A DNA stretch of 64,000 bases from Candidatus Eiseniibacteriota bacterium (GTDB taxonomy: Bacteria; Orphanbacterota; Orphanbacteria; Orphanbacterales; Orphanbacteraceae): assembly GCA_043809585.1 (NCBI GenBank), contig JBDROZ010000070.1, positions 79,122-143,121 of the forward strand, in the 5' to 3' direction. The position numbers were made by a program, and so were the translations under genes. Positions 1 to 64,000 of this stretch are shown piece by piece. Within the stretch, counting starts at the first letter, position 1. Every line of letters begins with the position of its first letter. The notes under the pieces are model-generated. The model ran no database searches, had not been told where the DNA came from, and was given only the letters and a program-made list of their open reading frames with translations.

Positions 1-64
1 CGGATTCTACTGCGAACCGGGATCTCGGGCTGCGAGAATGGTTCTCCTTCGCCGCCATCCTCAT
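1..64 (-). CDS. 5' end of a putative divergent gene running off the left edge (MRMAAKENHSRSPRSRFAVES...)
   Basis: ATG at 64 (minus) preceded by strong SD GGGAGGAG; frame open to window edge; too short to assign function. Confidence 0.35.
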   Translation of the reverse strand, partial: MRMAAKENHSRSPRSRFAVES

Positions 65-232
65 CGGCTCCTCCCGATGCCGATCCCCCGTTCCGCCGGC
101 TTTCATCCGGAATTGAGTTTTCTGGATCCCCGCCCGCTCCCGATCCTCATGACGGACCCGCCCTCGACCCGGGGGATCGTCCGAACCAAGAGGCCGGACG
201 GCAAAGACAATGAACATTCCTCGCTATCGGAT

Positions 233-238
233 TAGAAT
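233..238 (+). promoter_or_regulatory. Putative -10 box (TAGAAT) of a leaderless mnmG transcript
   Basis: TAGAAT ends 6 nt before the ATG at 245; no SD present. Confidence 0.5.
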
Positions 239-244
239 GAAACC

Positions 245-2119
245 ATGAGACGGTACGACATCATCGTCATCGGAGCGGGACACGCGGGGTGCGAGGCGGC
301 GCTGGCGCCGGCGCGGATGGGCCTCTCCGTTCTGGTGCTCACCATGGACCGGAACGCCGTGGCGCGGATGTCGTGCAATCCCGCCATCGGCGGTCTCGCG
401 AAGGGGCAGCTCGTCCGGGAGATCGACGCCCTCGGCGGGGAGATGGCCCTCGCCATCGACGCCACGGGCATCCACTTCAGAATGTTGAACAAGAGCCGGG
501 GACCGGCGGTCCGCGCCCCCCGGGCCCAGGCGGACCGGGAGGCGTACTCCGCCTACATGGGCCGGATCGTGGGGGAGCAGGCGAACCTGGCGCTCGAGGA
601 AGGGGAGGTCGCCGACCTGCTCGTCGACAACGGCGCGATTGCGGGCGCCGTCACGGCGGCGGGAGAGACGATCGGCGCGGGGGCGGTGATTCTCACGGCC
701 GGCACCTTTCTCGGCGCGTGCATGCACGTGGGGGACCGGCGAGTCGCCGGAGGTCGGCGGGGAGAACCGGCGGCGGAGGGCCTCGCGAGGAAGATTCGCA
801 CCCTCGGTTTCCGTACGGCCCGCCTCAAGACGGGAACCCCCCCCCGGGTCCGGGGCGCGACCATCCGCTACGAGCGGACCGAGGAACAGAGGCCGGACGA
901 CCCGCCGGTCCCCTTTTCCTTCCGCACGCCGCGCATCGAACGCCCCCAGATCTCCTGCTGGATCACGAGGACGACGGGCGAGACCCACGACGTGATCCGG
1001 GGCGCCCTCGATCGATCCCCCCTCTTCACGGGGAAAATCGAGGGCGTGGGACCGCGCTACTGCCCATCCATCGAGGACAAAGTGGTCCGCTTCGCCCATC
1101 ACCCCGCGCATCAGATCTTCCTCGAGAACGAGGGGGGGGGCGATGACCTCGTCTATCCGAACGGCATCTCCACGAGCCTCCCGGAGGACGTGCAGCTCGG
1201 GTTCTTGAAGACCATCCCCGGCCTCGAGGAGGCCGAGATGGTTTGGCCCGGTTACGCCGTGGAGTACGACTTCTTCCCCACCGACCAGATCCGGCGCTCC
1301 CTGGAGACGAGGCTCGTCCGCGGGCTCTACTTCGCGGGACAGGTGAACGGCACGTCCGGCTACGAAGAGGCGGCGGCTCAGGGGTTGATGGCGGGGATTA
1401 ACGCGGCGCGGAAGCTCGGCGGCGAAGCCCCGATCGTTCTCGGCCGCGCCGAAGCGTACATCGGCGTCCTGATCGACGACCTGGTAACCCGCGAACCGGC
1501 GGAGCCGTACCGCATGTTCACCTCCCGGGCCGAACACCGGCTGCTCCTCCGGCACGACACGGCGGATCTCCGCCTCGCCCCTCTCGGCGCGCGTCTCGGC
1601 CTTCTCCCGGAGGAAGAGCTCGAGCGGGCGAAGACGAAAGACACCCTCGCGAAACGGGAGATCGAGTATCTGGACCAGAGGGCCGTCGCGGGAGAGGTCG
1701 CGAGCCGGCTCGTCTCGTCCCGGGGGGGCGAACCCGTCGCCGGGCCCGCCCGGCTCGCCGCGCTCCTCCGGCGGCCGGAGATCGTGTACGAGGACATCCT
1801 TCCCCTCCGGAACGGGGAGGCGCCCCCCCCGGAAGAGGTCCGACGGGAGGTGGAGACGCGGATCAAGTACGACGGTTACGTGAGGCGCCAGGAGCGGATC
1901 GTCGAACGCCTCGCATCGATGGAGAATCGGCCCATTCCCCGGGGATTCGGCTATGACGGGGTGCGGGGGTTCTCCGGTGAGGGGCGCGAGAAGCTCGTCC
2001 GCTTCCTGCCGGAAACCGTGGGAGGGGCCTCCCGCATCGACGGAGTCACGCCGGCGGACATCTCCCTGCTCGTCGTGCACCTCGACCGCCACGCCCGGAC
2101 GAGGCGGGAAGCGACATGA
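245..2119 (+). CDS. mnmG: tRNA uridine-5-carboxymethylaminomethyl(34) synthesis enzyme MnmG (GidA)
   Basis: [67 protein letters not shown] motifs; 624 aa. Confidence 0.98.
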
Positions 2120-2775
2120 GCTCCAGGCTCCGGAAGTTCGTGGAGCGCTCCGCGACCCTCGGCCTCACGCCCTGCGAAGACGCCGCGGATCGCCTCGAGC
2201 GGTTCACCGTCATGATCCTGAACAAAGGCGTCCGGCTCGCCCTCGTCTCGAAGGCGGACCTCGGGCCCCGCTCCCTCGCGGACAAGCATTTCGCCGACGC
2301 CCGGAGCGCCCTCCTCTTCGCCGGCCCGCCGCCGGGGGCGCGGGTGCTCGACTTCGGCGCCGGCGCCGGCGTCGTCGGCGTCACCTGGTCCCTCCTCCGC
2401 CCGGACCTCAGGGTCACCCTTCTCGAGTCGCGGCACAAGAAGGCCCACTTCCTCCGTACCGTCGTGGAAGGGCTTCCCGTCGAAAACGCGGTGGTCCTGG
2501 AAGGCCGGGGCGAAGATGCCGCGCCCCCCCATTCCTTCGATCTCGTGGTGAGCCGCGGCATGGCCACGGACCGGAAGATCCTCCGCGCCTATCACGACCT
2601 CCTCGCCCCGGAGGGGTCGGTCTTCCTCTTCAAGGGCCCCGAGAGCGGGTCCGCGGCGATCGAACTCCTCGCCTCCGACGGGCGCTTTGCGGCGCCCGAA
2701 ACGATCGAGATCTCCCTGCCCCATGAAAAGGTCCGCGTGTTCGTGAAGGCGGTGCGTGCGGAGCCCGAAGAGTGA
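2116..2775 (+). CDS. rsmG: 16S rRNA m7G527 methyltransferase RsmG (GidB)
   Basis: [16 protein letters not shown] motif, [18 protein letters not shown]; overlaps the mnmG stop (ATGA). Confidence 0.9.
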
Positions 2776-2982
2776 GTCTTCCTTGGTCTATACACCTACG
2801 GCCTGGAACGACCGCGTCGAAATACTGCAATCGTCAGTCCAATGCAGCCCGACAGCGATGAACCCGGCTTCCTTGTCCCGCGCTCACTCCCCCAACACCC
2901 AACACGGAAAATCCCGCCGCACCTTTCGGCACGGCGGGACACGCGTTCGAAATGCGCAACGAAGAAGACGGAGGGCCGTCCC

Positions 2983-3369
2983 CTACTCCTCGGAGTTTTC
3001 CTCTTCCTCTTCTTCCCCGGGCAGGCCGTTCGTGCCCGTGGCAGCGTGCGCGTCTTTGCGCCGCTTCGTCCTCTTCTTGTCGATCTTCTTGTTGATCAAT
3101 CTTTTCGTCTTGTCCGAAGCTCGGTCGATGACGTTCATCATTTCTTCGCCCTTCTCGTGAAGGACGAGGGTGTCGCCGTTCCTCATCGTGACCAGCACCT
3201 TGCACTCTTTGTCGAACCCGCCCCGCGGGCCGTTCGCGTCGGCGAGCCGAACCGAGATCCGTCCGACCATCGGTTCGAGCCGGTCGAGGGCGAACCGGAA
3301 TCGCTTGTCCACATGATCCAGGAGGTTGTCGGTCAGGGTGATGTTCAAGCCGTTCACCTGCAGATGCAT
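2983..3369 (-). CDS. hpf: HPF/RaiA family ribosome-associated protein (short type)
   Basis: RFALDR...VRLADANGPRGGFDKECKV...IDRA pattern; SD GAGGAGG upstream. Confidence 0.85.
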   Translation of the reverse strand: MHLQVNGLNITLTDNLLDHVDKRFRFALDRLEPMVGRISVRLADANGPRGGFDKECKVLVTMRNGDTLVLHEKGEEMMNVIDRASDKTKRLINKKIDKKRTKRRKDAHAATGTNGLPGEEEEEENSEE

Positions 3370-3688
3370 TCGAGACCCTCCTCTAATTGCCGGCCGGGCT
3401 TCCGGAGAGGGACGGACGCAAAAAGGCGCGCCGATTCCTCGTCGCGCCTACCGTTCTTCTCGTGGGCTTGGGGGTGCGATACCCGGCCATTCATCATCCT
3501 CTATCTTCAATCTGCCCTATCTTCGGTTTCCCGGCAAAAGAAAAATCGGGACCGATTTCGGGCATCCGGGGGAACTCCTCGCCGTGCGGCAAGTTCCGCC
3601 GACCGGACAGGGATTACAACCCCGGAGGATGGAAAGGTTCCCCGGGACCCGCGCCGACAACGCGTTGGTGGACAAGGAGATGGCCGGA

Positions 3689-5644
3689 CTACTCCTCCCG
3701 AAGTTCCGGGAGATCCCGGTATGCTTCGAGGGCCTCCGGGTTCGCGAGGGCGTCGGCGTTCTTCACCGGCCGGCCGTGGATCGTCTCCCGCACGGCGACC
3801 TCCGTGATCTTCCCCGAGATCGTGCGCGGGATGGCGGCGACGGCGATGATCTTCGCGGGCACGTGGCGGGGCGAAGCCTCCCGGCGGATCTCGTCGCGGA
3901 TGCGCTTCATCAAGGCGCCGTCCAGGGCGACCCCCTCCTTGAGGCGGAGGAAGAGGACCACCCGGACGTCCTCTTTCCACTCCTGAGGGGCGGCGAGCGC
4001 CTCCACCACTTCGTCGAACCGCTCCACCACGCGGTAGATCTCGGCCGTGCCGATGCGGACACCCCCCGGGTTCAGCACCGCATCGCTCCGGCCGTGGATG
4101 ACCATGCCTCCCGATTCCGTGATCTCCGCGTAGTCGCCGTGGGCCCACACGTTTTCGAACCGGTCGAAGTAGGCACGGCGGTACTTCTCCCCATCCGGAT
4201 CGCTCCAGAACGCCGTCGGCATGGAGGGGAACGACGACGCGCAGACGAGCTCCCCCTTCTCCCCTTCCACGGAGCACCCGGCGTCGTCGAAGACTCGGAC
4301 GTCCATGCCCAGTCCCCGGCACTGCAGCTCCCCCCGCCGCACGGGGAGCACGGGGCTGCCGAGGGCGAAGCAGGAGATGATGTCCGTGCCCCCCGAGATC
4401 GACGAGAGCCGCACGTCGCTCTTGATCTCCCGGTAGACGTAGTCGAACGATTCGGGGGCCAAAGGGGAACCTGTGGAGAGAATCGAGGTCAGTGCTTCGA
4501 GATCGTGGGTCTCCCCGGGGCGGAGCCCGATTTTTTCCATGGCGGCGATGTACTTCGCGCTCGTCCCGAAGGCGGTGAATCTCTCGCGGGCCGCGAAGTC
4601 CCAGAGCACGGGCTCCGGCCGGAGGGGGGAGCCGTCGTAGAGCATGATCGCCGTCCCGGAGGCGAGGGCGCTGACGAGCCAGTTCCACATCATCCAACCA
4701 GATGTCGTGAAGTAGAAGAGACGGTCCGCCTTCCCGAGATCGCCGTGAAGGACGTGCTCCTTCCGGTGCTGAATCAGCGTGCCGCCGGCGGAATGGACCA
4801 TGCACTTCGGAAGCCCCGTCGTGCCGGACGAGTACATGATGCAGAGGGGGTGGTCGAAGGGGAGCTGCGCGAACTCGGGGACGCTCCCGCCGTGGCCGCC
4901 GACGAACTCGTCCCAGAAGACGCTGCCTCTGACGGGCCCCATGTCCGGCTTCTCGTCGACGAAGGGAACGATCACGACCCGCTCGACGGAAGGGAGATCG
5001 CCGAGAATGGCACACACTTTCGAGATCGAATCGCTCTTCGTTCCGTTGTAGATCTGGCCGTCCGCCGTGAGGAGCACCTTGGGGGCCACCTGGCCGAACC
5101 GGTCGAGGACACCCCGGATGCCGAAGTCGGGGGAGCTGCTCGTCCAGACCGCGCCGAGACTCGCGGTGGCGAGCATGCCGATGACCGCCTCGGGTATGTT
5201 CGGGAGAAAGCCGGCCACCCGGTCCCCTTCTCCGACGCCGGCTCCGCGAAGGGCGCGGGCGAGTCGTCCGGTCTCCGCCCGGAGTTCCCCGAACGTGAGC
5301 CGCCGCTCCCGGCCTCCCTCGCCGCGAAAGACGACCGCTTCGGCGGCGGCGCCGCCCGCTTCGAGGAGGTTCTCGGCGAAATTGAGTCGGGCCCCCGGGA
5401 ACCAGCGGTCGTCCCGCATGGTCTCCCCGGGCGCGAGCACCTCGTCCCACAGCCGGGACGCACGGATCGCGGTGAACCGCCACACCGCCTCCCAGAACCG
5501 GGGGCGGTCGAGGACGGACCAACGCCGGAGATCGTGGTGGTTGCGGAGGTCGAGGCCGAGTTCCTCGTTCACCCTCCGGCGAAAGGCGGTCACCTTCGCC
5601 GCGGCGATACGCTCTTCCGTGGGGCGCCAGAGGATCTCGTTCAT
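3689..5644 (-). CDS. Acetoacetate--CoA ligase
   Basis: WFPGARLNFAENLL, SSGTTGLPKCMVH, GWMMWNWLVSAL, SISGGTDIISCF, HGRSDAVLNPGGVRIGTAEIY; 651 aa. Confidence 0.95.
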   Translation of the reverse strand: MNEILWRPTEERIAAAKVTAFRRRVNEELGLDLRNHHDLRRWSVLDRPRFWEAVWRFTAIRASRLWDEVLAPGETMRDDRWFPGARLNFAENLLEAGGAAAEAVVFRGEGGRERRLTFGELRAETGRLARALRGAGVGEGDRVAGFLPNIPEAVIGMLATASLGAVWTSSSPDFGIRGVLDRFGQVAPKVLLTADGQIYNGTKSDSISKVCAILGDLPSVERVVIVPFVDEKPDMGPVRGSVFWDEFVGGHGGSVPEFAQLPFDHPLCIMYSSGTTGLPKCMVHSAGGTLIQHRKEHVLHGDLGKADRLFYFTTSGWMMWNWLVSALASGTAIMLYDGSPLRPEPVLWDFAARERFTAFGTSAKYIAAMEKIGLRPGETHDLEALTSILSTGSPLAPESFDYVYREIKSDVRLSSISGGTDIISCFALGSPVLPVRRGELQCRGLGMDVRVFDDAGCSVEGEKGELVCASSFPSMPTAFWSDPDGEKYRRAYFDRFENVWAHGDYAEITESGGMVIHGRSDAVLNPGGVRIGTAEIYRVVERFDEVVEALAAPQEWKEDVRVVLFLRLKEGVALDGALMKRIRDEIRREASPRHVPAKIIAVAAIPRTISGKITEVAVRETIHGRPVKNADALANPEALEAYRDLPELREE

Positions 5645-5648
5645 ATTC

Positions 5649-6938
5649 TCAATCGGTGTGCGCGGGGAGGATCTTCCCCCGGACCTCGCCGAAGCCGATC
5701 TTGTAGCCGTCTCCCTGGCACCATCCGGTCATGGTCACCGTGTCGCCGTCCCGGAGAAAAGTGCACTCCTCACCGTTCGGGAAGACGATCGTCTTCGTCC
5801 CCCGCCAGGTGAGCTCGAGAAGGCTGCCGTAGCCCCCCTCGTCGGGGGCGCTGATCGTGCCCGACCCCATCAGGTCGCCGGCGCGGATGTTGCAGCCGGT
5901 CACCGTGTGGTGGGCGAGCTGCTGGCACATGCTCCAGTAGAGGTGCTTGAAGTTGCTGTTGCAGATCCGGTGGGGTTCCTCCATCGACTCGCCCCGAAGG
6001 AATACTTCCAGCCGGACGTCGTAACCGCAGTCCTCCCCCGATCGCAGATAGGGGAGCGGCTCCGGGTCCTGCTTCGGGCCGGGGCAGCGGAAGGGCTCGA
6101 GGGCGTCGAGGGTGACGATCCAGGGGGAAACGGACGTGGCGAAGTTCTTCGCGGTGAAGGGGCCGAGGGGCTGGTACTCCCACGCCTGGATGTCCCGGGC
6201 GGACCAGTCGTTCATGAGGACCACGCCGAAGATCCGCTCCCGCGCCTCGGCGGTGGAGAGCGGTTCGCCGATCGGGTTGGGGGGGCCGCCGACGAAGAAC
6301 GCCGTCTCCAGTTCGAAGTCGAGGAGCCGGCACGGCCCGTACGCCGGCGCGTCGGCGTCGGCGGGCTTCGTCTGTCCCCGGGGGCGCCGAACCGGCGTGC
6401 CGTCCACGACCACCGAGCTCGCCCGGCCGTGATAGGCGATGGGAATGTGAACCCAGTTCGGCATGAGGGCGTTCTCTTTCCCCCGAAACATGGTGCCCAC
6501 GTTCGTAGCGTGCTCCCTGGACGAGTAAAAATCGGTGTAGTCGCCGATGTCGACGGGGAGGATCATCTCGACGTCGCCTGGCCCGAGGAGGGCCCCCTTC
6601 CGCAGCTTCTCGTCGTCCCGGACCGACGGATCGTCGTCGCGCAGGACCCGCGACAAGATCTCCCGGGCCTCCCGCCACGCCGGGCGGCCGAGGGCGAGGA
6701 AGCGGTTCAGCGTCGGTGCGGCGAAGGCCCCCCGGAGGTCGCCCGCGGCCCTGTCGAAGATCCCGGCGTCGGCGAGGGCGGCGAGATCGACGACCGTATC
6801 GCCCACCCGGGTGCCGGCGCGCACCGCCCCCCCCTGCTTCCGGCGGAAGACCCCGAAGGGGATGTTCTGAATGGGGAAGTGCGATTCTTTGTCCGCCGAG
6901 ATGAACGATCGGATCTTCGGGTCCGTGGTCGTATCCAT
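5649..6938 (-). CDS. fahA: Fumarylacetoacetase
   Basis: FPIQNIPFG, GDYTDFYSSREHATNVG, PIAYHGRASS, LDFELE, NDWSARDIQAWEYQPLGPF; start taken at MDTTT (6938). Confidence 0.96.
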   Translation of the reverse strand: MDTTTDPKIRSFISADKESHFPIQNIPFGVFRRKQGGAVRAGTRVGDTVVDLAALADAGIFDRAAGDLRGAFAAPTLNRFLALGRPAWREAREILSRVLRDDDPSVRDDEKLRKGALLGPGDVEMILPVDIGDYTDFYSSREHATNVGTMFRGKENALMPNWVHIPIAYHGRASSVVVDGTPVRRPRGQTKPADADAPAYGPCRLLDFELETAFFVGGPPNPIGEPLSTAEARERIFGVVLMNDWSARDIQAWEYQPLGPFTAKNFATSVSPWIVTLDALEPFRCPGPKQDPEPLPYLRSGEDCGYDVRLEVFLRGESMEEPHRICNSNFKHLYWSMCQQLAHHTVTGCNIRAGDLMGSGTISAPDEGGYGSLLELTWRGTKTIVFPNGEECTFLRDGDTVTMTGWCQGDGYKIGFGEVRGKILPAHTD

Positions 6939-6948
6939 GTCGTTCCTC

Positions 6949-7968
6949 TTATGTCGTGTCGTCGACCGGTTCCATCCAACCGAGCGCGGCGAGATCCTCC
7001 CGGGGCTCGTCGAAGGAGCAGCTGCCGTAGCCGGTGGCGAACTCCCCACGGGCCCGGGCGATCTCCGCCGCCGGAACCGAATCTTTCTTCCACGAGAAGG
7101 AGTCGCCGTCGAAGGTGAAGTGGCCGGGCTCTTCGTCGGCGAGGCATGCTTCGATCTTCTCCGGGGTCCACGAGTGGGCGCGGGCGAGAATCGCCGCGCC
7201 GAACATGTTCAGGAAGCCGTGGCTCATGACTTCCAGCCCGGCGTCCCGGCGGCGCACGGGGTGATGGAGCCCGGCGGTCCACTTCATGGGAACGGCCCCG
7301 TCCCGGCAGGCGGCGATGGCGAAGGCGGCCGTGCCCGTGCCGGGGAAGGCGGAGAGATCGCCGCCGCCGCATCGCAGCTTGAAGCCGAACCGCGGTCCCC
7401 CCTCGCCGGCGATCTTCCCGATACCTTCGATCGCGGCCCGTGCCGAGACGAGCCAGCGCCGCGGGGCGGGCACCTCGACCCAGACATCGGGCACGGGGTT
7501 CCCCCCTCTTTCGAGGGGGGCGGCGAAGCGCCGAAGGTACTCGGCGACGCCGCCCGGCGAGCCGAGGGCCTCCGCCTCCTCGGGGAGCTTCGTCTCGATG
7601 GCGTCGATGCGGACCCGCGCGCCGTGTCTCTCCCGGAAGGCGGCCATGGCCCGGGCGTCCACCTCGAGAGCGGCGAGGGCCTCCTCCTCGTCGTCGCCGA
7701 ACCCGGCGAGCACGGAGAAACGGTACGGTTCCCCTTCGGCGGCAAAGAGCTCGTCGTGATAGGGGGCGAGATCGGCGAGCCCCCGGGCGGACGTGATGAA
7801 CCGGCCGAGGATCCACGCGTCTCTTCCGGCGCGGTACCGGGCGTAATTCCGGATCGCCCGGTCCGGGTCGAGGGCGGTGGGCGGGAAGAGCCCGGCGTAG
7901 TCGATCAGGCCCGCCATGAAAGCGCGGAACGATTCGTGCACCGGCCCGCCCCCCCCTACTCGATCCAC
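6949..7968 (-). CDS. Conserved hypothetical protein in the homogentisate operon (GLIDYAGLFPP / FKLRCGG / KWTAGLHHP / HGFLN motifs)
   Basis: 339-aa ORF between hmgA and fahA, overlapping the hmgA stop; conserved-looking Lys/His motifs; start uncertain (7968 or 7941). Confidence 0.8.
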   Translation of the reverse strand: MDRVGGGGPVHESFRAFMAGLIDYAGLFPPTALDPDRAIRNYARYRAGRDAWILGRFITSARGLADLAPYHDELFAAEGEPYRFSVLAGFGDDEEEALAALEVDARAMAAFRERHGARVRIDAIETKLPEEAEALGSPGGVAEYLRRFAAPLERGGNPVPDVWVEVPAPRRWLVSARAAIEGIGKIAGEGGPRFGFKLRCGGGDLSAFPGTGTAAFAIAACRDGAVPMKWTAGLHHPVRRRDAGLEVMSHGFLNMFGAAILARAHSWTPEKIEACLADEEPGHFTFDGDSFSWKKDSVPAAEIARARGEFATGYGSCSFDEPREDLAALGWMEPVDDTT

Positions 7969-9113
7969 GACCGGCCGTAGCCGGCGTCTTCACAGGCGAG
8001 GGCCGCCTTCGCCACGATCAGGGGATCGAAAGTGTCGATCATGACCGCCAGCTCCTTCGTCTCCTTCTTGCCGATCGACTCCTCGGTCTTGCCCGGTTGC
8101 GGTCCGTGGGGCAGCCCGTCCGGGTGAAGGGTAATCGATCCGCGCTCGATTCCCTTCCGGCTCATGAACGAGTCGTTGCAGTAGTAGAGGACCTCGTCGG
8201 ACATGACGTTCGAATGGACGTAGGGCGCCGGAATCGACTCCGGGTGGTAGTCGAAGAGGCGGGGGACGAAGGAGCAGAGCACCCACCGGTCCCCCTCGAA
8301 AGTCTGGTGGACCGGCGGCGGTTGGTGGATGCGCCCCGTGATCGGCTCGAAGTCGTGGATGCTCATCGCCCAGGGGTAGTAATACCCGTCCCATCCGACC
8401 GTGTCGAAGGGGTGGTGATCGAGAATGACGCGATGGAGCATGTTCTCCTTCTTCACGACGATCGGGAAATCGCCCCTCTCGTCGAAAGTGTCGAGCCGCT
8501 CGGGAGGCCGGATATCCCGCTCGCAGAACGGGCTGTGCTCGAGAAGCTGGCCGTGCTCGTTTCGGTAGCGGCGGGGCGTCCGCACGTGACCGGCGCTTTC
8601 GACGACGAGGAAGATCGCCTTCTTCCTGCCGAGCCGGTAGCGGTGGATGATACCCCGGGGAATGACGAGGTAGTCCCCGGCGCGGAAACAGATCGGCCCG
8701 AACTGGGACTCGAGGACGCCCCCCCCTTCGGTGACGTAGACGATCTCGTCCCCCTGGGCGTTCCGGTAGTAGAAGTCGTCGTCCTCCCCCGGCATGGCGA
8801 GGGAGATCGCGACGTGGGTGTTGTAGAGGAGCGGCTCCCGGTCGAGGACCGGGCTCGGGCCGGGCGCCGGGAGGCGGTGAGTGCGGAAGTGCCTCATCCG
8901 GAGCGTCGGGTCCGGATCCCGTTCCCAGCGGAGGTCCCGGATCTTCTCGGTATTCTTCACCGCGGTCGGGAGGTTGAGCGTGTAGAGGAGAGACTGGAGG
9001 CCGCCAAAGCCGAGGTTCCCCATCAGATGTTCGTAGTGAATGCCGCCGCCCTCCTTCTTGAAGGCGGTGTGGCGCTTGTGGGGGAGGCTTCCCAGTTTGC
9101 AGTAGAAGGGCAT
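7956..9113 (-). CDS. hmgA: Homogentisate 1,2-dioxygenase
   Basis: PHKRHT, HHPFDTVGWDGYYYPW, GRIHQPPPVHQTF, PYVHSNVMSDEVLYY, TLHPDGLPHGPQPG. Confidence 0.95.
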   Translation of the reverse strand: MPFYCKLGSLPHKRHTAFKKEGGGIHYEHLMGNLGFGGLQSLLYTLNLPTAVKNTEKIRDLRWERDPDPTLRMRHFRTHRLPAPGPSPVLDREPLLYNTHVAISLAMPGEDDDFYYRNAQGDEIVYVTEGGGVLESQFGPICFRAGDYLVIPRGIIHRYRLGRKKAIFLVVESAGHVRTPRRYRNEHGQLLEHSPFCERDIRPPERLDTFDERGDFPIVVKKENMLHRVILDHHPFDTVGWDGYYYPWAMSIHDFEPITGRIHQPPPVHQTFEGDRWVLCSFVPRLFDYHPESIPAPYVHSNVMSDEVLYYCNDSFMSRKGIERGSITLHPDGLPHGPQPGKTEESIGKKETKELAVMIDTFDPLIVAKAALACEDAGYGRSWIE

Positions 9114-9144
9114 GGTGGTTTCACCTCCGCGCGCGGGAAAGGCC

Positions 9145-10230
9145 CTACAGATTGCCCCGGCGCGCCTGCTCCCGCTCGATCGCCTCGAAGAGGGCCTTGA
9201 AGTTCCCCTTGCCGAAGCTCTGGCAGCCGCGGCGCTGGATGAATTCGAGGAAGAGCGTGGGGCGGTCCTCCACGGGCCTGGTGAAAAGTTGCAGGAGGTA
9301 GCCGTTCTCGTCCCGATCGATCAGGATTTTCAGCTCCTCGATCTTCTTCTTGTCTTCTTTGATCTCTCCGACCCGGTCCCACACGTCTTCATAATATGTG
9401 GAGGGCACGTCGAGGAACTCGACGCCGTTCTCCCGGAGCCTCGTGATGGTCGAGATGATGTCGCCGGTGAGAAGGGCGATGTGCTGCACCCCCGCGGTGA
9501 CGTGGAAGTCGATGTACTCCTGGATCTGGCTTTTGCGAAGCCCCTTCGCCGGCTCGTTGATCGGCATCTTGATGACCCGGTTCGGGTTCGCGACGACCTT
9601 GCTCCGGAGGGCGGTGAACTCGGTGGAGATGTCCTTGTCGTCGAAGGACATGAGCTGGTGGAAGCCGAAGGTCTGGATGTAGAACTCGGCCCAGTGGTCC
9701 ATCTGTTTGATCTCGACGTTGCCGACCACGTGGTCGACGGTCAGGAGCCCGGTGGCTTTCCCCTTGCGTTCCCGCGCCTCGAAGCCGGGGAGGAATGGTC
9801 CGTCGTAGTTCTTCTTCGAGAGGATCGAGTGGATGGTGTCGCCGTAAGTGCGTACGGAGGCGCGCCGCACCGTACCGTTGTCGTCGGTGACGTCCATCGG
9901 GTGGACGAGGGGGGACGCGCCCCGCTTCACGACTTCGGTGAAGAGGGCGTCGACATCGTCCACCTCGAAACAGACGTCTTTGACGCTGTCGCCGTGAAGG
10001 AGGTGGAAGATGTTCATGGAGTTTTCGTGGTTCATGGGGGCGCTGAAGACGAGGTTGACGTCCCCCTGGCGGAGGGCGTAGGAGGCGCGGTCCCGGTGGC
10101 CCGTCTCGGGGCCGAGGTAGGCGATCTGATCGAAGCCGTAAGCCTTCCAATAGTAGTAGGCCGCTTGGAGTGCGTTTCCGACGTACAGCTCGACGTGGTG
10201 GATTCCCTTGATCGAAAGAGGATCAGCCAT
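9145..10230 (-). CDS. hppD: 4-hydroxyphenylpyruvate dioxygenase
   Basis: [57 protein letters not shown]; start at MADPL. Confidence 0.97.
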
Positions 10231-10370
10231 GTTCATCCATCCCCTGGGTCGCGAAGATTGATCGGGTGCTCTGTCCGTCCCGGGCCGGGGGGAGGGCCCG
10301 CAACGAAGTCGAAATACGGGGGTTGTCTCTTTCATGCGGGGGCGGCCCGTCCCGCCGCCGGCCCTTCGGA

Positions 10371-10379
10371 ATAGTAACA
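10371..10379 (-). promoter_or_regulatory. Putative extended -10 promoter (TGtTACTAT) of the hppD operon
   Basis: Motif ~140 nt upstream of the hppD start. Confidence 0.4.
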
Positions 10380-10437
10380 CAGGGAGGGGAGAGCGCAAGG
10401 GGGGGTGGGCGGGGCGGATACCCAGGAAATCCCAATT

Positions 10438-10520
10438 CCCCGTTCGTCCTGAGTGCCGCCGAACGCAGTGAGGCGGTGTATCGAAGCCTGTCCTGAGCTC
10501 GTCGAAGGGGATGAACCGGG
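10438..10520. repeat. REP/RPE-like nested palindromic repeat element
   Basis: CCGTTCGTCCTGAG...TATCGAAG with nested GCCTGTCCTGAGCTCGTCGAAGGG; 18-bp CCCCGTTCGTCCTGAGTG recurs at 10903-10920. Confidence 0.6.
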
Positions 10521-10902
10521 GATCGCACGGGCAGGTCCTGTCCGGGGCGTGGGTGGGGGGATGGCGGCTCAGACAAGCCGTCCGCGCCTACTCGATCTGA
10601 TGGTGGCCGGCTTGGAACTCACCGGCGCTCCCGGCAACTCGCCGCTTCATCCCCCCGCCCAACACCCCGGCCACCCGCCCGTGGCGGTAGCCAGGGACAG
10701 TCGCCGGCTTGTTTTTCATGGCGGGACGGGGGATCGGTATCGGGAGGGGCCGGGGCATATCCGGGGAGCTCATGGAAGATCTGCGCACCGCAGATTGCGC
10801 GCGCCCGGAGAATGGGAGGATTTGTTCTCGCAGCACGACGAGCGTCCCAGCCTACCCCGGTCCCCTCCCTCCCCCGACCCCCCGCCCCGCCGGAATCATG
10901 CC

Positions 10903-10920
10903 CCCCGTTCGTCCTGAGTG
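10903..10920. repeat. Second (truncated) copy of the REP-like repeat
   Basis: Exact 18-bp match to 10438-10455. Confidence 0.6.
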
Positions 10921-10996
10921 GCGGGAAATACGGTACCCGATACCCTATTACCACCCTTGTCTGGTACCCTGATACAGGCCTGCCGGAGGGACGACG

Positions 10997-11875
10997 ATGA
11001 CAGAGAACGAAGAGCGACAAAAGCGGAAGGCTTCCGACTTCCTCGCGCTTCACCATGCCCCGGAGGTCCTGATCCTTCCCAACGTGTGGGACGTGGTGAG
11101 CGCGAAGATCTTCGAGCTCGAAAGATGCCGGGCGATCGGCACGACGAGCGCGGGGATCGCGGCGACGCTCGGCTATGCGGACGGCCAGAGAATGAGCCTG
11201 GCCGAGAACCTGGAGGTCGTTCGCCGGATCGCGACCCACACCGCACTTCCCGTGAGCGCCGATATCGAGGCCGCCTATGACTCGTCCGTCGAGGGCGCCG
11301 CGAAGGCGGCCCGCGCCGCTTGGGACGCGGGAGCCGTCGGGGTGAATCTCGAGGACGGTTCGGAGGATCCGGCGGCCCCACTCTTCGACACGATTCTCCA
11401 ACAAGAGCGAATCCGGGCCATGCGGAACTCGGGGGCCGCCGACGGGGTCCATCTCGTGATCAACGCGAGAACGGACGCGTTCATGGTGATCGAGGACCCC
11501 TCGAAGGGGCTCCGCCAATCGATCGATCGGGGAAACACCTACATGGAGGCGGGCGCCGACTGTGTGTTCGTCCCGGACCTGGGCAACCTCGACAAGAAGG
11601 CCATCGCCCTTCTCGTGACAGAGATCGCCGGCCCGGTCAACATCATCGCAGGGGCGACGACGCCATCCATCGCTGAGCTCCAGGATCTGGGAGTCGCGCG
11701 GGTCAGCGTCGGCCCGAGACCGATGAGGGCGGTCCTAAGCCGCCTGAAGGAGATCGCGCGGGAACTGTTGAGCGAGGGAACCTACCGGCGGATGTCGGAT
11801 TCGACCATCTCCTATTCCGAAGTCAACCGGTGGTTCGATGAACGGCCGGGCCGTCCGCAGGGAGGTTCGCAGTAA
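10997..11875 (+). CDS. Isocitrate lyase/PEP mutase family protein
   Basis: LPNVWDVVSA, TTSAGIAATLGYADG, PVSADIE, GAVGVNLED, INARTD, AGADCVFVP, LGVARVSVG. Confidence 0.92.
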   Translation: MTENEERQKRKASDFLALHHAPEVLILPNVWDVVSAKIFELERCRAIGTTSAGIAATLGYADGQRMSLAENLEVVRRIATHTALPVSADIEAAYDSSVEGAAKAARAAWDAGAVGVNLEDGSEDPAAPLFDTILQQERIRAMRNSGAADGVHLVINARTDAFMVIEDPSKGLRQSIDRGNTYMEAGADCVFVPDLGNLDKKAIALLVTEIAGPVNIIAGATTPSIAELQDLGVARVSVGPRPMRAVLSRLKEIARELLSEGTYRRMSDSTISYSEVNRWFDERPGRPQGGSQ

Positions 11876-11970
11876 GCGGGACCGGGACTCGATGATCCGG
11901 CTCGCGACGATCAGAATGGAGAACTGACCTCCCGCTCATCGACCGGAGTGAGGAGCGCCGACCCAGGAGG

Positions 11971-12492
11971 ATGACCGGAATGAGAATCGTGATGCTCGTG
12001 CTTGTGATCGCCTCGGTGATGTTCGTATCGGCCGGGGCGGAGCCGCCGGGGTTTCGGGACGATCTGCTGGATCGGCTGGCGGGGGCGTGGGTCATGACGG
12101 GAATGATCGCGGGAGAGGAGACGACCCACGACGTCGTCGCCGAGTGGGTGCTCGGCCATTACTATCTCCGCCTTTCCGACATTTCGCGGGAAAAGGACGA
12201 GCAGGGTGCTCCGGAGTACGAGGCGATCGTCATCATCGGATGGGACGAGCCGTCGAACCGGTATGCCTGCCTCTGGCTCGACTGCACGGGTGGGGGGGGG
12301 CTTGGAGGTCCGATCGGCTACGGCGCGCGGAGCGACGACGAGATTCCTTTCGTATTCGACGACGGCACGGGAAGCGTCATCCGTAACACCTTTCGATACG
12401 TGCGGGACGAGGATGCCTGGACTTGGCTCATCGACGTCGAAAGAGAGAGCGGACGAACGTCGTTCGCGCGGGTGACCCTGACGAGACCGTGA
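11971..12492 (+). CDS. Secreted hypothetical protein (DUF1579-like beta protein)
   Basis: Signal peptide; LLDRLAGAWVMTG, EWVLGHYYLRL, YEAIVIIGWD. Confidence 0.7.
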   Translation: MTGMRIVMLVLVIASVMFVSAGAEPPGFRDDLLDRLAGAWVMTGMIAGEETTHDVVAEWVLGHYYLRLSDISREKDEQGAPEYEAIVIIGWDEPSNRYACLWLDCTGGGGLGGPIGYGARSDDEIPFVFDDGTGSVIRNTFRYVRDEDAWTWLIDVERESGRTSFARVTLTRP

Positions 12493-12535
12493 CCCCGGGC
12501 GCCTGGAAGGAGATCGACCCACGGCCATACGCGTA

Positions 12536-12712
12536 GAACTCGTTTCAAAACCCCTTCCTGCTGCTGGCGGCTGCAGGGACGACCGGCTTCGTCCTCGGGC
12601 GAAAATGTCCTGGGCGGCCCGTCCATGGCCGCTTCCGGGCATTCTCGCCCTCGATCCTCGCTTTCCGGCCCTTCGCTCGCCCTCGCGACGAAAGGGGTTT
12701 TGAAGTGAGTTC
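12536..12712. mobile_element. MITE-like non-autonomous element (~177 bp) with 21-bp terminal inverted repeats
   Basis: GAACTCGTTTCAAAACCCCTT (12536-12556) vs AAGGGGTTTTGAAGTGAGTTC (12692-12712), 19/21 complementary; internal long hairpin ~12597-12650; no transposase. Confidence 0.7.
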
Positions 12713-12835
12713 CAATCTTCCCCCAATCTTCTCTGGCTATTTCCCAATTCTACGGCGTGCCGAAAGCCCGCTCGTTTCTTATCTTTAAGGAACGAGACCC
12801 CCCAAAAAAGCCCGCACCCGAGAAAGTGGAAACCG

Positions 12836-15061
<2,226 letters not shown>

Positions 15062-15301
15062 AGATCCCGCTCCGGGGGGAAAGAGCCTCCTCCCGCCCTT
15101 GCGTCGCCACGAAGCCGAATCGCCTCCCACCGCACGCCTCGAAGCCGGGGAACTCCGCCTGCGCCCCGAAGTACCCGGAAGAGATTCGGACTTTTCCTGT
15201 GAAGATGTTTCTGGTATACTGTTTATCAATTCACCTCTTGCCATACATTGATCGAGAAGATCCCCGGTGGAGTTCACAATATCCATCGCAAGGAGAAGAA
15301 G

Positions 15302-18300
15302 ATGCGATCCCCCCGTGTTCTTCTGCTCGTCCTGATTTTCGCGATCACTAATAACGCCTTTGCTCAACCCAACGGTTTTCTCCGGAACGAAGGACAGCTC
15401 GACGAGAAGGTCCTCTATTACGCCATGGGGAACCGGGGCGCCGTCTATCTGACGGCCGATGCCCTGGTGATCGACTTGAAGAAGCCGATGACCCGGCCGG
15501 CCCCGGAGCACGGGATCAAGGAGGAGTCCCGGAATCTCCCGCCGAGGGCGGGCTGCTCGGTATGGGTCCGTTTCGAGGGGGCGGATGGCTCGGGGGCGGT
15601 GGAGGCGACGGGCGAGCTTCCGGGTCTTCACCATTACATCCTGGGAAACGACCCGTCCCGCTGGCATTCGGACGTGCCCTGGTTCGAGGAGGTGGCGTAC
15701 CGGGACGTTCGGCCGGGGGTCGATCTCTTGTTCCGCCTCGAGAACGGCGGGCTTCGTTATCGTATCCGCGGGGCGGGCGGCACGGAAGAGATCCGGTTCC
15801 TGTACGAAGGCGCGGATCGTGTCGTGGCGAGCGAGGAGGGATCGGTTACGGTCGAAACGGGATTCGGCAGCCTCGCGGAGATCCGGCCGGCGGCCGCGGG
15901 GGGCGAGGGGAGAATCGTCTGGGGGAACCTGGATCTGCGGAAGACGGCCGATTCGGGAGAGCGCGACAACCCGTCCTCGATGATCTGGAGCACGTTTATC
16001 AGCAGCCCCGGAGGCGCATCCGGGGTCGTCCCCGACGCTTCCGGCAACATCGTGCTCATGGGCACCACTTTCGATGTCGGTTTTCCGACGACGCCGGGGG
16101 CCTACGACTCGACGATCGGTGGCTGGATGGACCTGTTTGTTTCGAAGATGGATCCGACGGGGAGCAGTCTGATCTGGTCGACGTTCTTGGGGGGGAGTGG
16201 GGATGAAGACATGTACGGCAGCCATCTGCTCCTTCTCACGCCGACCGGACAGGTCTACGTGGCAGGCAGCACGTTTTCCAGCGACTTCCCGATGCTCGCC
16301 AGTTCTTGGGATCCCACCTACGGAGGGGCCGGTGATGTCTTCCTCGCCCGTCTCGGCCCCTCCGGCTCTACCCTGGAGGCCTCGACCTACATCGGGAACA
16401 CGGGCGGGGAATGGCCGTATGGGATCGCACAGAACGCCGTGGGAAACATCTATGTGACCGGCACGACGAACAGCTCCCTCTATCCCGTGTACTTGGGCTA
16501 TGACATGACGTTCAACGGGGTTTGGGATGCCTTCGTGACCCGGCTCACCGGAGACCTTTCGACTCTCGTGGCCAGCACTTTTCTGGGCGGAAGCGACGAT
16601 GAAGAAGGAAGAGACATCCAGGTAGGAACGGACCAACGGGCGGTGGTGACCGGCTACACTCTCTCGACCGACTTTCCGATGACCCCCGGCGCATTTGACC
16701 CGACGCCCGGCGGCGTCTTCATGACCAAGATGAACCCGGGGGTGGGAACACTGAATTACAGCACCGGTCTCGGGCCGGGCACCGGGGAGGCGCTGGCCCT
16801 GGACGCAGCGGGGAACGCGGTCGTTACCGGCATGGCATATGATGGCTTTCCGACGACCCCCGGCGCTTATGACACGACCTTCAATGGTGGTCCTCGCGAC
16901 CTCTTCGCGGCCCGCCTGTCCGCCGATGGCTCGACCCTCCTCTGGGGGACGTTCGTGGGGGGCTCTGACAGGGAAGGGCTTTCCGACGTCGTCGTCGACG
17001 CGACTGGAACTGTGACCATGTGCGGCTACACGGAGTCGATCGATTTCCCGACCACCGAAACCGGCTACGACGCTTCGCACAACGGAAACCGTGACGCGGT
17101 CATCACCCGACTGGACGGCTCGGGGAGCAGTCTCCAAATGGAGCACGTTTCTCGGGGGCGCGAATGATGACTATGGAGAGGCCGTCGCGCTCGATCCATC
17201 CGGCGATGTCGTGGTCTGCGGCGCCACCCTTTCCCCCGATTTCCCTACGACCCCGGGTGCTTTCGACTCCACCGCTGCAACCGATAGCGCTGCGGCCTCC
17301 TATGTGACGAAGTTCCGGATTCCGGTCCCCCGGGTCTGGCACGTCCCGGCGGACGCGCCGACCATCGCGGCGGGGATCGACTCGGCGGCGTTCGGCGACA
17401 CGGTCGAGGTCGCGGCCGGTACCTACCATGAGTACAATCTCGCCCTCGAGGCGGGTGTGTATCTCCGGAGCGAGGGGCGGAGCGCCGAATCGGTGACGAT
17501 CGACGCCGGAGAACTCGGCCGGGTCATGGCCGCGTCTTACGTGGACGAGACTTGCGTGGTCGACGGGTTCACCCTGACGGCCGGCTATCCAACCTCCCAC
17601 GGCGGGGGGCTTTACATTCAGTACGCGTCGCCGGTCTTCCGGAACTGCGCGATCGTGGGGAACGCGGCGGGCACGCCGGGTTCGGGGCATGACGGGGGCG
17701 GCGCTTACGTTCGAGAGGGCTCCCCTCTGTTCGAGGATTGCGAGTTCGTTGGGAACGACGCGGACGGCTTCGGCGGCGCCGTATTCTGCAAGTACGCCGG
17801 GACCGCCCGGTTCGTGAGGTGCATCTTCCGGGAGAACACGACGAGCACCGGCGGGGGGGGTGTGTACTGCAACACCTCGGCCGACGCCCAGTTCGAGTCA
17901 TGTACGTTTCATGGAAACGGAGGCGCCGACGCTGGGGGCGTCTGTGCGACCGGAACGTCGGACGTCACAGTGGAGAACACGATCATCTCCTTCAGCGCCG
18001 CCGGCGCGGGCGTCTACTGTGACGGCACATCCTCGGCGACGCTCACGTGCACGGACATTTGCGGGAACACCGGGGGCGACTGGACCGGGTGCGTCGCCTC
18101 CCAGTTCGGCGTGAACGGGAACTTCTCGGAAGATCCTCTCTTCTGCGATGCCGCGGCCGGAGAACTCACGATTGAACCGGAGTCCCCCTGCGCCCCGGAT
18201 AACTCCCCCGCGGGCTGCGGCCTGATCGGCGCGGACAGTGTCGGCTGCGAAGCGGTCATCGGCGTGGACGGGCCGGTTCCCTCGGTTCCCGCGGCGGCCT

Positions 18301-18569
18301 TCCTCGGCCCGGCGGCGCCCAATCCGTTCAATCCGACGACGACGATGAGCTTCGGGATCCCGCGGGCAGAACGAGTCCGCATCGCCGTGTACGATGTCTC
18401 GGGGCGGCTCGTCGACGTTTTGATCGACGACGTCTTCCCGGCCGGGGAGTTCTCGGCGACCTGGCAGGGGCGTAACGGCGCAGGCGAGGGAGCAACCTCG
18501 GGGATTTACTTCGCCCGGATGAGGGCCGGCGCATTCTCGGAGACGAGGAAGCTCGTTCTGATGAAATAG
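15302..18569 (+). pseudogene. Large secreted protein (SBBP beta-propeller repeats + parallel beta-helix + FlgD-Ig/T9SS-like tail) split by a +1 frameshift at ~17136-17138
   Basis: ORFs 15302..17167 and 17091..18569; removing one A from CAAATGG restores LQWSTFLGGANDDYG, matching the other WSTFLGG repeats; C-terminus APNPFNPTT...GIYF...KLVLMK. Confidence 0.85.
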
Positions 18570-18600
18570 TATCATCAGAACATGGTTGTTTTCCTCAGAC

Positions 18601-18640
18601 GGGGGAGTGAACTCTTGTTGGGTTCACTTCCCCTTTTGTT
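18601..18640 (+). terminator. Rho-independent terminator
   Basis: GGGGGAGTGAAC / GTTCACTTCCCC stem followed by TTTTGTT. Confidence 0.8.
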
Positions 18641-18750
18641 GTTCTAAGGGCCCGCCGGCGAGAGTTTCGAAAATGCTCGGGGCGGAGCGATCCGCCCCCG
18701 GGTCCGTTTTTCCACGAGGGCAAAAGCGCAACTGGTTGTAGAACACCTCG

Positions 18751-19311
18751 TTACTCTCTGTTCCTCAGATCGTTGCCGCCGGGGGCATCCGGGGGATCAG
18801 GAAATCCGTTGAGCACGATGTAGGGATACTCTTCGGTCCCGCCGGAGAGATGGCCTGCGACCGCCCCCCGCCAGTCCGGAAGATCGACCCCCATGTACAC
18901 CGCGGGCCCGATCTCGTCCAGGTTCCGCTCCGCCCTCGCCATCAGCTTCTCCACCCCGCTTTCGTTCCCCTCCCTGCGTTTGACGAGGGCGGCGGCGGTC
19001 TGGATCAGGCCCTGCAGAAAATGACCGGCCAAGGAGGCCCGCCCGAGGATCTTCCACGCCGACTCCCACGACTCGTGGGCTTCCCAGTAGAACCCGGCGT
19101 TGAAGAGGTCGACGCCGTACAGGTATTCGCGGCACTCCCGCCAATCCCGGGGAAGATGAAAGACCGCTTCCGAGGGGTCGTCTTCGCGGTGGGGGTACAT
19201 GTGCCCCCCCGGGTCGGTGACCGGATGGGGGGACGCGCCGGGCCGGTAGCGGTATGGAGGAAGAGGAATGTCGGTGTACCGCCTCGGCGGTACGGGAACC
19301 GATCGGTGCAT
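18751..19311 (-). CDS. DUF309 domain protein
   Basis: YLYGVDLFNAGFYWEAHESWE..LQGLIQTAAA; own SD GAGGAGA before ATG at 19311. Confidence 0.85.
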   Translation of the reverse strand: MHRSVPVPPRRYTDIPLPPYRYRPGASPHPVTDPGGHMYPHREDDPSEAVFHLPRDWRECREYLYGVDLFNAGFYWEAHESWESAWKILGRASLAGHFLQGLIQTAAALVKRREGNESGVEKLMARAERNLDEIGPAVYMGVDLPDWRGAVAGHLSGGTEEYPYIVLNGFPDPPDAPGGNDLRNRE

Positions 19312-19343
19312 GATCTCCTCCGGGTCGAGGCGCCGCCCGCCGC

Positions 19344-20214
19344 CTATCTCCACCCGCGTCTTTCCGATTCCACCGCGATCGCCGCGCCCACGTGGGCGCC
19401 GAAGAGGATGAGCAGGCTGGTGATGTACGTCCATGTCATCAGGGCGAGCAGGGCGCCGAGGGACCCGTACACCAGGTTGTACTTGGCGAGGCCGCTGTCG
19501 AGGTACAAGATGAACAGGGCCGTGGCGCCGTGGATGAGAAGAGAAGCGACCACCGCGCCGCCGAGCGATTCCCGCCAGCGTACCCGCACCCTCGGCACCC
19601 ACCAGTAGAGAACGACGAGGCCGAGAACGAACACGAGGGAGAAGAGCAGCCGCGACGGCGTGGAGGCGAAGGCCGGAAGGTCGAGAATCGTCCCCATGCC
19701 GGAGCGCCACTCCGCCGGGAAGCGGAGGAGGGTCTGGGCGACGATCAGCGAGGTGAGAAAGACGAGAACGAACAGCACCTGCAACACCGCGGCGAGCCGG
19801 GTCTTCACGATCCCCCCGTGAGGGGGCGTCCGGCCACGCCCGGTTCAGGTTGTGGGTGAGATTGGTGAAGACGCTGGTCGACGCCCAGAGAAGGCCGATG
19901 GCGCCGACCAGCCCGACGGTGCTCCGGGAGCCGAGGAGGGCGACCAGGTTCCCCTTGATCAGGTCCCGGGAGACGGGAAGAAAGCCGAGGGCCCTCTCGA
20001 GAATCTGTTCGTCCGACAGTTTGTGTTCCAGGGCGGTGCCGCCGAAGGCGACGAGGAGGAGAAGAAGGGGGAAGAGGGAGAAGAGGGTGAAGAAGGCCAT
20101 GGTCGCCGCGGCTTCGAGGCCCCTCGCCGAGTCGAGCCCCAGAATCGCCCTTCCCAAGATGCGGAACGGCATGAGAACGGCGTCCAGGATCTTGCTTTCC
20201 CACGTTTCGGCCAT
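19344..20214 (-). pseudogene. YihY/BrkB family membrane protein, frameshifted at G6 tract (plus 19812-19817)
   Basis: N-half AAATMAFFTLFSLFPLLL..LNRAW; C-half YNLVYGSLGALLALMTWTY..ILFGA; deleting one G gives a single ~289-aa ORF. Confidence 0.85.
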
Positions 20215-20299
20215 TGACCCTCCCCCCCGCCTTCCGGGCGACCCCCCAAGAGGATAGCAGGAAGAGGGGAGAGAGGAAACGACGCCGATGACCCGCCGG

Positions 20300-20734
20300 T
20301 CAGTCGTTTTTCGCGCCCTCCTCGATCCATTCACGGATCTTCGCGAGATCGGCGCCCGCGAGGGGCGCGCCGCCGAGGGGCATCCGGGCGTCGAACGATG
20401 GGTTGCCGAGGAGTTTCTGATAGAGGACGGACGCGTCCGGGTCTCCCGCGGTCACGCGAACCCCCGGGGGGTAATTGAAAGAGGCCACGCCGACGAGGTT
20501 CGCGTAGGCGTTCGCCCCGTCGAGGACGAGATTCCCCGAGTGGGTCTCTGAGGCATGGCAGCCGACGAAGGCGCATGACGAGGTCAAGATCGGCAAGACA
20601 TCCCCGGCGAAGGCGACGGCCGTCGTGTCGCCACCGTCGTTCCCGTCGCCGGGCGAGACGGGGTCCCCGCCGTCGGAGCAGGCGAGGAAGACGAGAAGGA
20701 AAGAGGACAGAAGAATCGTGACCGAGCGGCTCAT
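20300..20734 (-). CDS. Lipoprotein with planctomycete-type cytochrome c-like domain (CX4CH)
   Basis: Lipobox FLAC; FAGDVLPIL..SCAFVGCH..GNLVL..GDPDASVLY..RMPLGG..IREWIEEGA. Confidence 0.75.
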   Translation of the reverse strand: MSRSVTILLSSFLLVFLACSDGGDPVSPGDGNDGGDTTAVAFAGDVLPILTSSCAFVGCHASETHSGNLVLDGANAYANLVGVASFNYPPGVRVTAGDPDASVLYQKLLGNPSFDARMPLGGAPLAGADLAKIREWIEEGAKND

Positions 20735-21324
20735 TTCGTTCTTGCCTCCGGGGTCGCGACCAAACGGACGCGGACGCGCTGGGTTTCATCGAGCTTGAGG
20801 AAGAGGAACTTCGGACGGGGGATCCCGTAGTCGGACAGGATCACATCGAACCGGGCTTCGATCTCGAGGGCGCCCGCTTCCCTAGCGACGATCGTGACGG
20901 GAACGGTCATCGCCCGGGTCACGCCATGGAGGGTGAAGTCGCCGGTGACGAAGCACTCGATCCTCGACGCCGGGGGCCCCTCTCCCACCGAAAGCCCCGT
21001 GATCGAATCGGCGGCGAAGATCGCTTCGGGAAACTCCTCCGTGTGCAGGTGGTTCTCCCGCATGTGGTGGTTGCGGAGATTGATGCCGGTGTCGAGACTG
21101 GCGAGGTCCACGGCGGCCCGGATCTCCAACGTCCCGGCCGGGTCGCTCCAATCGAGGCTCACCGAGCCCCGGGCCTGATCGGTCTTTCCCTCGAACGACT
21201 CGAGGGGGGCCTCGGACCAGAAGACCACCTCGTTCCCCTTGCCCGGAGCGATGACGTACTGCACGGCGGCGGCGGGCGGGGCGAGGGTCGCGATGAGGAA
21301 CGCGAGGATGATCGTCGGGCGCAT
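20731..21324 (-). CDS. YceI family polyisoprenoid-binding protein
   Basis: Signal peptide; LDTGINLRNHHM, FPEAIF, GDFTLHGVTR, LSDYGI. Confidence 0.9.
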   Translation of the reverse strand: MRPTIILAFLIATLAPPAAAVQYVIAPGKGNEVVFWSEAPLESFEGKTDQARGSVSLDWSDPAGTLEIRAAVDLASLDTGINLRNHHMRENHLHTEEFPEAIFAADSITGLSVGEGPPASRIECFVTGDFTLHGVTRAMTVPVTIVAREAGALEIEARFDVILSDYGIPRPKFLFLKLDETQRVRVRLVATPEARTK

Positions 21325-21338
21325 GGTGTGCCTCCGAA

Positions 21339-22448
21339 TCAGTAGAGAAAGTGGAGGACGAGATTCGCCTGCACGCGATCATCCCCGGTGACGTCGATTC
21401 CCTCGTCGTAGTCGTGGAAGTTCACCATGGCGAGCACGCCGAGGTACGGGTAGGGAAGCGTGTCGATGCCGATGCCGGCCCGGGTGCGGGCGCCGGTCTC
21501 TCGGTCCCGGTCGGGATCGTAAAAATCGTACGTGGCCCGGAGGTCGACCCCGCGGATGATCCGCCGGGTGAATTCGTGGGACGTGACGAACGCCGTAGCG
21601 CCGCCGGGGCCGGCCTCCCGTTTCCAGTCCCACTCGCCGACCCAAGTCCAGGAGCCCCAGGAGGCGTATCCAAAGGGGCCCGCGGCCCAAGGCTCGAACT
21701 CCTCTTCGTCCACGGCGAGCCCGGACAGGCCGCCGGCGATGTTCACCGGACCGAGACGGCGCCGGATCTCGGTGCGGGCGAAGTAGGCCCGGACACCGTC
21801 CACGTCGCGGACGAGTCCCGGCGCGCCGTTCATCACGGCGAGGTTCAGGCTCCCGTCGCCGGGGAAGAAGCCGAGTTCGATCCCCACGTCGCTGTGGGCG
21901 GGCGGGTCGAAGAAACCGATCTCCCGGCGGGTGAACATGGTGTGGTCGGCGAAACGCCATCCGTAGGCCGGCGTGAATCGCCCCGCCTTGAAATAGCCGT
22001 TCGCCGGTAGCACGTAGCCGGTGCCGAACATCTCGTAGGTCCCCGACATGCCCCTGTCGAAGTAGGCGGAAAAGCGGCGGTCGAGCTGGAAGTGAAGGTA
22101 GACGTCCCCCTGCATCTGGAAGAAATTGTTCTCTTCTTTTTGTTCGTCGCCGTAGACGGCCAGGGTGCGGAGGTCGGCGCCGATGGTCACGTCCCGGGAG
22201 ATCCCGGGATCGGGAAGCTCGAGGGATTCGTCGCCGTAAGGGCGCGCGGCGATTTCGTTCGGAACGAGAAACTGACTCGCGTAGAGGGAACGCATCCCGC
22301 CGCCGGTCGGGCTTTGGTGGCATAGAAGGCACTTCTGACCGTACCGGGCGGAGTACCGCGGGACGGAGCCGGCTTCCCGGGCGAGAATGAACAGGACCGC
22401 GGCGGCGAAGAACGCGGCGGAGAGCCGGAAAACAATGCGATAGACCAA
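21339..22448 (-). CDS. Outer-membrane beta-barrel with N-terminal CxxCH monoheme segment (Cyc2-like cytochrome-porin architecture)
   Basis: TTG start, signal peptide, VPRYSARYGQKCLLCHQSPTGGG, alternating aromatic beta-strands, C-terminal LHFLY. Confidence 0.75.
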   Translation of the reverse strand: MVYRIVFRLSAAFFAAAVLFILAREAGSVPRYSARYGQKCLLCHQSPTGGGMRSLYASQFLVPNEIAARPYGDESLELPDPGISRDVTIGADLRTLAVYGDEQKEENNFFQMQGDVYLHFQLDRRFSAYFDRGMSGTYEMFGTGYVLPANGYFKAGRFTPAYGWRFADHTMFTRREIGFFDPPAHSDVGIELGFFPGDGSLNLAVMNGAPGLVRDVDGVRAYFARTEIRRRLGPVNIAGGLSGLAVDEEEFEPWAAGPFGYASWGSWTWVGEWDWKREAGPGGATAFVTSHEFTRRIIRGVDLRATYDFYDPDRDRETGARTRAGIGIDTLPYPYLGVLAMVNFHDYDEGIDVTGDDRVQANLVLHFLY

Positions 22449-22659
22449 TTTTCCCTCGCTTCCGTAGATCCGCCGGGGGGGGAGGAAGTCGGGCTGTCAT
22501 CCTATGGACAGAAAATAAGAATCTTCCCGGGAAGACGCAAGGGCGGGTTGGGTGAACGAGGTCACGGATGCAGGCGGAGCATGCCCGGGGGAGTGGCGGG
22601 AGGGGTTCCCCGAATCGGCGGCGCGCCGCCGAGGGGCGGGAAGGGCTCGGGAATCCAGG

Positions 22660-22821
22660 CTAGCGCCTTTTCGACACCACCGCGGCCAGGATCAGGCCGA
22701 GGGGGCCGAGGAGGGCACAGAGGAGGAACCACCCGCAGCCCGACCGGCCTTTCATGGTGGCCATGAAGGCGCCGATGACGCCGAAAAGAATCCAAAGGGG
22801 AATGCCGATCATGAATTCCAC
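22660..22821 (-). CDS. Small membrane protein (53 aa), absent from the ORF track
   Basis: MEFMIGIPLWILFGVIGAFMATMKGRSGCGWFLLCALLGPLGLILAAVVSKRR; GTG start with SD GGGAGG; two TM segments. Confidence 0.7.
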   Translation of the reverse strand: MEFMIGIPLWILFGVIGAFMATMKGRSGCGWFLLCALLGPLGLILAAVVSKRR

Positions 22822-22893
22822 GGAACGACCCTCCCTTTTGCCGGCGGGGTGAACCCGGCGCGGTTCGACGACGATACGGGCCGAGACGGTTGT

Positions 22894-23301
22894 CTATTCT
22901 ACCAGGCCGAGGGCCGCGAGCACCTCTTCTTCCTTCACCTCACCCTGGAGAAGCCCGAGCACTCCGCCGTCCTCGGCGAGAAAATAGACCGCGGGAATGA
23001 CCATGAACGCCTTCTTCGCCCGGTAGCCCGACACCGCGTCCTCCTGCGTGTCGACGTGGAGGCGCTCCACGGGAATGTCCGAGCTTTCGAGCGCCCGGCT
23101 TAGCGCCGCCATCGTGCATTCCGTCCGTTCCCTGGTGCAGTCGCAGCAGTTCTCCATGTCGACGACCACGATCTTCGCGACCGGGCCCGTGACGGATTCG
23201 GCGCGCTCTCCATCCGATCCGGATCCGCATCCGGCGAAGAGGAAGGCCCCGAGGGCCGTGGCAAGGGCGGCGGCGAAAAAGACGGGCTGTTTCCGATCCA
23301 T
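22894..23301 (-). CDS. Cys-rich thioredoxin-like lipoprotein
   Basis: Lipobox FAGC; ENCCDCTRERTEC; IPAVYFL cis-Pro-like motif. Confidence 0.7.
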   Translation of the reverse strand: MDRKQPVFFAAALATALGAFLFAGCGSGSDGERAESVTGPVAKIVVVDMENCCDCTRERTECTMAALSRALESSDIPVERLHVDTQEDAVSGYRAKKAFMVIPAVYFLAEDGGVLGLLQGEVKEEEVLAALGLVE

Positions 23302-23319
23302 GACGGTGTCCTCTCCTTC

Positions 23320-24015
23320 CTAATGAAAGGCGAAGTAGATCCCCACGAGTATGATCACGACGCCGGACGCGCGGCGGAGAATGTCGCCCGCCCGAACCAG
23401 GTTTCTCGATTCCACGAGGCGGCGCGCGGCGCCCATGGAGGTGCCGGCGACGAGCACGAGAAGGCTGTGGCCGAGGGCGTAGACGAGGAGGAGGAATGCG
23501 CCGAAAGGGACCGACGCTTTCGCCCCGGCGAGATAGGTCAGAAGCACCACCAGCACCGGGGCGGCGCAGGGGGTCGAGACGAGGCCGAAGAGGGCGCCGA
23601 TGAGGAAGGCGCCGAGGAAGCCGGAGGCCCGGGGGCGAACGGAGGTGGGGCCCGGCAGGGGGATCTTCAGGAGCCCCGTGAGGTGGAGCCCCATGATCAC
23701 GCAGACACCGGTCAGGACGTAGCGCCACCAGAACGGGGTCTCCCCGTAGAGCAGCCCCGCCAGCGCGACGATCATGCCGAGAATGGTGAAGGCGACCGAG
23801 AGGCCGGCGACGAAGACGAGGGAGTAGGCGAACGCCCTTCCGGGGCCGACCCGATCCTCCCCACGGCCGGCCACGAAGGCCATCATGAGGGGGATCATGA
23901 CGATGACGCACGGGCTCGTCGCCGTGAGCGCGCCCCCCGTGAACACGGCGGCGATGGCGAGCCATGGATTGGTCTGGATGTAATCGCCGACGTTGGCGAT
24001 GAACCCGTCGATCAT
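23320..24015 (-). CDS. ccdA: CcdA/DsbD-type transmembrane disulfide reductase
   Basis: TATSPCVIVMIP and STPCAAPVL Cys motifs, ~6 TM helices. Confidence 0.9.
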   Translation of the reverse strand: MIDGFIANVGDYIQTNPWLAIAAVFTGGALTATSPCVIVMIPLMMAFVAGRGEDRVGPGRAFAYSLVFVAGLSVAFTILGMIVALAGLLYGETPFWWRYVLTGVCVIMGLHLTGLLKIPLPGPTSVRPRASGFLGAFLIGALFGLVSTPCAAPVLVVLLTYLAGAKASVPFGAFLLLVYALGHSLLVLVAGTSMGAARRLVESRNLVRAGDILRRASGVVIILVGIYFAFH

Positions 24016-24030
24016 GGCCGGTTTCCTCCG

Positions 24031-24279
24031 CTATTTCGCGGCCGCTCCCCCGCCGAGCATGGACGCGATCTCCGCGGCCCGCGGGACCCTTCCCGCGAAC
24101 TTCACCTCGCCGTCGACGACGAGGGCGGGAGTCATCATCACGCCGTGAGCGAGGATCTCGTCCAGCTTCTGCACTTTCCGGATATCCGCCTCGATGCCTA
24201 GTTCCGCGATCGCCTCCTTCGTCCGCGCGAAGAGCGTCTCACAGTTCGGGCATCCCGGCCCGAGCACCCTGATTTCCAT
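24031..24279 (-). CDS. Small redox-active disulfide protein (MTH895-like thioredoxin family)
   Basis: VLGPGCPNC, GVMMTPALVVDGEV..GRVP. Confidence 0.9.
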   Translation of the reverse strand: MEIRVLGPGCPNCETLFARTKEAIAELGIEADIRKVQKLDEILAHGVMMTPALVVDGEVKFAGRVPRAAEIASMLGGGAAAK

Positions 24280-24331
24280 CGATTCCTCCCCCATTCGTGT
24301 CAGATACTCGTGTCTGTCCCTTGCGGGAAGT

Positions 24332-25495
24332 CTACGAGAAGGCGCCGAAAAGCAGGCCGGCGATCGCCGAGAAGATCGTCACGGCGCCCACGTACGCCAC
24401 CGTCTTCTTCGTGCCGATCACGGAGCGAATGACCAGCATGTTCGGAAGGGAGACGGCGGGGCCGGCGAGCAGGAGCGCCAGCGAAGGCCCGTCCCCCATG
24501 CCCGACGCCCGGAGCCCTTCCAGGATCGGCACCTCCGTGAGGGTCGCGAAGTACATGAACGCCCCGGCGATGGAGGCGAAGAAGTTCGCGCCGGAGCCGT
24601 TCCCCCCGACCGCCCGCTCGATCCAACTCCGTGGGATCAAGCCCCGTCCCCCCTCGGGTCCGCCGAGAAGAAACCCCGCGACGACGACCCCCACGAGGAG
24701 CAGAGGGAGGATCTTCTTCGCGAACATCCAGCTTCCGTCGATCCACTCACGAAGTTCGTCACCATCGAACCACCTGAGGAGCGCGATGATCGTCACCGCG
24801 AGGAACCCCCCCGCGACGATCCATTTGGCCGAGTGGATCGCGGCCCAGAGGCCATTCTCCTCTCCGGATGGCCGTCCCCAATTGGCGAAGACCAGAAAGC
24901 CGACCATGGCGGCGATGGCGACCCCGTCCTGGGCGAGGGTTCGTCTCCGCGTCTCTTCCGGCGCCGTGGCCGCCGCCCGCGTCTTCTCGCTCTTCCGGAA
25001 GAGAATCTGCATGACCAGGCCGATGAGAACGGCGAAGAGCACCGCGCCCACCGCCCGCGCCGCCCCGATCCCGGCGCCGAGGATCCGGGCGGTCAAGATG
25101 ATGGCGAGCACGTTGATCGCCGGCCCCGAATAGAGGAACGCCGAAGCCGGACCGATACCGGCGCCCCGCGCGTAGATGCCCGCGAAGAGGGGGAGAACCG
25201 TGCAGGAGCAGACCGCGAGGACCGTTCCCGATACGGCCGCCACCGGATAGGCGACGAGCATGGGCGCCGCCGGGCCGAGGCATTTCAAGACCGCCCCCTG
25301 GCGAACGAACACGCTGATGGCGCCGGCAATGAAGAAGGCGGGGACGAGACAGAGAATGACGTGCTCCCTCGCGTACCAACGCACGAGGGCGAGGCTCTCG
25401 CCGACGGGCCCCTCGCCGCCGAATCGGTCCGCCGGCAGGAACCAGCAAACGAGGAACAAGACGAAAGCGAGCGCGAGCTTGTGGCGTTCCTTCAT
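24332..25495 (-). CDS. ArsP/DUF318 family permease
   Basis: EHVILCLVPAFFIAGAI, LAVCSCTVLPLFAGIY, FLYSGPAIN, MYFATLTEVPI, LLAGPAVSLP. Confidence 0.92.
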   Translation of the reverse strand: MKERHKLALAFVLFLVCWFLPADRFGGEGPVGESLALVRWYAREHVILCLVPAFFIAGAISVFVRQGAVLKCLGPAAPMLVAYPVAAVSGTVLAVCSCTVLPLFAGIYARGAGIGPASAFLYSGPAINVLAIILTARILGAGIGAARAVGAVLFAVLIGLVMQILFRKSEKTRAAATAPEETRRRTLAQDGVAIAAMVGFLVFANWGRPSGEENGLWAAIHSAKWIVAGGFLAVTIIALLRWFDGDELREWIDGSWMFAKKILPLLLVGVVVAGFLLGGPEGGRGLIPRSWIERAVGGNGSGANFFASIAGAFMYFATLTEVPILEGLRASGMGDGPSLALLLAGPAVSLPNMLVIRSVIGTKKTVAYVGAVTIFSAIAGLLFGAFS

Positions 25496-25544
25496 CGGGG
25501 GGAATTCCTCCCGGCCCGCCCTCGAGGGGGAGGGCCGTCGCGCC

Positions 25545-25862
25545 CTACGGCCCCTCTTTCAGCACCCGGGTCGCACAGGAGAAGAAGTCGAGCACGCACG
25601 GCGTGAGAAGCCGGTAGAAGACCGAGGTCCCCTCGCGCCGGTCGGAAACGATCCCGTGGGTCCGGAGGACGGCCAGATGCTTGGAGACCGTCGACTGGTC
25701 GAGGCCGATCATCTTGGTCAGGTCCCCGACGGAGCACTCGCCCCGGGCAAGCCGGTCGATGATCATGAGCCTTGTCTCGTTCGCCAGTGCCCGGAGCACC
25801 TTGGCCTGGAGGCGGTACATCTCACGGTACTGCATCCCCTTCTTCTCGGTACGGGTCGCCAT
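25545..25862 (-). CDS. ArsR/SmtB family transcriptional repressor
   Basis: KVLRALANETRLMII, DQSTVSKHLAVLR..GIV, C-terminal PCVLDFFSC. Confidence 0.93.
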   Translation of the reverse strand: MATRTEKKGMQYREMYRLQAKVLRALANETRLMIIDRLARGECSVGDLTKMIGLDQSTVSKHLAVLRTHGIVSDRREGTSVFYRLLTPCVLDFFSCATRVLKEGP

Positions 25863-25885
25863 GGCATCCTCCTTGCGGGAGCATG

Positions 25886-25914
25886 ATTATATGGCAATAT
25901 GGCCATATAGTCAA
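25886..25914 (-). promoter_or_regulatory. Sigma70 promoter TTGACT-N17-TATAAT overlapped by an ArsR-type operator palindrome
   Basis: -35 at 25914-25909, -10 at 25891-25886; palindrome TATATGGC-AATATG-GCCATATA at 25888-25909. Confidence 0.88.
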
Positions 25915-26033
25915 GAAGCCACGTCGACGGGGGATCGGGGGGGGCGGTCCTTGATCCCCGGCCCCTTCCGGCGTAACCTGTTCGGGGTACGTCGGTAAAC
26001 GCGTGTTTTGCGCTCCGGGTCCGGGAGAGGGAG

Positions 26034-26939
26034 ATGAATCGGCACGAGGCGGGCCTTCAGGCGTCCGGAACGTCGGTGGCGGTCAACATCATCCTGGCCG
26101 TCGTCAAGGTGGCGACGGGATTGGTGGGGCATTCGTACGCCCTCGTGGCGGACGGCATCGAATCGATGGCGGACGTCATCTCGTCGGTGATCGTCTGGAG
26201 CGGTCTCCGTTTCTCCGCCCGTCCGCCCGACCGGACCCATCCGTACGGGCACGGCAAGGCGGAGTCCCTCGCCGGCATCGCGGTCCCGATCTTTCTTCTC
26301 GTCGCCGCGGTGGTGATCGCGCTCCAGAGTATTCGCACGATCCTCTCCCCCCGGGGGGTCCCCGCCTGGTACACCCTCGTCGTGCTCGGCCTGGTGATTC
26401 TCGTGAAGGAGTGGATGTTTCGCAGGCTGGACCGGACGGGCCGCGAAATCGGCAGCACCTCCCTCAAGGGGGACGCGTGGCACCACCGGTCCGACGCGCT
26501 CACCTCCTTAGCGGCCTTCATCGGAATCGCCATCGCCCTCGCCGGGGGCCCCCGGTACGCCTCCGCCGACGGGTGGGCGGCCGTCGTCGCGGCGGTCTTC
26601 ATCTTCGCCAACGGCGTCCGCCTCCTCCGGCCCGCGGTGGACGAGGTGATGGACGCCGCGGTGGACGAGGAGACGATCGGCAAGATCCGGAGCGCCGCGT
26701 CGGAGGTGGACGGTGTGGTGGACGTAGAGAAGTGCCGGGCCCGGAAGAGCGGCCTCGGGCTCCTGACCGACATTCACGTGGTGGTGGACGGAAAGATCAG
26801 CGTGAGGGAGGGCCACAGAATCGGCCACGACGTGAAGGACCGGGTCGTCGAATCGTCCCTCGGCGTCTACGACGTGGTGGTGCACATCGAGCCTGACGAC
26901 CTGGATCATGAGTGCGAAGTGGACCAGAGACCGGACTGA
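26034..26939 (+). CDS. Cation diffusion facilitator (FieF-like) metal transporter
   Basis: SYALVADGIESMADV, HPYGHGKAE, DAWHHRSDA, VVVHIEP. Confidence 0.93.
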   Translation: MNRHEAGLQASGTSVAVNIILAVVKVATGLVGHSYALVADGIESMADVISSVIVWSGLRFSARPPDRTHPYGHGKAESLAGIAVPIFLLVAAVVIALQSIRTILSPRGVPAWYTLVVLGLVILVKEWMFRRLDRTGREIGSTSLKGDAWHHRSDALTSLAAFIGIAIALAGGPRYASADGWAAVVAAVFIFANGVRLLRPAVDEVMDAAVDEETIGKIRSAASEVDGVVDVEKCRARKSGLGLLTDIHVVVDGKISVREGHRIGHDVKDRVVESSLGVYDVVVHIEPDDLDHECEVDQRPD

Positions 26940-26955
26940 GGGCGCGGCCCGGCGG

Positions 26956-29900
26956 CTATCGGATCAGCACCATCTTTTTCCGGTACGTCTCGCCCGCCGC
27001 CTTCGCCCGGACGAAGTAGACACCGCTCGGCGCGTCCCGCCCCTCGTCGTCCTTTCCGTTCCACGCGACGGCGCTCGTCTTTCCGCCGGGCAGTTCGCCC
27101 CGGAAGAGGGAGGCGACTTTCCGTCCCCGCACGTCGAAGAGGTCGATGGACGCCGGGATCGAACCGGTGCCGGGGAGCTCCAGCTCGATCGTGGTTCGCG
27201 GATTGAAGGGGTTCGGGAAGTTCCGGAGGCGCGCCGCCCCGCGGGGAGGCGCGTCGTCCCCCGCCACCTCGGTGGAGACGCTCCGGTAGGCGGTCTCTTC
27301 GTAGGCGACGGTGACGGCCGAGGGGCCGGCCCCCGGGCTCCGCACCTGCACGTAGCGGAAGTTGTTCGGCGAGGGGACCGGCAGGGGACCGGAGGAAGCC
27401 GCCCACGGTTCCCATTCGACGAGGGCCACATCGTCGAACCGGGCGACGCCTGTCCCCGAACCGGGCGGTTCGGAGAAGCAACGCACGTCGAAGTAAAGCC
27501 CGTTCTCCGGGGTGTCCAGGTTCTTCCATCGCCGCGTCCACCCGGCGTCGCCGGAGAGGGCCGGCCCGGCCGTATCGACCGCGGCCGGCGTGGAGGTGTA
27601 GCGGCTGCCGTAGAACCGGTTCGTGAGCCACGAATCGCCCGCCCCCTCGGCCGTCACGTAACCGACCAGGGAGTGTTCCTTCGCCGGGTCCGCCGGAAGG
27701 TACTTTTCGAGATCGGTCCCGACCGAGGTGTTGTCGTTTCCGTCCCGCCGGAGGGCGAGGGAGCGGAGCCCCGTCCGCGCCACCGTCTCGTCGAGCCACT
27801 CGTCCCCGCTGTTGACGTCCCAGAAGGTCGCCCCCTCGTCCTCGAACCCGCCGTGCCACAAGACATCCCGGCCCCAGCGGACCTCCCACGACATCCCGGC
27901 GCCTTCGACGGAGAGGACGCGCGACAGGTTTCCCTCCCCCGCGAGAGGCAGGGGGGGCGAGATCCACGCCCCATCCTCTTCCACGAGCGAGTCGACCGCG
28001 GCCGACGCGGAAACGGTCGAGTCTGACTCGCTCCGGGAGAGATAGATCCGTCCGTGGTTCTCGTCCGGGAAGACGGCGACGAGGGCGTCCATGGGGCGGG
28101 AGTAATCGGCGACGCGGTCCATGATCTCCCGGCCGAGAGCGCCCGTGGCGGGGCGCGGGATCCAATCGTCGATCCACGCGGGCGCGAATGTGTAGCCGAC
28201 GATCCCCTCCTTGTCGATTTCGAGGGTGAGCACCAAGGTCGGCATCGTTTCGGGGTAGTAGAGATCGAAGATGAAATTGCCGAGGCTGTGGGCGATCAGC
28301 TTGCCGTCGTACGACTCGAATCCCTGAAGGACGTGGGGGTGGTGATTGATCACGACGTCGGCGCCCATGTCCGCCGCGAGCCGCCGGAGCTGCCGATCGC
28401 CGAGGGTCGGCTCCACCCGGAAGCGGAACTCCGGATCGCTCTCGGAGATCTCCGCCGCCTCGATCGGGGGCGGCCGGTCGAATGCCTTCCCCGGAGGGGG
28501 CGCCGTGTCGTACTCGTCGCCGCTGTGAAGCTGGATGATCACCACGTCCGCCTGCGCCCGGGCGGCGGGAATCGCCGATTCCAGGCTGGGCGGCAGCAGA
28601 TAACCGAAGCCCGGCTTGTTGTAGCCCGCGTCGAGGAATGGCTGGTAGTTCCAGGTGCGCCCGTCCCGGTTGCACTGGCCGAGGAACGCCATCCGCACGC
28701 CCTTCTCCGTATAGAACGCCGGGAGGAGGGCGAAGTAGTCGTTGGTTCCCGCGCCCGAGTGTCCGATGCCGAGGCTGTCGAGCAGGTGCGCGGTCTGGAG
28801 CAGGCCCTCCTCGCCGTAGTCGACGATGTGGTTGTTCCCGAGGGTCACGAGGTCGACGCCGGCGTACCGGATGCCCTCGATGTTCTCCGGCCGGCTCCGG
28901 AAGACGACGCTCTTCGTCGGGTGGGGCTCGCCCCGGTCGGTGTACGCGCACTCGAGATTGGCGACGTTCACCTCCGCCGCCTGCCCGAAGATCCCGAGGG
29001 TCGGCTCGAAGAGGGCCTCGATCCCGTACGTGTCGATGATGCCCCCGGGGCTCTCGTATCCCCGGCCGGTGAAGACGTCGCCGACGAAGTTCACCTTGAT
29101 CGGCAGCTCGCCGTAGCCCGGTTCGACGCGGACTTGGGCCGTGTCCGATCCGACGAGCCCGTCCCCGTCCCGGACGAGAAGCCCCACGGTGTAGGTGTAG
29201 TCCGCCTCGACGAGAAACTCGTGGGCCGGATTCTCCTCGGTGCTCGCCGTTCCGTCGCCGAAATCCCAATGGAAGTCGTGGTCCGGAGAGTCGGGATCGT
29301 AGACGTTGCCAGTGAATTGGACGCCCACGCGCCACAGGTTCTTTCCGATCTTCTTCTGGCTCTCCACGGTGTAGAGGATCGACACCTCGGGGGGAACCGG
29401 CAGGTCGGCGGTGACGTCGGCGATCTCGTCGAACCGGATTTCTCCGGCGGGCCCGGAGTCGTCGTCGTTCACGTAGACGAGGGTCGTGATCGACGGGAGA
29501 TACCCGTGGGCGGCCAGCCAGTCCCGTCCGATCGGCAAGAGATATCCGTACCACGCCTCTTCGTCGAAGGCCCCCTGGTAGACCGTGTACCACTGGTTCC
29601 CTTCGGGGAGCTGCTCGCCGCCGAAGGTGTAGATGAGCTCGTTCGCTCCGTCGCCGACGCCGAAACCCTGCATCTCTCCGAGCCGCTCGACGACTCCCGC
29701 CACGCGCCAGACCGTGGCGGAGTCGACCGCCACCGTGTCGATCGCCTGGGTTTTCCACGTGTTGCCGTAGAGGCGGAGCGCGTAGACTCCGCCGTAAGGA
29801 GAAAGGGCCGTCACCTCCCACGACGAAGGGTCCTGGTCCTGTCCCGGGTAGCTTTCGAGAACCACGGAACCGCTCTCGAAATCCTCGATGACGTCGCTTC

Positions 29901-29970
29901 GTCCGGCAAGGAGGGACGGGGCGAAATACAGAAGGGGAGCAAGGGCAAGCAGGGCGCCGAGCTTCCGCAT
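26956..29970 (-). CDS. Secreted CapA-family metallophosphatase-fold protein with PKD domain and FlgD-Ig/T9SS-like tail
   Basis: Signal peptide; WDFGDG PKD; VGDV, ANLE, LGNNHIVDYG, LHSGDEY, HHPHVLQG, HSLGNFIFD; FPNPFNPRT...GVYF..KKMVLIR. Confidence 0.88.
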   Translation of the reverse strand: MRKLGALLALAPLLYFAPSLLAGRSDVIEDFESGSVVLESYPGQDQDPSSWEVTALSPYGGVYALRLYGNTWKTQAIDTVAVDSATVWRVAGVVERLGEMQGFGVGDGANELIYTFGGEQLPEGNQWYTVYQGAFDEEAWYGYLLPIGRDWLAAHGYLPSITTLVYVNDDDSGPAGEIRFDEIADVTADLPVPPEVSILYTVESQKKIGKNLWRVGVQFTGNVYDPDSPDHDFHWDFGDGTASTEENPAHEFLVEADYTYTVGLLVRDGDGLVGSDTAQVRVEPGYGELPIKVNFVGDVFTGRGYESPGGIIDTYGIEALFEPTLGIFGQAAEVNVANLECAYTDRGEPHPTKSVVFRSRPENIEGIRYAGVDLVTLGNNHIVDYGEEGLLQTAHLLDSLGIGHSGAGTNDYFALLPAFYTEKGVRMAFLGQCNRDGRTWNYQPFLDAGYNKPGFGYLLPPSLESAIPAARAQADVVIIQLHSGDEYDTAPPPGKAFDRPPPIEAAEISESDPEFRFRVEPTLGDRQLRRLAADMGADVVINHHPHVLQGFESYDGKLIAHSLGNFIFDLYYPETMPTLVLTLEIDKEGIVGYTFAPAWIDDWIPRPATGALGREIMDRVADYSRPMDALVAVFPDENHGRIYLSRSESDSTVSASAAVDSLVEEDGAWISPPLPLAGEGNLSRVLSVEGAGMSWEVRWGRDVLWHGGFEDEGATFWDVNSGDEWLDETVARTGLRSLALRRDGNDNTSVGTDLEKYLPADPAKEHSLVGYVTAEGAGDSWLTNRFYGSRYTSTPAAVDTAGPALSGDAGWTRRWKNLDTPENGLYFDVRCFSEPPGSGTGVARFDDVALVEWEPWAASSGPLPVPSPNNFRYVQVRSPGAGPSAVTVAYEETAYRSVSTEVAGDDAPPRGAARLRNFPNPFNPRTTIELELPGTGSIPASIDLFDVRGRKVASLFRGELPGGKTSAVAWNGKDDEGRDAPSGVYFVRAKAAGETYRKKMVLIR

Positions 29971-30135
29971 GGGGATCTCCCTCGCGGCCGGAGTCGCGTT
30001 CGAAGGGGCGAAATCGATCTCGAATGCACTCATTATATCACGTCCCGGCCGCGGTTTTCGTTGGCTCTTGGGCCGGGGACGCCCGATCGGCTAGGATGGA
30101 GGGACGAACGACCCGATCCACCGAGGAGAACGCCC

Positions 30136-31455
30136 ATGACGATGATCCATACCCTTCGCGCCCTGGCCCTGCTTTTCCTGCCTCTCCTGGCGGCGGAACC
30201 GCTCCGCGCGGGGGGGGCGCTCCCCCTTGGAGGCTTCGATCCCCTGGTGGAGAAGCATCTCGCCCGAACCCTCGAGGACCGGCGCTGGTTTCACGCCCAC
30301 CCGGAACTCGCCCTCCGGGAGCACGAAAGCCGGAAGAGAATCGTGGAAGCCCTCTCCCGGATTCCGGGGATGGAGATCGTCGACGGCGAGTGGGGTACGG
30401 GGGTCGTCGCCGTTCTCCGGAGTGGAAACGGCGGGCCTCTCGTGGCGTGGCGCGCGGACATGGACGGCCTGCCCATCGAAGAGAAGACCGGTCTCTCCTA
30501 TGCGTCGACGAAGACCGACACGCTCGGCGGCGTGGAGACGGCCCTCAGCCACGCGTGCGGCCACGACATCCACATGAGCGTCGCCCTCGGCGCCGCCCGG
30601 GTCCTCTCTGAAATTCGGCGCGACCTCGCCGGAGACGTGCTCTGGATCTTCCAGCCCGCCGAGGAAACCGGCGAGGGCTCGGAGAGGATGCTCGCCGCGG
30701 GGCTCTTCGACGACGGGCGCATGCCGAAGAGCGTTCTCGCCCTTCACGATCACCCGACCCTGTTCACCGGCCAGGTCGGGTCGTGTCCGGGATGGGCGAG
30801 CGCCAACGTCGACGTCTTCCGCCTCACCGTGAAGGGGAAGGGGGGCCACGGGGCCTATCCCCACCGGACGATCGACCCTGTCGCGCTCGCGGCGAAAATG
30901 GTGCTCGCCTTCAACGATGTCGTCGCGAGGGAGATCGACGTGAACCGCCAGGCCGTCATCTCGGTGGGGAGCATTCAGGGGGGGACGAAGAGCAGCGTCA
31001 TCCCCGACGAAGTGGTGCTGAAGGCGACGGTCCGCACCCGCGACGAAGAGACGCGCATGGCGGTGAAGGAGAAGATCGAGCGGACCGTTTCCGGCCTGGC
31101 GGTGTCGGCGGGCGCGCCGGAACCGACGATCGAGTACTTCCTCGGGACGCCCTCCGGTTACAATGATCCGGCCCTGACCGTGCGGGTCAGGGCGACGGTG
31201 AGGGAACTGCTCGGCGCGGAGGCGGACGTGGAGTACGATCCGGGTATGGGGGGCGAGGATTTTTCCCGGTACGGGCAGATCGTTCCCGGGTTTCAGTTCC
31301 GTCTCGGCGTCGCGCCCGAGGGGGTGGAGGACATGGCCCTTCACAGCTCCGATTTCAATCCCGACGAGAAGGCGATACCCGTCGGCATGCGGGTGGTCTC
31401 CGCCGTCCTCTACCGGGAGCTGATCGCCCAGCGGGAGATGGCGGGATCTCATTGA
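30136..31455 (+). CDS. M20 family amidohydrolase with signal peptide
   Basis: HAHPEL, RADMDGLPI, HACGHD, FQPAEE, GKGGHGAYPH, MGGEDFS, LHSSDF. Confidence 0.92.
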   Translation: MTMIHTLRALALLFLPLLAAEPLRAGGALPLGGFDPLVEKHLARTLEDRRWFHAHPELALREHESRKRIVEALSRIPGMEIVDGEWGTGVVAVLRSGNGGPLVAWRADMDGLPIEEKTGLSYASTKTDTLGGVETALSHACGHDIHMSVALGAARVLSEIRRDLAGDVLWIFQPAEETGEGSERMLAAGLFDDGRMPKSVLALHDHPTLFTGQVGSCPGWASANVDVFRLTVKGKGGHGAYPHRTIDPVALAAKMVLAFNDVVAREIDVNRQAVISVGSIQGGTKSSVIPDEVVLKATVRTRDEETRMAVKEKIERTVSGLAVSAGAPEPTIEYFLGTPSGYNDPALTVRVRATVRELLGAEADVEYDPGMGGEDFSRYGQIVPGFQFRLGVAPEGVEDMALHSSDFNPDEKAIPVGMRVVSAVLYRELIAQREMAGSH

Positions 31456-31511
31456 GCGGGACCGGGAAGAGACGCAGGCGACGCCCGGCTGCTGTTCCTA
31501 TTAATATATTC

Positions 31512-32207
31512 TCAGTGGCTTGATGTGGTGGAGATGACCGCCGGGAGGATTACCGCAACCATCACCGCCGCCTGCATCGCCTCGATTGCCTCCCGCGTGG
31601 CCTTGCCGGTAAGTTCGCCGTCGACGATCCGCTCGATCTGCTTCTTCCGCTCTTTCAGTTTCTTCTTTTCGAAGGGGATCTTGAGGAGGTCCGCCGCCTT
31701 CGCGATGGAGACGAGGACGGCGGTGCGGGGGGCCACGTCGCCGGTGTCCCGGAAGATCGCATTCCGGAGGCGCTCGATCATCTCCCGCTCCGGCTTCGGA
31801 TCGATCTCGGGATAGAGGGTTCGTTTGAAGACGAGGAGGACCTTGTCTTCCTCGGCCCGGAGGATTCGCTTCCTGCAGAGCCCCTCGGCGACCCGGCGCT
31901 TCAAGCGCGCCATCCGCCGGAAGCGCATCACCCAGTTCTTGAGGGACGCGCGGCGTTTGGCCGTGGCGATCTTCCTCAGGGCTTCGTCGAGCACGTCGTC
32001 TCCGGTGGGAGTTCCGTCGACGAGGTCGACGAGTTTCTTCTTCTTCGACTTCTCGTCGATCCGAATCCGTTCGAGCAGGAGGAGCTCGGCGATCATGGCC
32101 CCGGCGAGAGGGAATTCGATGCAGGTGCTCGACGGGACGGTCCCCTTTTCATCGCGAAGGGCGAGAAGCAGGACCTCCTCGTGAAGGAAAAGCTCGTTCT
32201 TCTTCAT
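31512..32207 (-). CDS. GPP34 (GOLPH3/Vps74) family protein
   Basis: LHEEVLLLALRDEKG, LAGAMIAELLL, TGDDVLDEAL, KVLLVFKRTLYP. Confidence 0.85.
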   Translation of the reverse strand: MKKNELFLHEEVLLLALRDEKGTVPSSTCIEFPLAGAMIAELLLLERIRIDEKSKKKKLVDLVDGTPTGDDVLDEALRKIATAKRRASLKNWVMRFRRMARLKRRVAEGLCRKRILRAEEDKVLLVFKRTLYPEIDPKPEREMIERLRNAIFRDTGDVAPRTAVLVSIAKAADLLKIPFEKKKLKERKKQIERIVDGELTGKATREAIEAMQAAVMVAVILPAVISTTSSH

Positions 32208-32568
32208 GACCGTTCCTTTCCGCGGTACGGGGGACCGGACGTGTGCGCTTTGGACGACACCGATTCTATCGGTTTTTGTACCGGCACGTATACCGCGGAG
32301 GGGCCGGAGATATTCGGGGGGAAGGGCGATCATCCGCACAACCACCGGAGAGTGGAAGCCGGGAACCTCAAGGCAGGCTGCGAGTTCCGTCATGTCCGGA
32401 ACAAGGATTTCGACGTCCTGCTCCGGCCGGCCCTTGAAATCGGCCGAAGAGAGCCGGAGAGACGGCGGAACAAGAATGTGTGATATTCGGGTTTCCTGCG
32501 GGTCAACGGACGAGAATCGGACCAGACATGCCTAGGGGGCCCATGATCTCGGAAAGGTCGGATCGAAC

Positions 32569-32955
32569 ATGAGCAGGCGCCGGATTCTCCTCTCCCTTCT
32601 CCTCGTCACGGCGGTGGGCTTCGGCTGCAAGTTCTACGGCGGCCCGGCGGCGGGATGGGTGCGGAATTCTCTGGCCGGAGCGTTCTACGAGATCTTCTGG
32701 TGCCTCTCGATTTTCCTCGTCCGGCGGCGCCCCTCGCCCGCGAAGATCGCCCTCTCCGTATTCGCCGTGACCACGGCCCTCGAGTTCCTCCAGCTCGTCC
32801 GGCACCCCGCCCTCGAACCGATCCGGGCGAACTTTGTCGGCCAGGCCCTCGTCGGCAACCAGTTCACTTGGGCCGATTTTCCCTACTACGTCGCCGGATG
32901 CTTCGCGGGGTGGGTGTGGATGAAGAAGCTGAAGAGATCGGGCTCTTTCCGGTGA
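32569..32955 (+). CDS. DUF2809 family membrane protein
   Basis: LEFLQL..P.LE.IR..FVGQALVGNQFTWADFPYYVAG. Confidence 0.8.
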   Translation: MSRRRILLSLLLVTAVGFGCKFYGGPAAGWVRNSLAGAFYEIFWCLSIFLVRRRPSPAKIALSVFAVTTALEFLQLVRHPALEPIRANFVGQALVGNQFTWADFPYYVAGCFAGWVWMKKLKRSGSFR

Positions 32956-32983
32956 TCTCGGAGACGCGGACCCTCGCCGGCAT

Positions 32984-33250
32984 TCAATGGGCGACGGGGT
33001 TCCGGGAGAAGGCGATCGCGAGCCAGACGATCATCCCCGCCAGGACAAGCAGTTTCGAAAGGCCGAGGACGAAGCCGATCCAGGCGACGATTCGCTCTTT
33101 CTTGGGCGCCCCGCGGAGGGCGCGGAGGGCCGTCATTCCGAGTACCACCGCCGCGACGTCGAGGCCGACAGGAATCCACGAGGCGAGAACCCAGGAGAGC
33201 GCCCCGAGGATTAAGGAGAGGAAGGCGATCGAGGCGGCGCGCGACTTCAC
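32984..33250 (-). CDS. Small membrane protein (DUF4190-like)
   Basis: GTG start with GGAGG SD; SLILG..LG..AL..AWIGFVLG pattern. Confidence 0.6.
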   Translation of the reverse strand: MKSRAASIAFLSLILGALSWVLASWIPVGLDVAAVVLGMTALRALRGAPKKERIVAWIGFVLGLSKLLVLAGMIVWLAIAFSRNPVAH

Positions 33251-33283
33251 GGGGCATGTCCTCCGGACGGTCGGAACGACCGC

Positions 33284-33529
33284 CTATTTCCAGTAGCCGA
33301 ACTCCGGCTCGTAGCACGATCCTTCCAGGTCGGCGGCGCGCTCCTGAAAGAAGCCCTGGGCGTCCCGGATGGCTCGATTGTAGAACGTGGGGGCGATCTC
33401 CCGGAGGAAGAAGTCGAGAAGAAGCCCGGCGTGCAGATCGCCGATCTCCTCGTCCCGTTTTTCCTCGAAGTACCGCTTGATCGAATCGACCGCCTGTCTT
33501 TTTGATTCCTCGGGAATAGACAACGTCAT
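33284..33529 (-). CDS. DUF2164 family protein
   Basis: SIKRYFEE..EIGDL.A.LLLDFFL.EIAP.FYNRAIRDAQ. Confidence 0.85.
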   Translation of the reverse strand: MTLSIPEESKRQAVDSIKRYFEEKRDEEIGDLHAGLLLDFFLREIAPTFYNRAIRDAQGFFQERAADLEGSCYEPEFGYWK

Positions 33530-33545
33530 CGTATAGCCCCGTTCT

Positions 33546-34292
33546 TCAAGGTCCATAACCGGCCCGGACCGAGAGGGGCCAGCGCACCCCGCGGCGCTCC
33601 CCCGGATCGCCCCATAGGGGCGCGAGTTCGCGCGCGAGCACGTCGACCGGGTCCGCGCCCTTGTCGGCCCGGTAGCGGATCACCGCCGACCAGGTTCGTA
33701 GGTACCCCGCCAGTTCCGGGAGATTCATGGTCCCCTCGATACTCATGGCGGGAAAAGTGAACTCGTCGAAGGGGAACTCGATGGTCCGGTACCCCTCTTC
33801 GACGAGGGCCCGCTCGGGCGGCCAGCACGGCCCGATATCCCCCTTGTAGAATTTCAGAACGAGATCGTCGATCGCCGGCGCGATGGTCATCAGCTCGTAA
33901 CACCAGACGGCGAGGAGGCCGCCGGGGACGAGAACACGGCGGACTTCTTCGTAAAACGCGGGGCGGTCGAACCAGTGGAGGGCCTGGGCGACCGTGACGA
34001 GATCGACGGAGGATGATTCGATCCCGCTCGATTCGGCGGGGACCGTCCGGTACGTCACTTTCGGGTGAGCCCGGGCCGAATCGATCTGCTCGGCGCTCGC
34101 GTCGGTGGCGATCACGCGGTCGAAGTGCCCGGCGAGACCGGTCGCGGCCTGCCCGCTCCCGGTGCCGCAGTCCCAGGCGAGGCGCCGCCCCGGCGCGCGG
34201 GCCGCGAGATCCACGAACAGCGCGGCAGGGTAGTGTGGACGAAACGCGGCGTAGCCCCTCGCGGCCGGCGAGAAATGATCGTGAAAGCCCAT
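33546..34292 (-). CDS. Class I SAM-dependent methyltransferase
   Basis: FHDHFS..YAAFRPHYP, AWDCGTGSGQA, DLVTVAQALHWFD. Confidence 0.92.
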   Translation of the reverse strand: MGFHDHFSPAARGYAAFRPHYPAALFVDLAARAPGRRLAWDCGTGSGQAATGLAGHFDRVIATDASAEQIDSARAHPKVTYRTVPAESSGIESSSVDLVTVAQALHWFDRPAFYEEVRRVLVPGGLLAVWCYELMTIAPAIDDLVLKFYKGDIGPCWPPERALVEEGYRTIEFPFDEFTFPAMSIEGTMNLPELAGYLRTWSAVIRYRADKGADPVDVLARELAPLWGDPGERRGVRWPLSVRAGYGP

Positions 34293-34293
34293 G

Positions 34294-34464
34294 TCACCCG
34301 AGCGCCGATCCGAGATAGTACGGCCAGAGGACGAGGGCGAGCACCGCCTTGCCGACCGGAAGGTGGGCATATCCGACCGTGAAGAGCCAGCCGATGAACC
34401 AGATCGGCCCGACCAGGCCGGCGATTTCCATTTTTCCCTGCACGACCCGTTTCTCGTCTCCCAT
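34294..34464 (-). CDS. Small conserved-looking membrane protein (56 aa)
   Basis: SD AAGGAGG; GPIWFIGWLFTVGY..LALVLWPYYLG. Confidence 0.7.
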   Translation of the reverse strand: MGDEKRVVQGKMEIAGLVGPIWFIGWLFTVGYAHLPVGKAVLALVLWPYYLGSALG

Positions 34465-34785
34465 GGCGACCTCCTTGGCCGGTCGATACCGTAAGTGTCC
34501 CGCAACGATAAGGTCTTGGATCTCGCCGATCACCGGGTATCCCGATCGCTCATGGAGCCCGTCGCTCCCATGATGATCAGGATGAACATCTTCGTTGAAT
34601 CCGGGAATCAAACACCCGACCGCAGTCTATGTCCGGGGCGGGCGTGGGCGCGAGAGAAATCGGCGGGCGACCGATCCCTCCCTTCCCCTTTCCGAAGGAT
34701 TTTGCTAACCTTTTCGTCACCAACCGTTCTTCTGGAAACGGGCGGTCGTCCGGGCCCGCCCCAACCCGAGCCATCGAGGGAATTC

Positions 34786-36585
34786 ATGACGGACAATCAC
34801 TCCGAGCTTTCCTTTCGGGCCGTTCTTTCGGGCCTCTTCGTGGGATGTCTGATCGGCGCCTCGAATATCTGCATCGGCCTCAAGATCGGCTGGACCTTCG
34901 GCGCGTCGATCACCGCCGCCGTCATCTCCTTCGTGATCTTCAAGACCTTGGGGCGGGCGCTCAGCCGCCCCTACACGAGCAAGGAGAACCTGATCAGCGC
35001 CACCGCCGGCTCGTCGGCGGGGACCATGGCGTCGGCGGCGGGCCTGACGTCGTCGATCCCGGCCCTCGAGCTGATCCTGCGGGAACAGGGGGCCGACCCG
35101 CTCTCGTACGGAAAACTCGTCCTCTGGGGGATCGGGATCGCCTTCCTCGGCGTCTTCTTCGCCGTCCCTCTCCGGCGGCAGATGATCGTGGTCGACAAGC
35201 TCCGCTACCCGACCGGCACCGCCGCGGCGGAGACGATCAAGGCGATGTACGCCTCGGGCGCGGAGGCGGTGAAGAAGGCGAAGGTGCTTTTCTACGCGGC
35301 GGTCTTCGCGGGGATCTTCAAGCTACTCATGTCGATCGTCCCCCTAGGCCTCGCCCGGTTCGAGAATTTCTCCCTCGACGACGTCGGCCTCGTTTCGCTC
35401 GGAGTCCTGGGGATCTCCTTCGCGGTTCTCACCATCGGCATCAACATGTCCCCGATGATGATCGGCGCGGGCATCCTGATCGGGCCGAAGGTCGGTTGGT
35501 CCCTCTTCGCCGGGACGATCCTGGCGTGGGGGATCATCGCCCCGATCCTGAACCAGATGGGCCTTGTCGAATACGGCGGCGGCGCGTCGATCTACCGGGA
35601 CGCGCTGAAATGGATCCTATGGCCCGGCGTGGCGTGCATGATCACCGCCGGATTCACGAGCCTCGGGCTCCAGTACAAGACGATCGGACGCACCTTCACG
35701 TCCCTGAAGAAGGTGACCGCCGGACCCGGCGCCGCGGCCGTCGACGAAGAGGAAGACGCTCCCGACCCGTTCCCCATGAAGTGGTGGCTCATCGGGATGG
35801 CGGCGGCCACGGCGGTCACGGCCGCCATGTCGTACCTCTTCTTCGGCATCCCGATCTGGATGGGGATCCTCGCGGTGGTCATCTCCCTCTTCATCGCGAG
35901 CATCGCCGTCCGGGCGACGGGCGAGACGGACATCAACCCGGTCGGCGCCATGGGGAAGATCACCCAGGTGGTTTACGGCATCCTCGATCCCGGGAAGATA
36001 ACGACGAACCTGATGGCGGCCGGGGTCACCGCCGCCGGCGCGAGCCAGGCGGGCGACCTGATGCACGACCTGAAGGCGGGCTACATACTGAAGGTGTCGA
36101 TCCGGAAGCAGGTGATCACCCAGCTGATCGGCGTGGTGGTCGGCGTTTTCGCGGCGGCCGGCGTCTACCGGCTCCTCACGTCGGCATACGAGATTCCCGG
36201 TGAGTCCTTCGCCGGCCCCGCGGTGGTGGCATGGCACCTGATGGCGAAGGTCCTCGCCGAGGGAGTCTCCTCCCTGCAGCCGAGCGCCCTCTGGGCCGCC
36301 GTGGTGGGCGGTGCGGTCGGCATCGTGCTGACTCTGATGCACAGGATCAAGGGGATCGCCAAGTGGCTCCCCTCGCCGGTGGCACTCGGGATCGCGTTCA
36401 TCGTGCCCGGATTCTATTCGGTCGCCATGTGGCTCGGCGCGATGATCACCTGGCTCTACCGGCGGAAGCACGGCAAGGAGGTTGACGCCTACGGTCCCTC
36501 TCTCGCGTCGGGGCTGATCGCCGGCGAGGGACTGATGATGGTCGTCGTCGCCGCGCTTCTGATCATCGGGGTTTCGTGGGTCTGA
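34786..36585 (+). CDS. OPT family oligopeptide transporter
   Basis: GLKIGW, KENLISAT, FAVPLRRQMI..LRYPTGTA, GETDINP, DLMHDLKAG, SGLIAGEG. Confidence 0.92.
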   Translation: MTDNHSELSFRAVLSGLFVGCLIGASNICIGLKIGWTFGASITAAVISFVIFKTLGRALSRPYTSKENLISATAGSSAGTMASAAGLTSSIPALELILREQGADPLSYGKLVLWGIGIAFLGVFFAVPLRRQMIVVDKLRYPTGTAAAETIKAMYASGAEAVKKAKVLFYAAVFAGIFKLLMSIVPLGLARFENFSLDDVGLVSLGVLGISFAVLTIGINMSPMMIGAGILIGPKVGWSLFAGTILAWGIIAPILNQMGLVEYGGGASIYRDALKWILWPGVACMITAGFTSLGLQYKTIGRTFTSLKKVTAGPGAAAVDEEEDAPDPFPMKWWLIGMAAATAVTAAMSYLFFGIPIWMGILAVVISLFIASIAVRATGETDINPVGAMGKITQVVYGILDPGKITTNLMAAGVTAAGASQAGDLMHDLKAGYILKVSIRKQVITQLIGVVVGVFAAAGVYRLLTSAYEIPGESFAGPAVVAWHLMAKVLAEGVSSLQPSALWAAVVGGAVGIVLTLMHRIKGIAKWLPSPVALGIAFIVPGFYSVAMWLGAMITWLYRRKHGKEVDAYGPSLASGLIAGEGLMMVVVAALLIIGVSWV

Positions 36586-36868
36586 TCGATCGAGGCTCTT
36601 CTGCTGCGGCTTGCGGTCGCGGGCTGCGCGCCCGGTTCTCCGTCGCCGCCGTCCTCGTCGTGGCTGGGGGCCACGCCTCCGGGCGGCTTCTCGTCCGAAC
36701 CGGACTCTCGCCACGCTCCGCTGCGCCTCGCGACGAAGACCTCGATCGCTCCGACCCCTCGGAGGATATCTCCAAGGGGGTTCGCGAACCGAGCGGATGA
36801 ACTCTTGGCGCAGTATCCGTCCGAGGGCGGGAACGGTGCGGAACAGGCATCCGAGGAAGACAGAAGCT

Positions 36869-38818
36869 GTGGCGCGAAAACCGAAACGAAAAGGGAAGGG
36901 CCCGGCACCTACTTCCCCTTCTTCTCTCTGGCTCCCCGCGGTGATCTTGCTCGCGGCGGTGGCCGTCGCCTACATCCCGGCGATTCGAGCCGGGTACATC
37001 TGGGACGACGCGCGCTACGTGACGGAGAACGAAGCGCTCCGGAGCGCCGGGGGACTCGCGCGCATCTGGTTCGATGTGGGTGCGACCATCCAGTACTATC
37101 CGATGGTATTCTCCACGTTCTGGGTGGAGCAGCGGCTCTGGGGGCTTCATCCTCTCGGGTACCACCTGGTGAACGTGCTCCTCCACGGCGGGAGCGCCAT
37201 CCTCCTCTGGATGATTCTCCGCCGCCTCTCCCTCCCCGGCGCGTGGCTCGCCGCGGCCCTCTTCGCCCTGCACCCGGTTCAGGTCGAATCGGTGGCGTGG
37301 ATCACGGAGCGGAAGAACGTTCTCTCCGGATTTTTTTACCTGGCGGCGATGCTCGCCTGGGTCGGATGGGCCCGGCCCGACAAACCGGCGGCGGGCGCCC
37401 GCGGGGACCGTCGTCTCTACACCGCCGCGCTCGCGTTCTTCGTCTTCGCCCTGTTCAGCAAGACCGTGACGAGCTCGCTGCCGGCGGCGGCCTTGCTCGT
37501 TCTCTATTGGAAGCGGGGCCGGATCACCTTGAAAGACGGGGCGCCCCTGCTCCCCTTCTTCGCGGCCGGAATCGCCATGGGAACCCTCACGGGTTGGATG
37601 GAGAAGAACGTAGTCGGCGCGGTGGGGGCGGACTGGGACTACTCGTTCGTCGAGCGGCTCCTCGTCGCGGGGCGGGCCCTCTGGTTCTATCTCGGCAAAC
37701 TCCTCGTACCCGTGAACCTCGCGTTCAACTACCCGATGTGGACGATCGACGAAGGTTCTGTCGTCGCCTGGACCATGCCGGCGGCGGCGGTTCTCGCCGG
37801 GGCGCTTCTCTTCGCCTATCGAAACCGCATCGGGCGGGGCCCCCTCGTGGCGGCCCTCTTCTTCGGCGGGACCCTTTTCCCCGCCCTGGGCTTCATCGAC
37901 GTCTACCCGATGCGCTACTCCTTCGTGGCCGACCACTTCCAGTATTTGGCGTGCATCGGCCCCTTCGCCCTGGTCGCCGCCGCCGCGGCGACCAGGCTCG
38001 CGGGGGCGGGCCGCCGCCTTCCGGCGGGCGAGACGCCGGGGGGGATCTACGCCATCGGCGCCGCGATCGTCATCGTTCTCGGCGCCCTCACTTGGCGGCA
38101 GGCTGTCCCGTACGAGAACATCATCACCCTCTGGCAGGACACGCTGAAGAAGAACCCCGCCTCCTTCCTCGCCCACAACAACATGGCCACCCACCTCGTC
38201 GACTGGGGGAGGTTGGACGACGCGATCCGACATCTCTCCGACGCGGTGCGGCTGAAGCCCGACTTTTACGAGGCCCGGTGCGGCCTCGGCACGGCGCTCA
38301 CCGAAAAGGGGCGGACCGCCGAGGCGCGGTTCCAGCTGGAGGCGGGCAGGGACCTCCGGCCCGACAAACCGTGGGCGTGGGTCTACCTCGGCGACGCCTA
38401 CCGCGCCGAATCGAAGCCCGAAGAGGCGATCGAGAACTACGAACGGGCCCTGGAAGTCGACCCGTCGAACGCCCGGGCGCGGAACAACCTCGCCAATCTC
38501 CTTTCCGAGATGGGGAGATTCGAGAAGGCCATTCCCCACTACCGGGAGGCGATCCGGCTCGACCAGAGAAATGCGAATTCCCGCCGCAACCTCGCCCTGG
38601 CACTGACCGCCGGCGGGAAGGCGGACGAGGCGGTCCGTGAGTACAGGGAGGTCCTCCGGATCGACCCACAGGACCTTCCGGCGCGGTTCAATCTCGCCGA
38701 GCTTCTCGAGGGCCTCGGCGAGAAAGAGGCCGCCGCCGAGGAGTTCCGCGCCGTCCTCCGCATCGAACCCCGGTTCGCCCCCGCCCGGGCTGCTCTCGAA
38801 AAGCTGGAAGGCGAGTAG
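36869..38818 (+). CDS. TMTC-like membrane glycosyltransferase (GT-C) with C-terminal TPR repeats
   Basis: GYIWDD, GYHLVNVLLH, LFALHPVQVESVAWITERK, VADHFQYLA; TPRs (AHNN, ARNNLA); start uncertain. Confidence 0.88.
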   Translation: MARKPKRKGKGPAPTSPSSLWLPAVILLAAVAVAYIPAIRAGYIWDDARYVTENEALRSAGGLARIWFDVGATIQYYPMVFSTFWVEQRLWGLHPLGYHLVNVLLHGGSAILLWMILRRLSLPGAWLAAALFALHPVQVESVAWITERKNVLSGFFYLAAMLAWVGWARPDKPAAGARGDRRLYTAALAFFVFALFSKTVTSSLPAAALLVLYWKRGRITLKDGAPLLPFFAAGIAMGTLTGWMEKNVVGAVGADWDYSFVERLLVAGRALWFYLGKLLVPVNLAFNYPMWTIDEGSVVAWTMPAAAVLAGALLFAYRNRIGRGPLVAALFFGGTLFPALGFIDVYPMRYSFVADHFQYLACIGPFALVAAAAATRLAGAGRRLPAGETPGGIYAIGAAIVIVLGALTWRQAVPYENIITLWQDTLKKNPASFLAHNNMATHLVDWGRLDDAIRHLSDAVRLKPDFYEARCGLGTALTEKGRTAEARFQLEAGRDLRPDKPWAWVYLGDAYRAESKPEEAIENYERALEVDPSNARARNNLANLLSEMGRFEKAIPHYREAIRLDQRNANSRRNLALALTAGGKADEAVREYREVLRIDPQDLPARFNLAELLEGLGEKEAAAEEFRAVLRIEPRFAPARAALEKLEGE

Positions 38819-38839
38819 AAGAGGAAGCCGGGGGAAATG

Positions 38840-38867
38840 AAAAGGGCCCGACCCCATGGCCGGGCCC
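38840..38867 (-). terminator. Rho-independent terminator for the minus-strand lipoprotein gene
   Basis: GGGCCCG / CGGGCCC stem followed by TTTT on the minus strand. Confidence 0.55.
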
Positions 38868-38888
38868 CCATGCCGTATCGTACGGTCG

Positions 38889-40097
38889 TCAACGCTTCTC
38901 GCCGCCGCTCCCGCAGAAGTCGATGATGAAGGGCGTGTCGCTGTCGTCGTAGGCATCGGTCTCGACATCGGTGATCCGGATTTGGTAGCCATCGGTCAGG
39001 GAATTGCACGCCTCGGCCACCCAAAGATACTCGTAGCCGCCCGAGCCATCCGGCGTCGGAGCGCCTTCGAAGATCGTGTCGCACACGGCGCCCTCGAAGA
39101 GGAGTTCGATTCGGACGGTGGCGTGCGCGCCCCCGTCGATCGTCCAAACGATCGGAAATCCTTCATTCACACAGAGAAGGTCACCAACGTTCGGCTGGAC
39201 CACCGAGATGACGGGCGGCTCCTCGGGGCTGCAGTCCACGAGGCCGAACGGGCCGTCGCTGTCGTCCGTGGCGCCGCAGCCGAGATCTGTGACCCGAACC
39301 GCGTATCCATCCGGGAAACTACAGCCGGCCGCCACCCACTCGAAAAGACCGTTGTTCGGAGCGGAATCGGCGATGATCTGACAAACTTCGCCGCTCTGAA
39401 GCAGTTCGATCAGAACCGTTCCCGGCGAATCGCCGGTGAACTCCCAAATGATCGACACGGTGCTGTCCAGACAGAATTCTTCGCCGCCGTTCGGGTATGT
39501 GACTACGAGTTCACATTCGGGGCAGGACTCAACGAGGTAGTTCATATACGTGGCCCAGCTGCGGCCGGGGAACTCCGGACCCTCGCCCCAGGCCGTCTCT
39601 TCCTGGATCGGATTGCCGGCGTCGTCTAAGAGAAGGACGCTCGCGTGAACGGCGATGTAGATCTCGCCAGCCTCCCACAGGTATTCGAGGGGGTTGCAGC
39701 AATACGTGAACGACGTCACCGCCGGATCGTGTTCCGTCTCCCACAGGAACTTCCCGACCTGGGGGTTTCCCGACCCGGTCTGGGGAATCGAATCGAGGTG
39801 AGGCGCCACGGCCACGTGGGTTTCCGTCAGGACCCACCCCCCCGTCGTCTGGATGTCGATGCACAGTTCCCCGTCGGTGAGGGTGACCGTGATGAAACCG
39901 GCGTCGTAGTGTTGCCCGGCGATCAACGTGTAACCCATCGGGTCCCCACAGGGAACGCCGTCTCCCTGCCACACGTACGCGGGAAGGACGGGAATGGAAA
40001 TGTCCACCGGCGTTGCCGGGTTCTCGGTCTTCATGCAGCCGGCGAACGCCCAAAGGGCGAACGCGGCAATTCCTGTGGTGAGCAGAAGTCTTTGCAA
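38889..40097 (-). CDS. Cys-rich surface lipoprotein with two tandem Ig-like (PNGGE-type) domains
   Basis: TTG start with SD GAGGAGG; FAGC lipobox; TLIAGQHYDAG domain; repeats VTYPNGGE...DDSDGPF and VVQPNVGD...DDSDTPF. Confidence 0.75.
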   Translation of the reverse strand: MQRLLLTTGIAAFALWAFAGCMKTENPATPVDISIPVLPAYVWQGDGVPCGDPMGYTLIAGQHYDAGFITVTLTDGELCIDIQTTGGWVLTETHVAVAPHLDSIPQTGSGNPQVGKFLWETEHDPAVTSFTYCCNPLEYLWEAGEIYIAVHASVLLLDDAGNPIQEETAWGEGPEFPGRSWATYMNYLVESCPECELVVTYPNGGEEFCLDSTVSIIWEFTGDSPGTVLIELLQSGEVCQIIADSAPNNGLFEWVAAGCSFPDGYAVRVTDLGCGATDDSDGPFGLVDCSPEEPPVISVVQPNVGDLLCVNEGFPIVWTIDGGAHATVRIELLFEGAVCDTIFEGAPTPDGSGGYEYLWVAEACNSLTDGYQIRITDVETDAYDDSDTPFIIDFCGSGGEKR

Positions 40098-40543
40098 CGT
40101 CGGTCCTCCTCGGAATTGATGTTCTGGCTCCTTCTCCACCCTTTCTCATTGGTGCGCCTCCGATAGGGGCGGGGCCCGGCCGGGCGGCCGGGCCCCTGGC
40201 GCAAGGGACCGGGATGTGGGATGGACGGGCAGTCCATGAGGTGCGGCCGCCCCGGGAAAGGAACGAAGCGACCGGCGAATCAACACATTTGCACGAACCG
40301 TGCCCGGACCGTCCCGGAGACCGTCTCGGATTCGACGCAGCATCTTCTTGTTGTGCAATGGGTTGGTCTGGACCATCCGCCGGCATGGCGCGAACCGTTC
40401 GTGATCCGCCGCCACGGATGTGGAATCGGTGAGCAGGTGCGCAGGAAGGGTTCACGCAGCTGCGGGCCAGGTCTCTTCATGCCCCGGCCTTCGCCGGCCG
40501 ATCCTTCGACCAAAGCAAGCTCATTTCATCAGGAGGTTTGGCG

Positions 40544-41047
40544 ATGAAAGGTCTGGCGGTTCTCGGCCTCGGCGGAATCGTCCTCCTCGGTGCGGCCGGT
40601 TGTTCCACTCATCCGGCGGTCGTGAACTACGACAGCATCGGGGAGTTCGCGCTCCGGGCGGCCCCTTTCGAAGGCAAGGAACTCGGCGAGGTCAAAGGCC
40701 GCCACCGGGCCTACGTTTGGGAGGGGTGCACCTACGCCGCGCGGACCGCGGTCTGGAAGATGATCCGGGAGGCGAAACAGTACGAAGCCAACGCGATCGG
40801 CGACATTACCTGGCGGGACGGCCGGAGTCCGGAGCCGCGCTGCAAGAAGCGCTGGTTTTATACGCTTCTGACGCCCGTTCTTCTCACCCCGTACTTCATG
40901 GACGCCGAGGTCCGCGGCACGGCCTACATGGTCGACGAAATGGAATTGGGGCTCTATCTCATTCCCGACGATCCGGCGGGCCAGGCGGAACTGGTCGAGC
41001 GTATCGTGGAAGAAACGATAGAAATGTCTCCCGCGGGCGATAGCTGA
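40544..41047 (+). CDS. Lipoprotein, possible YbjQ/RcsF-like fold
   Basis: SD AGGAGG; AAGC lipobox; ELGEVKG..C..A..KMIREAK..ANAI. Confidence 0.65.
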   Translation: MKGLAVLGLGGIVLLGAAGCSTHPAVVNYDSIGEFALRAAPFEGKELGEVKGRHRAYVWEGCTYAARTAVWKMIREAKQYEANAIGDITWRDGRSPEPRCKKRWFYTLLTPVLLTPYFMDAEVRGTAYMVDEMELGLYLIPDDPAGQAELVERIVEETIEMSPAGDS

Positions 41048-41070
41048 TCCGGGAGACGGTGGAAGAGAGC

Positions 41071-41103
41071 GCACGGGCCGGGGAACCCCGGCCCGTGCTT
41101 TTA
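41071..41103 (+). terminator. Rho-independent terminator
   Basis: GCACGGGCCGGG / CCCGGCCCGTGC perfect stem followed by TTTTA. Confidence 0.85.
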
Positions 41104-41449
41104 TGGCGAGAGGCAACCACCCCGGATCCTTTTTGGCCCACCGTCTCCGTTTTTTCAAGATCCCGCCAGGTGGTCACCTCGGCCATCAAGATGTCTTCGC
41201 CGCGATCGAAAACTCCTCCGCGCGGACCGGCGCGGAAGCCATCCGGGGGGCGCCGGTGCGCAGCCGGGTTCACAGAGAAAGACGGTCCGGAATGGCGAAT
41301 TGTTGGAAATATTTGCGAACCTGTCCCACCCGGCCCGCCCGAGGTCTCCTGCTCCCCGCCCCGGCGTCTCATGGATCGAGGCCTCTCTTCCGATGAAACA
41401 AGAGGAAGCATCGAATTGCGAACCCGTTAAGAAACAAAAAGTTGGAGCG

Positions 41450-42427
41450 ATGAGCGGTTTGTCGAAGATTGGTCTCGATCTGGGGAGTTTTCGAGGCGCC
41501 CCGGCCCGTCCGGGAGCGGCGCCCCTCCCGCGGTCCGGTGGCGACGTGGGCGCTCTCGTCCACCGGGAACGGCGGGCGAAGGAAATCATCGCCGGCATCG
41601 ACGATCTTCCGTCGCTGCCCACCGTGGTCACCCATGTTCTTCGGATGGCGAACGACCCGAACACGAACGCGTGTGATTTCGAGTCGGTGGTCCGGAACGA
41701 CCAGGCCCTCGCATCCCGGGTACTCAAACTGGTCAACTCCTCGTTCTTCGGTCTGCCGAAGCGGCTCTCCAGCATCTCCCAGGCGATCGTCATCATCGGT
41801 TTCAAGACGCTCCGGAGCATCATTCTCGCGGCGAGTACGACACACATACTCGACGGCCAACTCGGACGCTACGGCATCGAACCGGGCGGCCTCTGGCGGC
41901 ACTCGGTCGGCGCGGCCGCCCTCGCCCGGTTTTTCGCCCTCCGGCTCGGCCTCGGCGCCGAGAAGGCGGAGGAGCTTTTCGTGGCCGGGCTGCTCCACGA
42001 CATGGGGAAGATCGCCCTCGCCCCGCACCTCGAGAAGATCGACGGAAACCTCCGGGGCCGGACGGCGGAAAAGGAAGGCGATCTCGTCGCCGCCGAGGAG
42101 GATCTCGTCGGGATCTCCCATGCCGCGGCCGGTGCGATCATGGCGGAGAAGTGGAACCTCGCGACGAATCTCGTCGATTGGATCCGACGGCATCACGATC
42201 CGATCGAGGACGGGGAGGGGAAAGAACGGCTCGTGCTCCGACTCGCCGACGACGGGTGCAATCGGCGGGGCCTCGGTCTCTCGGACGATTTTCCGCACCG
42301 CGCGGACCGGTACGAGGAGATGATCGAAACGGCGGGTCTCGCGGGGAACGATGAGGAGATCGAAGGAAGCGTGGTGAAGGCCCTCGAAAATCTGGATTCC
42401 GTTCTTCGGGCTGTGGAGGGGGTGTGA
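41450..42427 (+). CDS. HDOD domain signal transduction protein
   Basis: LPSLP, DQALASRVLKLVNSSFFG, LWRHSV, AGLLHDMGK, HAAAG..KWNL. Confidence 0.9.
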   Translation: MSGLSKIGLDLGSFRGAPARPGAAPLPRSGGDVGALVHRERRAKEIIAGIDDLPSLPTVVTHVLRMANDPNTNACDFESVVRNDQALASRVLKLVNSSFFGLPKRLSSISQAIVIIGFKTLRSIILAASTTHILDGQLGRYGIEPGGLWRHSVGAAALARFFALRLGLGAEKAEELFVAGLLHDMGKIALAPHLEKIDGNLRGRTAEKEGDLVAAEEDLVGISHAAAGAIMAEKWNLATNLVDWIRRHHDPIEDGEGKERLVLRLADDGCNRRGLGLSDDFPHRADRYEEMIETAGLAGNDEEIEGSVVKALENLDSVLRAVEGV

Positions 42428-42449
42428 GATTCTCGGTAAGGAAGAGGTC

Positions 42450-44135
42450 GTGACGAAGACGGATATCGCGACGCCCCTGCACGGGGCCCTCTCGATCGAG
42501 GAGATCCGGGACGCGCTGACGGAGAGGGTCGACTCCGCGGGAGGGGGAGGTTGGGCGATCCTCTTTCACGACGGCCGGGCGGGCCGGTTCTCCGTCCGCG
42601 TGAGCGACCCCGATCTCGGGCCGGAGATTCCGGCGTCGGCGACGGAAACCCTCCTATCCATCTACAAGGGGGAGCGGTTCGGCCGCCTCTCGGCCCGGGG
42701 GGGGACTCTCCTGGCTCCTTCCCTCCCGCCGGTGCGCTTCTCCGCCCCCCTCGAGTTCCGGGGAGAACGGTACGGTCTCTTCGTCCTGCTCGGCGACCGC
42801 GATTTCGAAGAGGGACCGTGGGACGATGCCGCGAAAGCGCTGTCGGTCGAGCTCGTGAAGCTCGAGATGGCGGGAGCGGCGGACGAGGAAGCGGCGACGG
42901 CGCGGACCAAGCTCGACGCGCTGAACGAGGCGGGAGATCTGGTGCGCTATGTCGATCTCGATGTCCTGTTGCCGAAGCTGATGGAGCTTTCGCTTCGCAT
43001 CATGGACGCTCAGGTCGGGGCCGTGGTGCTCGAGGAGGAAGGGCGCTTCCGGACCGGCGTCGAGTGGGGACTCACGGAGGAGGTGGCGACGGGGCTCCGC
43101 ACGAGGGACGGCGGCTCGTTTCTCCGGGCCGTGATCGACGGCGGCGTGCCGCTCCTGATCAACGACGGCGCCGAGTCCGATCGGATAGACACGCGCGGCG
43201 TGAAAGTGAACATACGCTCCCTCCTCGCTGTCCCCCTGGTCACTCCCGTGCACGCCCTCGGGGCGATACTCATCGTCAACACGGACCGGGACGCCCTGGA
43301 CGCGGCGCATTCGGAAGTGCTCGCGACGATCGCGAATCTCGCTTCCGGCGCGATCGACAACGCCCTCCTATATAAGAAAGCCCTCGAGACGGAACGGATT
43401 TCCGCGGAAATGCAGCTCGCGAGGCGGATCCAGCAATCCCTCCTCCCCCTCGGGCCGCCGGAACTCGACGGTGTCCAGCTCGAAGGGTGGAGCATTGCCT
43501 GCAGCGAGACGGGCGGCGACTACTACGACTTCATCGACATGGGGGAAGGGAAGACGGGGATCGTCATCGGCGACGCGACGGGCCACGGCATGGGGGCGGC
43601 GCTCATGATGTTCATCGTCCGGTCGATCCTCCACGCGCTCCTCACGAAGAGCCGGGATTTGGTCGACATCGTGTCGACCATGAACACCATGGTGGAGCGG
43701 GACACCCAAGACGACCGGTTCATGACTTTCTTCTTCGGCGTCCTCGACCGGAAGTGCCGGCGCCTCGTCTACACGAGCGCGGGCCACGACCCGGCGATCC
43801 TCTACCGCCCGGGGGAGGGGAAGTTCACGGAGCTCGAAAGCACCGGCGCGCCCCTCGGCATCGTGGGGGGCGCCGAGTATCCGGCGGAGGAGATCATCCT
43901 GAAACCGGGCGACTGCCTGCTCTTCGGAACCGACGGTATTTGGGAGGCCCGGAACCCCGAAGGGGAGGCGTACGGCCTCGAGAGGCTCCGCCGGATCATT
44001 GCGGAATTCCACGACGAAGATCTCCGCGAGATCAGCCGCCGCGTCAAAGAGGACGTGATCCGCTTCCGCGGCGACGGCCGGCAGAGGGACGACATCACCG
44101 CTGTGTTCATGAAGCTGACGGACGGCGGGGAGTGA
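42450..44135 (+). CDS. GAF + SpoIIE/PP2C serine phosphatase (RsbU-like)
   Basis: ARRIQQSLLP, GGDYYDF, IGDATGHGMGAALMM, SAGHDP, TDGIWEA, QRDDIT. Confidence 0.92.
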   Translation: MTKTDIATPLHGALSIEEIRDALTERVDSAGGGGWAILFHDGRAGRFSVRVSDPDLGPEIPASATETLLSIYKGERFGRLSARGGTLLAPSLPPVRFSAPLEFRGERYGLFVLLGDRDFEEGPWDDAAKALSVELVKLEMAGAADEEAATARTKLDALNEAGDLVRYVDLDVLLPKLMELSLRIMDAQVGAVVLEEEGRFRTGVEWGLTEEVATGLRTRDGGSFLRAVIDGGVPLLINDGAESDRIDTRGVKVNIRSLLAVPLVTPVHALGAILIVNTDRDALDAAHSEVLATIANLASGAIDNALLYKKALETERISAEMQLARRIQQSLLPLGPPELDGVQLEGWSIACSETGGDYYDFIDMGEGKTGIVIGDATGHGMGAALMMFIVRSILHALLTKSRDLVDIVSTMNTMVERDTQDDRFMTFFFGVLDRKCRRLVYTSAGHDPAILYRPGEGKFTELESTGAPLGIVGGAEYPAEEIILKPGDCLLFGTDGIWEARNPEGEAYGLERLRRIIAEFHDEDLREISRRVKEDVIRFRGDGRQRDDITAVFMKLTDGGE

Positions 44136-44190
44136 CGGCGGCGAACCCGATCGGACCCGTCGGTTCGCCCCTTCGAGTTCGTTCCCGTCT

Positions 44191-44922
44191 TTACGAAAGA
44201 CCGAAGATCAGAAGCGCCGTCTCCTCGGGGAGGGAGCGATAGAGACGGAGCGCATCCTCTTCGGGGAGGGTGATGCGGAGCCGGACCGTGTCGCCGCGCA
44301 GGGCTCGGACGGCCTCGTCGAAGCGATCGGCCACGCGCGTACGCCAGGGCTCGGCGGCTCGGGCGCCCGAGGAATCGGGGGTGGGGATCGCGCGTACGAC
44401 GACCGTGAGCCCTCCGGGGTAGCGGATACGAAACGTCGCGGGGACCGGTATCAGTTCCTCTGCCGTAGGCGGAATCGGCATGAGGGGCGGCGTCTCTTCG
44501 CCGGCGCCGGGCGACTCGGGGGCCTCGACCTCGATCCGCTTCAGCCGGCGCTCGGGATGGAGCCGGCCGCCGGTCCAAACGCGAAGGCCCCACGGCCCGG
44601 CGGCAGTACGACTACGGAAGGCGCGTCGCGGACTCCCGATCTCGATGTGGTCGACGCGGTATTCATCGAGCGTTGCGCCCTGCAGCATGAGGGCGGCGGA
44701 TCCATCGACCACGTCCAGCCGCAGGTAGTATCTCCGGCCGGAGATCAAGTCATCGGGGCCCGACACGCCCTCGTCCCCGGCGCTCTCCATCGCCGCTGGC
44801 AGGCCCACAAGCGGCAGGAGGGCGAGAAGCAACCACGCACCGAATCGGCCGAGCCAAGGAGAACGGCGCGGGTTCGCCGGCCGGCCGCCGGTGTCAAAAG
44901 ATGTAGATCGGGGTTCCCACAT
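44191..44922 (-). CDS. Exported protein resembling a degenerate (Cys/His-less) YkuD domain
   Basis: TM/signal segment; YYLRLDV..ALMLQGATL and RLRITLPEEDALRLYRSLPEET mimic the YkuD termini; start uncertain. Confidence 0.55.
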   Translation of the reverse strand: MWEPRSTSFDTGGRPANPRRSPWLGRFGAWLLLALLPLVGLPAAMESAGDEGVSGPDDLISGRRYYLRLDVVDGSAALMLQGATLDEYRVDHIEIGSPRRAFRSRTAAGPWGLRVWTGGRLHPERRLKRIEVEAPESPGAGEETPPLMPIPPTAEELIPVPATFRIRYPGGLTVVVRAIPTPDSSGARAAEPWRTRVADRFDEAVRALRGDTVRLRITLPEEDALRLYRSLPEETALLIFGLS

Positions 44923-45607
44923 GAACCGCCCTCCAGACATTCCGGAGATCGTCCCGGCCGAGGCGGATGCAACCATGCGTAACGCTCCGCCCGAGGAGCC
45001 TCTCGTAAAGCGTGCCGTGGATCATGTAGCCCCTGCCGAAGTGAAGCGCGTACTCGCCGAGCGCCGCGTTGTCGAAACGCTCCGAAGGGTCGGAGGGGAC
45101 GGCCTTTCCCTCTTCGAGAAACGCCCAGTCGGGTTTCCGCCAGACCGGATTCGATTGTAGTTGCTGGATGCGGAAGACTCCCTGGGGCGTGTCGAAAATC
45201 CATCGCCTCTCGCCGTGGGAAAAAGCGATCCCGGATCCGCACGAGCAGATCGCCGAGAAAAGAACGCGGTCGCCGTCGAGGAGCGAGAGCCTGTTGTGGG
45301 TGCGGTCGATGACGATGTATTTCTCCTTCGGCGCCGCGCGGCGGAGTTTCGCGATGACCCGGGCACGCTCCGATTCCAGCGCGCTTCTCTGGGGCGTGTC
45401 CGACGACGCCGGAGGGGACCCGGCCGGCGACGCGCTCGCCTCCTCGTACTCGAACCCCGTGCCGGCGAAGAGGGCGGCGAGTCCCGCGAGAACCAACGCG
45501 GCGGCCGCGAAGGCGGCGACATGCCACCGCCGGCGCGCCGCGGAGGGGTCGCGGTTCCGGCCGCGAAGGAGAAACGACCTCATCCGGGAAGACACGAAGG
45601 TCTTCAT
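44894..45607 (-). CDS. L,D-transpeptidase (YkuD family)
   Basis: YIVIDRTHNRL, DTPQG, YMIHGT..THGCIRL..GTPIYIF. Confidence 0.92.
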   Translation of the reverse strand: MKTFVSSRMRSFLLRGRNRDPSAARRRWHVAAFAAAALVLAGLAALFAGTGFEYEEASASPAGSPPASSDTPQRSALESERARVIAKLRRAAPKEKYIVIDRTHNRLSLLDGDRVLFSAICSCGSGIAFSHGERRWIFDTPQGVFRIQQLQSNPVWRKPDWAFLEEGKAVPSDPSERFDNAALGEYALHFGRGYMIHGTLYERLLGRSVTHGCIRLGRDDLRNVWRAVHVGTPIYIF

Positions 45608-46770
45608 CTCCCGGCTCCTCGAATCGAACGGAAACGGGTGACGAACGGGGCGAATCGGTCCCCGTGGCCGTTGCTGCCGATAATCGTCACCGGAGTTCCG
45701 ACGGACACGGCGTCGAACACGTGGTCCATTTCGTCGTTCTGGAGGGCGATGCAGCCTTTGGTCCAGTCGGTGCGGCGGCCGCCGTCGCCGTGGATTTCAA
45801 TCAGGCTTCCGGGTGTCGCCCCGCTCTCGAGCCGCCCGGCTCTGCGGGCTTCCTGGAAGCGTCTCCGATCCTCCTCGTTCGGGTAGTCGAGGAGGAGAGC
45901 CTTGTAGTAACGCGACTGACCCTTGCTTTTCTTCTGTACCACCGTGTACTTCCCTTCGGGCGTTGCGCCGTCGCCGGCCCGAGTCTTGTCCGCCGTATTG
46001 TTGTACCCGATGTCGACGGCGTAGGTCTTCGATGCCTTGCCGGACCGATAGAGCGTGAGCCGGTGGGACGCCTTGGTGACTACGATCGCCGGCTTCCCGG
46101 TACGCCGCGACCATTCGATCGCCGCTTGCGCCGCCGAACTCCACTCCACCAAGAGAGACTTGTCGGCGTAGCGGTCCGCCCGGGCGGCGCAGCGGTCGCC
46201 GAGATCTTTCGCGATGTCCGCGGCCTTTCGGGCGAGGCGGGACGCCTCGGGGAAATCGTCCCCCTCCCAGGACAAGCGGGCGCGCGCAAGGGAGTCGCGG
46301 CACTCGCGCAAACGGTTCCGATCCTGGGCGGCAAGATGGATGTGGTCGGCGAAGGTGCTCACGGTGGAAACCAAAGCCTCCGCGCGATTGATGTCCGACG
46401 TCGTACGCGCTCTCAGGTCTAGCCGCAGGGAGCCGGCCTGTTCTCGCGCCCCGTCGAAGGCCTCGATCGAAGCGGCGAAAAGGCTCTCGGCGGCCGTGAA
46501 GTCGCGGAATGGAAGGAGGCGGATTTCCTGTCTTCGGAATTCGGTCAGGCCCTCGTCGAGTAAGACGCCGGCCCGCTCGAAATCGGCGGAGGCCCATCGC
46601 CCGCTCTCGTCGGCGCGCGCGCGCCTGCGGGATTCCTCCGCCGCTGTGCGGGCGGCCTCCGGGGGATGGGTTCGATCAAGGAGAGGAGGGATTAGGTGGA
46701 AAGCGCCGGCAGCGGCCAGCGACACGCCTGCGGCCGGACCGATCAGGATGATCCATCGTCGTCGTCTCAT
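45604..46770 (-). CDS. YkuD-family protein (YafK/DpaA-like) with N-terminal helical region
   Basis: KTRAGDGATPEGKY, LLDYPN, IEIHG..WTKGCIAL.N. Confidence 0.9.
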   Translation of the reverse strand: MRRRRWIILIGPAAGVSLAAAGAFHLIPPLLDRTHPPEAARTAAEESRRRARADESGRWASADFERAGVLLDEGLTEFRRQEIRLLPFRDFTAAESLFAASIEAFDGAREQAGSLRLDLRARTTSDINRAEALVSTVSTFADHIHLAAQDRNRLRECRDSLARARLSWEGDDFPEASRLARKAADIAKDLGDRCAARADRYADKSLLVEWSSAAQAAIEWSRRTGKPAIVVTKASHRLTLYRSGKASKTYAVDIGYNNTADKTRAGDGATPEGKYTVVQKKSKGQSRYYKALLLDYPNEEDRRRFQEARRAGRLESGATPGSLIEIHGDGGRRTDWTKGCIALQNDEMDHVFDAVSVGTPVTIIGSNGHGDRFAPFVTRFRSIRGAGR

Positions 46771-46872
46771 CGATCCACCGGGCCCCGCACTTTCTCGCTT
46801 CTTCGAAGATCGAAACGGAGGGCGGAGCGCCGCGGCGCGAACCGCCGCGCCCCGCCCGGGATGAGACGAGTT

Positions 46873-47511
46873 CTAACGCGCCTTCGAAGCCGGACGTGAT
46901 CCGGCCTTCATCTGGATCGCGTTCGAAAGATCGGACTTTACCGAATTGCCGGTCGTTATCGCGAGACCGGCGGATTTCTGGGCGTCGAGGTACTTTTCAC
47001 TCGCGAATTCGTTGGCCGCCTGGTCGAGAGTGATCTCCATCGACGCCAGATCTTCCTTGAGGACCTGAAGGTCGAGGGCGCTCCCCTTGGCGGACGGCGC
47101 CTTCGCGATCATTCCCCCTACCTCGAGGAGGAGGCTCCTCGCCGACTGAATGAGGCGAGACGCTTCTTCGCGGGCCGACGCCTTGTTGTCGAGCGCAGCC
47201 TTCTCGACTTCGGTCGCCTTCACCGAGACGGACTCGGCCATCCGGCGGGCGTTGTCGTACTTTCGGGTGAGGAAGTTCTTGTCCCCTTGGAGCATCAACT
47301 CGCGATCGAGGGCTTTCTCCGACTCCTCGAGCGCAATGAACGCCTCGGGCGCATAAAGGGCCGCCTCCACCGACCGGGCCTTTTCTGCCCCGGCCTTGGC
47401 CGCGGTGATTTCTGTGTCGGGGCGCTTGGCGCATCCCGTCAATATGAACGAGACGGCGACCACAATGGTGGGCAGCAGGAGGAGAGGATTCCGCAAGGTT
47501 CTTTCGAGCAT
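46873..47511 (-). CDS. DUF4398-like coiled-coil lipoprotein
   Basis: LTGC lipobox; A..AR..EA..YAPE pattern; Ala-rich helical body. Confidence 0.75.
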   Translation of the reverse strand: MLERTLRNPLLLLPTIVVAVSFILTGCAKRPDTEITAAKAGAEKARSVEAALYAPEAFIALEESEKALDRELMLQGDKNFLTRKYDNARRMAESVSVKATEVEKAALDNKASAREEASRLIQSARSLLLEVGGMIAKAPSAKGSALDLQVLKEDLASMEITLDQAANEFASEKYLDAQKSAGLAITTGNSVKSDLSNAIQMKAGSRPASKAR

Positions 47512-47835
47512 GGTCGTACGCCCCCTGGGAGACGCATTCGGATGTCTGGTTTGTCGGGGGTTCGATGTGAAGTCGGGACCGCCCCGCAGGCGACGCTCCC
47601 CGTTTTGCAGAGACCCTACCTCCGACTCTTGGACTCTCCGAGGAAGTCGCGTTCCCGGTAGTGAGACCCCAAGAAGCCGGTCAAAGGCCCGGACAATGGG
47701 CAATCCAAAGTCGGGCGGGGGAGGGCCCCGGCCGGCCGATACGCCTCCCCGCTTTTCAAGGTCGGAAGCAAACATAACCGATTCTCCTCCCGGCCGCAAC
47801 CAAAAGCGGACGCATTTCGCCCGACTTTCCGGCCG

Positions 47836-47844
47836 TGCTATAAT
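47836..47844 (+). promoter_or_regulatory. Extended -10 promoter (TGcTATAAT) of leuS
   Basis: Ends 9 nt before the ATG at 47854; no SD. Confidence 0.65.
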
Positions 47845-47853
47845 TCCCGAATC

Positions 47854-50658
47854 ATGAAAAAGTACGACTTCGCGGCGATCGAGAAGAAATGGCAGGGGCT
47901 CTGGGAGGAGCGGGGCACGTTCCGCACCCTCGGACCGGGGGACGAGGGATTCGACCCCTCGAAGCCGAAGTTCTACGTGCTCGACATGTTTCCCTACCCC
48001 TCGGGGGCGGGGCTTCACGTCGGGCACCCCCTCGGGTACATCGCGACGGACATCGTGGCCCGGTACAAGCGGATGCGCGGCCATAACGTGTTGCACCCCA
48101 TGGGTTTCGATGCGTTCGGCCTGCCCGCCGAGCAGTACGCCATCGAGCACGGCGTCCACCCCCGGATCACCACGGAGAAGAACATCGCCAACATGGAGCG
48201 CCAGCTCCGAGACCTCGGGATCGGGTACGACTGGGACCGGGAGGTGGCGACGATCGAAGAGGGCTACTACCGCTGGACCCAGTGGATCTTCCTCCGGCTC
48301 TTCGATTCATGGTTCGACGGCGAGGCGAAGAAGGCCCGGCCGATCGCCGATCTCGAGGAGATGCTGGGGAAGGGCGATCTTCTCCCGGGGGCCGGGAACA
48401 TTCCGGTCCCACCGGGCGCCGAGGGAGAAGCCGGGCGCCGTTCCTGGTCCGATCTGGACACGGCGGACCAGCGGCGTTTCCTGGACGCCCAGCGTCTCGC
48501 CTACGTGGACGAGGTGCCGGTCAACTGGTGCCCCGCTCTCGGCACGGTCCTCGCGAACGAAGAAGTGACGGCCGAAGGGCGGTCGGAGCGGGGGAACCAT
48601 CCCGTATTCAAGCGTCCCCTGAAGCAGTGGATGCTCCGCATCACCGCCTACGCCGAGCGGCTTCTCGACGACCTGGACCTGGTCGATTGGCCCGAGGCGA
48701 TCAAGCAGATGCAGAGGAACTGGATCGGCCGGAGCGAGGGGGCGATGGTCGCCTTCCCCGTCGAAGGGTCGGAGGACGTGATCGACGTCTTCACCACGCG
48801 GCCCGACACGCTTTTCGGCGCCACCTACATGGTTCTCGCCCCGGAGCATCCCCAAGTCGACCGGGTCACCGTGGACGAGCGGCGCCCGAAGATCGACGCC
48901 TACCGGAAGGAAGCGGAGCGGAAGAGTGACGTGGACCGGCAGGCGGAGGCGAAGACGAAGACGGGGGTCTTCACCGGCGGCCATGCGATCAACCCGGTGA
49001 ACGGCGAGCGGGTGCCGATCTGGATCGCCGAGTACGTTCTCTGGGGTTACGGGACGGGGGCCATCATGGCGGTGCCGGCCCACGACGAGCGGGACTTCGA
49101 GTTCGCCAAACAGTTTTCTCTCCCCATCCGGCCCGTGGTGACGCCCGATGATCGATGGCTCGAGGAGCGGGGGGTGACGCGGGAGGCCTATCTCGCCGAT
49201 CCGTCCGCGCTGGGCGACGCGTACGCGGGGGAGGGGATCGGCGTGAACTCCGCGAACTCCGAGGTTTCCTTGAACAGAAAGGCGACGGCGGAGGCGAAGA
49301 AGGCGATCACGGCGTGGCTCGAAGGGAAGGGGATCGGCGAGGCGAGGGTGCAGTTCAAGCTCCGGGACTGGCTCTTCAGCCGCCAGCGTTATTGGGGCGA
49401 ACCGTTTCCGGTGCTGCACGGGCCGAACGGAGAGCTCCGGGCCGTCGACGAGAAGGACCTCCCCGTGCGGCTTCCCGAGATGGAGGACTTCCGGCCCGCC
49501 GTGAGCGACGATCCGGTGGTGCCGCCGAAGCCGTCGCTGTCGCGGGCGCCCGAAGAGTGGCGCGTGGTGGAGCTGGAGGGCGTTCGATACGAGCGGGAGC
49601 TGAACACCATGCCCCAGTGGGCGGGCTCCTGCTGGTACTACCTCCGGTTCATCGATCCGAAGAACGGCGAGGCCGTGGTGGACCCGGAAAAAGAGCGCTA
49701 CTGGATGGCGCCGAACGGTGTGGATCTTTATCTCGGCGGCGTCGAGCACGCGGTGCTTCATCTTCTATACGCGCGGTTCTGGCACAAGTTGTTGTTCGAC
49801 CTCGGGTACGTTTCGACGAAGGAACCCTTCGGTCGCCTGTTCAACCAGGGTTACATCATGGGGTACGCCTACACCGATTCACGGGGCGTCTATGTCGACG
49901 CGACGAAGGTGGAGGAGAAGGAGGGGAAGCACTACTTCGAAGGGAGCGAGGTCGAACGGAGTTACGGCAAGATGGGCAAGTCCCTGAAGAACGCGGTCAC
50001 GCCGGACGACATGGTCGCCGAATACGGGTGCGACAGCCTCCGCCTGTACGAGATGTACATGGGGCCCCTCGAGGTTTCGAAGCCGTGGAGCACCCACGAG
50101 ATCATCGGCGTTCATCGCTTTCTTCAGAGACTCTGGCGGAACTTCTTCGACGACAAAAGCGGAAAATCGCGCGTGACCGGCGATCCGCCGGACGAGAAGC
50201 TCCTCCGGCTCCTGCACAAGACGATCCACCGCGTCACGGAGGACATGGAGAACCTCCGGTTCAATACGGCGATCGCGGCGATGATCGAGCTGAACAACGA
50301 TCTCGTCGGGCGGGACCGGCTCCCCCGGGCGGTGGCGGAGTCCATGATTCTGATGCTCGCCCCGATCGCCCCCCACCTCGGCGAGGAGTTGTGGGAGGTC
50401 CTCGGCCACGATGGGTCCGTCGCCGACGCGCCCTATCCGGGGTATGACGAAAAGTACCTCGTGGACGACGAGATCGAGATCGTGGTCCAGGTGATGGGCA
50501 AGCTCCGGGGCCGGGTCACGGTCACCGCCGACGCCCCCGAGGAGATCGTTCGTGAAATGGCCCTCGCCGACCCCGGCGTCCGGCGCCACCTCGAAGGGAA
50601 GACCGTCCGCAAGGTGATCTACGTCCCCGGCCGCCTTCTCAACATCGTCGCCAACTAG
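47854..50658 (+). CDS. leuS: Leucine--tRNA ligase
   Basis: MFPYPSGAGLHVGH, FTTRPDT, GTGAIMAVPAHD, DWLFSRQRYWGEP, KMGKS; 934 aa. Confidence 0.98.
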   Translation: MKKYDFAAIEKKWQGLWEERGTFRTLGPGDEGFDPSKPKFYVLDMFPYPSGAGLHVGHPLGYIATDIVARYKRMRGHNVLHPMGFDAFGLPAEQYAIEHGVHPRITTEKNIANMERQLRDLGIGYDWDREVATIEEGYYRWTQWIFLRLFDSWFDGEAKKARPIADLEEMLGKGDLLPGAGNIPVPPGAEGEAGRRSWSDLDTADQRRFLDAQRLAYVDEVPVNWCPALGTVLANEEVTAEGRSERGNHPVFKRPLKQWMLRITAYAERLLDDLDLVDWPEAIKQMQRNWIGRSEGAMVAFPVEGSEDVIDVFTTRPDTLFGATYMVLAPEHPQVDRVTVDERRPKIDAYRKEAERKSDVDRQAEAKTKTGVFTGGHAINPVNGERVPIWIAEYVLWGYGTGAIMAVPAHDERDFEFAKQFSLPIRPVVTPDDRWLEERGVTREAYLADPSALGDAYAGEGIGVNSANSEVSLNRKATAEAKKAITAWLEGKGIGEARVQFKLRDWLFSRQRYWGEPFPVLHGPNGELRAVDEKDLPVRLPEMEDFRPAVSDDPVVPPKPSLSRAPEEWRVVELEGVRYERELNTMPQWAGSCWYYLRFIDPKNGEAVVDPEKERYWMAPNGVDLYLGGVEHAVLHLLYARFWHKLLFDLGYVSTKEPFGRLFNQGYIMGYAYTDSRGVYVDATKVEEKEGKHYFEGSEVERSYGKMGKSLKNAVTPDDMVAEYGCDSLRLYEMYMGPLEVSKPWSTHEIIGVHRFLQRLWRNFFDDKSGKSRVTGDPPDEKLLRLLHKTIHRVTEDMENLRFNTAIAAMIELNNDLVGRDRLPRAVAESMILMLAPIAPHLGEELWEVLGHDGSVADAPYPGYDEKYLVDDEIEIVVQVMGKLRGRVTVTADAPEEIVREMALADPGVRRHLEGKTVRKVIYVPGRLLNIVAN

Positions 50659-50936
50659 TGACGTGTCTGTCCCTCATGATGGAGAGTGGCCGTTCGCGTC
50701 TGTTCGCGGGAAGTTACGGACCTTCGGGGTCTCTTTGTCGAAGAAGAGGGGAAGCGGGGGACCGGAGTTTCTGTCATGAGGGGCGCCTCCGGAAGATGTC
50801 CACCGGACGAAAGGGGGACAAGGGGCTCGGGGACCTTCGCCGCGATGCAGAGGGGAAGGCGTTCTCTCGAATCGGTGGCGGATATTCTGCCCGCTGGTGG
50901 TCTGTTCTCTGCCGGTGGATAAGTTATACAGAGAAA

Positions 50937-51371
50937 TCAGCCGCCGAAGTCGATCCCCGCGGCGATCTTACGGGCGAGTTCGGCGCCCCGGTCGCCGTCC
51001 AGCTTCCCCGAATTCCACGTGATTCCAAGCCCGGGTCCGGCGTCGCCCTCGCCGAATCTCGGAATGATGTGGAAGTGGACGTGGTCGACGTACTGGTGGG
51101 CGGGGCGGCCGTTGTTCTGGAGCACGTTGAAGTGGACGGCCCCCGTCGCCTTCAGGACCGCCCGGCTGAGGGCCGGCAAGACTCGGCCGATCGCGGCCGC
51201 GGACTCGGCGGAGAGCAAGTCGATCGTCTCCGCCGGCTCCTTCGGGATCACGAGGGTGTGGCCCTCGCTGAGGGGCCCTATGTCGAGAAAAGCCATCACG
51301 AAGTCGTCTTCGTAGACTTTATGGCAGGGGATCTCACCGCTCAGGATCTTGGTGAAGATCGTCTCGGCCAT
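50937..51371 (-). CDS. HIT family nucleotide-binding protein
   Basis: TIFTKI, AFLDI.P...GHTLVIPK, HVHFHIIPR. Confidence 0.93.
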   Translation of the reverse strand: MAETIFTKILSGEIPCHKVYEDDFVMAFLDIGPLSEGHTLVIPKEPAETIDLLSAESAAAIGRVLPALSRAVLKATGAVHFNVLQNNGRPAHQYVDHVHFHIIPRFGEGDAGPGLGITWNSGKLDGDRGAELARKIAAGIDFGG

Positions 51372-51418
51372 GGCCTCCCTCCCCGCGGGCGGCCGGCGGG
51401 TGCGGCCGGCCCCTTCGG

Positions 51419-51598
51419 CTATCGGATCTCTTTGTGGATCGTATGCCGCTGGAGATGGGGGTTGTACTTCTTCAGTTCGAGCCGCGCCGAGTTCTTCTGC
51501 TTGTTCTTCGTCGTCGTATAGCGCGACGGCGGCTTGCCTTCCTTGCGCGCCTCGGTGCACTCGAGGGTCACCATGACGCGCACGCCCTTCTTGGCCAT
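51419..51598 (-). CDS. rpmG: 50S ribosomal protein L33 (59 aa, absent from the ORF track)
   Basis: [67 protein letters not shown]. Confidence 0.96.
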
Positions 51599-51812
51599 CT
51601 CTCACACTCCTTCGTGAACAAACACCCCGGCCGGAGGTGTCCGTCTCCGCGAATCCGTTGTTGCCGCTCCGCTTCCGCGTGTGTGCGGACCCCCGAAGGG
51701 GGATTCACACAAACCAACAGTATAGCCCATCCGGGGGCCCGGGGAACAGCGGAAGTGGGTCTCGGCACAACTCATTATGAAACAATGACTTGGGGTCGCC
51801 CCCGGTACCGGC

Positions 51813-52544
51813 TTACATCCGAAGCGCCTGGGCGCGGTCGAAATTCAGCTCCACGCCGGCCCAATCAACCACGTTCCACCAGGACGCGAGGTAGTCGCCC
51901 CGCTTGTTCTGGTACTTCAAATAGTAGGCGTGCTCCCAGACGTCGACCATGAGAAGGGGGACCGCCCCGTTCAAGAGGGAGTTCTGGTGATTCAGCACGG
52001 CCACGGTGTAGAGGCGGTGGAAGAATGGGTGGTAAACGAGCGCCCCCCAACCGTTTCCCTCTACCTGCGCGGCCGCGGCGGTGAACTGAGCCATCAGGGC
52101 GTCGAGATTGCCGAAGTCACGGCCGATGAGCCGCGCCAGTTCGCCGGCCGGGCGCTTCCGCGCTTCTTTCGCGGGCTTCATGTTGTTCCAGAAGAGCACG
52201 TGATTGAAGTGGCCGTTGCCGTGGAAGGCGAGATCCCGCTCGAGAGAGGCGATCCCGCCGAAGTCCTTCGTCTGCCGCGCCAAGACGAGCGCCTTCTCCG
52301 CCCCGTTCAGTCCCTTCACGTATCCGGCGTGATGCTTGTCGTGGTGGAGGCGCATGGTCTCCTCGTCGATGTACGGCTCGAGGGCGTCGTACGCGTACGG
52401 AAGAGGGGGCAGAACGTGCTCGCCCGGACGGGGCCCCTCCCCTCTCTTCCGCGGATCCTCGGCCAGGGCGAACCCGGGCAGGCCGGCGGCGGCTACACCG
52501 CCGAGAGCGGCCGCCGATTGCAGAAAACGGCGTCGTGACGGCAT
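51813..52544 (-). CDS. Fe/Mn superoxide dismutase with Tat signal peptide
   Basis: SRRRFLQ Tat motif; LPYAYDALEPYI, HHDKHH, DVWEHAYY. Confidence 0.95.
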   Translation of the reverse strand: MPSRRRFLQSAAALGGVAAAGLPGFALAEDPRKRGEGPRPGEHVLPPLPYAYDALEPYIDEETMRLHHDKHHAGYVKGLNGAEKALVLARQTKDFGGIASLERDLAFHGNGHFNHVLFWNNMKPAKEARKRPAGELARLIGRDFGNLDALMAQFTAAAAQVEGNGWGALVYHPFFHRLYTVAVLNHQNSLLNGAVPLLMVDVWEHAYYLKYQNKRGDYLASWWNVVDWAGVELNFDRAQALRM

Positions 52545-52623
52545 TTCGGTCCCCTTTCCTCGCGGGAAGCCCCCGCGTCGATGAGCGTCTCTTCTCCTAC
52601 CTATATATATGAAACGGACGGCG

Positions 52624-52660
52624 AACGAAAGCCCCCGCCGTCCGGATGGGCGGCAGGGGC
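52624..52660 (-). terminator. Rho-independent terminator after the DUF3078-like gene
   Basis: GC-rich hairpin followed by TTTCGTT on the minus strand. Confidence 0.65.
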
Positions 52661-52686
52661 GAGTGCATCAGCAGGGGAACCGGAGT

Positions 52687-53739
52687 TTACAGGAACCGGT
52701 AGGTCAGACCGATCGACATGGTCTGCTTGAACTGACCCGCCTTGCGGATCGCGGCCAGGACGTCGGGGCCGTTCCCCAAGTCATCATTTTCGTCGAGAAC
52801 CGGCGGCACGGTGTTGTCGTATTTGTCGTAAAGCCACCGGAGATAGAGATTGACCGACAGGTAGCTGGTGATCTGGGTGCTGAAAATGTTTTCCCAGTCC
52901 ACATCGAGCGCCATCGGGTAGTCGCTCACGTCGCTCGGAAGGCCCGCCAGGGTGAGGGCGTCCCCCGGGAGCGCGTCGAGACGGTCGCTGAACGAATAGA
53001 AGACCGGTTGGTAGAGGGAGAGCTTCGAGGTCCAGGTAACCTTGTCCTCCAAGACCTTGGTCTTGTAATCGGTGACCCACTCGAGACCCCCGTCGTTCGT
53101 CGATTCGCCGGTCGTGCCGTCTCCGAGGGCGAGGCTGTCCGGGTACTCGAAGAACCGCCGGTTGCTCTGGCGGAACGTGAAACCGATGCGGCTGAGAAGC
53201 TCCCGTTCCTCGGTCATCATGAACTGCCGCGCCACGCCCCCCGACTCCTTGAATTTCAGCGGGTTGAAATTGATGGTCCGCCCGGCCGGGTCGGTGACGT
53301 CTTGGAACTGGCTCTCGAAGCGTCCCGAGACGTACGGATCGACGATCCACCCGAGGGTGAACCGGAAGACCGTTTCGAAGTCGACGAGGTCCGTCGATTT
53401 CTCCGGCCTGTCCCAGCCCCGGGACTTGTCGTCCCGCACCACCTGCTGGTGGGTTTGGCCGAAGGCGAGTTTCAGCTGGTTCTTCCAGTTCACGGACGGC
53501 TTCAGCCGGCTCTCGAGCTGCCCGTTCGTGATGAAGGCCCACACCAGAGAGCCCTTGTCGCCTCCGCTCCAGTTGTCGCTGTAAGAACTCTGGGTGAAGT
53601 TCAGCCCGCTTTCGAGGCTCGGGTACCACTTCCCGACTTCGAGTACTTTCTTTTCCTCATCGGCGAAGGCGCCGCCGGCGAGAATGAACACTCCGAACAG
53701 TGCGGCCGTTCCGGCCGTCGTTCTCCATCGATCCCGCAT
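52687..53739 (-). CDS. DUF3078-like outer-membrane beta-barrel protein
   Basis: Signal peptide; LNFTQSSYSDNWSGG, WKNQLKLAFGQ, KSTD; C-terminal GLTYRFL. Confidence 0.8.
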   Translation of the reverse strand: MRDRWRTTAGTAALFGVFILAGGAFADEEKKVLEVGKWYPSLESGLNFTQSSYSDNWSGGDKGSLVWAFITNGQLESRLKPSVNWKNQLKLAFGQTHQQVVRDDKSRGWDRPEKSTDLVDFETVFRFTLGWIVDPYVSGRFESQFQDVTDPAGRTINFNPLKFKESGGVARQFMMTEERELLSRIGFTFRQSNRRFFEYPDSLALGDGTTGESTNDGGLEWVTDYKTKVLEDKVTWTSKLSLYQPVFYSFSDRLDALPGDALTLAGLPSDVSDYPMALDVDWENIFSTQITSYLSVNLYLRWLYDKYDNTVPPVLDENDDLGNGPDVLAAIRKAGQFKQTMSIGLTYRFL

Positions 53740-53958
53740 GCTCGGTTCCTCCATTCGGGGGGCCGCTCTTTCCGGGACCCGCCCGGAGAAATGCGCCCTT
53801 CCGATGTCCGCTTTTTCGGCGCCCTCAGGCCGAAGACGTGTTGACGTGATGGTCGATCCGGATCCCCGTTGGGCCGCCATCTCGCTTACGGATTGAAGGG
53901 CGACGTCCTTCCTTCTCTCCTTTCCGATTCATGGCGGGAGCGGCACCGGGCGCCGACC

Positions 53959-54780
53959 CTATGATTTTATTGCGTCTTGTAGGAAGATCCCATTCGAGAC
54001 GGCGGTCGTCACGCCGTTCGATTCGAGAAGCGTCATGATCGGCGTGAATCCCTTGATCACGCCCCGCCGCCCATGGATCTCCACCTCTTGACCGACCCGG
54101 AACGCCTTCCGGGCGTAGATGCCGGCGATGATGTTCCGGGTGATCTCCCGCGTGCCGAGGCCGAAGGAGAGGGCGAAGGAGAGAGCGAACCCGCCGAAGA
54201 CGATCAGCACGATCGAGTTGACGAAGGCCATGTCGATTCGGAGTTGGCCGATCGCGAGAATGATGACGACGAAGAAGATGAGCACCGACACCAGTCGCCC
54301 GAGAACCGGCGCGTAGTCGATTCCGGAGTCCTCCGCCGCCACCGTGACCGCCCGCCCGAGAAACTGGCCGACCGAGTTCCCGAAGAGAACGATCAGCAAC
54401 GCGGCGGTCACCCGTGGCAGATAGGAGAAGAACACGCTGATGGCGTCGCTGATCTCGTGAAGCCCGATCACCTGGGCGGCGGTCCGCACGAAAAGAACCA
54501 TGAGCAGCCAGAAGGCGACCCGGGGGAGCCAGCTGCTCGGCGGGTCTTGAAGGCCGATCCGCCGCAGGGAACCGACGACACCCGCCTTCTCCAGCATCGT
54601 GTCGAAACGGATTCGGGAGAGGAGGGCCCGGAACACGCGTTGGATGATCTTGGCGATCACCCACCCGACGAGAATGATGACGATGGCGGTCAGGAAGCGG
54701 GGGACGAAGTCGGTGACGTAGTCGAGCAGCCCGCGAAAAATGCCGCCCACCAAGGCGCCGATCGTGGGGGTCTCGTTCAT
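53959..54780 (-). CDS. CmpX-like small mechanosensitive channel (MscS family)
   Basis: Two conserved-TM-helix repeats (FVPRFLTAIVIILVGW, YLPRVTAALLIV); SFGLG.REI.RNIIAGIY; 273 aa. Confidence 0.88.
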   Translation of the reverse strand: MNETPTIGALVGGIFRGLLDYVTDFVPRFLTAIVIILVGWVIAKIIQRVFRALLSRIRFDTMLEKAGVVGSLRRIGLQDPPSSWLPRVAFWLLMVLFVRTAAQVIGLHEISDAISVFFSYLPRVTAALLIVLFGNSVGQFLGRAVTVAAEDSGIDYAPVLGRLVSVLIFFVVIILAIGQLRIDMAFVNSIVLIVFGGFALSFALSFGLGTREITRNIIAGIYARKAFRVGQEVEIHGRRGVIKGFTPIMTLLESNGVTTAVSNGIFLQDAIKS

Positions 54781-54781
54781 G

Positions 54782-55045
54782 TCAAGAATCTCCTTCCGTA
54801 CCGTCCCGGCCGAGGAAAAGGCCGACCAGGAGAGACCAGTACTCCCGGAAGACCTGGTTGAAACCGAACCAGGGAAGATCGAAAGCGTGGGCCGCGAAAA
54901 CCCGCCGCTCCACGCTCCTCACGACGCGGCCGAAGAAATCCTCAGGCGCTTCTTCCCCCAGGCCGGCGAGTTCGGCAATCGGCTCACCCGGATCCACGTC
55001 TTCCTCGTCAGGCCCCCCCCCGCCGTTCCGTTGTCGATCGATCAT
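54782..55045 (-). CDS. Small protein between ECF sigma and CmpX (CfrX-like putative anti-sigma)
   Basis: 87 aa, tightly packed in the operon; amphipathic/hydrophobic C-terminus. Confidence 0.65.
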   Translation of the reverse strand: MIDRQRNGGGGPDEEDVDPGEPIAELAGLGEEAPEDFFGRVVRSVERRVFAAHAFDLPWFGFNQVFREYWSLLVGLFLGRDGTEGDS

Positions 55046-55055
55046 GCGTTTCCCC

Positions 55056-55637
55056 TCAGACGGCTCCCCGCCGGGGCCCGTAGGCCTCCCGGAACTTCTC
55101 TCTCGCCCGTTTCAGCCTCATTTTCAACGCCGAGAGGCCGATGCCCAATTCGTCCGCCGCTTCCTGATACGAGAGCCCGTCGAGGTCGCAGAGAATCAGA
55201 GGGATCCGGAGCGTTTCGGTCAGGGAGTCGAGCACCTGCCTGATCCTCGCCCGGTCCGCCCCCGCTTCCACTTCGCCCGTCGCCCTTTCCTCGACGCGCA
55301 TCTCCTCGGCGGCGAGCGCTTTCGGGTCATCCGCGTCGAGAAACACCTTCCCTCTCCGCTTCCGGATATGATTCAGGCAGTGGTTGATCTTGATCCGCTG
55401 CACCCAGGTCTTGAACATCGAACGCCGCTCGAAGGAGGGAAGGGCGAAGTACACCTTCACGAACACCTCCTGGGCCAGGTCTTTCGCCTCTTCCGCCGAC
55501 CCCGAGAGGTAGCGGCAATTCGCGAGGACGCCCGCCTGGTGGCGGTGGACGAGTGCTTCGAACGCCCGGTGGTCCCCTTCGAGGGCGCTCTGGGCTTCCT
55601 CCACGAGAATCTCGTCGGGGCGTTCTTCTGGCTCCAT
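55056..55637 (-). CDS. ECF sigma factor, SigX-like
   Basis: DEILV..AFEALVHRH, DLAQEVFVKVY, FKTW, LSYQEAADELGIGLSALKMRLKRAR. Confidence 0.92.
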   Translation of the reverse strand: MEPEERPDEILVEEAQSALEGDHRAFEALVHRHQAGVLANCRYLSGSAEEAKDLAQEVFVKVYFALPSFERRSMFKTWVQRIKINHCLNHIRKRRGKVFLDADDPKALAAEEMRVEERATGEVEAGADRARIRQVLDSLTETLRIPLILCDLDGLSYQEAADELGIGLSALKMRLKRAREKFREAYGPRRGAV

Positions 55638-55647
55638 GGGCGGCCTC

Positions 55648-55678
55648 GTTGACCCGTCGGCGGCGGCGGGAGTCACAT
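55648..55678 (-). promoter_or_regulatory. Putative autoregulated ECF promoter TGTGAC-N17-GGTCAA
   Basis: ATGTGACTCCCGCCG matches 56255-56269 at 14/15 positions; -10 lies just upstream of the sigma ATG. Confidence 0.55.
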
Positions 55679-56254
55679 GCCGCGGCCGGAAATGAGAAAA
55701 AGGCTGTGGCTGTCCGGGAGACGGGGTTTCGCCCCCCGAGTCGAGCCGAATGATAACAACGAGGATAGGCACATCCAAGGGTCATCGCCCATCCCTCTTC
55801 CCGTCCCCCCCCTGTCGTCATGAAACGTGTTGCAATGGATTGAGTTGTGCGGCGGCCTCGGGGCTGGTAGACTGAAAAAGAAAGAGCACACCGGCCGGCC
55901 CGATGGGCCCGGCTATGCGAGAAACCCCCGCCGGGAGGAGAGCCGAAGGGGGATCTCGGCAATCTAACCTTGATCCTTCATAAAATCTCGGCGGAGAACG
56001 CCATCACTCGCGCGCCGGCACACCATCCGGAACCGTACCCGCCTTCACCATGACTCCCCTATTGTGATATACGCCCCCCATGGTTCGGGCCGCGTGCGGC
56101 CCCTTCCCCCGGACTTCTTTGATCCTCTCCTCCTGATCGTGCCGGGGATGTTATGCCGATGTCCGAGGTTCCCGGAGAAAGGGGGGCGGGCGCATGAGAA
56201 AACCGATTGACCGGTAATGAGTTGGGGGTCTCGGCCCGCCGGGCTCCCTCCCGG

Positions 56255-56284
56255 ATGTGACTTCCGCCGGGTATTCCTGTCCAA
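56255..56284 (+). promoter_or_regulatory. Putative ECF promoter TGTGAC-N16-TGTCCAA
   Basis: ATGTGACTTCCGCCG, twin of the motif upstream of the sigma gene; oriented toward the divergent channel-like gene. Confidence 0.55.
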
Positions 56285-56449
56285 GGGGTGTCGCCTCGCG
56301 ACGGGCAATTTGCGTATGGAATCGGGGGCGGGCTTCACCATCGAGCATTCACCATGACCGGGCCCGCCACCCGACTTTTCCCCGATTCACCGGTAAAGCG
56401 CCGGTACCGGGCCTTGCGCTCTGCCGGCGAGAAAGCAGGAGGACAGGAA

Positions 56450-57967
56450 ATGCAGGATCTGTGGAATCAAGTCAGCGACATGGTGGTCGGCAAGGTGCCG
56501 CAGCTCGTCGGCGCCCTCGCGATTCTCGTCGTCGGCTGGCTGGTGGCTCTGGTCATGGCCGCCGTCGTTCGCGGCGCGATGCGCCGAACGGGACTGGGCG
56601 ACCGGATCGGCCTCTGGATCCGCGGAAACGAGCCCGGCCGCGAGATCGACGTGCCTCGAACAACGGGGAAAGCGACGTTCTACATCCTAATGCTCCTCGT
56701 TCTCGTCGGCTTCCTCCAGGTTCTGGGACTGACGATCGTCACCGAGCCGATCAACGACTTCCTCGGCCGCCTGTTCGAGTTCCTTCCGCGGCTTCTGGGC
56801 GCGGTGGTGCTTCTGGTGGTCGCCTGGTTCGTGGCGACGGGACTCCGTCTCGTGGTATCCCGCGGATTGAGCGCGACCGGTGTCGACGATCGGGTCGCCG
56901 CCACCACGGGCCGGGACGGCGCCGCGGTGCCGCTCTCGAAGACCCTCGGGGACGTCGCCTACTGGCTCGTCTTCCTGATCTTCCTCCCCGCGATCCTTGG
57001 CGCCCTCGCCCTTCACGGGCTTCTCGATCCGGTGAGGAGCATGACCGCCCAGGTCCTCGGTTTCCTGCCCAACGTGGCCGGGGCGGCGCTCATCATGGTC
57101 GTCGGGTGGTTCGTGGCGAAGATCGTGCGGCGCATCGTGGCCGGACTTCTCTCGGCGGCCGGCGCGGACCGGCTCGGTGAAGGAGTCGGCCTCTCCACCG
57201 CCGCGGGCGGCACGGGGCTTTCCGGGCTCCTCGCCGTGGTGGTCTACGTGATGATCCTCGTGCCCGTGGCGGTTTCCGCTTTGGGCGCGCTCGAGCTCGA
57301 GGCGATCACCGGCCCGGCGAGCCACATGCTCGACGTCCTCTGGGGCGCGCTACCGAGCGTCTTCGGCGCCCTTCTCGTGCTCGCCTTCTCCTACGGTGTC
57401 GGCCGGATCGTGTCGAACTTCGTGTCCGGCGTGCTGCAAGGGGCGGGATTCAACAGGGTGGCGGTCCGGCTGCGTCTCGCCCGGGAAGCCACGGAGGGGG
57501 CGTGGAGCCCGTCCGGCCTGGTGGGGCGCCTGATCCTCCTCGTGATCATGCTCTTCGCCTTCACCGAGGCCCTGAACATGCTCGGTTTCGAGGCGGTGGG
57601 CGAACTCGTCGCCGAGGTCCTCGCCTTCACGGGTCAGGTCATCCTCGGTCTCGTGATCTTTGCGGTCGGCCTCTACCTCTCGTACATGATCGCCGACACG
57701 ATCCGGGCGAGCGGGCTCACCCACGCGCCGGTTCTCGCCACGGCGGCGCGCACCGCCATTCTCCTCCTCGTGGGCGCCATGGCTCTCCGCCGGATGGGAC
57801 TGGCGAACGAAATCATCCAGCTCGCCTTCGCCCTCGTTCTCGGCGCGGCGGCGGTCGCCTTCGCGATCGCTTTCGGCGTGGGCGGAAGGGAGTATGCGGC
57901 GCGGCAGATCGACCGGTGGCGCGGCTCCGCGGGAACCCCGGCCGGCGGCGGGCGGGAGTCGCGGTAA
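56450..57967 (+). CDS. Conserved-TM-helix repeat (expanded CmpX-like) mechanosensitive channel family membrane protein
   Basis: About five repeats such as VPQLVGALAILVVGW, LPRLLGAVVLLVVAW, LPNVAGAALIMVVGW; C-terminal AFGVGGRE. Confidence 0.88.
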   Translation: MQDLWNQVSDMVVGKVPQLVGALAILVVGWLVALVMAAVVRGAMRRTGLGDRIGLWIRGNEPGREIDVPRTTGKATFYILMLLVLVGFLQVLGLTIVTEPINDFLGRLFEFLPRLLGAVVLLVVAWFVATGLRLVVSRGLSATGVDDRVAATTGRDGAAVPLSKTLGDVAYWLVFLIFLPAILGALALHGLLDPVRSMTAQVLGFLPNVAGAALIMVVGWFVAKIVRRIVAGLLSAAGADRLGEGVGLSTAAGGTGLSGLLAVVVYVMILVPVAVSALGALELEAITGPASHMLDVLWGALPSVFGALLVLAFSYGVGRIVSNFVSGVLQGAGFNRVAVRLRLAREATEGAWSPSGLVGRLILLVIMLFAFTEALNMLGFEAVGELVAEVLAFTGQVILGLVIFAVGLYLSYMIADTIRASGLTHAPVLATAARTAILLLVGAMALRRMGLANEIIQLAFALVLGAAAVAFAIAFGVGGREYAARQIDRWRGSAGTPAGGGRESR

Positions 57968-58033
57968 GAGGCGCGCCCCACTCGGTACCGAAAGTACGAT
58001 TCTGGCCAGATAACCGGCCAAACGAAAAGAAGA

Positions 58034-58064
58034 AGAGCCCCCGCCGATCAGAGGCGGGGGCTCT
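58034..58064. terminator. Terminator hairpin between convergent genes
   Basis: AGAGCCCCCGCC / GGCGGGGGCTCT perfect stem; T-rich tail on the minus strand. Confidence 0.8.
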
Positions 58065-58087
58065 CGTCGCTTCGGAGTGTCGGCTTC

Positions 58088-60679
58088 CTATCGAATGAGG
58101 ACCATTTTTCGGATCTCCCTCAGTTCGTTCGTCTCGATGCGATAGAGGTAGATGCCGGACGCGACCTCTTTGCCGGAGTCGTTCCGGCCGTCCCAGAGGA
58201 CGCGATGGCTTCCCGCGTCCCGTCCCTCGGCGGGGACGAGCGCGCGGATGAGCCGGCCGGAGATGTCGTAGACCCGGAGATCGACGACCGACGGTTTCGC
58301 GAGATCGAAGCGGATCTCCGTGGTCGGGTTGAACGGATTCGGCGCGTTGCCGACCAATCTCGTCCGTACCGGGGCGTCGCCCGCGACGATCGTCGTCGCC
58401 TGGTAGCCGCGGATCACGAAGTCGTCGAAGTAGAACCCGTCCTGGTGGATTGACGAGTCGGTCATGAAACGGAACCGGAACCGAACGTCGGTTTCGCTCT
58501 GCCACGGCCCTAGATCGACCACATTCTCGACCCAAGTCGTCTGGCTCCCCTCGAAGATCGGAATGCCGCTCGGGCGCTGCGCCCCCTGGCCGCTCGCCGA
58601 GTGGGTGTACGCCGTCGCCACCGGAGTCCAGATGGTTCCGCCGTTCGTGGAGATCTCGAGCTTGCAGCAGTCCCAGTTGTCCTCGATCTGCCAGCGGGCC
58701 CAGAAGCTGAGCGAGCAGCTCTCCGCCGCGGAGAGATCGACCGGGAAGGCCATGACGCAGTCGTTCGTGTCCTGGTCGGCGTAGGTGCCTCCCGGGCTGT
58801 CCGTCATGGAGTTACCCGGGCTGTGGCTCTGGGTCGACGTGAGGCCCCATCCACCGGTCCACTGGGAGGCGCCCCCTTCGAAGTCGTCCTCGAAGAGGAC
58901 CGCGTAATCGACCACGTCGAGCTGGAAGTTCTCGGTCTCGTTCGCCTGGTTCACGGTGACGACCCGGTTCTGGGTGCCGTGGTCCGGGGCGCCGACGCGG
59001 AAGTTGTAGTCGCCGTAGTCCAGACCGACCGAATAGGCACCGCCGATTCCGCCGTCGCTCGAGGCCGTGGTGACGTATACGTCGCCCGGATAGGTGCGCA
59101 CCTCGATGGTGGCGTCCAGTCCCGTGCCCGTTCCGGACTCGGTCACGGTCCCCGCCACCAGGCCGCTGCCGGCGGGATCGAGGGCCACGTTGATCACCGT
59201 CGCGGCCCCCCAGTTCACGGACACGCCGTACTCGGTGTGGGGGGTGTAGCCGGCGGCCGAGTAGGTGATGTCGAAGGTCCCCGTGTGGAGGAGTTTGTAG
59301 TAGTCCCCGTAATCCTGGTCCGTCGAGACGGACTTCGAGATCCCCGCCGCCGTGATCGTCGCGGCCAGAGGGAGTCCCGTGTCGGAGCCCGTGACGACTC
59401 CGTTCACGCCGTACCGGGCGGCCTTGATCCAGTGAATGAAGCTCTGCTTGTTGTCGTTCAGCCAGAGGTTGTCGAGGGAGCTCGCCGGCGGCTGATAGGA
59501 GTTCGAGAACTCGATGATCACGTGGATGCAGCCGGTTTCCTGGTACGACCAGTCCTGAATGCTCCCCCTCGTCACGTACCAGAGCGCGCCCCTCGTGATT
59601 CCGCGCGAGAAAGAGCCGTTGTACATGGGCAGGTTGTAGGTCGAGTACTCGAGGGCGAGCTTCTCAATCGCCGCGTCGTCCGGCGTCAGGTCGTAGATGT
59701 AGTCCCAAGGATAGTTCACGACGAGAGCGCCGCTGTGGCCGTCTTCGCCGATCACGAAGTTGTGGTTGAAGCTGTAGTTCTTGTAGTGGATGGTCTCGAC
59801 CTGCTCCGTGTACGTGCCGTCGTCGCCGATGCTCCCGTCCGGAACGGGGAAGTTCCGGTTCAGGTCGACGCCGTTCGCGTTCTGGCGGGTCCCCGCGACC
59901 AGGCCGTCGACGTTGTGACAGGGAATGATGTGCATGTCGAAGTTGTTCACGAGGTACGCCGCGTCCGCGTCGGTTCCGTACTCGTCGGTCAGGAACTCGA
60001 TCAGATAGAGCAGCATCTCGAGGCCGGGCGGCTCGTTGCCGTGCATGGTGCTCGACATGCGCACCTCGGGCTCCGCCTCTTCGCTCCCCACGTTGTCCGA
60101 AATGTGAATGCCCCAGATCGGCCGGCCCTGGACCGAGTTGCCGATGATGAATGTGTCGGCGATCGCCGGGTGGTCGAGCATGGTCTGGTAGAGGATGGCG
60201 CCGATCTGGGCGTGGGTGTGGTAGACGCCCCTCTCGCCGAGGGTGAGCGCGTCGCCTCCCCGCTCCGCTTGCTCCGCCCAGATGCGCTCGGCTTCCCTCC
60301 GGACCTCCTGCTCCTTGTCGGGCAAGGTCTCGAATGCGTAGCCGGCCCGGATCAGCTCCCGGGACTCCGCGGCGGTGACTCGGGTTTCGAAGACGATGTG
60401 ATAGTTCTTCAGGTCGTCCCAAACGATGCCGACCTGCTCCCGGTGGAACGACGCGATCGGCACGCGGCCGAGGAGTTCAAGCAACTCCTCGTGGCCGCCG
60501 AGTTCGAGCCGCACGGGAAAGTCGTCGTACACACGGACCTCCCAGAGAGGCAGCCCGCGTTCGTCCAAGGGAATCCGGTCCGCGTCCGCTCCGCCGGCGG
60601 CGAGTGCAAGGACGAGGGCGAGGAGGACCGGTCCGATCGGAAGAAACGGGGGAGTCTTCCGGTGTTGGTCCATGCGCAT
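58088..60679 (-). CDS. Secreted M14 zinc carboxypeptidase with regulatory-like and jelly-roll domains and FlgD-Ig/T9SS-like tail
   Basis: MHGNE, NANGVDLNRNF, HSGALVVNYPWD, GSIQDW, GDYYKLL; APNPFNPTT...GIYLY..KMVLIR. Confidence 0.92.
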   Translation of the reverse strand: MRMDQHRKTPPFLPIGPVLLALVLALAAGGADADRIPLDERGLPLWEVRVYDDFPVRLELGGHEELLELLGRVPIASFHREQVGIVWDDLKNYHIVFETRVTAAESRELIRAGYAFETLPDKEQEVRREAERIWAEQAERGGDALTLGERGVYHTHAQIGAILYQTMLDHPAIADTFIIGNSVQGRPIWGIHISDNVGSEEAEPEVRMSSTMHGNEPPGLEMLLYLIEFLTDEYGTDADAAYLVNNFDMHIIPCHNVDGLVAGTRQNANGVDLNRNFPVPDGSIGDDGTYTEQVETIHYKNYSFNHNFVIGEDGHSGALVVNYPWDYIYDLTPDDAAIEKLALEYSTYNLPMYNGSFSRGITRGALWYVTRGSIQDWSYQETGCIHVIIEFSNSYQPPASSLDNLWLNDNKQSFIHWIKAARYGVNGVVTGSDTGLPLAATITAAGISKSVSTDQDYGDYYKLLHTGTFDITYSAAGYTPHTEYGVSVNWGAATVINVALDPAGSGLVAGTVTESGTGTGLDATIEVRTYPGDVYVTTASSDGGIGGAYSVGLDYGDYNFRVGAPDHGTQNRVVTVNQANETENFQLDVVDYAVLFEDDFEGGASQWTGGWGLTSTQSHSPGNSMTDSPGGTYADQDTNDCVMAFPVDLSAAESCSLSFWARWQIEDNWDCCKLEISTNGGTIWTPVATAYTHSASGQGAQRPSGIPIFEGSQTTWVENVVDLGPWQSETDVRFRFRFMTDSSIHQDGFYFDDFVIRGYQATTIVAGDAPVRTRLVGNAPNPFNPTTEIRFDLAKPSVVDLRVYDISGRLIRALVPAEGRDAGSHRVLWDGRNDSGKEVASGIYLYRIETNELREIRKMVLIR

Positions 60680-60770
60680 TGCTATTCTCCTCATTCGGTT
60701 ATGGGGGGACGGACAGGACCGCCGCCGCCGGGCGGCGGCCCTTGTCCTCGCTGCGTCTATGCCGGGCCTT

Positions 60771-63700
60771 CTACTTGAGAAGGACCATCTTCTTCGTCAG
60801 CGTCTTCTCGCCCGCCTCGAGGCGGTAGAAGTAAACGCCGCTCGAAACCGGGCGACCCTCGTCGTCCCGGCCCATCCAGACGACCTGGTGGCTCCCCGCG
60901 TCCATCGAGCCGGAGGCGAGGGTGGTCACGCGGCGGCCGGAGATCTCGTAAACCGAGAGTCTGACGTCGGTCCGGACCGGCAGGTCGAAGTGGATCGTGG
61001 TGGTCGGGTTGAACGGGTTCGGCACGTTCCCCTTGAGCGCGAGGACCTTGGGGGCACCGCTCTCGGCGTCGGCGACGTCCGTGGACACCACGATGTTGTG
61101 GGTGAGACGGACGCACCAGGCGTTCAGCACGCCTACGTCGATGCTCGCGTTGTCGCTGACGAAGAGGGTCCAGCTGCCGTCACAGGGGTCTCCGATGAAG
61201 TCGGCCAGATCGCCGGCCGGCGTCAGAGTTCCCGGATACCATCCATAGATGTTGTCCGCCGACGAGCCGCTCCGGTTGTGGAGGACGACGGTCGTCCCGC
61301 CCGGCGAGGTGAGCCGGACGATCAGGTCGCCGATGTAAGTGTGGGTGATGTTCACGAACACCTCGACGCCGCTCACGGTGGCGCCGCCCGTGTTCACCGT
61401 CATCACATCGGAGACGCCGGCCGGGTTGTTGTCCGGAATGGCCAGGTTCGGTTGGCGGCACGTCTCGGTGAGCCCGACGGGCGTCAGTTGCAGATCGATT
61501 CCGGTGGCATTCTCGCCGTCGGACAGGGTCACGTCGGTTGCGACCGTCGCCCAGCCGTCCTTGGAGGCGACGATCTGGTACGGGCCGGCGAAGAGGCCGG
61601 TGAAGGAGTACTCGCCGGACGGGCCCGTGATGACCGAGCCTCCGCCGGGGATCGCCCGCACCAGGATGCCCGAATGGTCGCTCTGGTCCTGGAGCGTCGC
61701 GTCGCCCGAAATCGAGCAGTTGCCGTATTCGGGGGTCAGGAGCCACTCGACGGCGTTCTCGAGAAGCGGGAGCTGCTCGGCGCAGTCCATGGCCGCGTAG
61801 TTCCACGCGAAGAAGACGATTTGTCCCCCCTGGGGCGCCGGATTCGGATCGTACACGATGATGCTCGCGTCGGTCGGATAGGTGGTCCACGAACCGATGC
61901 GGACGCCGTCGCCCGTTGCCACCATCGCGTCCTGGTCGCCGTAGCCGGCGTAGGTCATGGTGAGGGGCCCGAGGATCGTGTTCGGAACGCTCATGACGTA
62001 GTGGGACCCGTCGGCGACCGTGACGTTGCCGCTCTGGTCGTGGTTCCAGTCGGTCGAGTGGAGCACGTTGGCCGCAAAGGTCGGGTAGCCCGGGTAGGAC
62101 GCCGCGTCGTAGCCGACCTCGCCCCCCTCGACGAGGAGATGGCCGCCGGCCGCCACGAAGGCTTCCACGTTCGCCCGGAAGGTCGCGTCCGCGACCGGCG
62201 CCGTGTTGTCCCCCGAAGCGATGATCAGGAGGTCGTAGTTCATCCACGTGAGCGGGTCCGTGGTTCCGACCGTCTCGGTGGTCGTCTCGTAACCGACGTC
62301 CTGGAGGTCCGAGGCGAGTTCCGCCGCCGACTTGCCGTCCGCCGGCGCGTACCCCGGCTCGATCACCATGCCGGTCTTCGGGTCGAGCTTCGCCGCGTTG
62401 TAGGCGAACTTGGCTCCGTCGTCGATGATGAGCAGATCGCCCGACGTCGGCTCGAGCATGAAGTGCTTCTCCACCACCGGCTGGTCGATGGTGATGTCGA
62501 TGGTGACCGATTTGTGGTGCCACGACTTGATGTTCACCTGGTAGTCGAAATAGGGAAGCGAGGAAGTCGTGTAGGAGCCGTCGGTCGAGTCGGTCATGGT
62601 TTGGGCGTAGAGGGCCATCGTGTCGCTCCGGTAGACCTTGACGGTCGCGTAGAGCGGCGCGCCGAGCGTGTCCGTGACCGTCCCGGTCAGGACGCCGGCC
62701 GGAGCGGGCACGAGAAAGATGTCGTGGACATTCGCGCCGTAATTGACGAAGAACGGCGTCTCGTACGGCAGGTAGCCGAAGAAGTCGACGCGGATCGTGT
62801 AGTCCGCGACGAGGATGTCGTCGCCCACGTCGTAATCGCCCGAGGCGTTCGTCGTGGCCTGGAACACGAGGTTCTCGTCCGTGTTGTAGCCCCGAACCAC
62901 GGCGCCCACGGCGGGCGAACCGTTCGCGTCGACGTGGCCCGTCAGGGTTCCGTACGCCTCGATGATCGGGAAGTCCTCGCCGTAGAGGTCGTACCCCGAT
63001 GCGGCGATGATGCCCGTGATGACGCCCAGTTCATCGGGCGTGATCGACATGCTCGGCAGGATGGTCGACTGCTCGGTGCCGTCCGGAAGAATCGCCCAGA
63101 GCACGGCCGAGGGCTCGCCGGAAGTCATATTCAGCATGCCCGGCAGGTTCAGGGCGAAGGTGTCCGCAAGGCCCACGCCGGTCGTCACCCAGAGATCCGG
63201 CGTCGGCAGCGCCGCGGCGTTCACCGTGATCGATTCCCGGAAGAGGTTCCAGGTCTCGGCGGGGTCTTTCCCGACGATGTCCAGGGTCGGCCCGTACGGG
63301 TAGTCGACGGTCAGCGTACAGATCCCGGCGGCGTTGGTCAGTTTCGGCATCGTGGTGTAGCCGAGCCCGTCCGCCCAGACCGCGATCCCCGGCTTCGGCG
63401 TGACGCCGTCCGCCTCGAGGACCGTCACCTCCACGTCGGTTTTCACGTTCGCGTCGATCACCGTCGGGTTGATGATGATCGTGGCGGGCACGATCACGGG
63501 GAGATCGACGATGTAGGGCTCCTTGTCCTGGGCCATGACGACGAGCTTCGCCGTCCCCGGATTCAAGAGGTCCAGGACCGTCAGGTCGAGGGAACCCGTT
63601 CCGTCCACCGTGCCGGCGCCGTAGAGGACGCCGTTCTGGGAGAGGCCGACGTAGCTGTTCGGCACGGCCTCGATGGTGAACGAGGGGGTCGTGGTGAAGA

Positions 63701-64000
63701 GCGTCGCCTGATGCACGACCGGGTTCGCTTCCGGAACGCCGAGGAACGTGCTGATCGACGGGTCGCCCATCAAGTTGTAGATGTTCCAGTAGTAGGTGAT
63801 GAGGCTCGAACCCGCCTCCATCACGGCCAGATTGCCGCAGAAGACGATGGCGTCGTTCGTGATGTACCAGTTCTCCATCGGCTCGCCGTACTCGTGGAAG
63901 AGCCCGTCGTAGACACCCATCCCCGTCGACTCGACGGGCCACGCCGTGCCGTCGATCTGCGACGCCGGGTGGTAACCGACGCCCCACCAGTAGTCTTCGT
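60771..64000 (-). CDS. Secreted C25 (gingipain-like) peptidase, 5'-truncated by the window edge; carboxypeptidase-regulatory-like domains, P-domain, FlgD-Ig/T9SS-like tail
   Basis: Frame open to 64000 (EDYWWGVGY..YDGLFH..YYWNIYNLMGDP); ITHTYIGDL..LTSPGG..GSWTL P-domain; VPNPFNPTT..KMVLLK. Confidence 0.8.
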   Translation of the reverse strand, partial: EDYWWGVGYHPASQIDGTAWPVESTGMGVYDGLFHEYGEPMENWYITNDAIVFCGNLAVMEAGSSLITYYWNIYNLMGDPSISTFLGVPEANPVVHQATLFTTTPSFTIEAVPNSYVGLSQNGVLYGAGTVDGTGSLDLTVLDLLNPGTAKLVVMAQDKEPYIVDLPVIVPATIIINPTVIDANVKTDVEVTVLEADGVTPKPGIAVWADGLGYTTMPKLTNAAGICTLTVDYPYGPTLDIVGKDPAETWNLFRESITVNAAALPTPDLWVTTGVGLADTFALNLPGMLNMTSGEPSAVLWAILPDGTEQSTILPSMSITPDELGVITGIIAASGYDLYGEDFPIIEAYGTLTGHVDANGSPAVGAVVRGYNTDENLVFQATTNASGDYDVGDDILVADYTIRVDFFGYLPYETPFFVNYGANVHDIFLVPAPAGVLTGTVTDTLGAPLYATVKVYRSDTMALYAQTMTDSTDGSYTTSSLPYFDYQVNIKSWHHKSVTIDITIDQPVVEKHFMLEPTSGDLLIIDDGAKFAYNAAKLDPKTGMVIEPGYAPADGKSAAELASDLQDVGYETTTETVGTTDPLTWMNYDLLIIASGDNTAPVADATFRANVEAFVAAGGHLLVEGGEVGYDAASYPGYPTFAANVLHSTDWNHDQSGNVTVADGSHYVMSVPNTILGPLTMTYAGYGDQDAMVATGDGVRIGSWTTYPTDASIIVYDPNPAPQGGQIVFFAWNYAAMDCAEQLPLLENAVEWLLTPEYGNCSISGDATLQDQSDHSGILVRAIPGGGSVITGPSGEYSFTGLFAGPYQIVASKDGWATVATDVTLSDGENATGIDLQLTPVGLTETCRQPNLAIPDNNPAGVSDVMTVNTGGATVSGVEVFVNITHTYIGDLIVRLTSPGGTTVVLHNRSGSSADNIYGWYPGTLTPAGDLADFIGDPCDGSWTLFVSDNASIDVGVLNAWCVRLTHNIVVSTDVADAESGAPKVLALKGNVPNPFNPTTTIHFDLPVRTDVRLSVYEISGRRVTTLASGSMDAGSHQVVWMGRDDEGRPVSSGVYFYRLEAGEKTLTKKMVLLK

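Follow-up and report, generated by a model that had tools for sequence, protein, structure and literature searches.

The window, meaning the whole stretch of 64,000 nucleotides that was analysed, carried a tightly packed set of reverse-strand genes in the order hppD, a short hmgA-like gene, an unnamed gene (hereafter X), fahA and acetoacetate-CoA ligase, which is the order of the pathway (Table 1). The same order had been proposed in a first-pass annotation of this DNA, and the family matches bore it out, with an hmgA member that was short and divergent. That member scored 44.5 bits against TIGR01015 (cut-off 510.75) and matched human HGD (1ey2) at E = 1.8e-6; it is presumed to be a divergent homogentisate 1,2-dioxygenase. 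The coordinates of hppD are those of its longest open reading frame (ORF), in which the family match begins at residue 64, and the true start may be further downstream. The start of fahA was the ATG at 6938, with its frame confirmed from the sequence. The spacer between X and fahA looks like a Shine-Dalgarno site, so X and fahA may be translated as a close pair. No regulator was found, as Pfam matched none of the small ORFs in the interval from hppD to its neighbouring gene, and none of those on the strand opposite the ligase.

Table 1. Position and family assignment of the genes and of the spacer at the X locus, in the direction of transcription (positions are those of the window)
Feature	Position	Strand	Length, match or remark
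hppD, 4-hydroxyphenylpyruvate dioxygenase	9145..10398	(-)	TIGR01263, 434.4 bits vs cut-off 277; glyoxalase-type Pfam domains
hmgA-like short cupin	7956..9113	(-)	385 aa; HgmA_N (E 1.7e-7), Cupin_2
X, candidate maleylacetoacetate isomerase	6949..7941	(-)	330 aa from the likely start; longest ORF extends to 7968
Spacer, X TAA to fahA ATG	6939..6948	(-)	10 nt, GAGGAACGAC, read from the sequence
fahA, fumarylacetoacetase	5649..6938	(-)	429 aa; TIGR01266, 609.1 bits vs cut-off 375.3; FAA_hydrolase_N and FAA_hydrolase
Acetoacetate-CoA ligase	3689..5644	(-)	TIGR01217, 925.9 bits vs cut-off 520.9; starts 4 nt past the fahA stop

The longest ORF of X (6949..7968, reverse strand, 339 aa, GTG start) was found in the ORF list as first described, and its translation held the four motifs quoted with it (DYAGLFPP, FKLRCGG, KWTAGLHHP and HGFLN). 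The protein record of X (P0002) had 330 aa and homologues shared its start point, so the GTG at 7941 was taken as the likely, family-consistent start, 14 nt past the TAG (7958-7956) of the hmgA-like gene. In the 330-aa numbering, the residues considered were D14 and Y15 (DYAGLFPP), E116, E156, K188 and R190 (FKLRCGG), K220, T222, H226 and H227 (KWTAGLHHP), H241 and N245 (HGFLN), R298, and S307 and C308 (GSCSF). X belongs to a very large family without a name, in which it is conserved as a single-copy gene, and, because its homologues number in the thousands, its frame was taken as the real one at this locus; overlapping ORFs in other frames (6871-7980, forward; 6707-7993, reverse) had no family match.

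X was not named by any sequence or family search. Pfam gave no match for X or for the 42 aligned members of its family, including no GST domain, no PF01791 and no recognisable thiol-binding domain, and NCBIfam gave no match at E <= 0.01, so none to TIGR01262, TIGR00126 or TIGR03083; the first-pass statement that X lacks a GST signature agreed with both. Searches of the PDB by sequence and by profile returned noise (best E 0.13-0.16), and ESM Atlas returned only clusters of hypothetical proteins. X carried the motifs of its own family (DYAGLFPP, FKLRCGG, KxTAGLHHP, HGFLN and FGSCSF), which showed little or no variation in the alignments. Neither the X family nor a gene for a non-GST maleylacetoacetate isomerase was found described in the full-text literature, with most subscription journals outside the coverage.

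The known isomerase gene maiA (TIGR01262, cut-off 171 bits) was absent from the whole 4.24-Mb genome that carries the window (97.47% complete), which extends to the genome an absence first noted in the window. No maiA scored over the cut-off in the 50 X-carrying genomes searched, which were mainly those with the longer loci among 80 carriers, the other 30 being left out. It was likewise absent from all three sampled phyla (10, 301 and 151 genomes), a comparison without maiA carriers. The sample of 151 was centred on G013, whose record title reads Alcaligenaceae, a label that is evidently wrong given the lack of maiA throughout its phylum mates. The best match to the MDMPI family (TIGR03083) in the source genome had 38.8 bits, below the cut-off of 50, and an internal stop. 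Two thiol-related genes of the same genome were also under their cut-offs, one BshC-like (234.6 vs 265.8 bits) and one GshB-like (194 vs 299 bits).

X is genetically welded to fahA. In 70 of 80 related loci, X was followed by a fahA gene in the same orientation; X came first in all 70 linked loci, and the estimated gap was at most 60 nt in 46 and at most 300 nt in 65 of them. Four of the ten loci without an adjacent fahA ended at a contig edge, and five of the remaining six had fahA elsewhere in the genome. The loci came from a dozen or so phyla and from marine archaea; the groups named in their record titles include Chloroflexota, Bacteroidota, Planctomycetota, Verrucomicrobiota, Bacillota, Acidobacteriota, Ignavibacteria, Calditrichia, Armatimonadota, Acidimicrobiia and Poseidoniia archaea. 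By the first-pass annotation, a maiA gene elsewhere in the genome, together with X homologues unlinked to hmgA and fahA, would have counted against the isomerase reading; maiA was absent and X was linked to fahA.

Fusions of X with its neighbours were predicted as well. Four protein clusters joined X to FahA (P0262, P0263, P0264 and P0267; P0263 with 7 members from 4 contigs), one joined HmgA to X (P0266) and two joined acetoacetate-CoA ligase to X (P0268 and P0269); for some of these, faulty gene calls on metagenome contigs could be the cause. Other pathway genes near X, when present, were hmgA, hppD and acetoacetate-CoA ligase. In 15 of the 80 loci, an hmgA-like gene of the short type neighboured X or fahA, a count made with the short-type query alone, which a canonical hmgA beside X would escape, and hppD lay within 10 kb in 12 of the 80. 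A predicted complex of FahA and X scored 0.15 (mark 0.32), which counts neither for nor against binding.

Co-occurrence of X with fahA, one of the checks suggested with the first-pass proposal, was seen in 4 of 4 X carriers in one order and in 55 of 56 in one phylum, counts that overstate the number of events, as the sampled genomes are related and not independent. In the phylum of the source genome (10 genomes), the source genome was the only one with X or fahA, and it had both. In the order of G017 (131 genomes), fahA was present in four genomes and X in the same four, adjacent every time; the phylum-wide sample around G017 was uninformative (fahA in 1 of 131, G017 itself). In the phylum of G023, fahA was over the cut-off in 54 of 56 X carriers and split in one more, and in the phylum of G013 it was present in 7 of 8. 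The X carriers without fahA were two, G013 and G244, the latter with an X of a divergent sub-family. Conversely, among the 111 genomes with fahA in the phylum of G023, 57 had neither X (E <= 1e-20) nor maiA, the latter being absent from all 301 genomes of that sample; none of five X-less genomes had an X when rechecked at E <= 0.01. FahA is therefore workable without X, through another enzyme or through none.

Structure prediction and Foldseek, also suggested at the outset, gave a TIM barrel unrelated to the GST fold. The model of X (pLDDT 93.1) was an alpha/beta barrel most like deoxyribose-phosphate aldolase (DERA, DeoC), with a Foldseek match to DERA 5c6m at E = 8.1e-6. A second-look alignment (VIA) superposed the model on DERA 5c2x with Z 16.1 and rmsd 3.5 over 234 of 246 residues; its ranks 1-47 were all DERA entries (Z 13.8-16.3), and other TIM barrels came next (Z about 12). 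By its model, X is a (beta/alpha)8 barrel superposable on DERA, with the same best fold by two methods. Alignment of the X family with the DERA of the source genome by hhalign gave a probability of 0.07%, i.e., no sequence similarity. X further differs from DERA in being about 80 residues longer, including an insert of a beta-hairpin and a helix between strands 7 and 8, in its genomic context and in that the genome has a separate true deoC.

Residue conservation in 271 sequences was highest for R298 (271), followed by E116 and K188 (270 each), K220 (269), Y15 and N245 (267 each) and D14 (265). C308 was kept in all 260 family members outside the divergent sub-family, and C191 was not conserved (229 of 271). 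Of the near-invariant lysines, K188 lies on predicted strand 6 (185-189) and K220 on predicted strand 7 (219-221). In DERA, strand 6 bears the Schiff-base lysine and strand 7 the other catalytic lysine, which, by strand order, may be the counterparts of K188 and K220. The pattern of charged and polar residues on the predicted barrel strands would be typical of an enzyme active site. In the divergent sub-family, which has no linkage to fahA, the otherwise fixed R190, H226, H227, G306 and C308 were altered, so the fixed signature travels with the link to fahA.

The homogentisate pathway is textbook metabolism and, to our knowledge, its isomerase step is without a gene outside organisms with a GST-zeta. 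Classical reports of the 1970s-80s deal with gentisate and homogentisate pathways of Gram-positive bacteria that operate independently of glutathione. For Bacillus anthracis, the discussion section of a 2015 paper stated that no maleylacetoacetate isomerase gene was identifiable and that the fate of maleylacetoacetate was unclear (PMC4457819). X is the best candidate for this step: genomic context and structure prediction together suggest that it is probably a non-GST maleylacetoacetate isomerase (EC 5.2.1.2). The corresponding first-pass reading stood in that X is not homologous to GST-zeta, is tied to fahA by adjacency, predicted fusions and co-occurrence, and is not accompanied by a maiA- or MDMPI-type gene; X may also act independently of glutathione. 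The bypass hydrolase offered as its alternative fitted poorly and was not adopted as the main reading, since X is nearly always followed by a true fumarylacetoacetase.

As an isomerase, X would convert maleylacetoacetate (cis), produced by hmgA-type ring cleavage, into fumarylacetoacetate (trans), the substrate of FahA. The chemistry is proposed more tentatively than the reaction. The two carboxylates of the substrate might be held by R298 and R190, and the C4 carbonyl might be activated either by a Schiff base on K188, aided by K220, or by the cluster of H226, H227 and H241. C308 or a small cellular thiol could attack at C2, followed by rotation about the C2-C3 bond and departure of the nucleophile. 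With the tight coupling of X to fahA and the predicted fusions, the reactive product could be handed straight to FahA.

Besides DERA, three known systems are comparable with X in part. MaiA (HmgC, GSTZ1; zeta-class glutathione transferase, EC 5.2.1.2, TIGR01262) shares the reaction proposed for X, the place in the pathway and the operon position beside fahA. It differs in having a thioredoxin-like GST N-domain and a helical C-domain, whereas X is a TIM barrel by its model, without sequence relation to MaiA or a recognisable glutathione site, and is found in genomes without maiA. The thiol-dependent maleylpyruvate isomerases of glutathione-less bacteria, namely the mycothiol-dependent MDMPI (TIGR03083 family) and a cysteine-dependent enzyme of Paenibacillus, are non-GST answers to the analogous cis-trans step of the gentisate pathway, but they have a DinB-type fold and another substrate, and X has no family match to them. 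Maleate cis-trans isomerase, a cofactor-free member of the Asp/Glu-racemase superfamily with a cysteine nucleophile, offers a chemical precedent for the mechanism proposed here, as an enzyme cysteine attacks the double bond and departs again once the bond has rotated; its fold is unrelated, its substrate is smaller, and X has no sequence match in the PDB.

Among the other explanations considered, X could catalyse the same step with a small thiol other than glutathione (bacillithiol, cysteine, CoA or ergothioneine), as an analogue of the mycothiol- and cysteine-dependent maleylpyruvate isomerases. This is unlikely. In its favour, all other context evidence is identical to that for the favoured reading, the source genome has the BshC-like and GshB-like genes (both under their cut-offs), and Gram-positive bacteria are established to use mycothiol or cysteine for the corresponding step on maleylpyruvate. 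Against it, the fixed C308 would suit a nucleophile borne by the enzyme, X spans phyla of very different thiol chemistry as well as archaea, and it has no recognisable thiol-binding domain.

It is also quite unlikely that X has another job on the labile intermediates, such as keto-enol tautomerase, decarboxylase or hydratase, or clean-up of maleyl- and fumarylacetoacetate or their side products, with the cis-trans step being spontaneous or located elsewhere. The fahA genomes without X or maiA agree with such a role, in that a dedicated isomerase of this kind may be dispensable, and so does the nearest fold, an aldolase with carbonyl chemistry through a lysine. The invariable position of X ahead of fahA in linked loci argues against it, as do the predicted fusions with HmgA and with FahA, which place X between both; isomerisation is, by established pathway knowledge, the sole unassigned step between these two enzymes.

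Less probable again is a role of X as class I aldolase or lyase with a different substrate, in which case the X-FahA pair would serve some pathway that is not homogentisate breakdown; other diketo acids, too, are cleaved by enzymes of the FahA type. The DERA-like fold and the small number of loci with an hmgA-like gene or hppD nearby, which leave X-fahA as the conserved unit, are consistent with this explanation. Against it, the partner is a fumarylacetoacetase at equivalog level (TIGR01266), the pathway genes that do occur near X belong to homogentisate breakdown, the fusions with HmgA and the ligase were predicted, and the low hmgA count comes from a query that misses the canonical type. A non-catalytic X, acting as a regulator or assisting FahA as scaffold or chaperone, is highly improbable, as close genetic coupling and nothing else speaks for it, and the near-invariant charged and polar set on the barrel strands would be typical of an active site.

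If the isomerase reading of X is true, a hypothetical protein family of thousands would be assigned to the step, and genome-scale models of a dozen or so phyla, and of abundant marine archaea, would lose a pathway hole. The cis-trans isomerases would gain a new fold and probably also a new mechanism, and biocatalysis and the engineering of pyomelanin or of the tyrosine pathway would gain an isomerase that needs no glutathione. We know of no precedent for an aldolase-like barrel as a cis-trans isomerase. A bolder and rather doubtful reading is that X represents a new class of cis-trans isomerase with an aldolase-type TIM barrel, without glutathione, activating the enone of maleylacetoacetate through a K188 iminium and using C308 as the transient nucleophile; that in most phyla other than the proteobacterial ones, and in the marine Poseidoniia archaea, X would account for the missing EC 5.2.1.2 step of tyrosine breakdown; and that a flavin-reductase-like protein beside fahA would be an unrelated second substitute in other Bacteroidota. 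A flavin-reductase-like gene was present in 46 of the 57 fahA genomes without X or maiA in the phylum of G023.

Five tightly packed genes occupied positions 3689-10398 on the reverse strand of the window: hppD, an hmgA-like cupin gene, X (the candidate maleylacetoacetate isomerase gene), fahA and the gene for an acetoacetate-CoA ligase. Gene calls, family scores and junctions agreed with the operon containing X that had been described in the first-pass annotation, and the four motifs quoted there were all present in the X translation. Read directly from the sequence, the upstream junction of X consisted of the hmgA-like TAG (7958-7956), a 14-nt G-rich spacer and the GTG at 7941, and the downstream junction of the TAA (6951-6949), the spacer GAGGAACGAC and the fahA ATG at 6938. 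The longest frame of X covered 6949-7968; the recorded 330-aa form, from 7941, agreed with the N-termini of the family. The hmgA-like cupin matched human HGD (1ey2) with an E of 1.8e-6 and, judged by its scores, is no more than distantly related to canonical homogentisate dioxygenase. This short hmgA type was found in X-bearing and X-less loci alike, and therefore does not go with X. The GC content of the operon (0.65-0.72) was near that of its flanks. Just upstream of the end of the operon lay mnmG (gidA) and rsmG (gidB), a pair that is a frequent marker of the neighbourhood of the replication origin. Two flanking ORFs had no Pfam or NCBIfam match and may be non-genes, the DNA being GC-rich.

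Coordinates of the operon genes, their surroundings in the window, and the fahA-neighbouring flavin-reductase-like genes of other loci (L-numbers)
Feature	Position	Strand	Remarks
hppD		-	TIGR01263, 434 bits
hmgA-like cupin	7956-9113	-	short, 385 aa; TIGR01015, 44.5 bits vs cut-off 510.75
X	6949-7941	-	330 aa
fahA	ATG at 6938	-	TIGR01266, 609 bits
acetoacetate-CoA ligase		-	TIGR01217, 926 bits
mnmG (gidA) and rsmG (gidB)	245-2775	+	
flanking ORF	2842-3807	+	321 aa
flanking ORF	11911-12939	-	342 aa
flavin-reductase-like	L089:5099-5998	-	beside fahA, in alignment A2
flavin-reductase-like	L092:7239-8150	+	beside fahA, in alignment A2
flavin-reductase-like	L093:7289-8212	+	beside fahA, in alignment A2
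flavin-reductase-like	L094:7745-8641	+	beside fahA, in alignment A2
flavin-reductase-like	L101:4093-5013	-	beside fahA, in alignment A2

X is a genuine protein, widespread but unnamed. No model in Pfam-A or NCBIfam matched it, none of the 42 relatives in its alignment had a consistent match to either collection, and comparison with the PDB by sequence and by profile returned nothing. A word-seeded search (8000 candidates scored) gave 5475 homologues at E ≤ 0.001, and an exhaustive search gave 4473 cluster representatives at the same threshold (1144 at E ≤ 1e-30). The closest homologue was 78% identical to X and the second 50%; homologues were named 'hypothetical protein' in their sources, and neighbours in the ESM Atlas were also unnamed. 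X was present as one copy in its own genome.

A scan with one genome per species gave at least 595 X-encoding loci, and the best 80 were analysed. A FahA homologue (42-66% identity to the FahA of the window) was encoded downstream of X on the same strand in 70 of these 80. Among these linked loci the gap was estimated at ≤ 60 nt in 46, and the count rose to 65 with a limit of ≤ 300 nt. Four of the 10 unlinked loci stopped at a contig edge; for the other six, fahA was elsewhere in five genomes (G035, G038, G043, G767 and G768) and absent from G013. Near X, the best 80 loci also encoded the short hmgA type (15 loci; the hmgA query was of the short type only), hppD (12) and the ligase (4). About a dozen phylum-level names appeared in the record titles of the X loci; two further loci came from archaeal MAGs of Poseidoniia, both carrying hmgA-X-fahA, with hppD additionally in one (L030). 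Nine longer proteins containing X were found, all predicted from metagenome contigs: four X-FahA, one HmgA-X, two ligase-X and two others. Fusion to the enzymes that flank the unassigned step gives the strongest single argument for X acting between HmgA and FahA. In P0265 (1068 aa) the X domain was joined to an S46 peptidase, and in P0270 (723 aa) to an FAD-dependent mono-oxygenase; these joins may be gene-call merges or additional aromatic-pathway fusions.

The expected co-occurrence of X with fahA was observed in several samples. Among 10 species genomes of its own phylum, X and fahA were each found only in the genome bearing the window; the operon was either gained there or lost in all sampled relatives. 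Within the order of a Paenibacillus carrier, fahA was present in 4/131 genomes and X in exactly the same four, about 30 nt apart, one of the four being the sample centre, picked for carrying X. In the phylum of G023 (301 genomes), 111 genomes had fahA above the cut-off and 56 had X (E ≤ 1e-20); of these 56 carriers, 54 had fahA, G341 had a split fahA and G244 had none. X occurred in 8/151 genomes of the phylum of G013, seven of them with fahA. Across these samples, then, X is almost never found without fahA. No maiA scored above the cut-off in 50 X carriers (50 of the best 80 loci, mostly the longer ones), in the 301 genomes of the G023 phylum or in the 151 of the G013 phylum. With maiA lacking throughout both phyla, its absence from X carriers need not be a sign of the predicted anti-correlation. 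G013 itself (locus L009), a 7.8-Mb MAG, had X and lacked fahA; its record title, 'Alcaligenaceae', looks wrong given the absence of maiA from all 151 genomes.

More telling against a simple picture, 57 of the 111 genomes with fahA in the G023 phylum lacked X. Five of the 57 were rechecked at E ≤ 0.01 and still gave no X, and twenty fahA neighbourhoods of X-less genomes gave none even at E ≤ 10. A Flavin_Reduct (PF01613) protein of about 300 aa with a conserved C-terminal extension was encoded beside fahA in 5/20 X-less loci, directly 3' of fahA in three and one or two genes off in the others; four of the five were operons containing hmgA. Searching with the alignment of these five proteins (A2) gave full-length matches in 100/301 genomes of the G023 phylum. 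The flavin-reductase-like gene was present in none of the 39 fahA genomes with X ≤ 6 kb from fahA, in all 15 with an unlinked X (the flavin-reductase-like gene itself always ≤ 6 kb from fahA) and in 46 of the 57 without X, leaving 11 with neither. It was also present in 39 fahA-less genomes, at least 14 of which had it about 1.5 kb or less from a small FAH-family ORF (coordinates compared by eye). No genome of this sample combined a fahA-linked X with the flavin-reductase-like gene, a mutual exclusion of the kind expected if the two were alternatives for a single slot. A small number of deep lineages probably accounts for the split, however, which would then amount to few independent events. 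The flavin-reductase-like protein may be another stand-in isomerase; alternatively, it may partner FAH-type hydrolases in general.

The isomerase function proposed for X in the first-pass annotation was the best available interpretation but has to be qualified: fahA has at least one other non-GST neighbour besides X, and in many genomes it occurs with neither X nor maiA. As originally stated, we consider this function somewhat favoured; widened to include a thiol-dependent isomerase, it becomes quite likely. The sole basis for calling X 'glutathione-independent' had been the lack of a GST. In its own genome, a GshB-like gene scored 194 bits (cut-off 299) and a BshC-like gene 235 bits (cut-off 266), and no mycothiol-dependent maleylpyruvate isomerase-type (MDMPI) protein was above cut-off. 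A full-text literature search, with all supplements and most subscription journals outside its range, found no paper on the X family. According to PMC4457819, no maleylacetoacetate isomerase gene is identifiable in B. anthracis, whose operon is described there with fahA (hmgB) overlapping hmgA and without mention of an X-like gene; the paper also cites work from 1976 that reported maleylacetoacetate hydrolase in certain strains of Bacillus.

The AlphaFold2 model of X (42-sequence alignment; pLDDT 93.1, pTM 0.92) was an eight-stranded alpha/beta barrel with an additional hairpin and helix inserted between strands 7 and 8. Deoxyribose-phosphate aldolase (DERA) was the best structural match by every method: 5c6m with Foldseek (E 8.1e-6) and 5c2x with a second, independent all-against-all aligner (Z 16.1, rmsd 3.5 A, 234 residues). 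In a repeat structural alignment, DERA or DERA-derived entries took ranks 1-47 (Z 13.8-16.3), other barrels following from Z of about 12. X had no sequence similarity to the DERA of its own genome (hhalign probability 0.07%). The predicted scaffold is DERA-like, but X lies outside the DERA family.

Across 271 X-family sequences (numbering of the 330-aa form), R298 was kept in all 271, E116 and K188 in 270, K220 in 269, Y15 and N245 in 267, E156 in 266, D14 in 265, R190, H226 and C308 in 260, and C191 in 229; the remainder at C308 were 10 members of a divergent sub-family with T or S and one unaligned sequence. K188 and K220 were on predicted strands 6 and 7 of the model, which we take to be those bearing the Schiff-base lysine and the helper lysine of DERA. 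According to the titles of 7p76 and 9fd8, DERA variants among the structural matches were solved as iminium adducts of enals and act as catalysts of Michael additions. A barrel of the aldolase type can therefore make an enone reactive towards reversible addition at the beta carbon. Cis-trans isomerisation of maleylacetoacetate requires an addition of this kind, on which the mechanism proposed for X is built. R298 and R190 would hold the substrate carboxylates, K188 (as iminium) or histidines would activate the C4 carbonyl, and C308 or a cellular thiol would add at C2, followed by bond rotation and departure of the nucleophile.

The sequences of eleven unlinked X genes were examined: ten came from the 15 fahA genomes with unlinked X and one from G244, with that of G146 left out. 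All eleven belonged to one syntenic lineage (L102-L109, L114, L118 and L119; X near position 6000-7000). Otherwise fixed residues were changed in them (R190 to N/D, H226 to N/I, H227 to T/S/N/A, G306 to N), and C308 was T/S wherever the position aligned. From these substitutions, the divergent sub-family is probably a paralogue with a different function.
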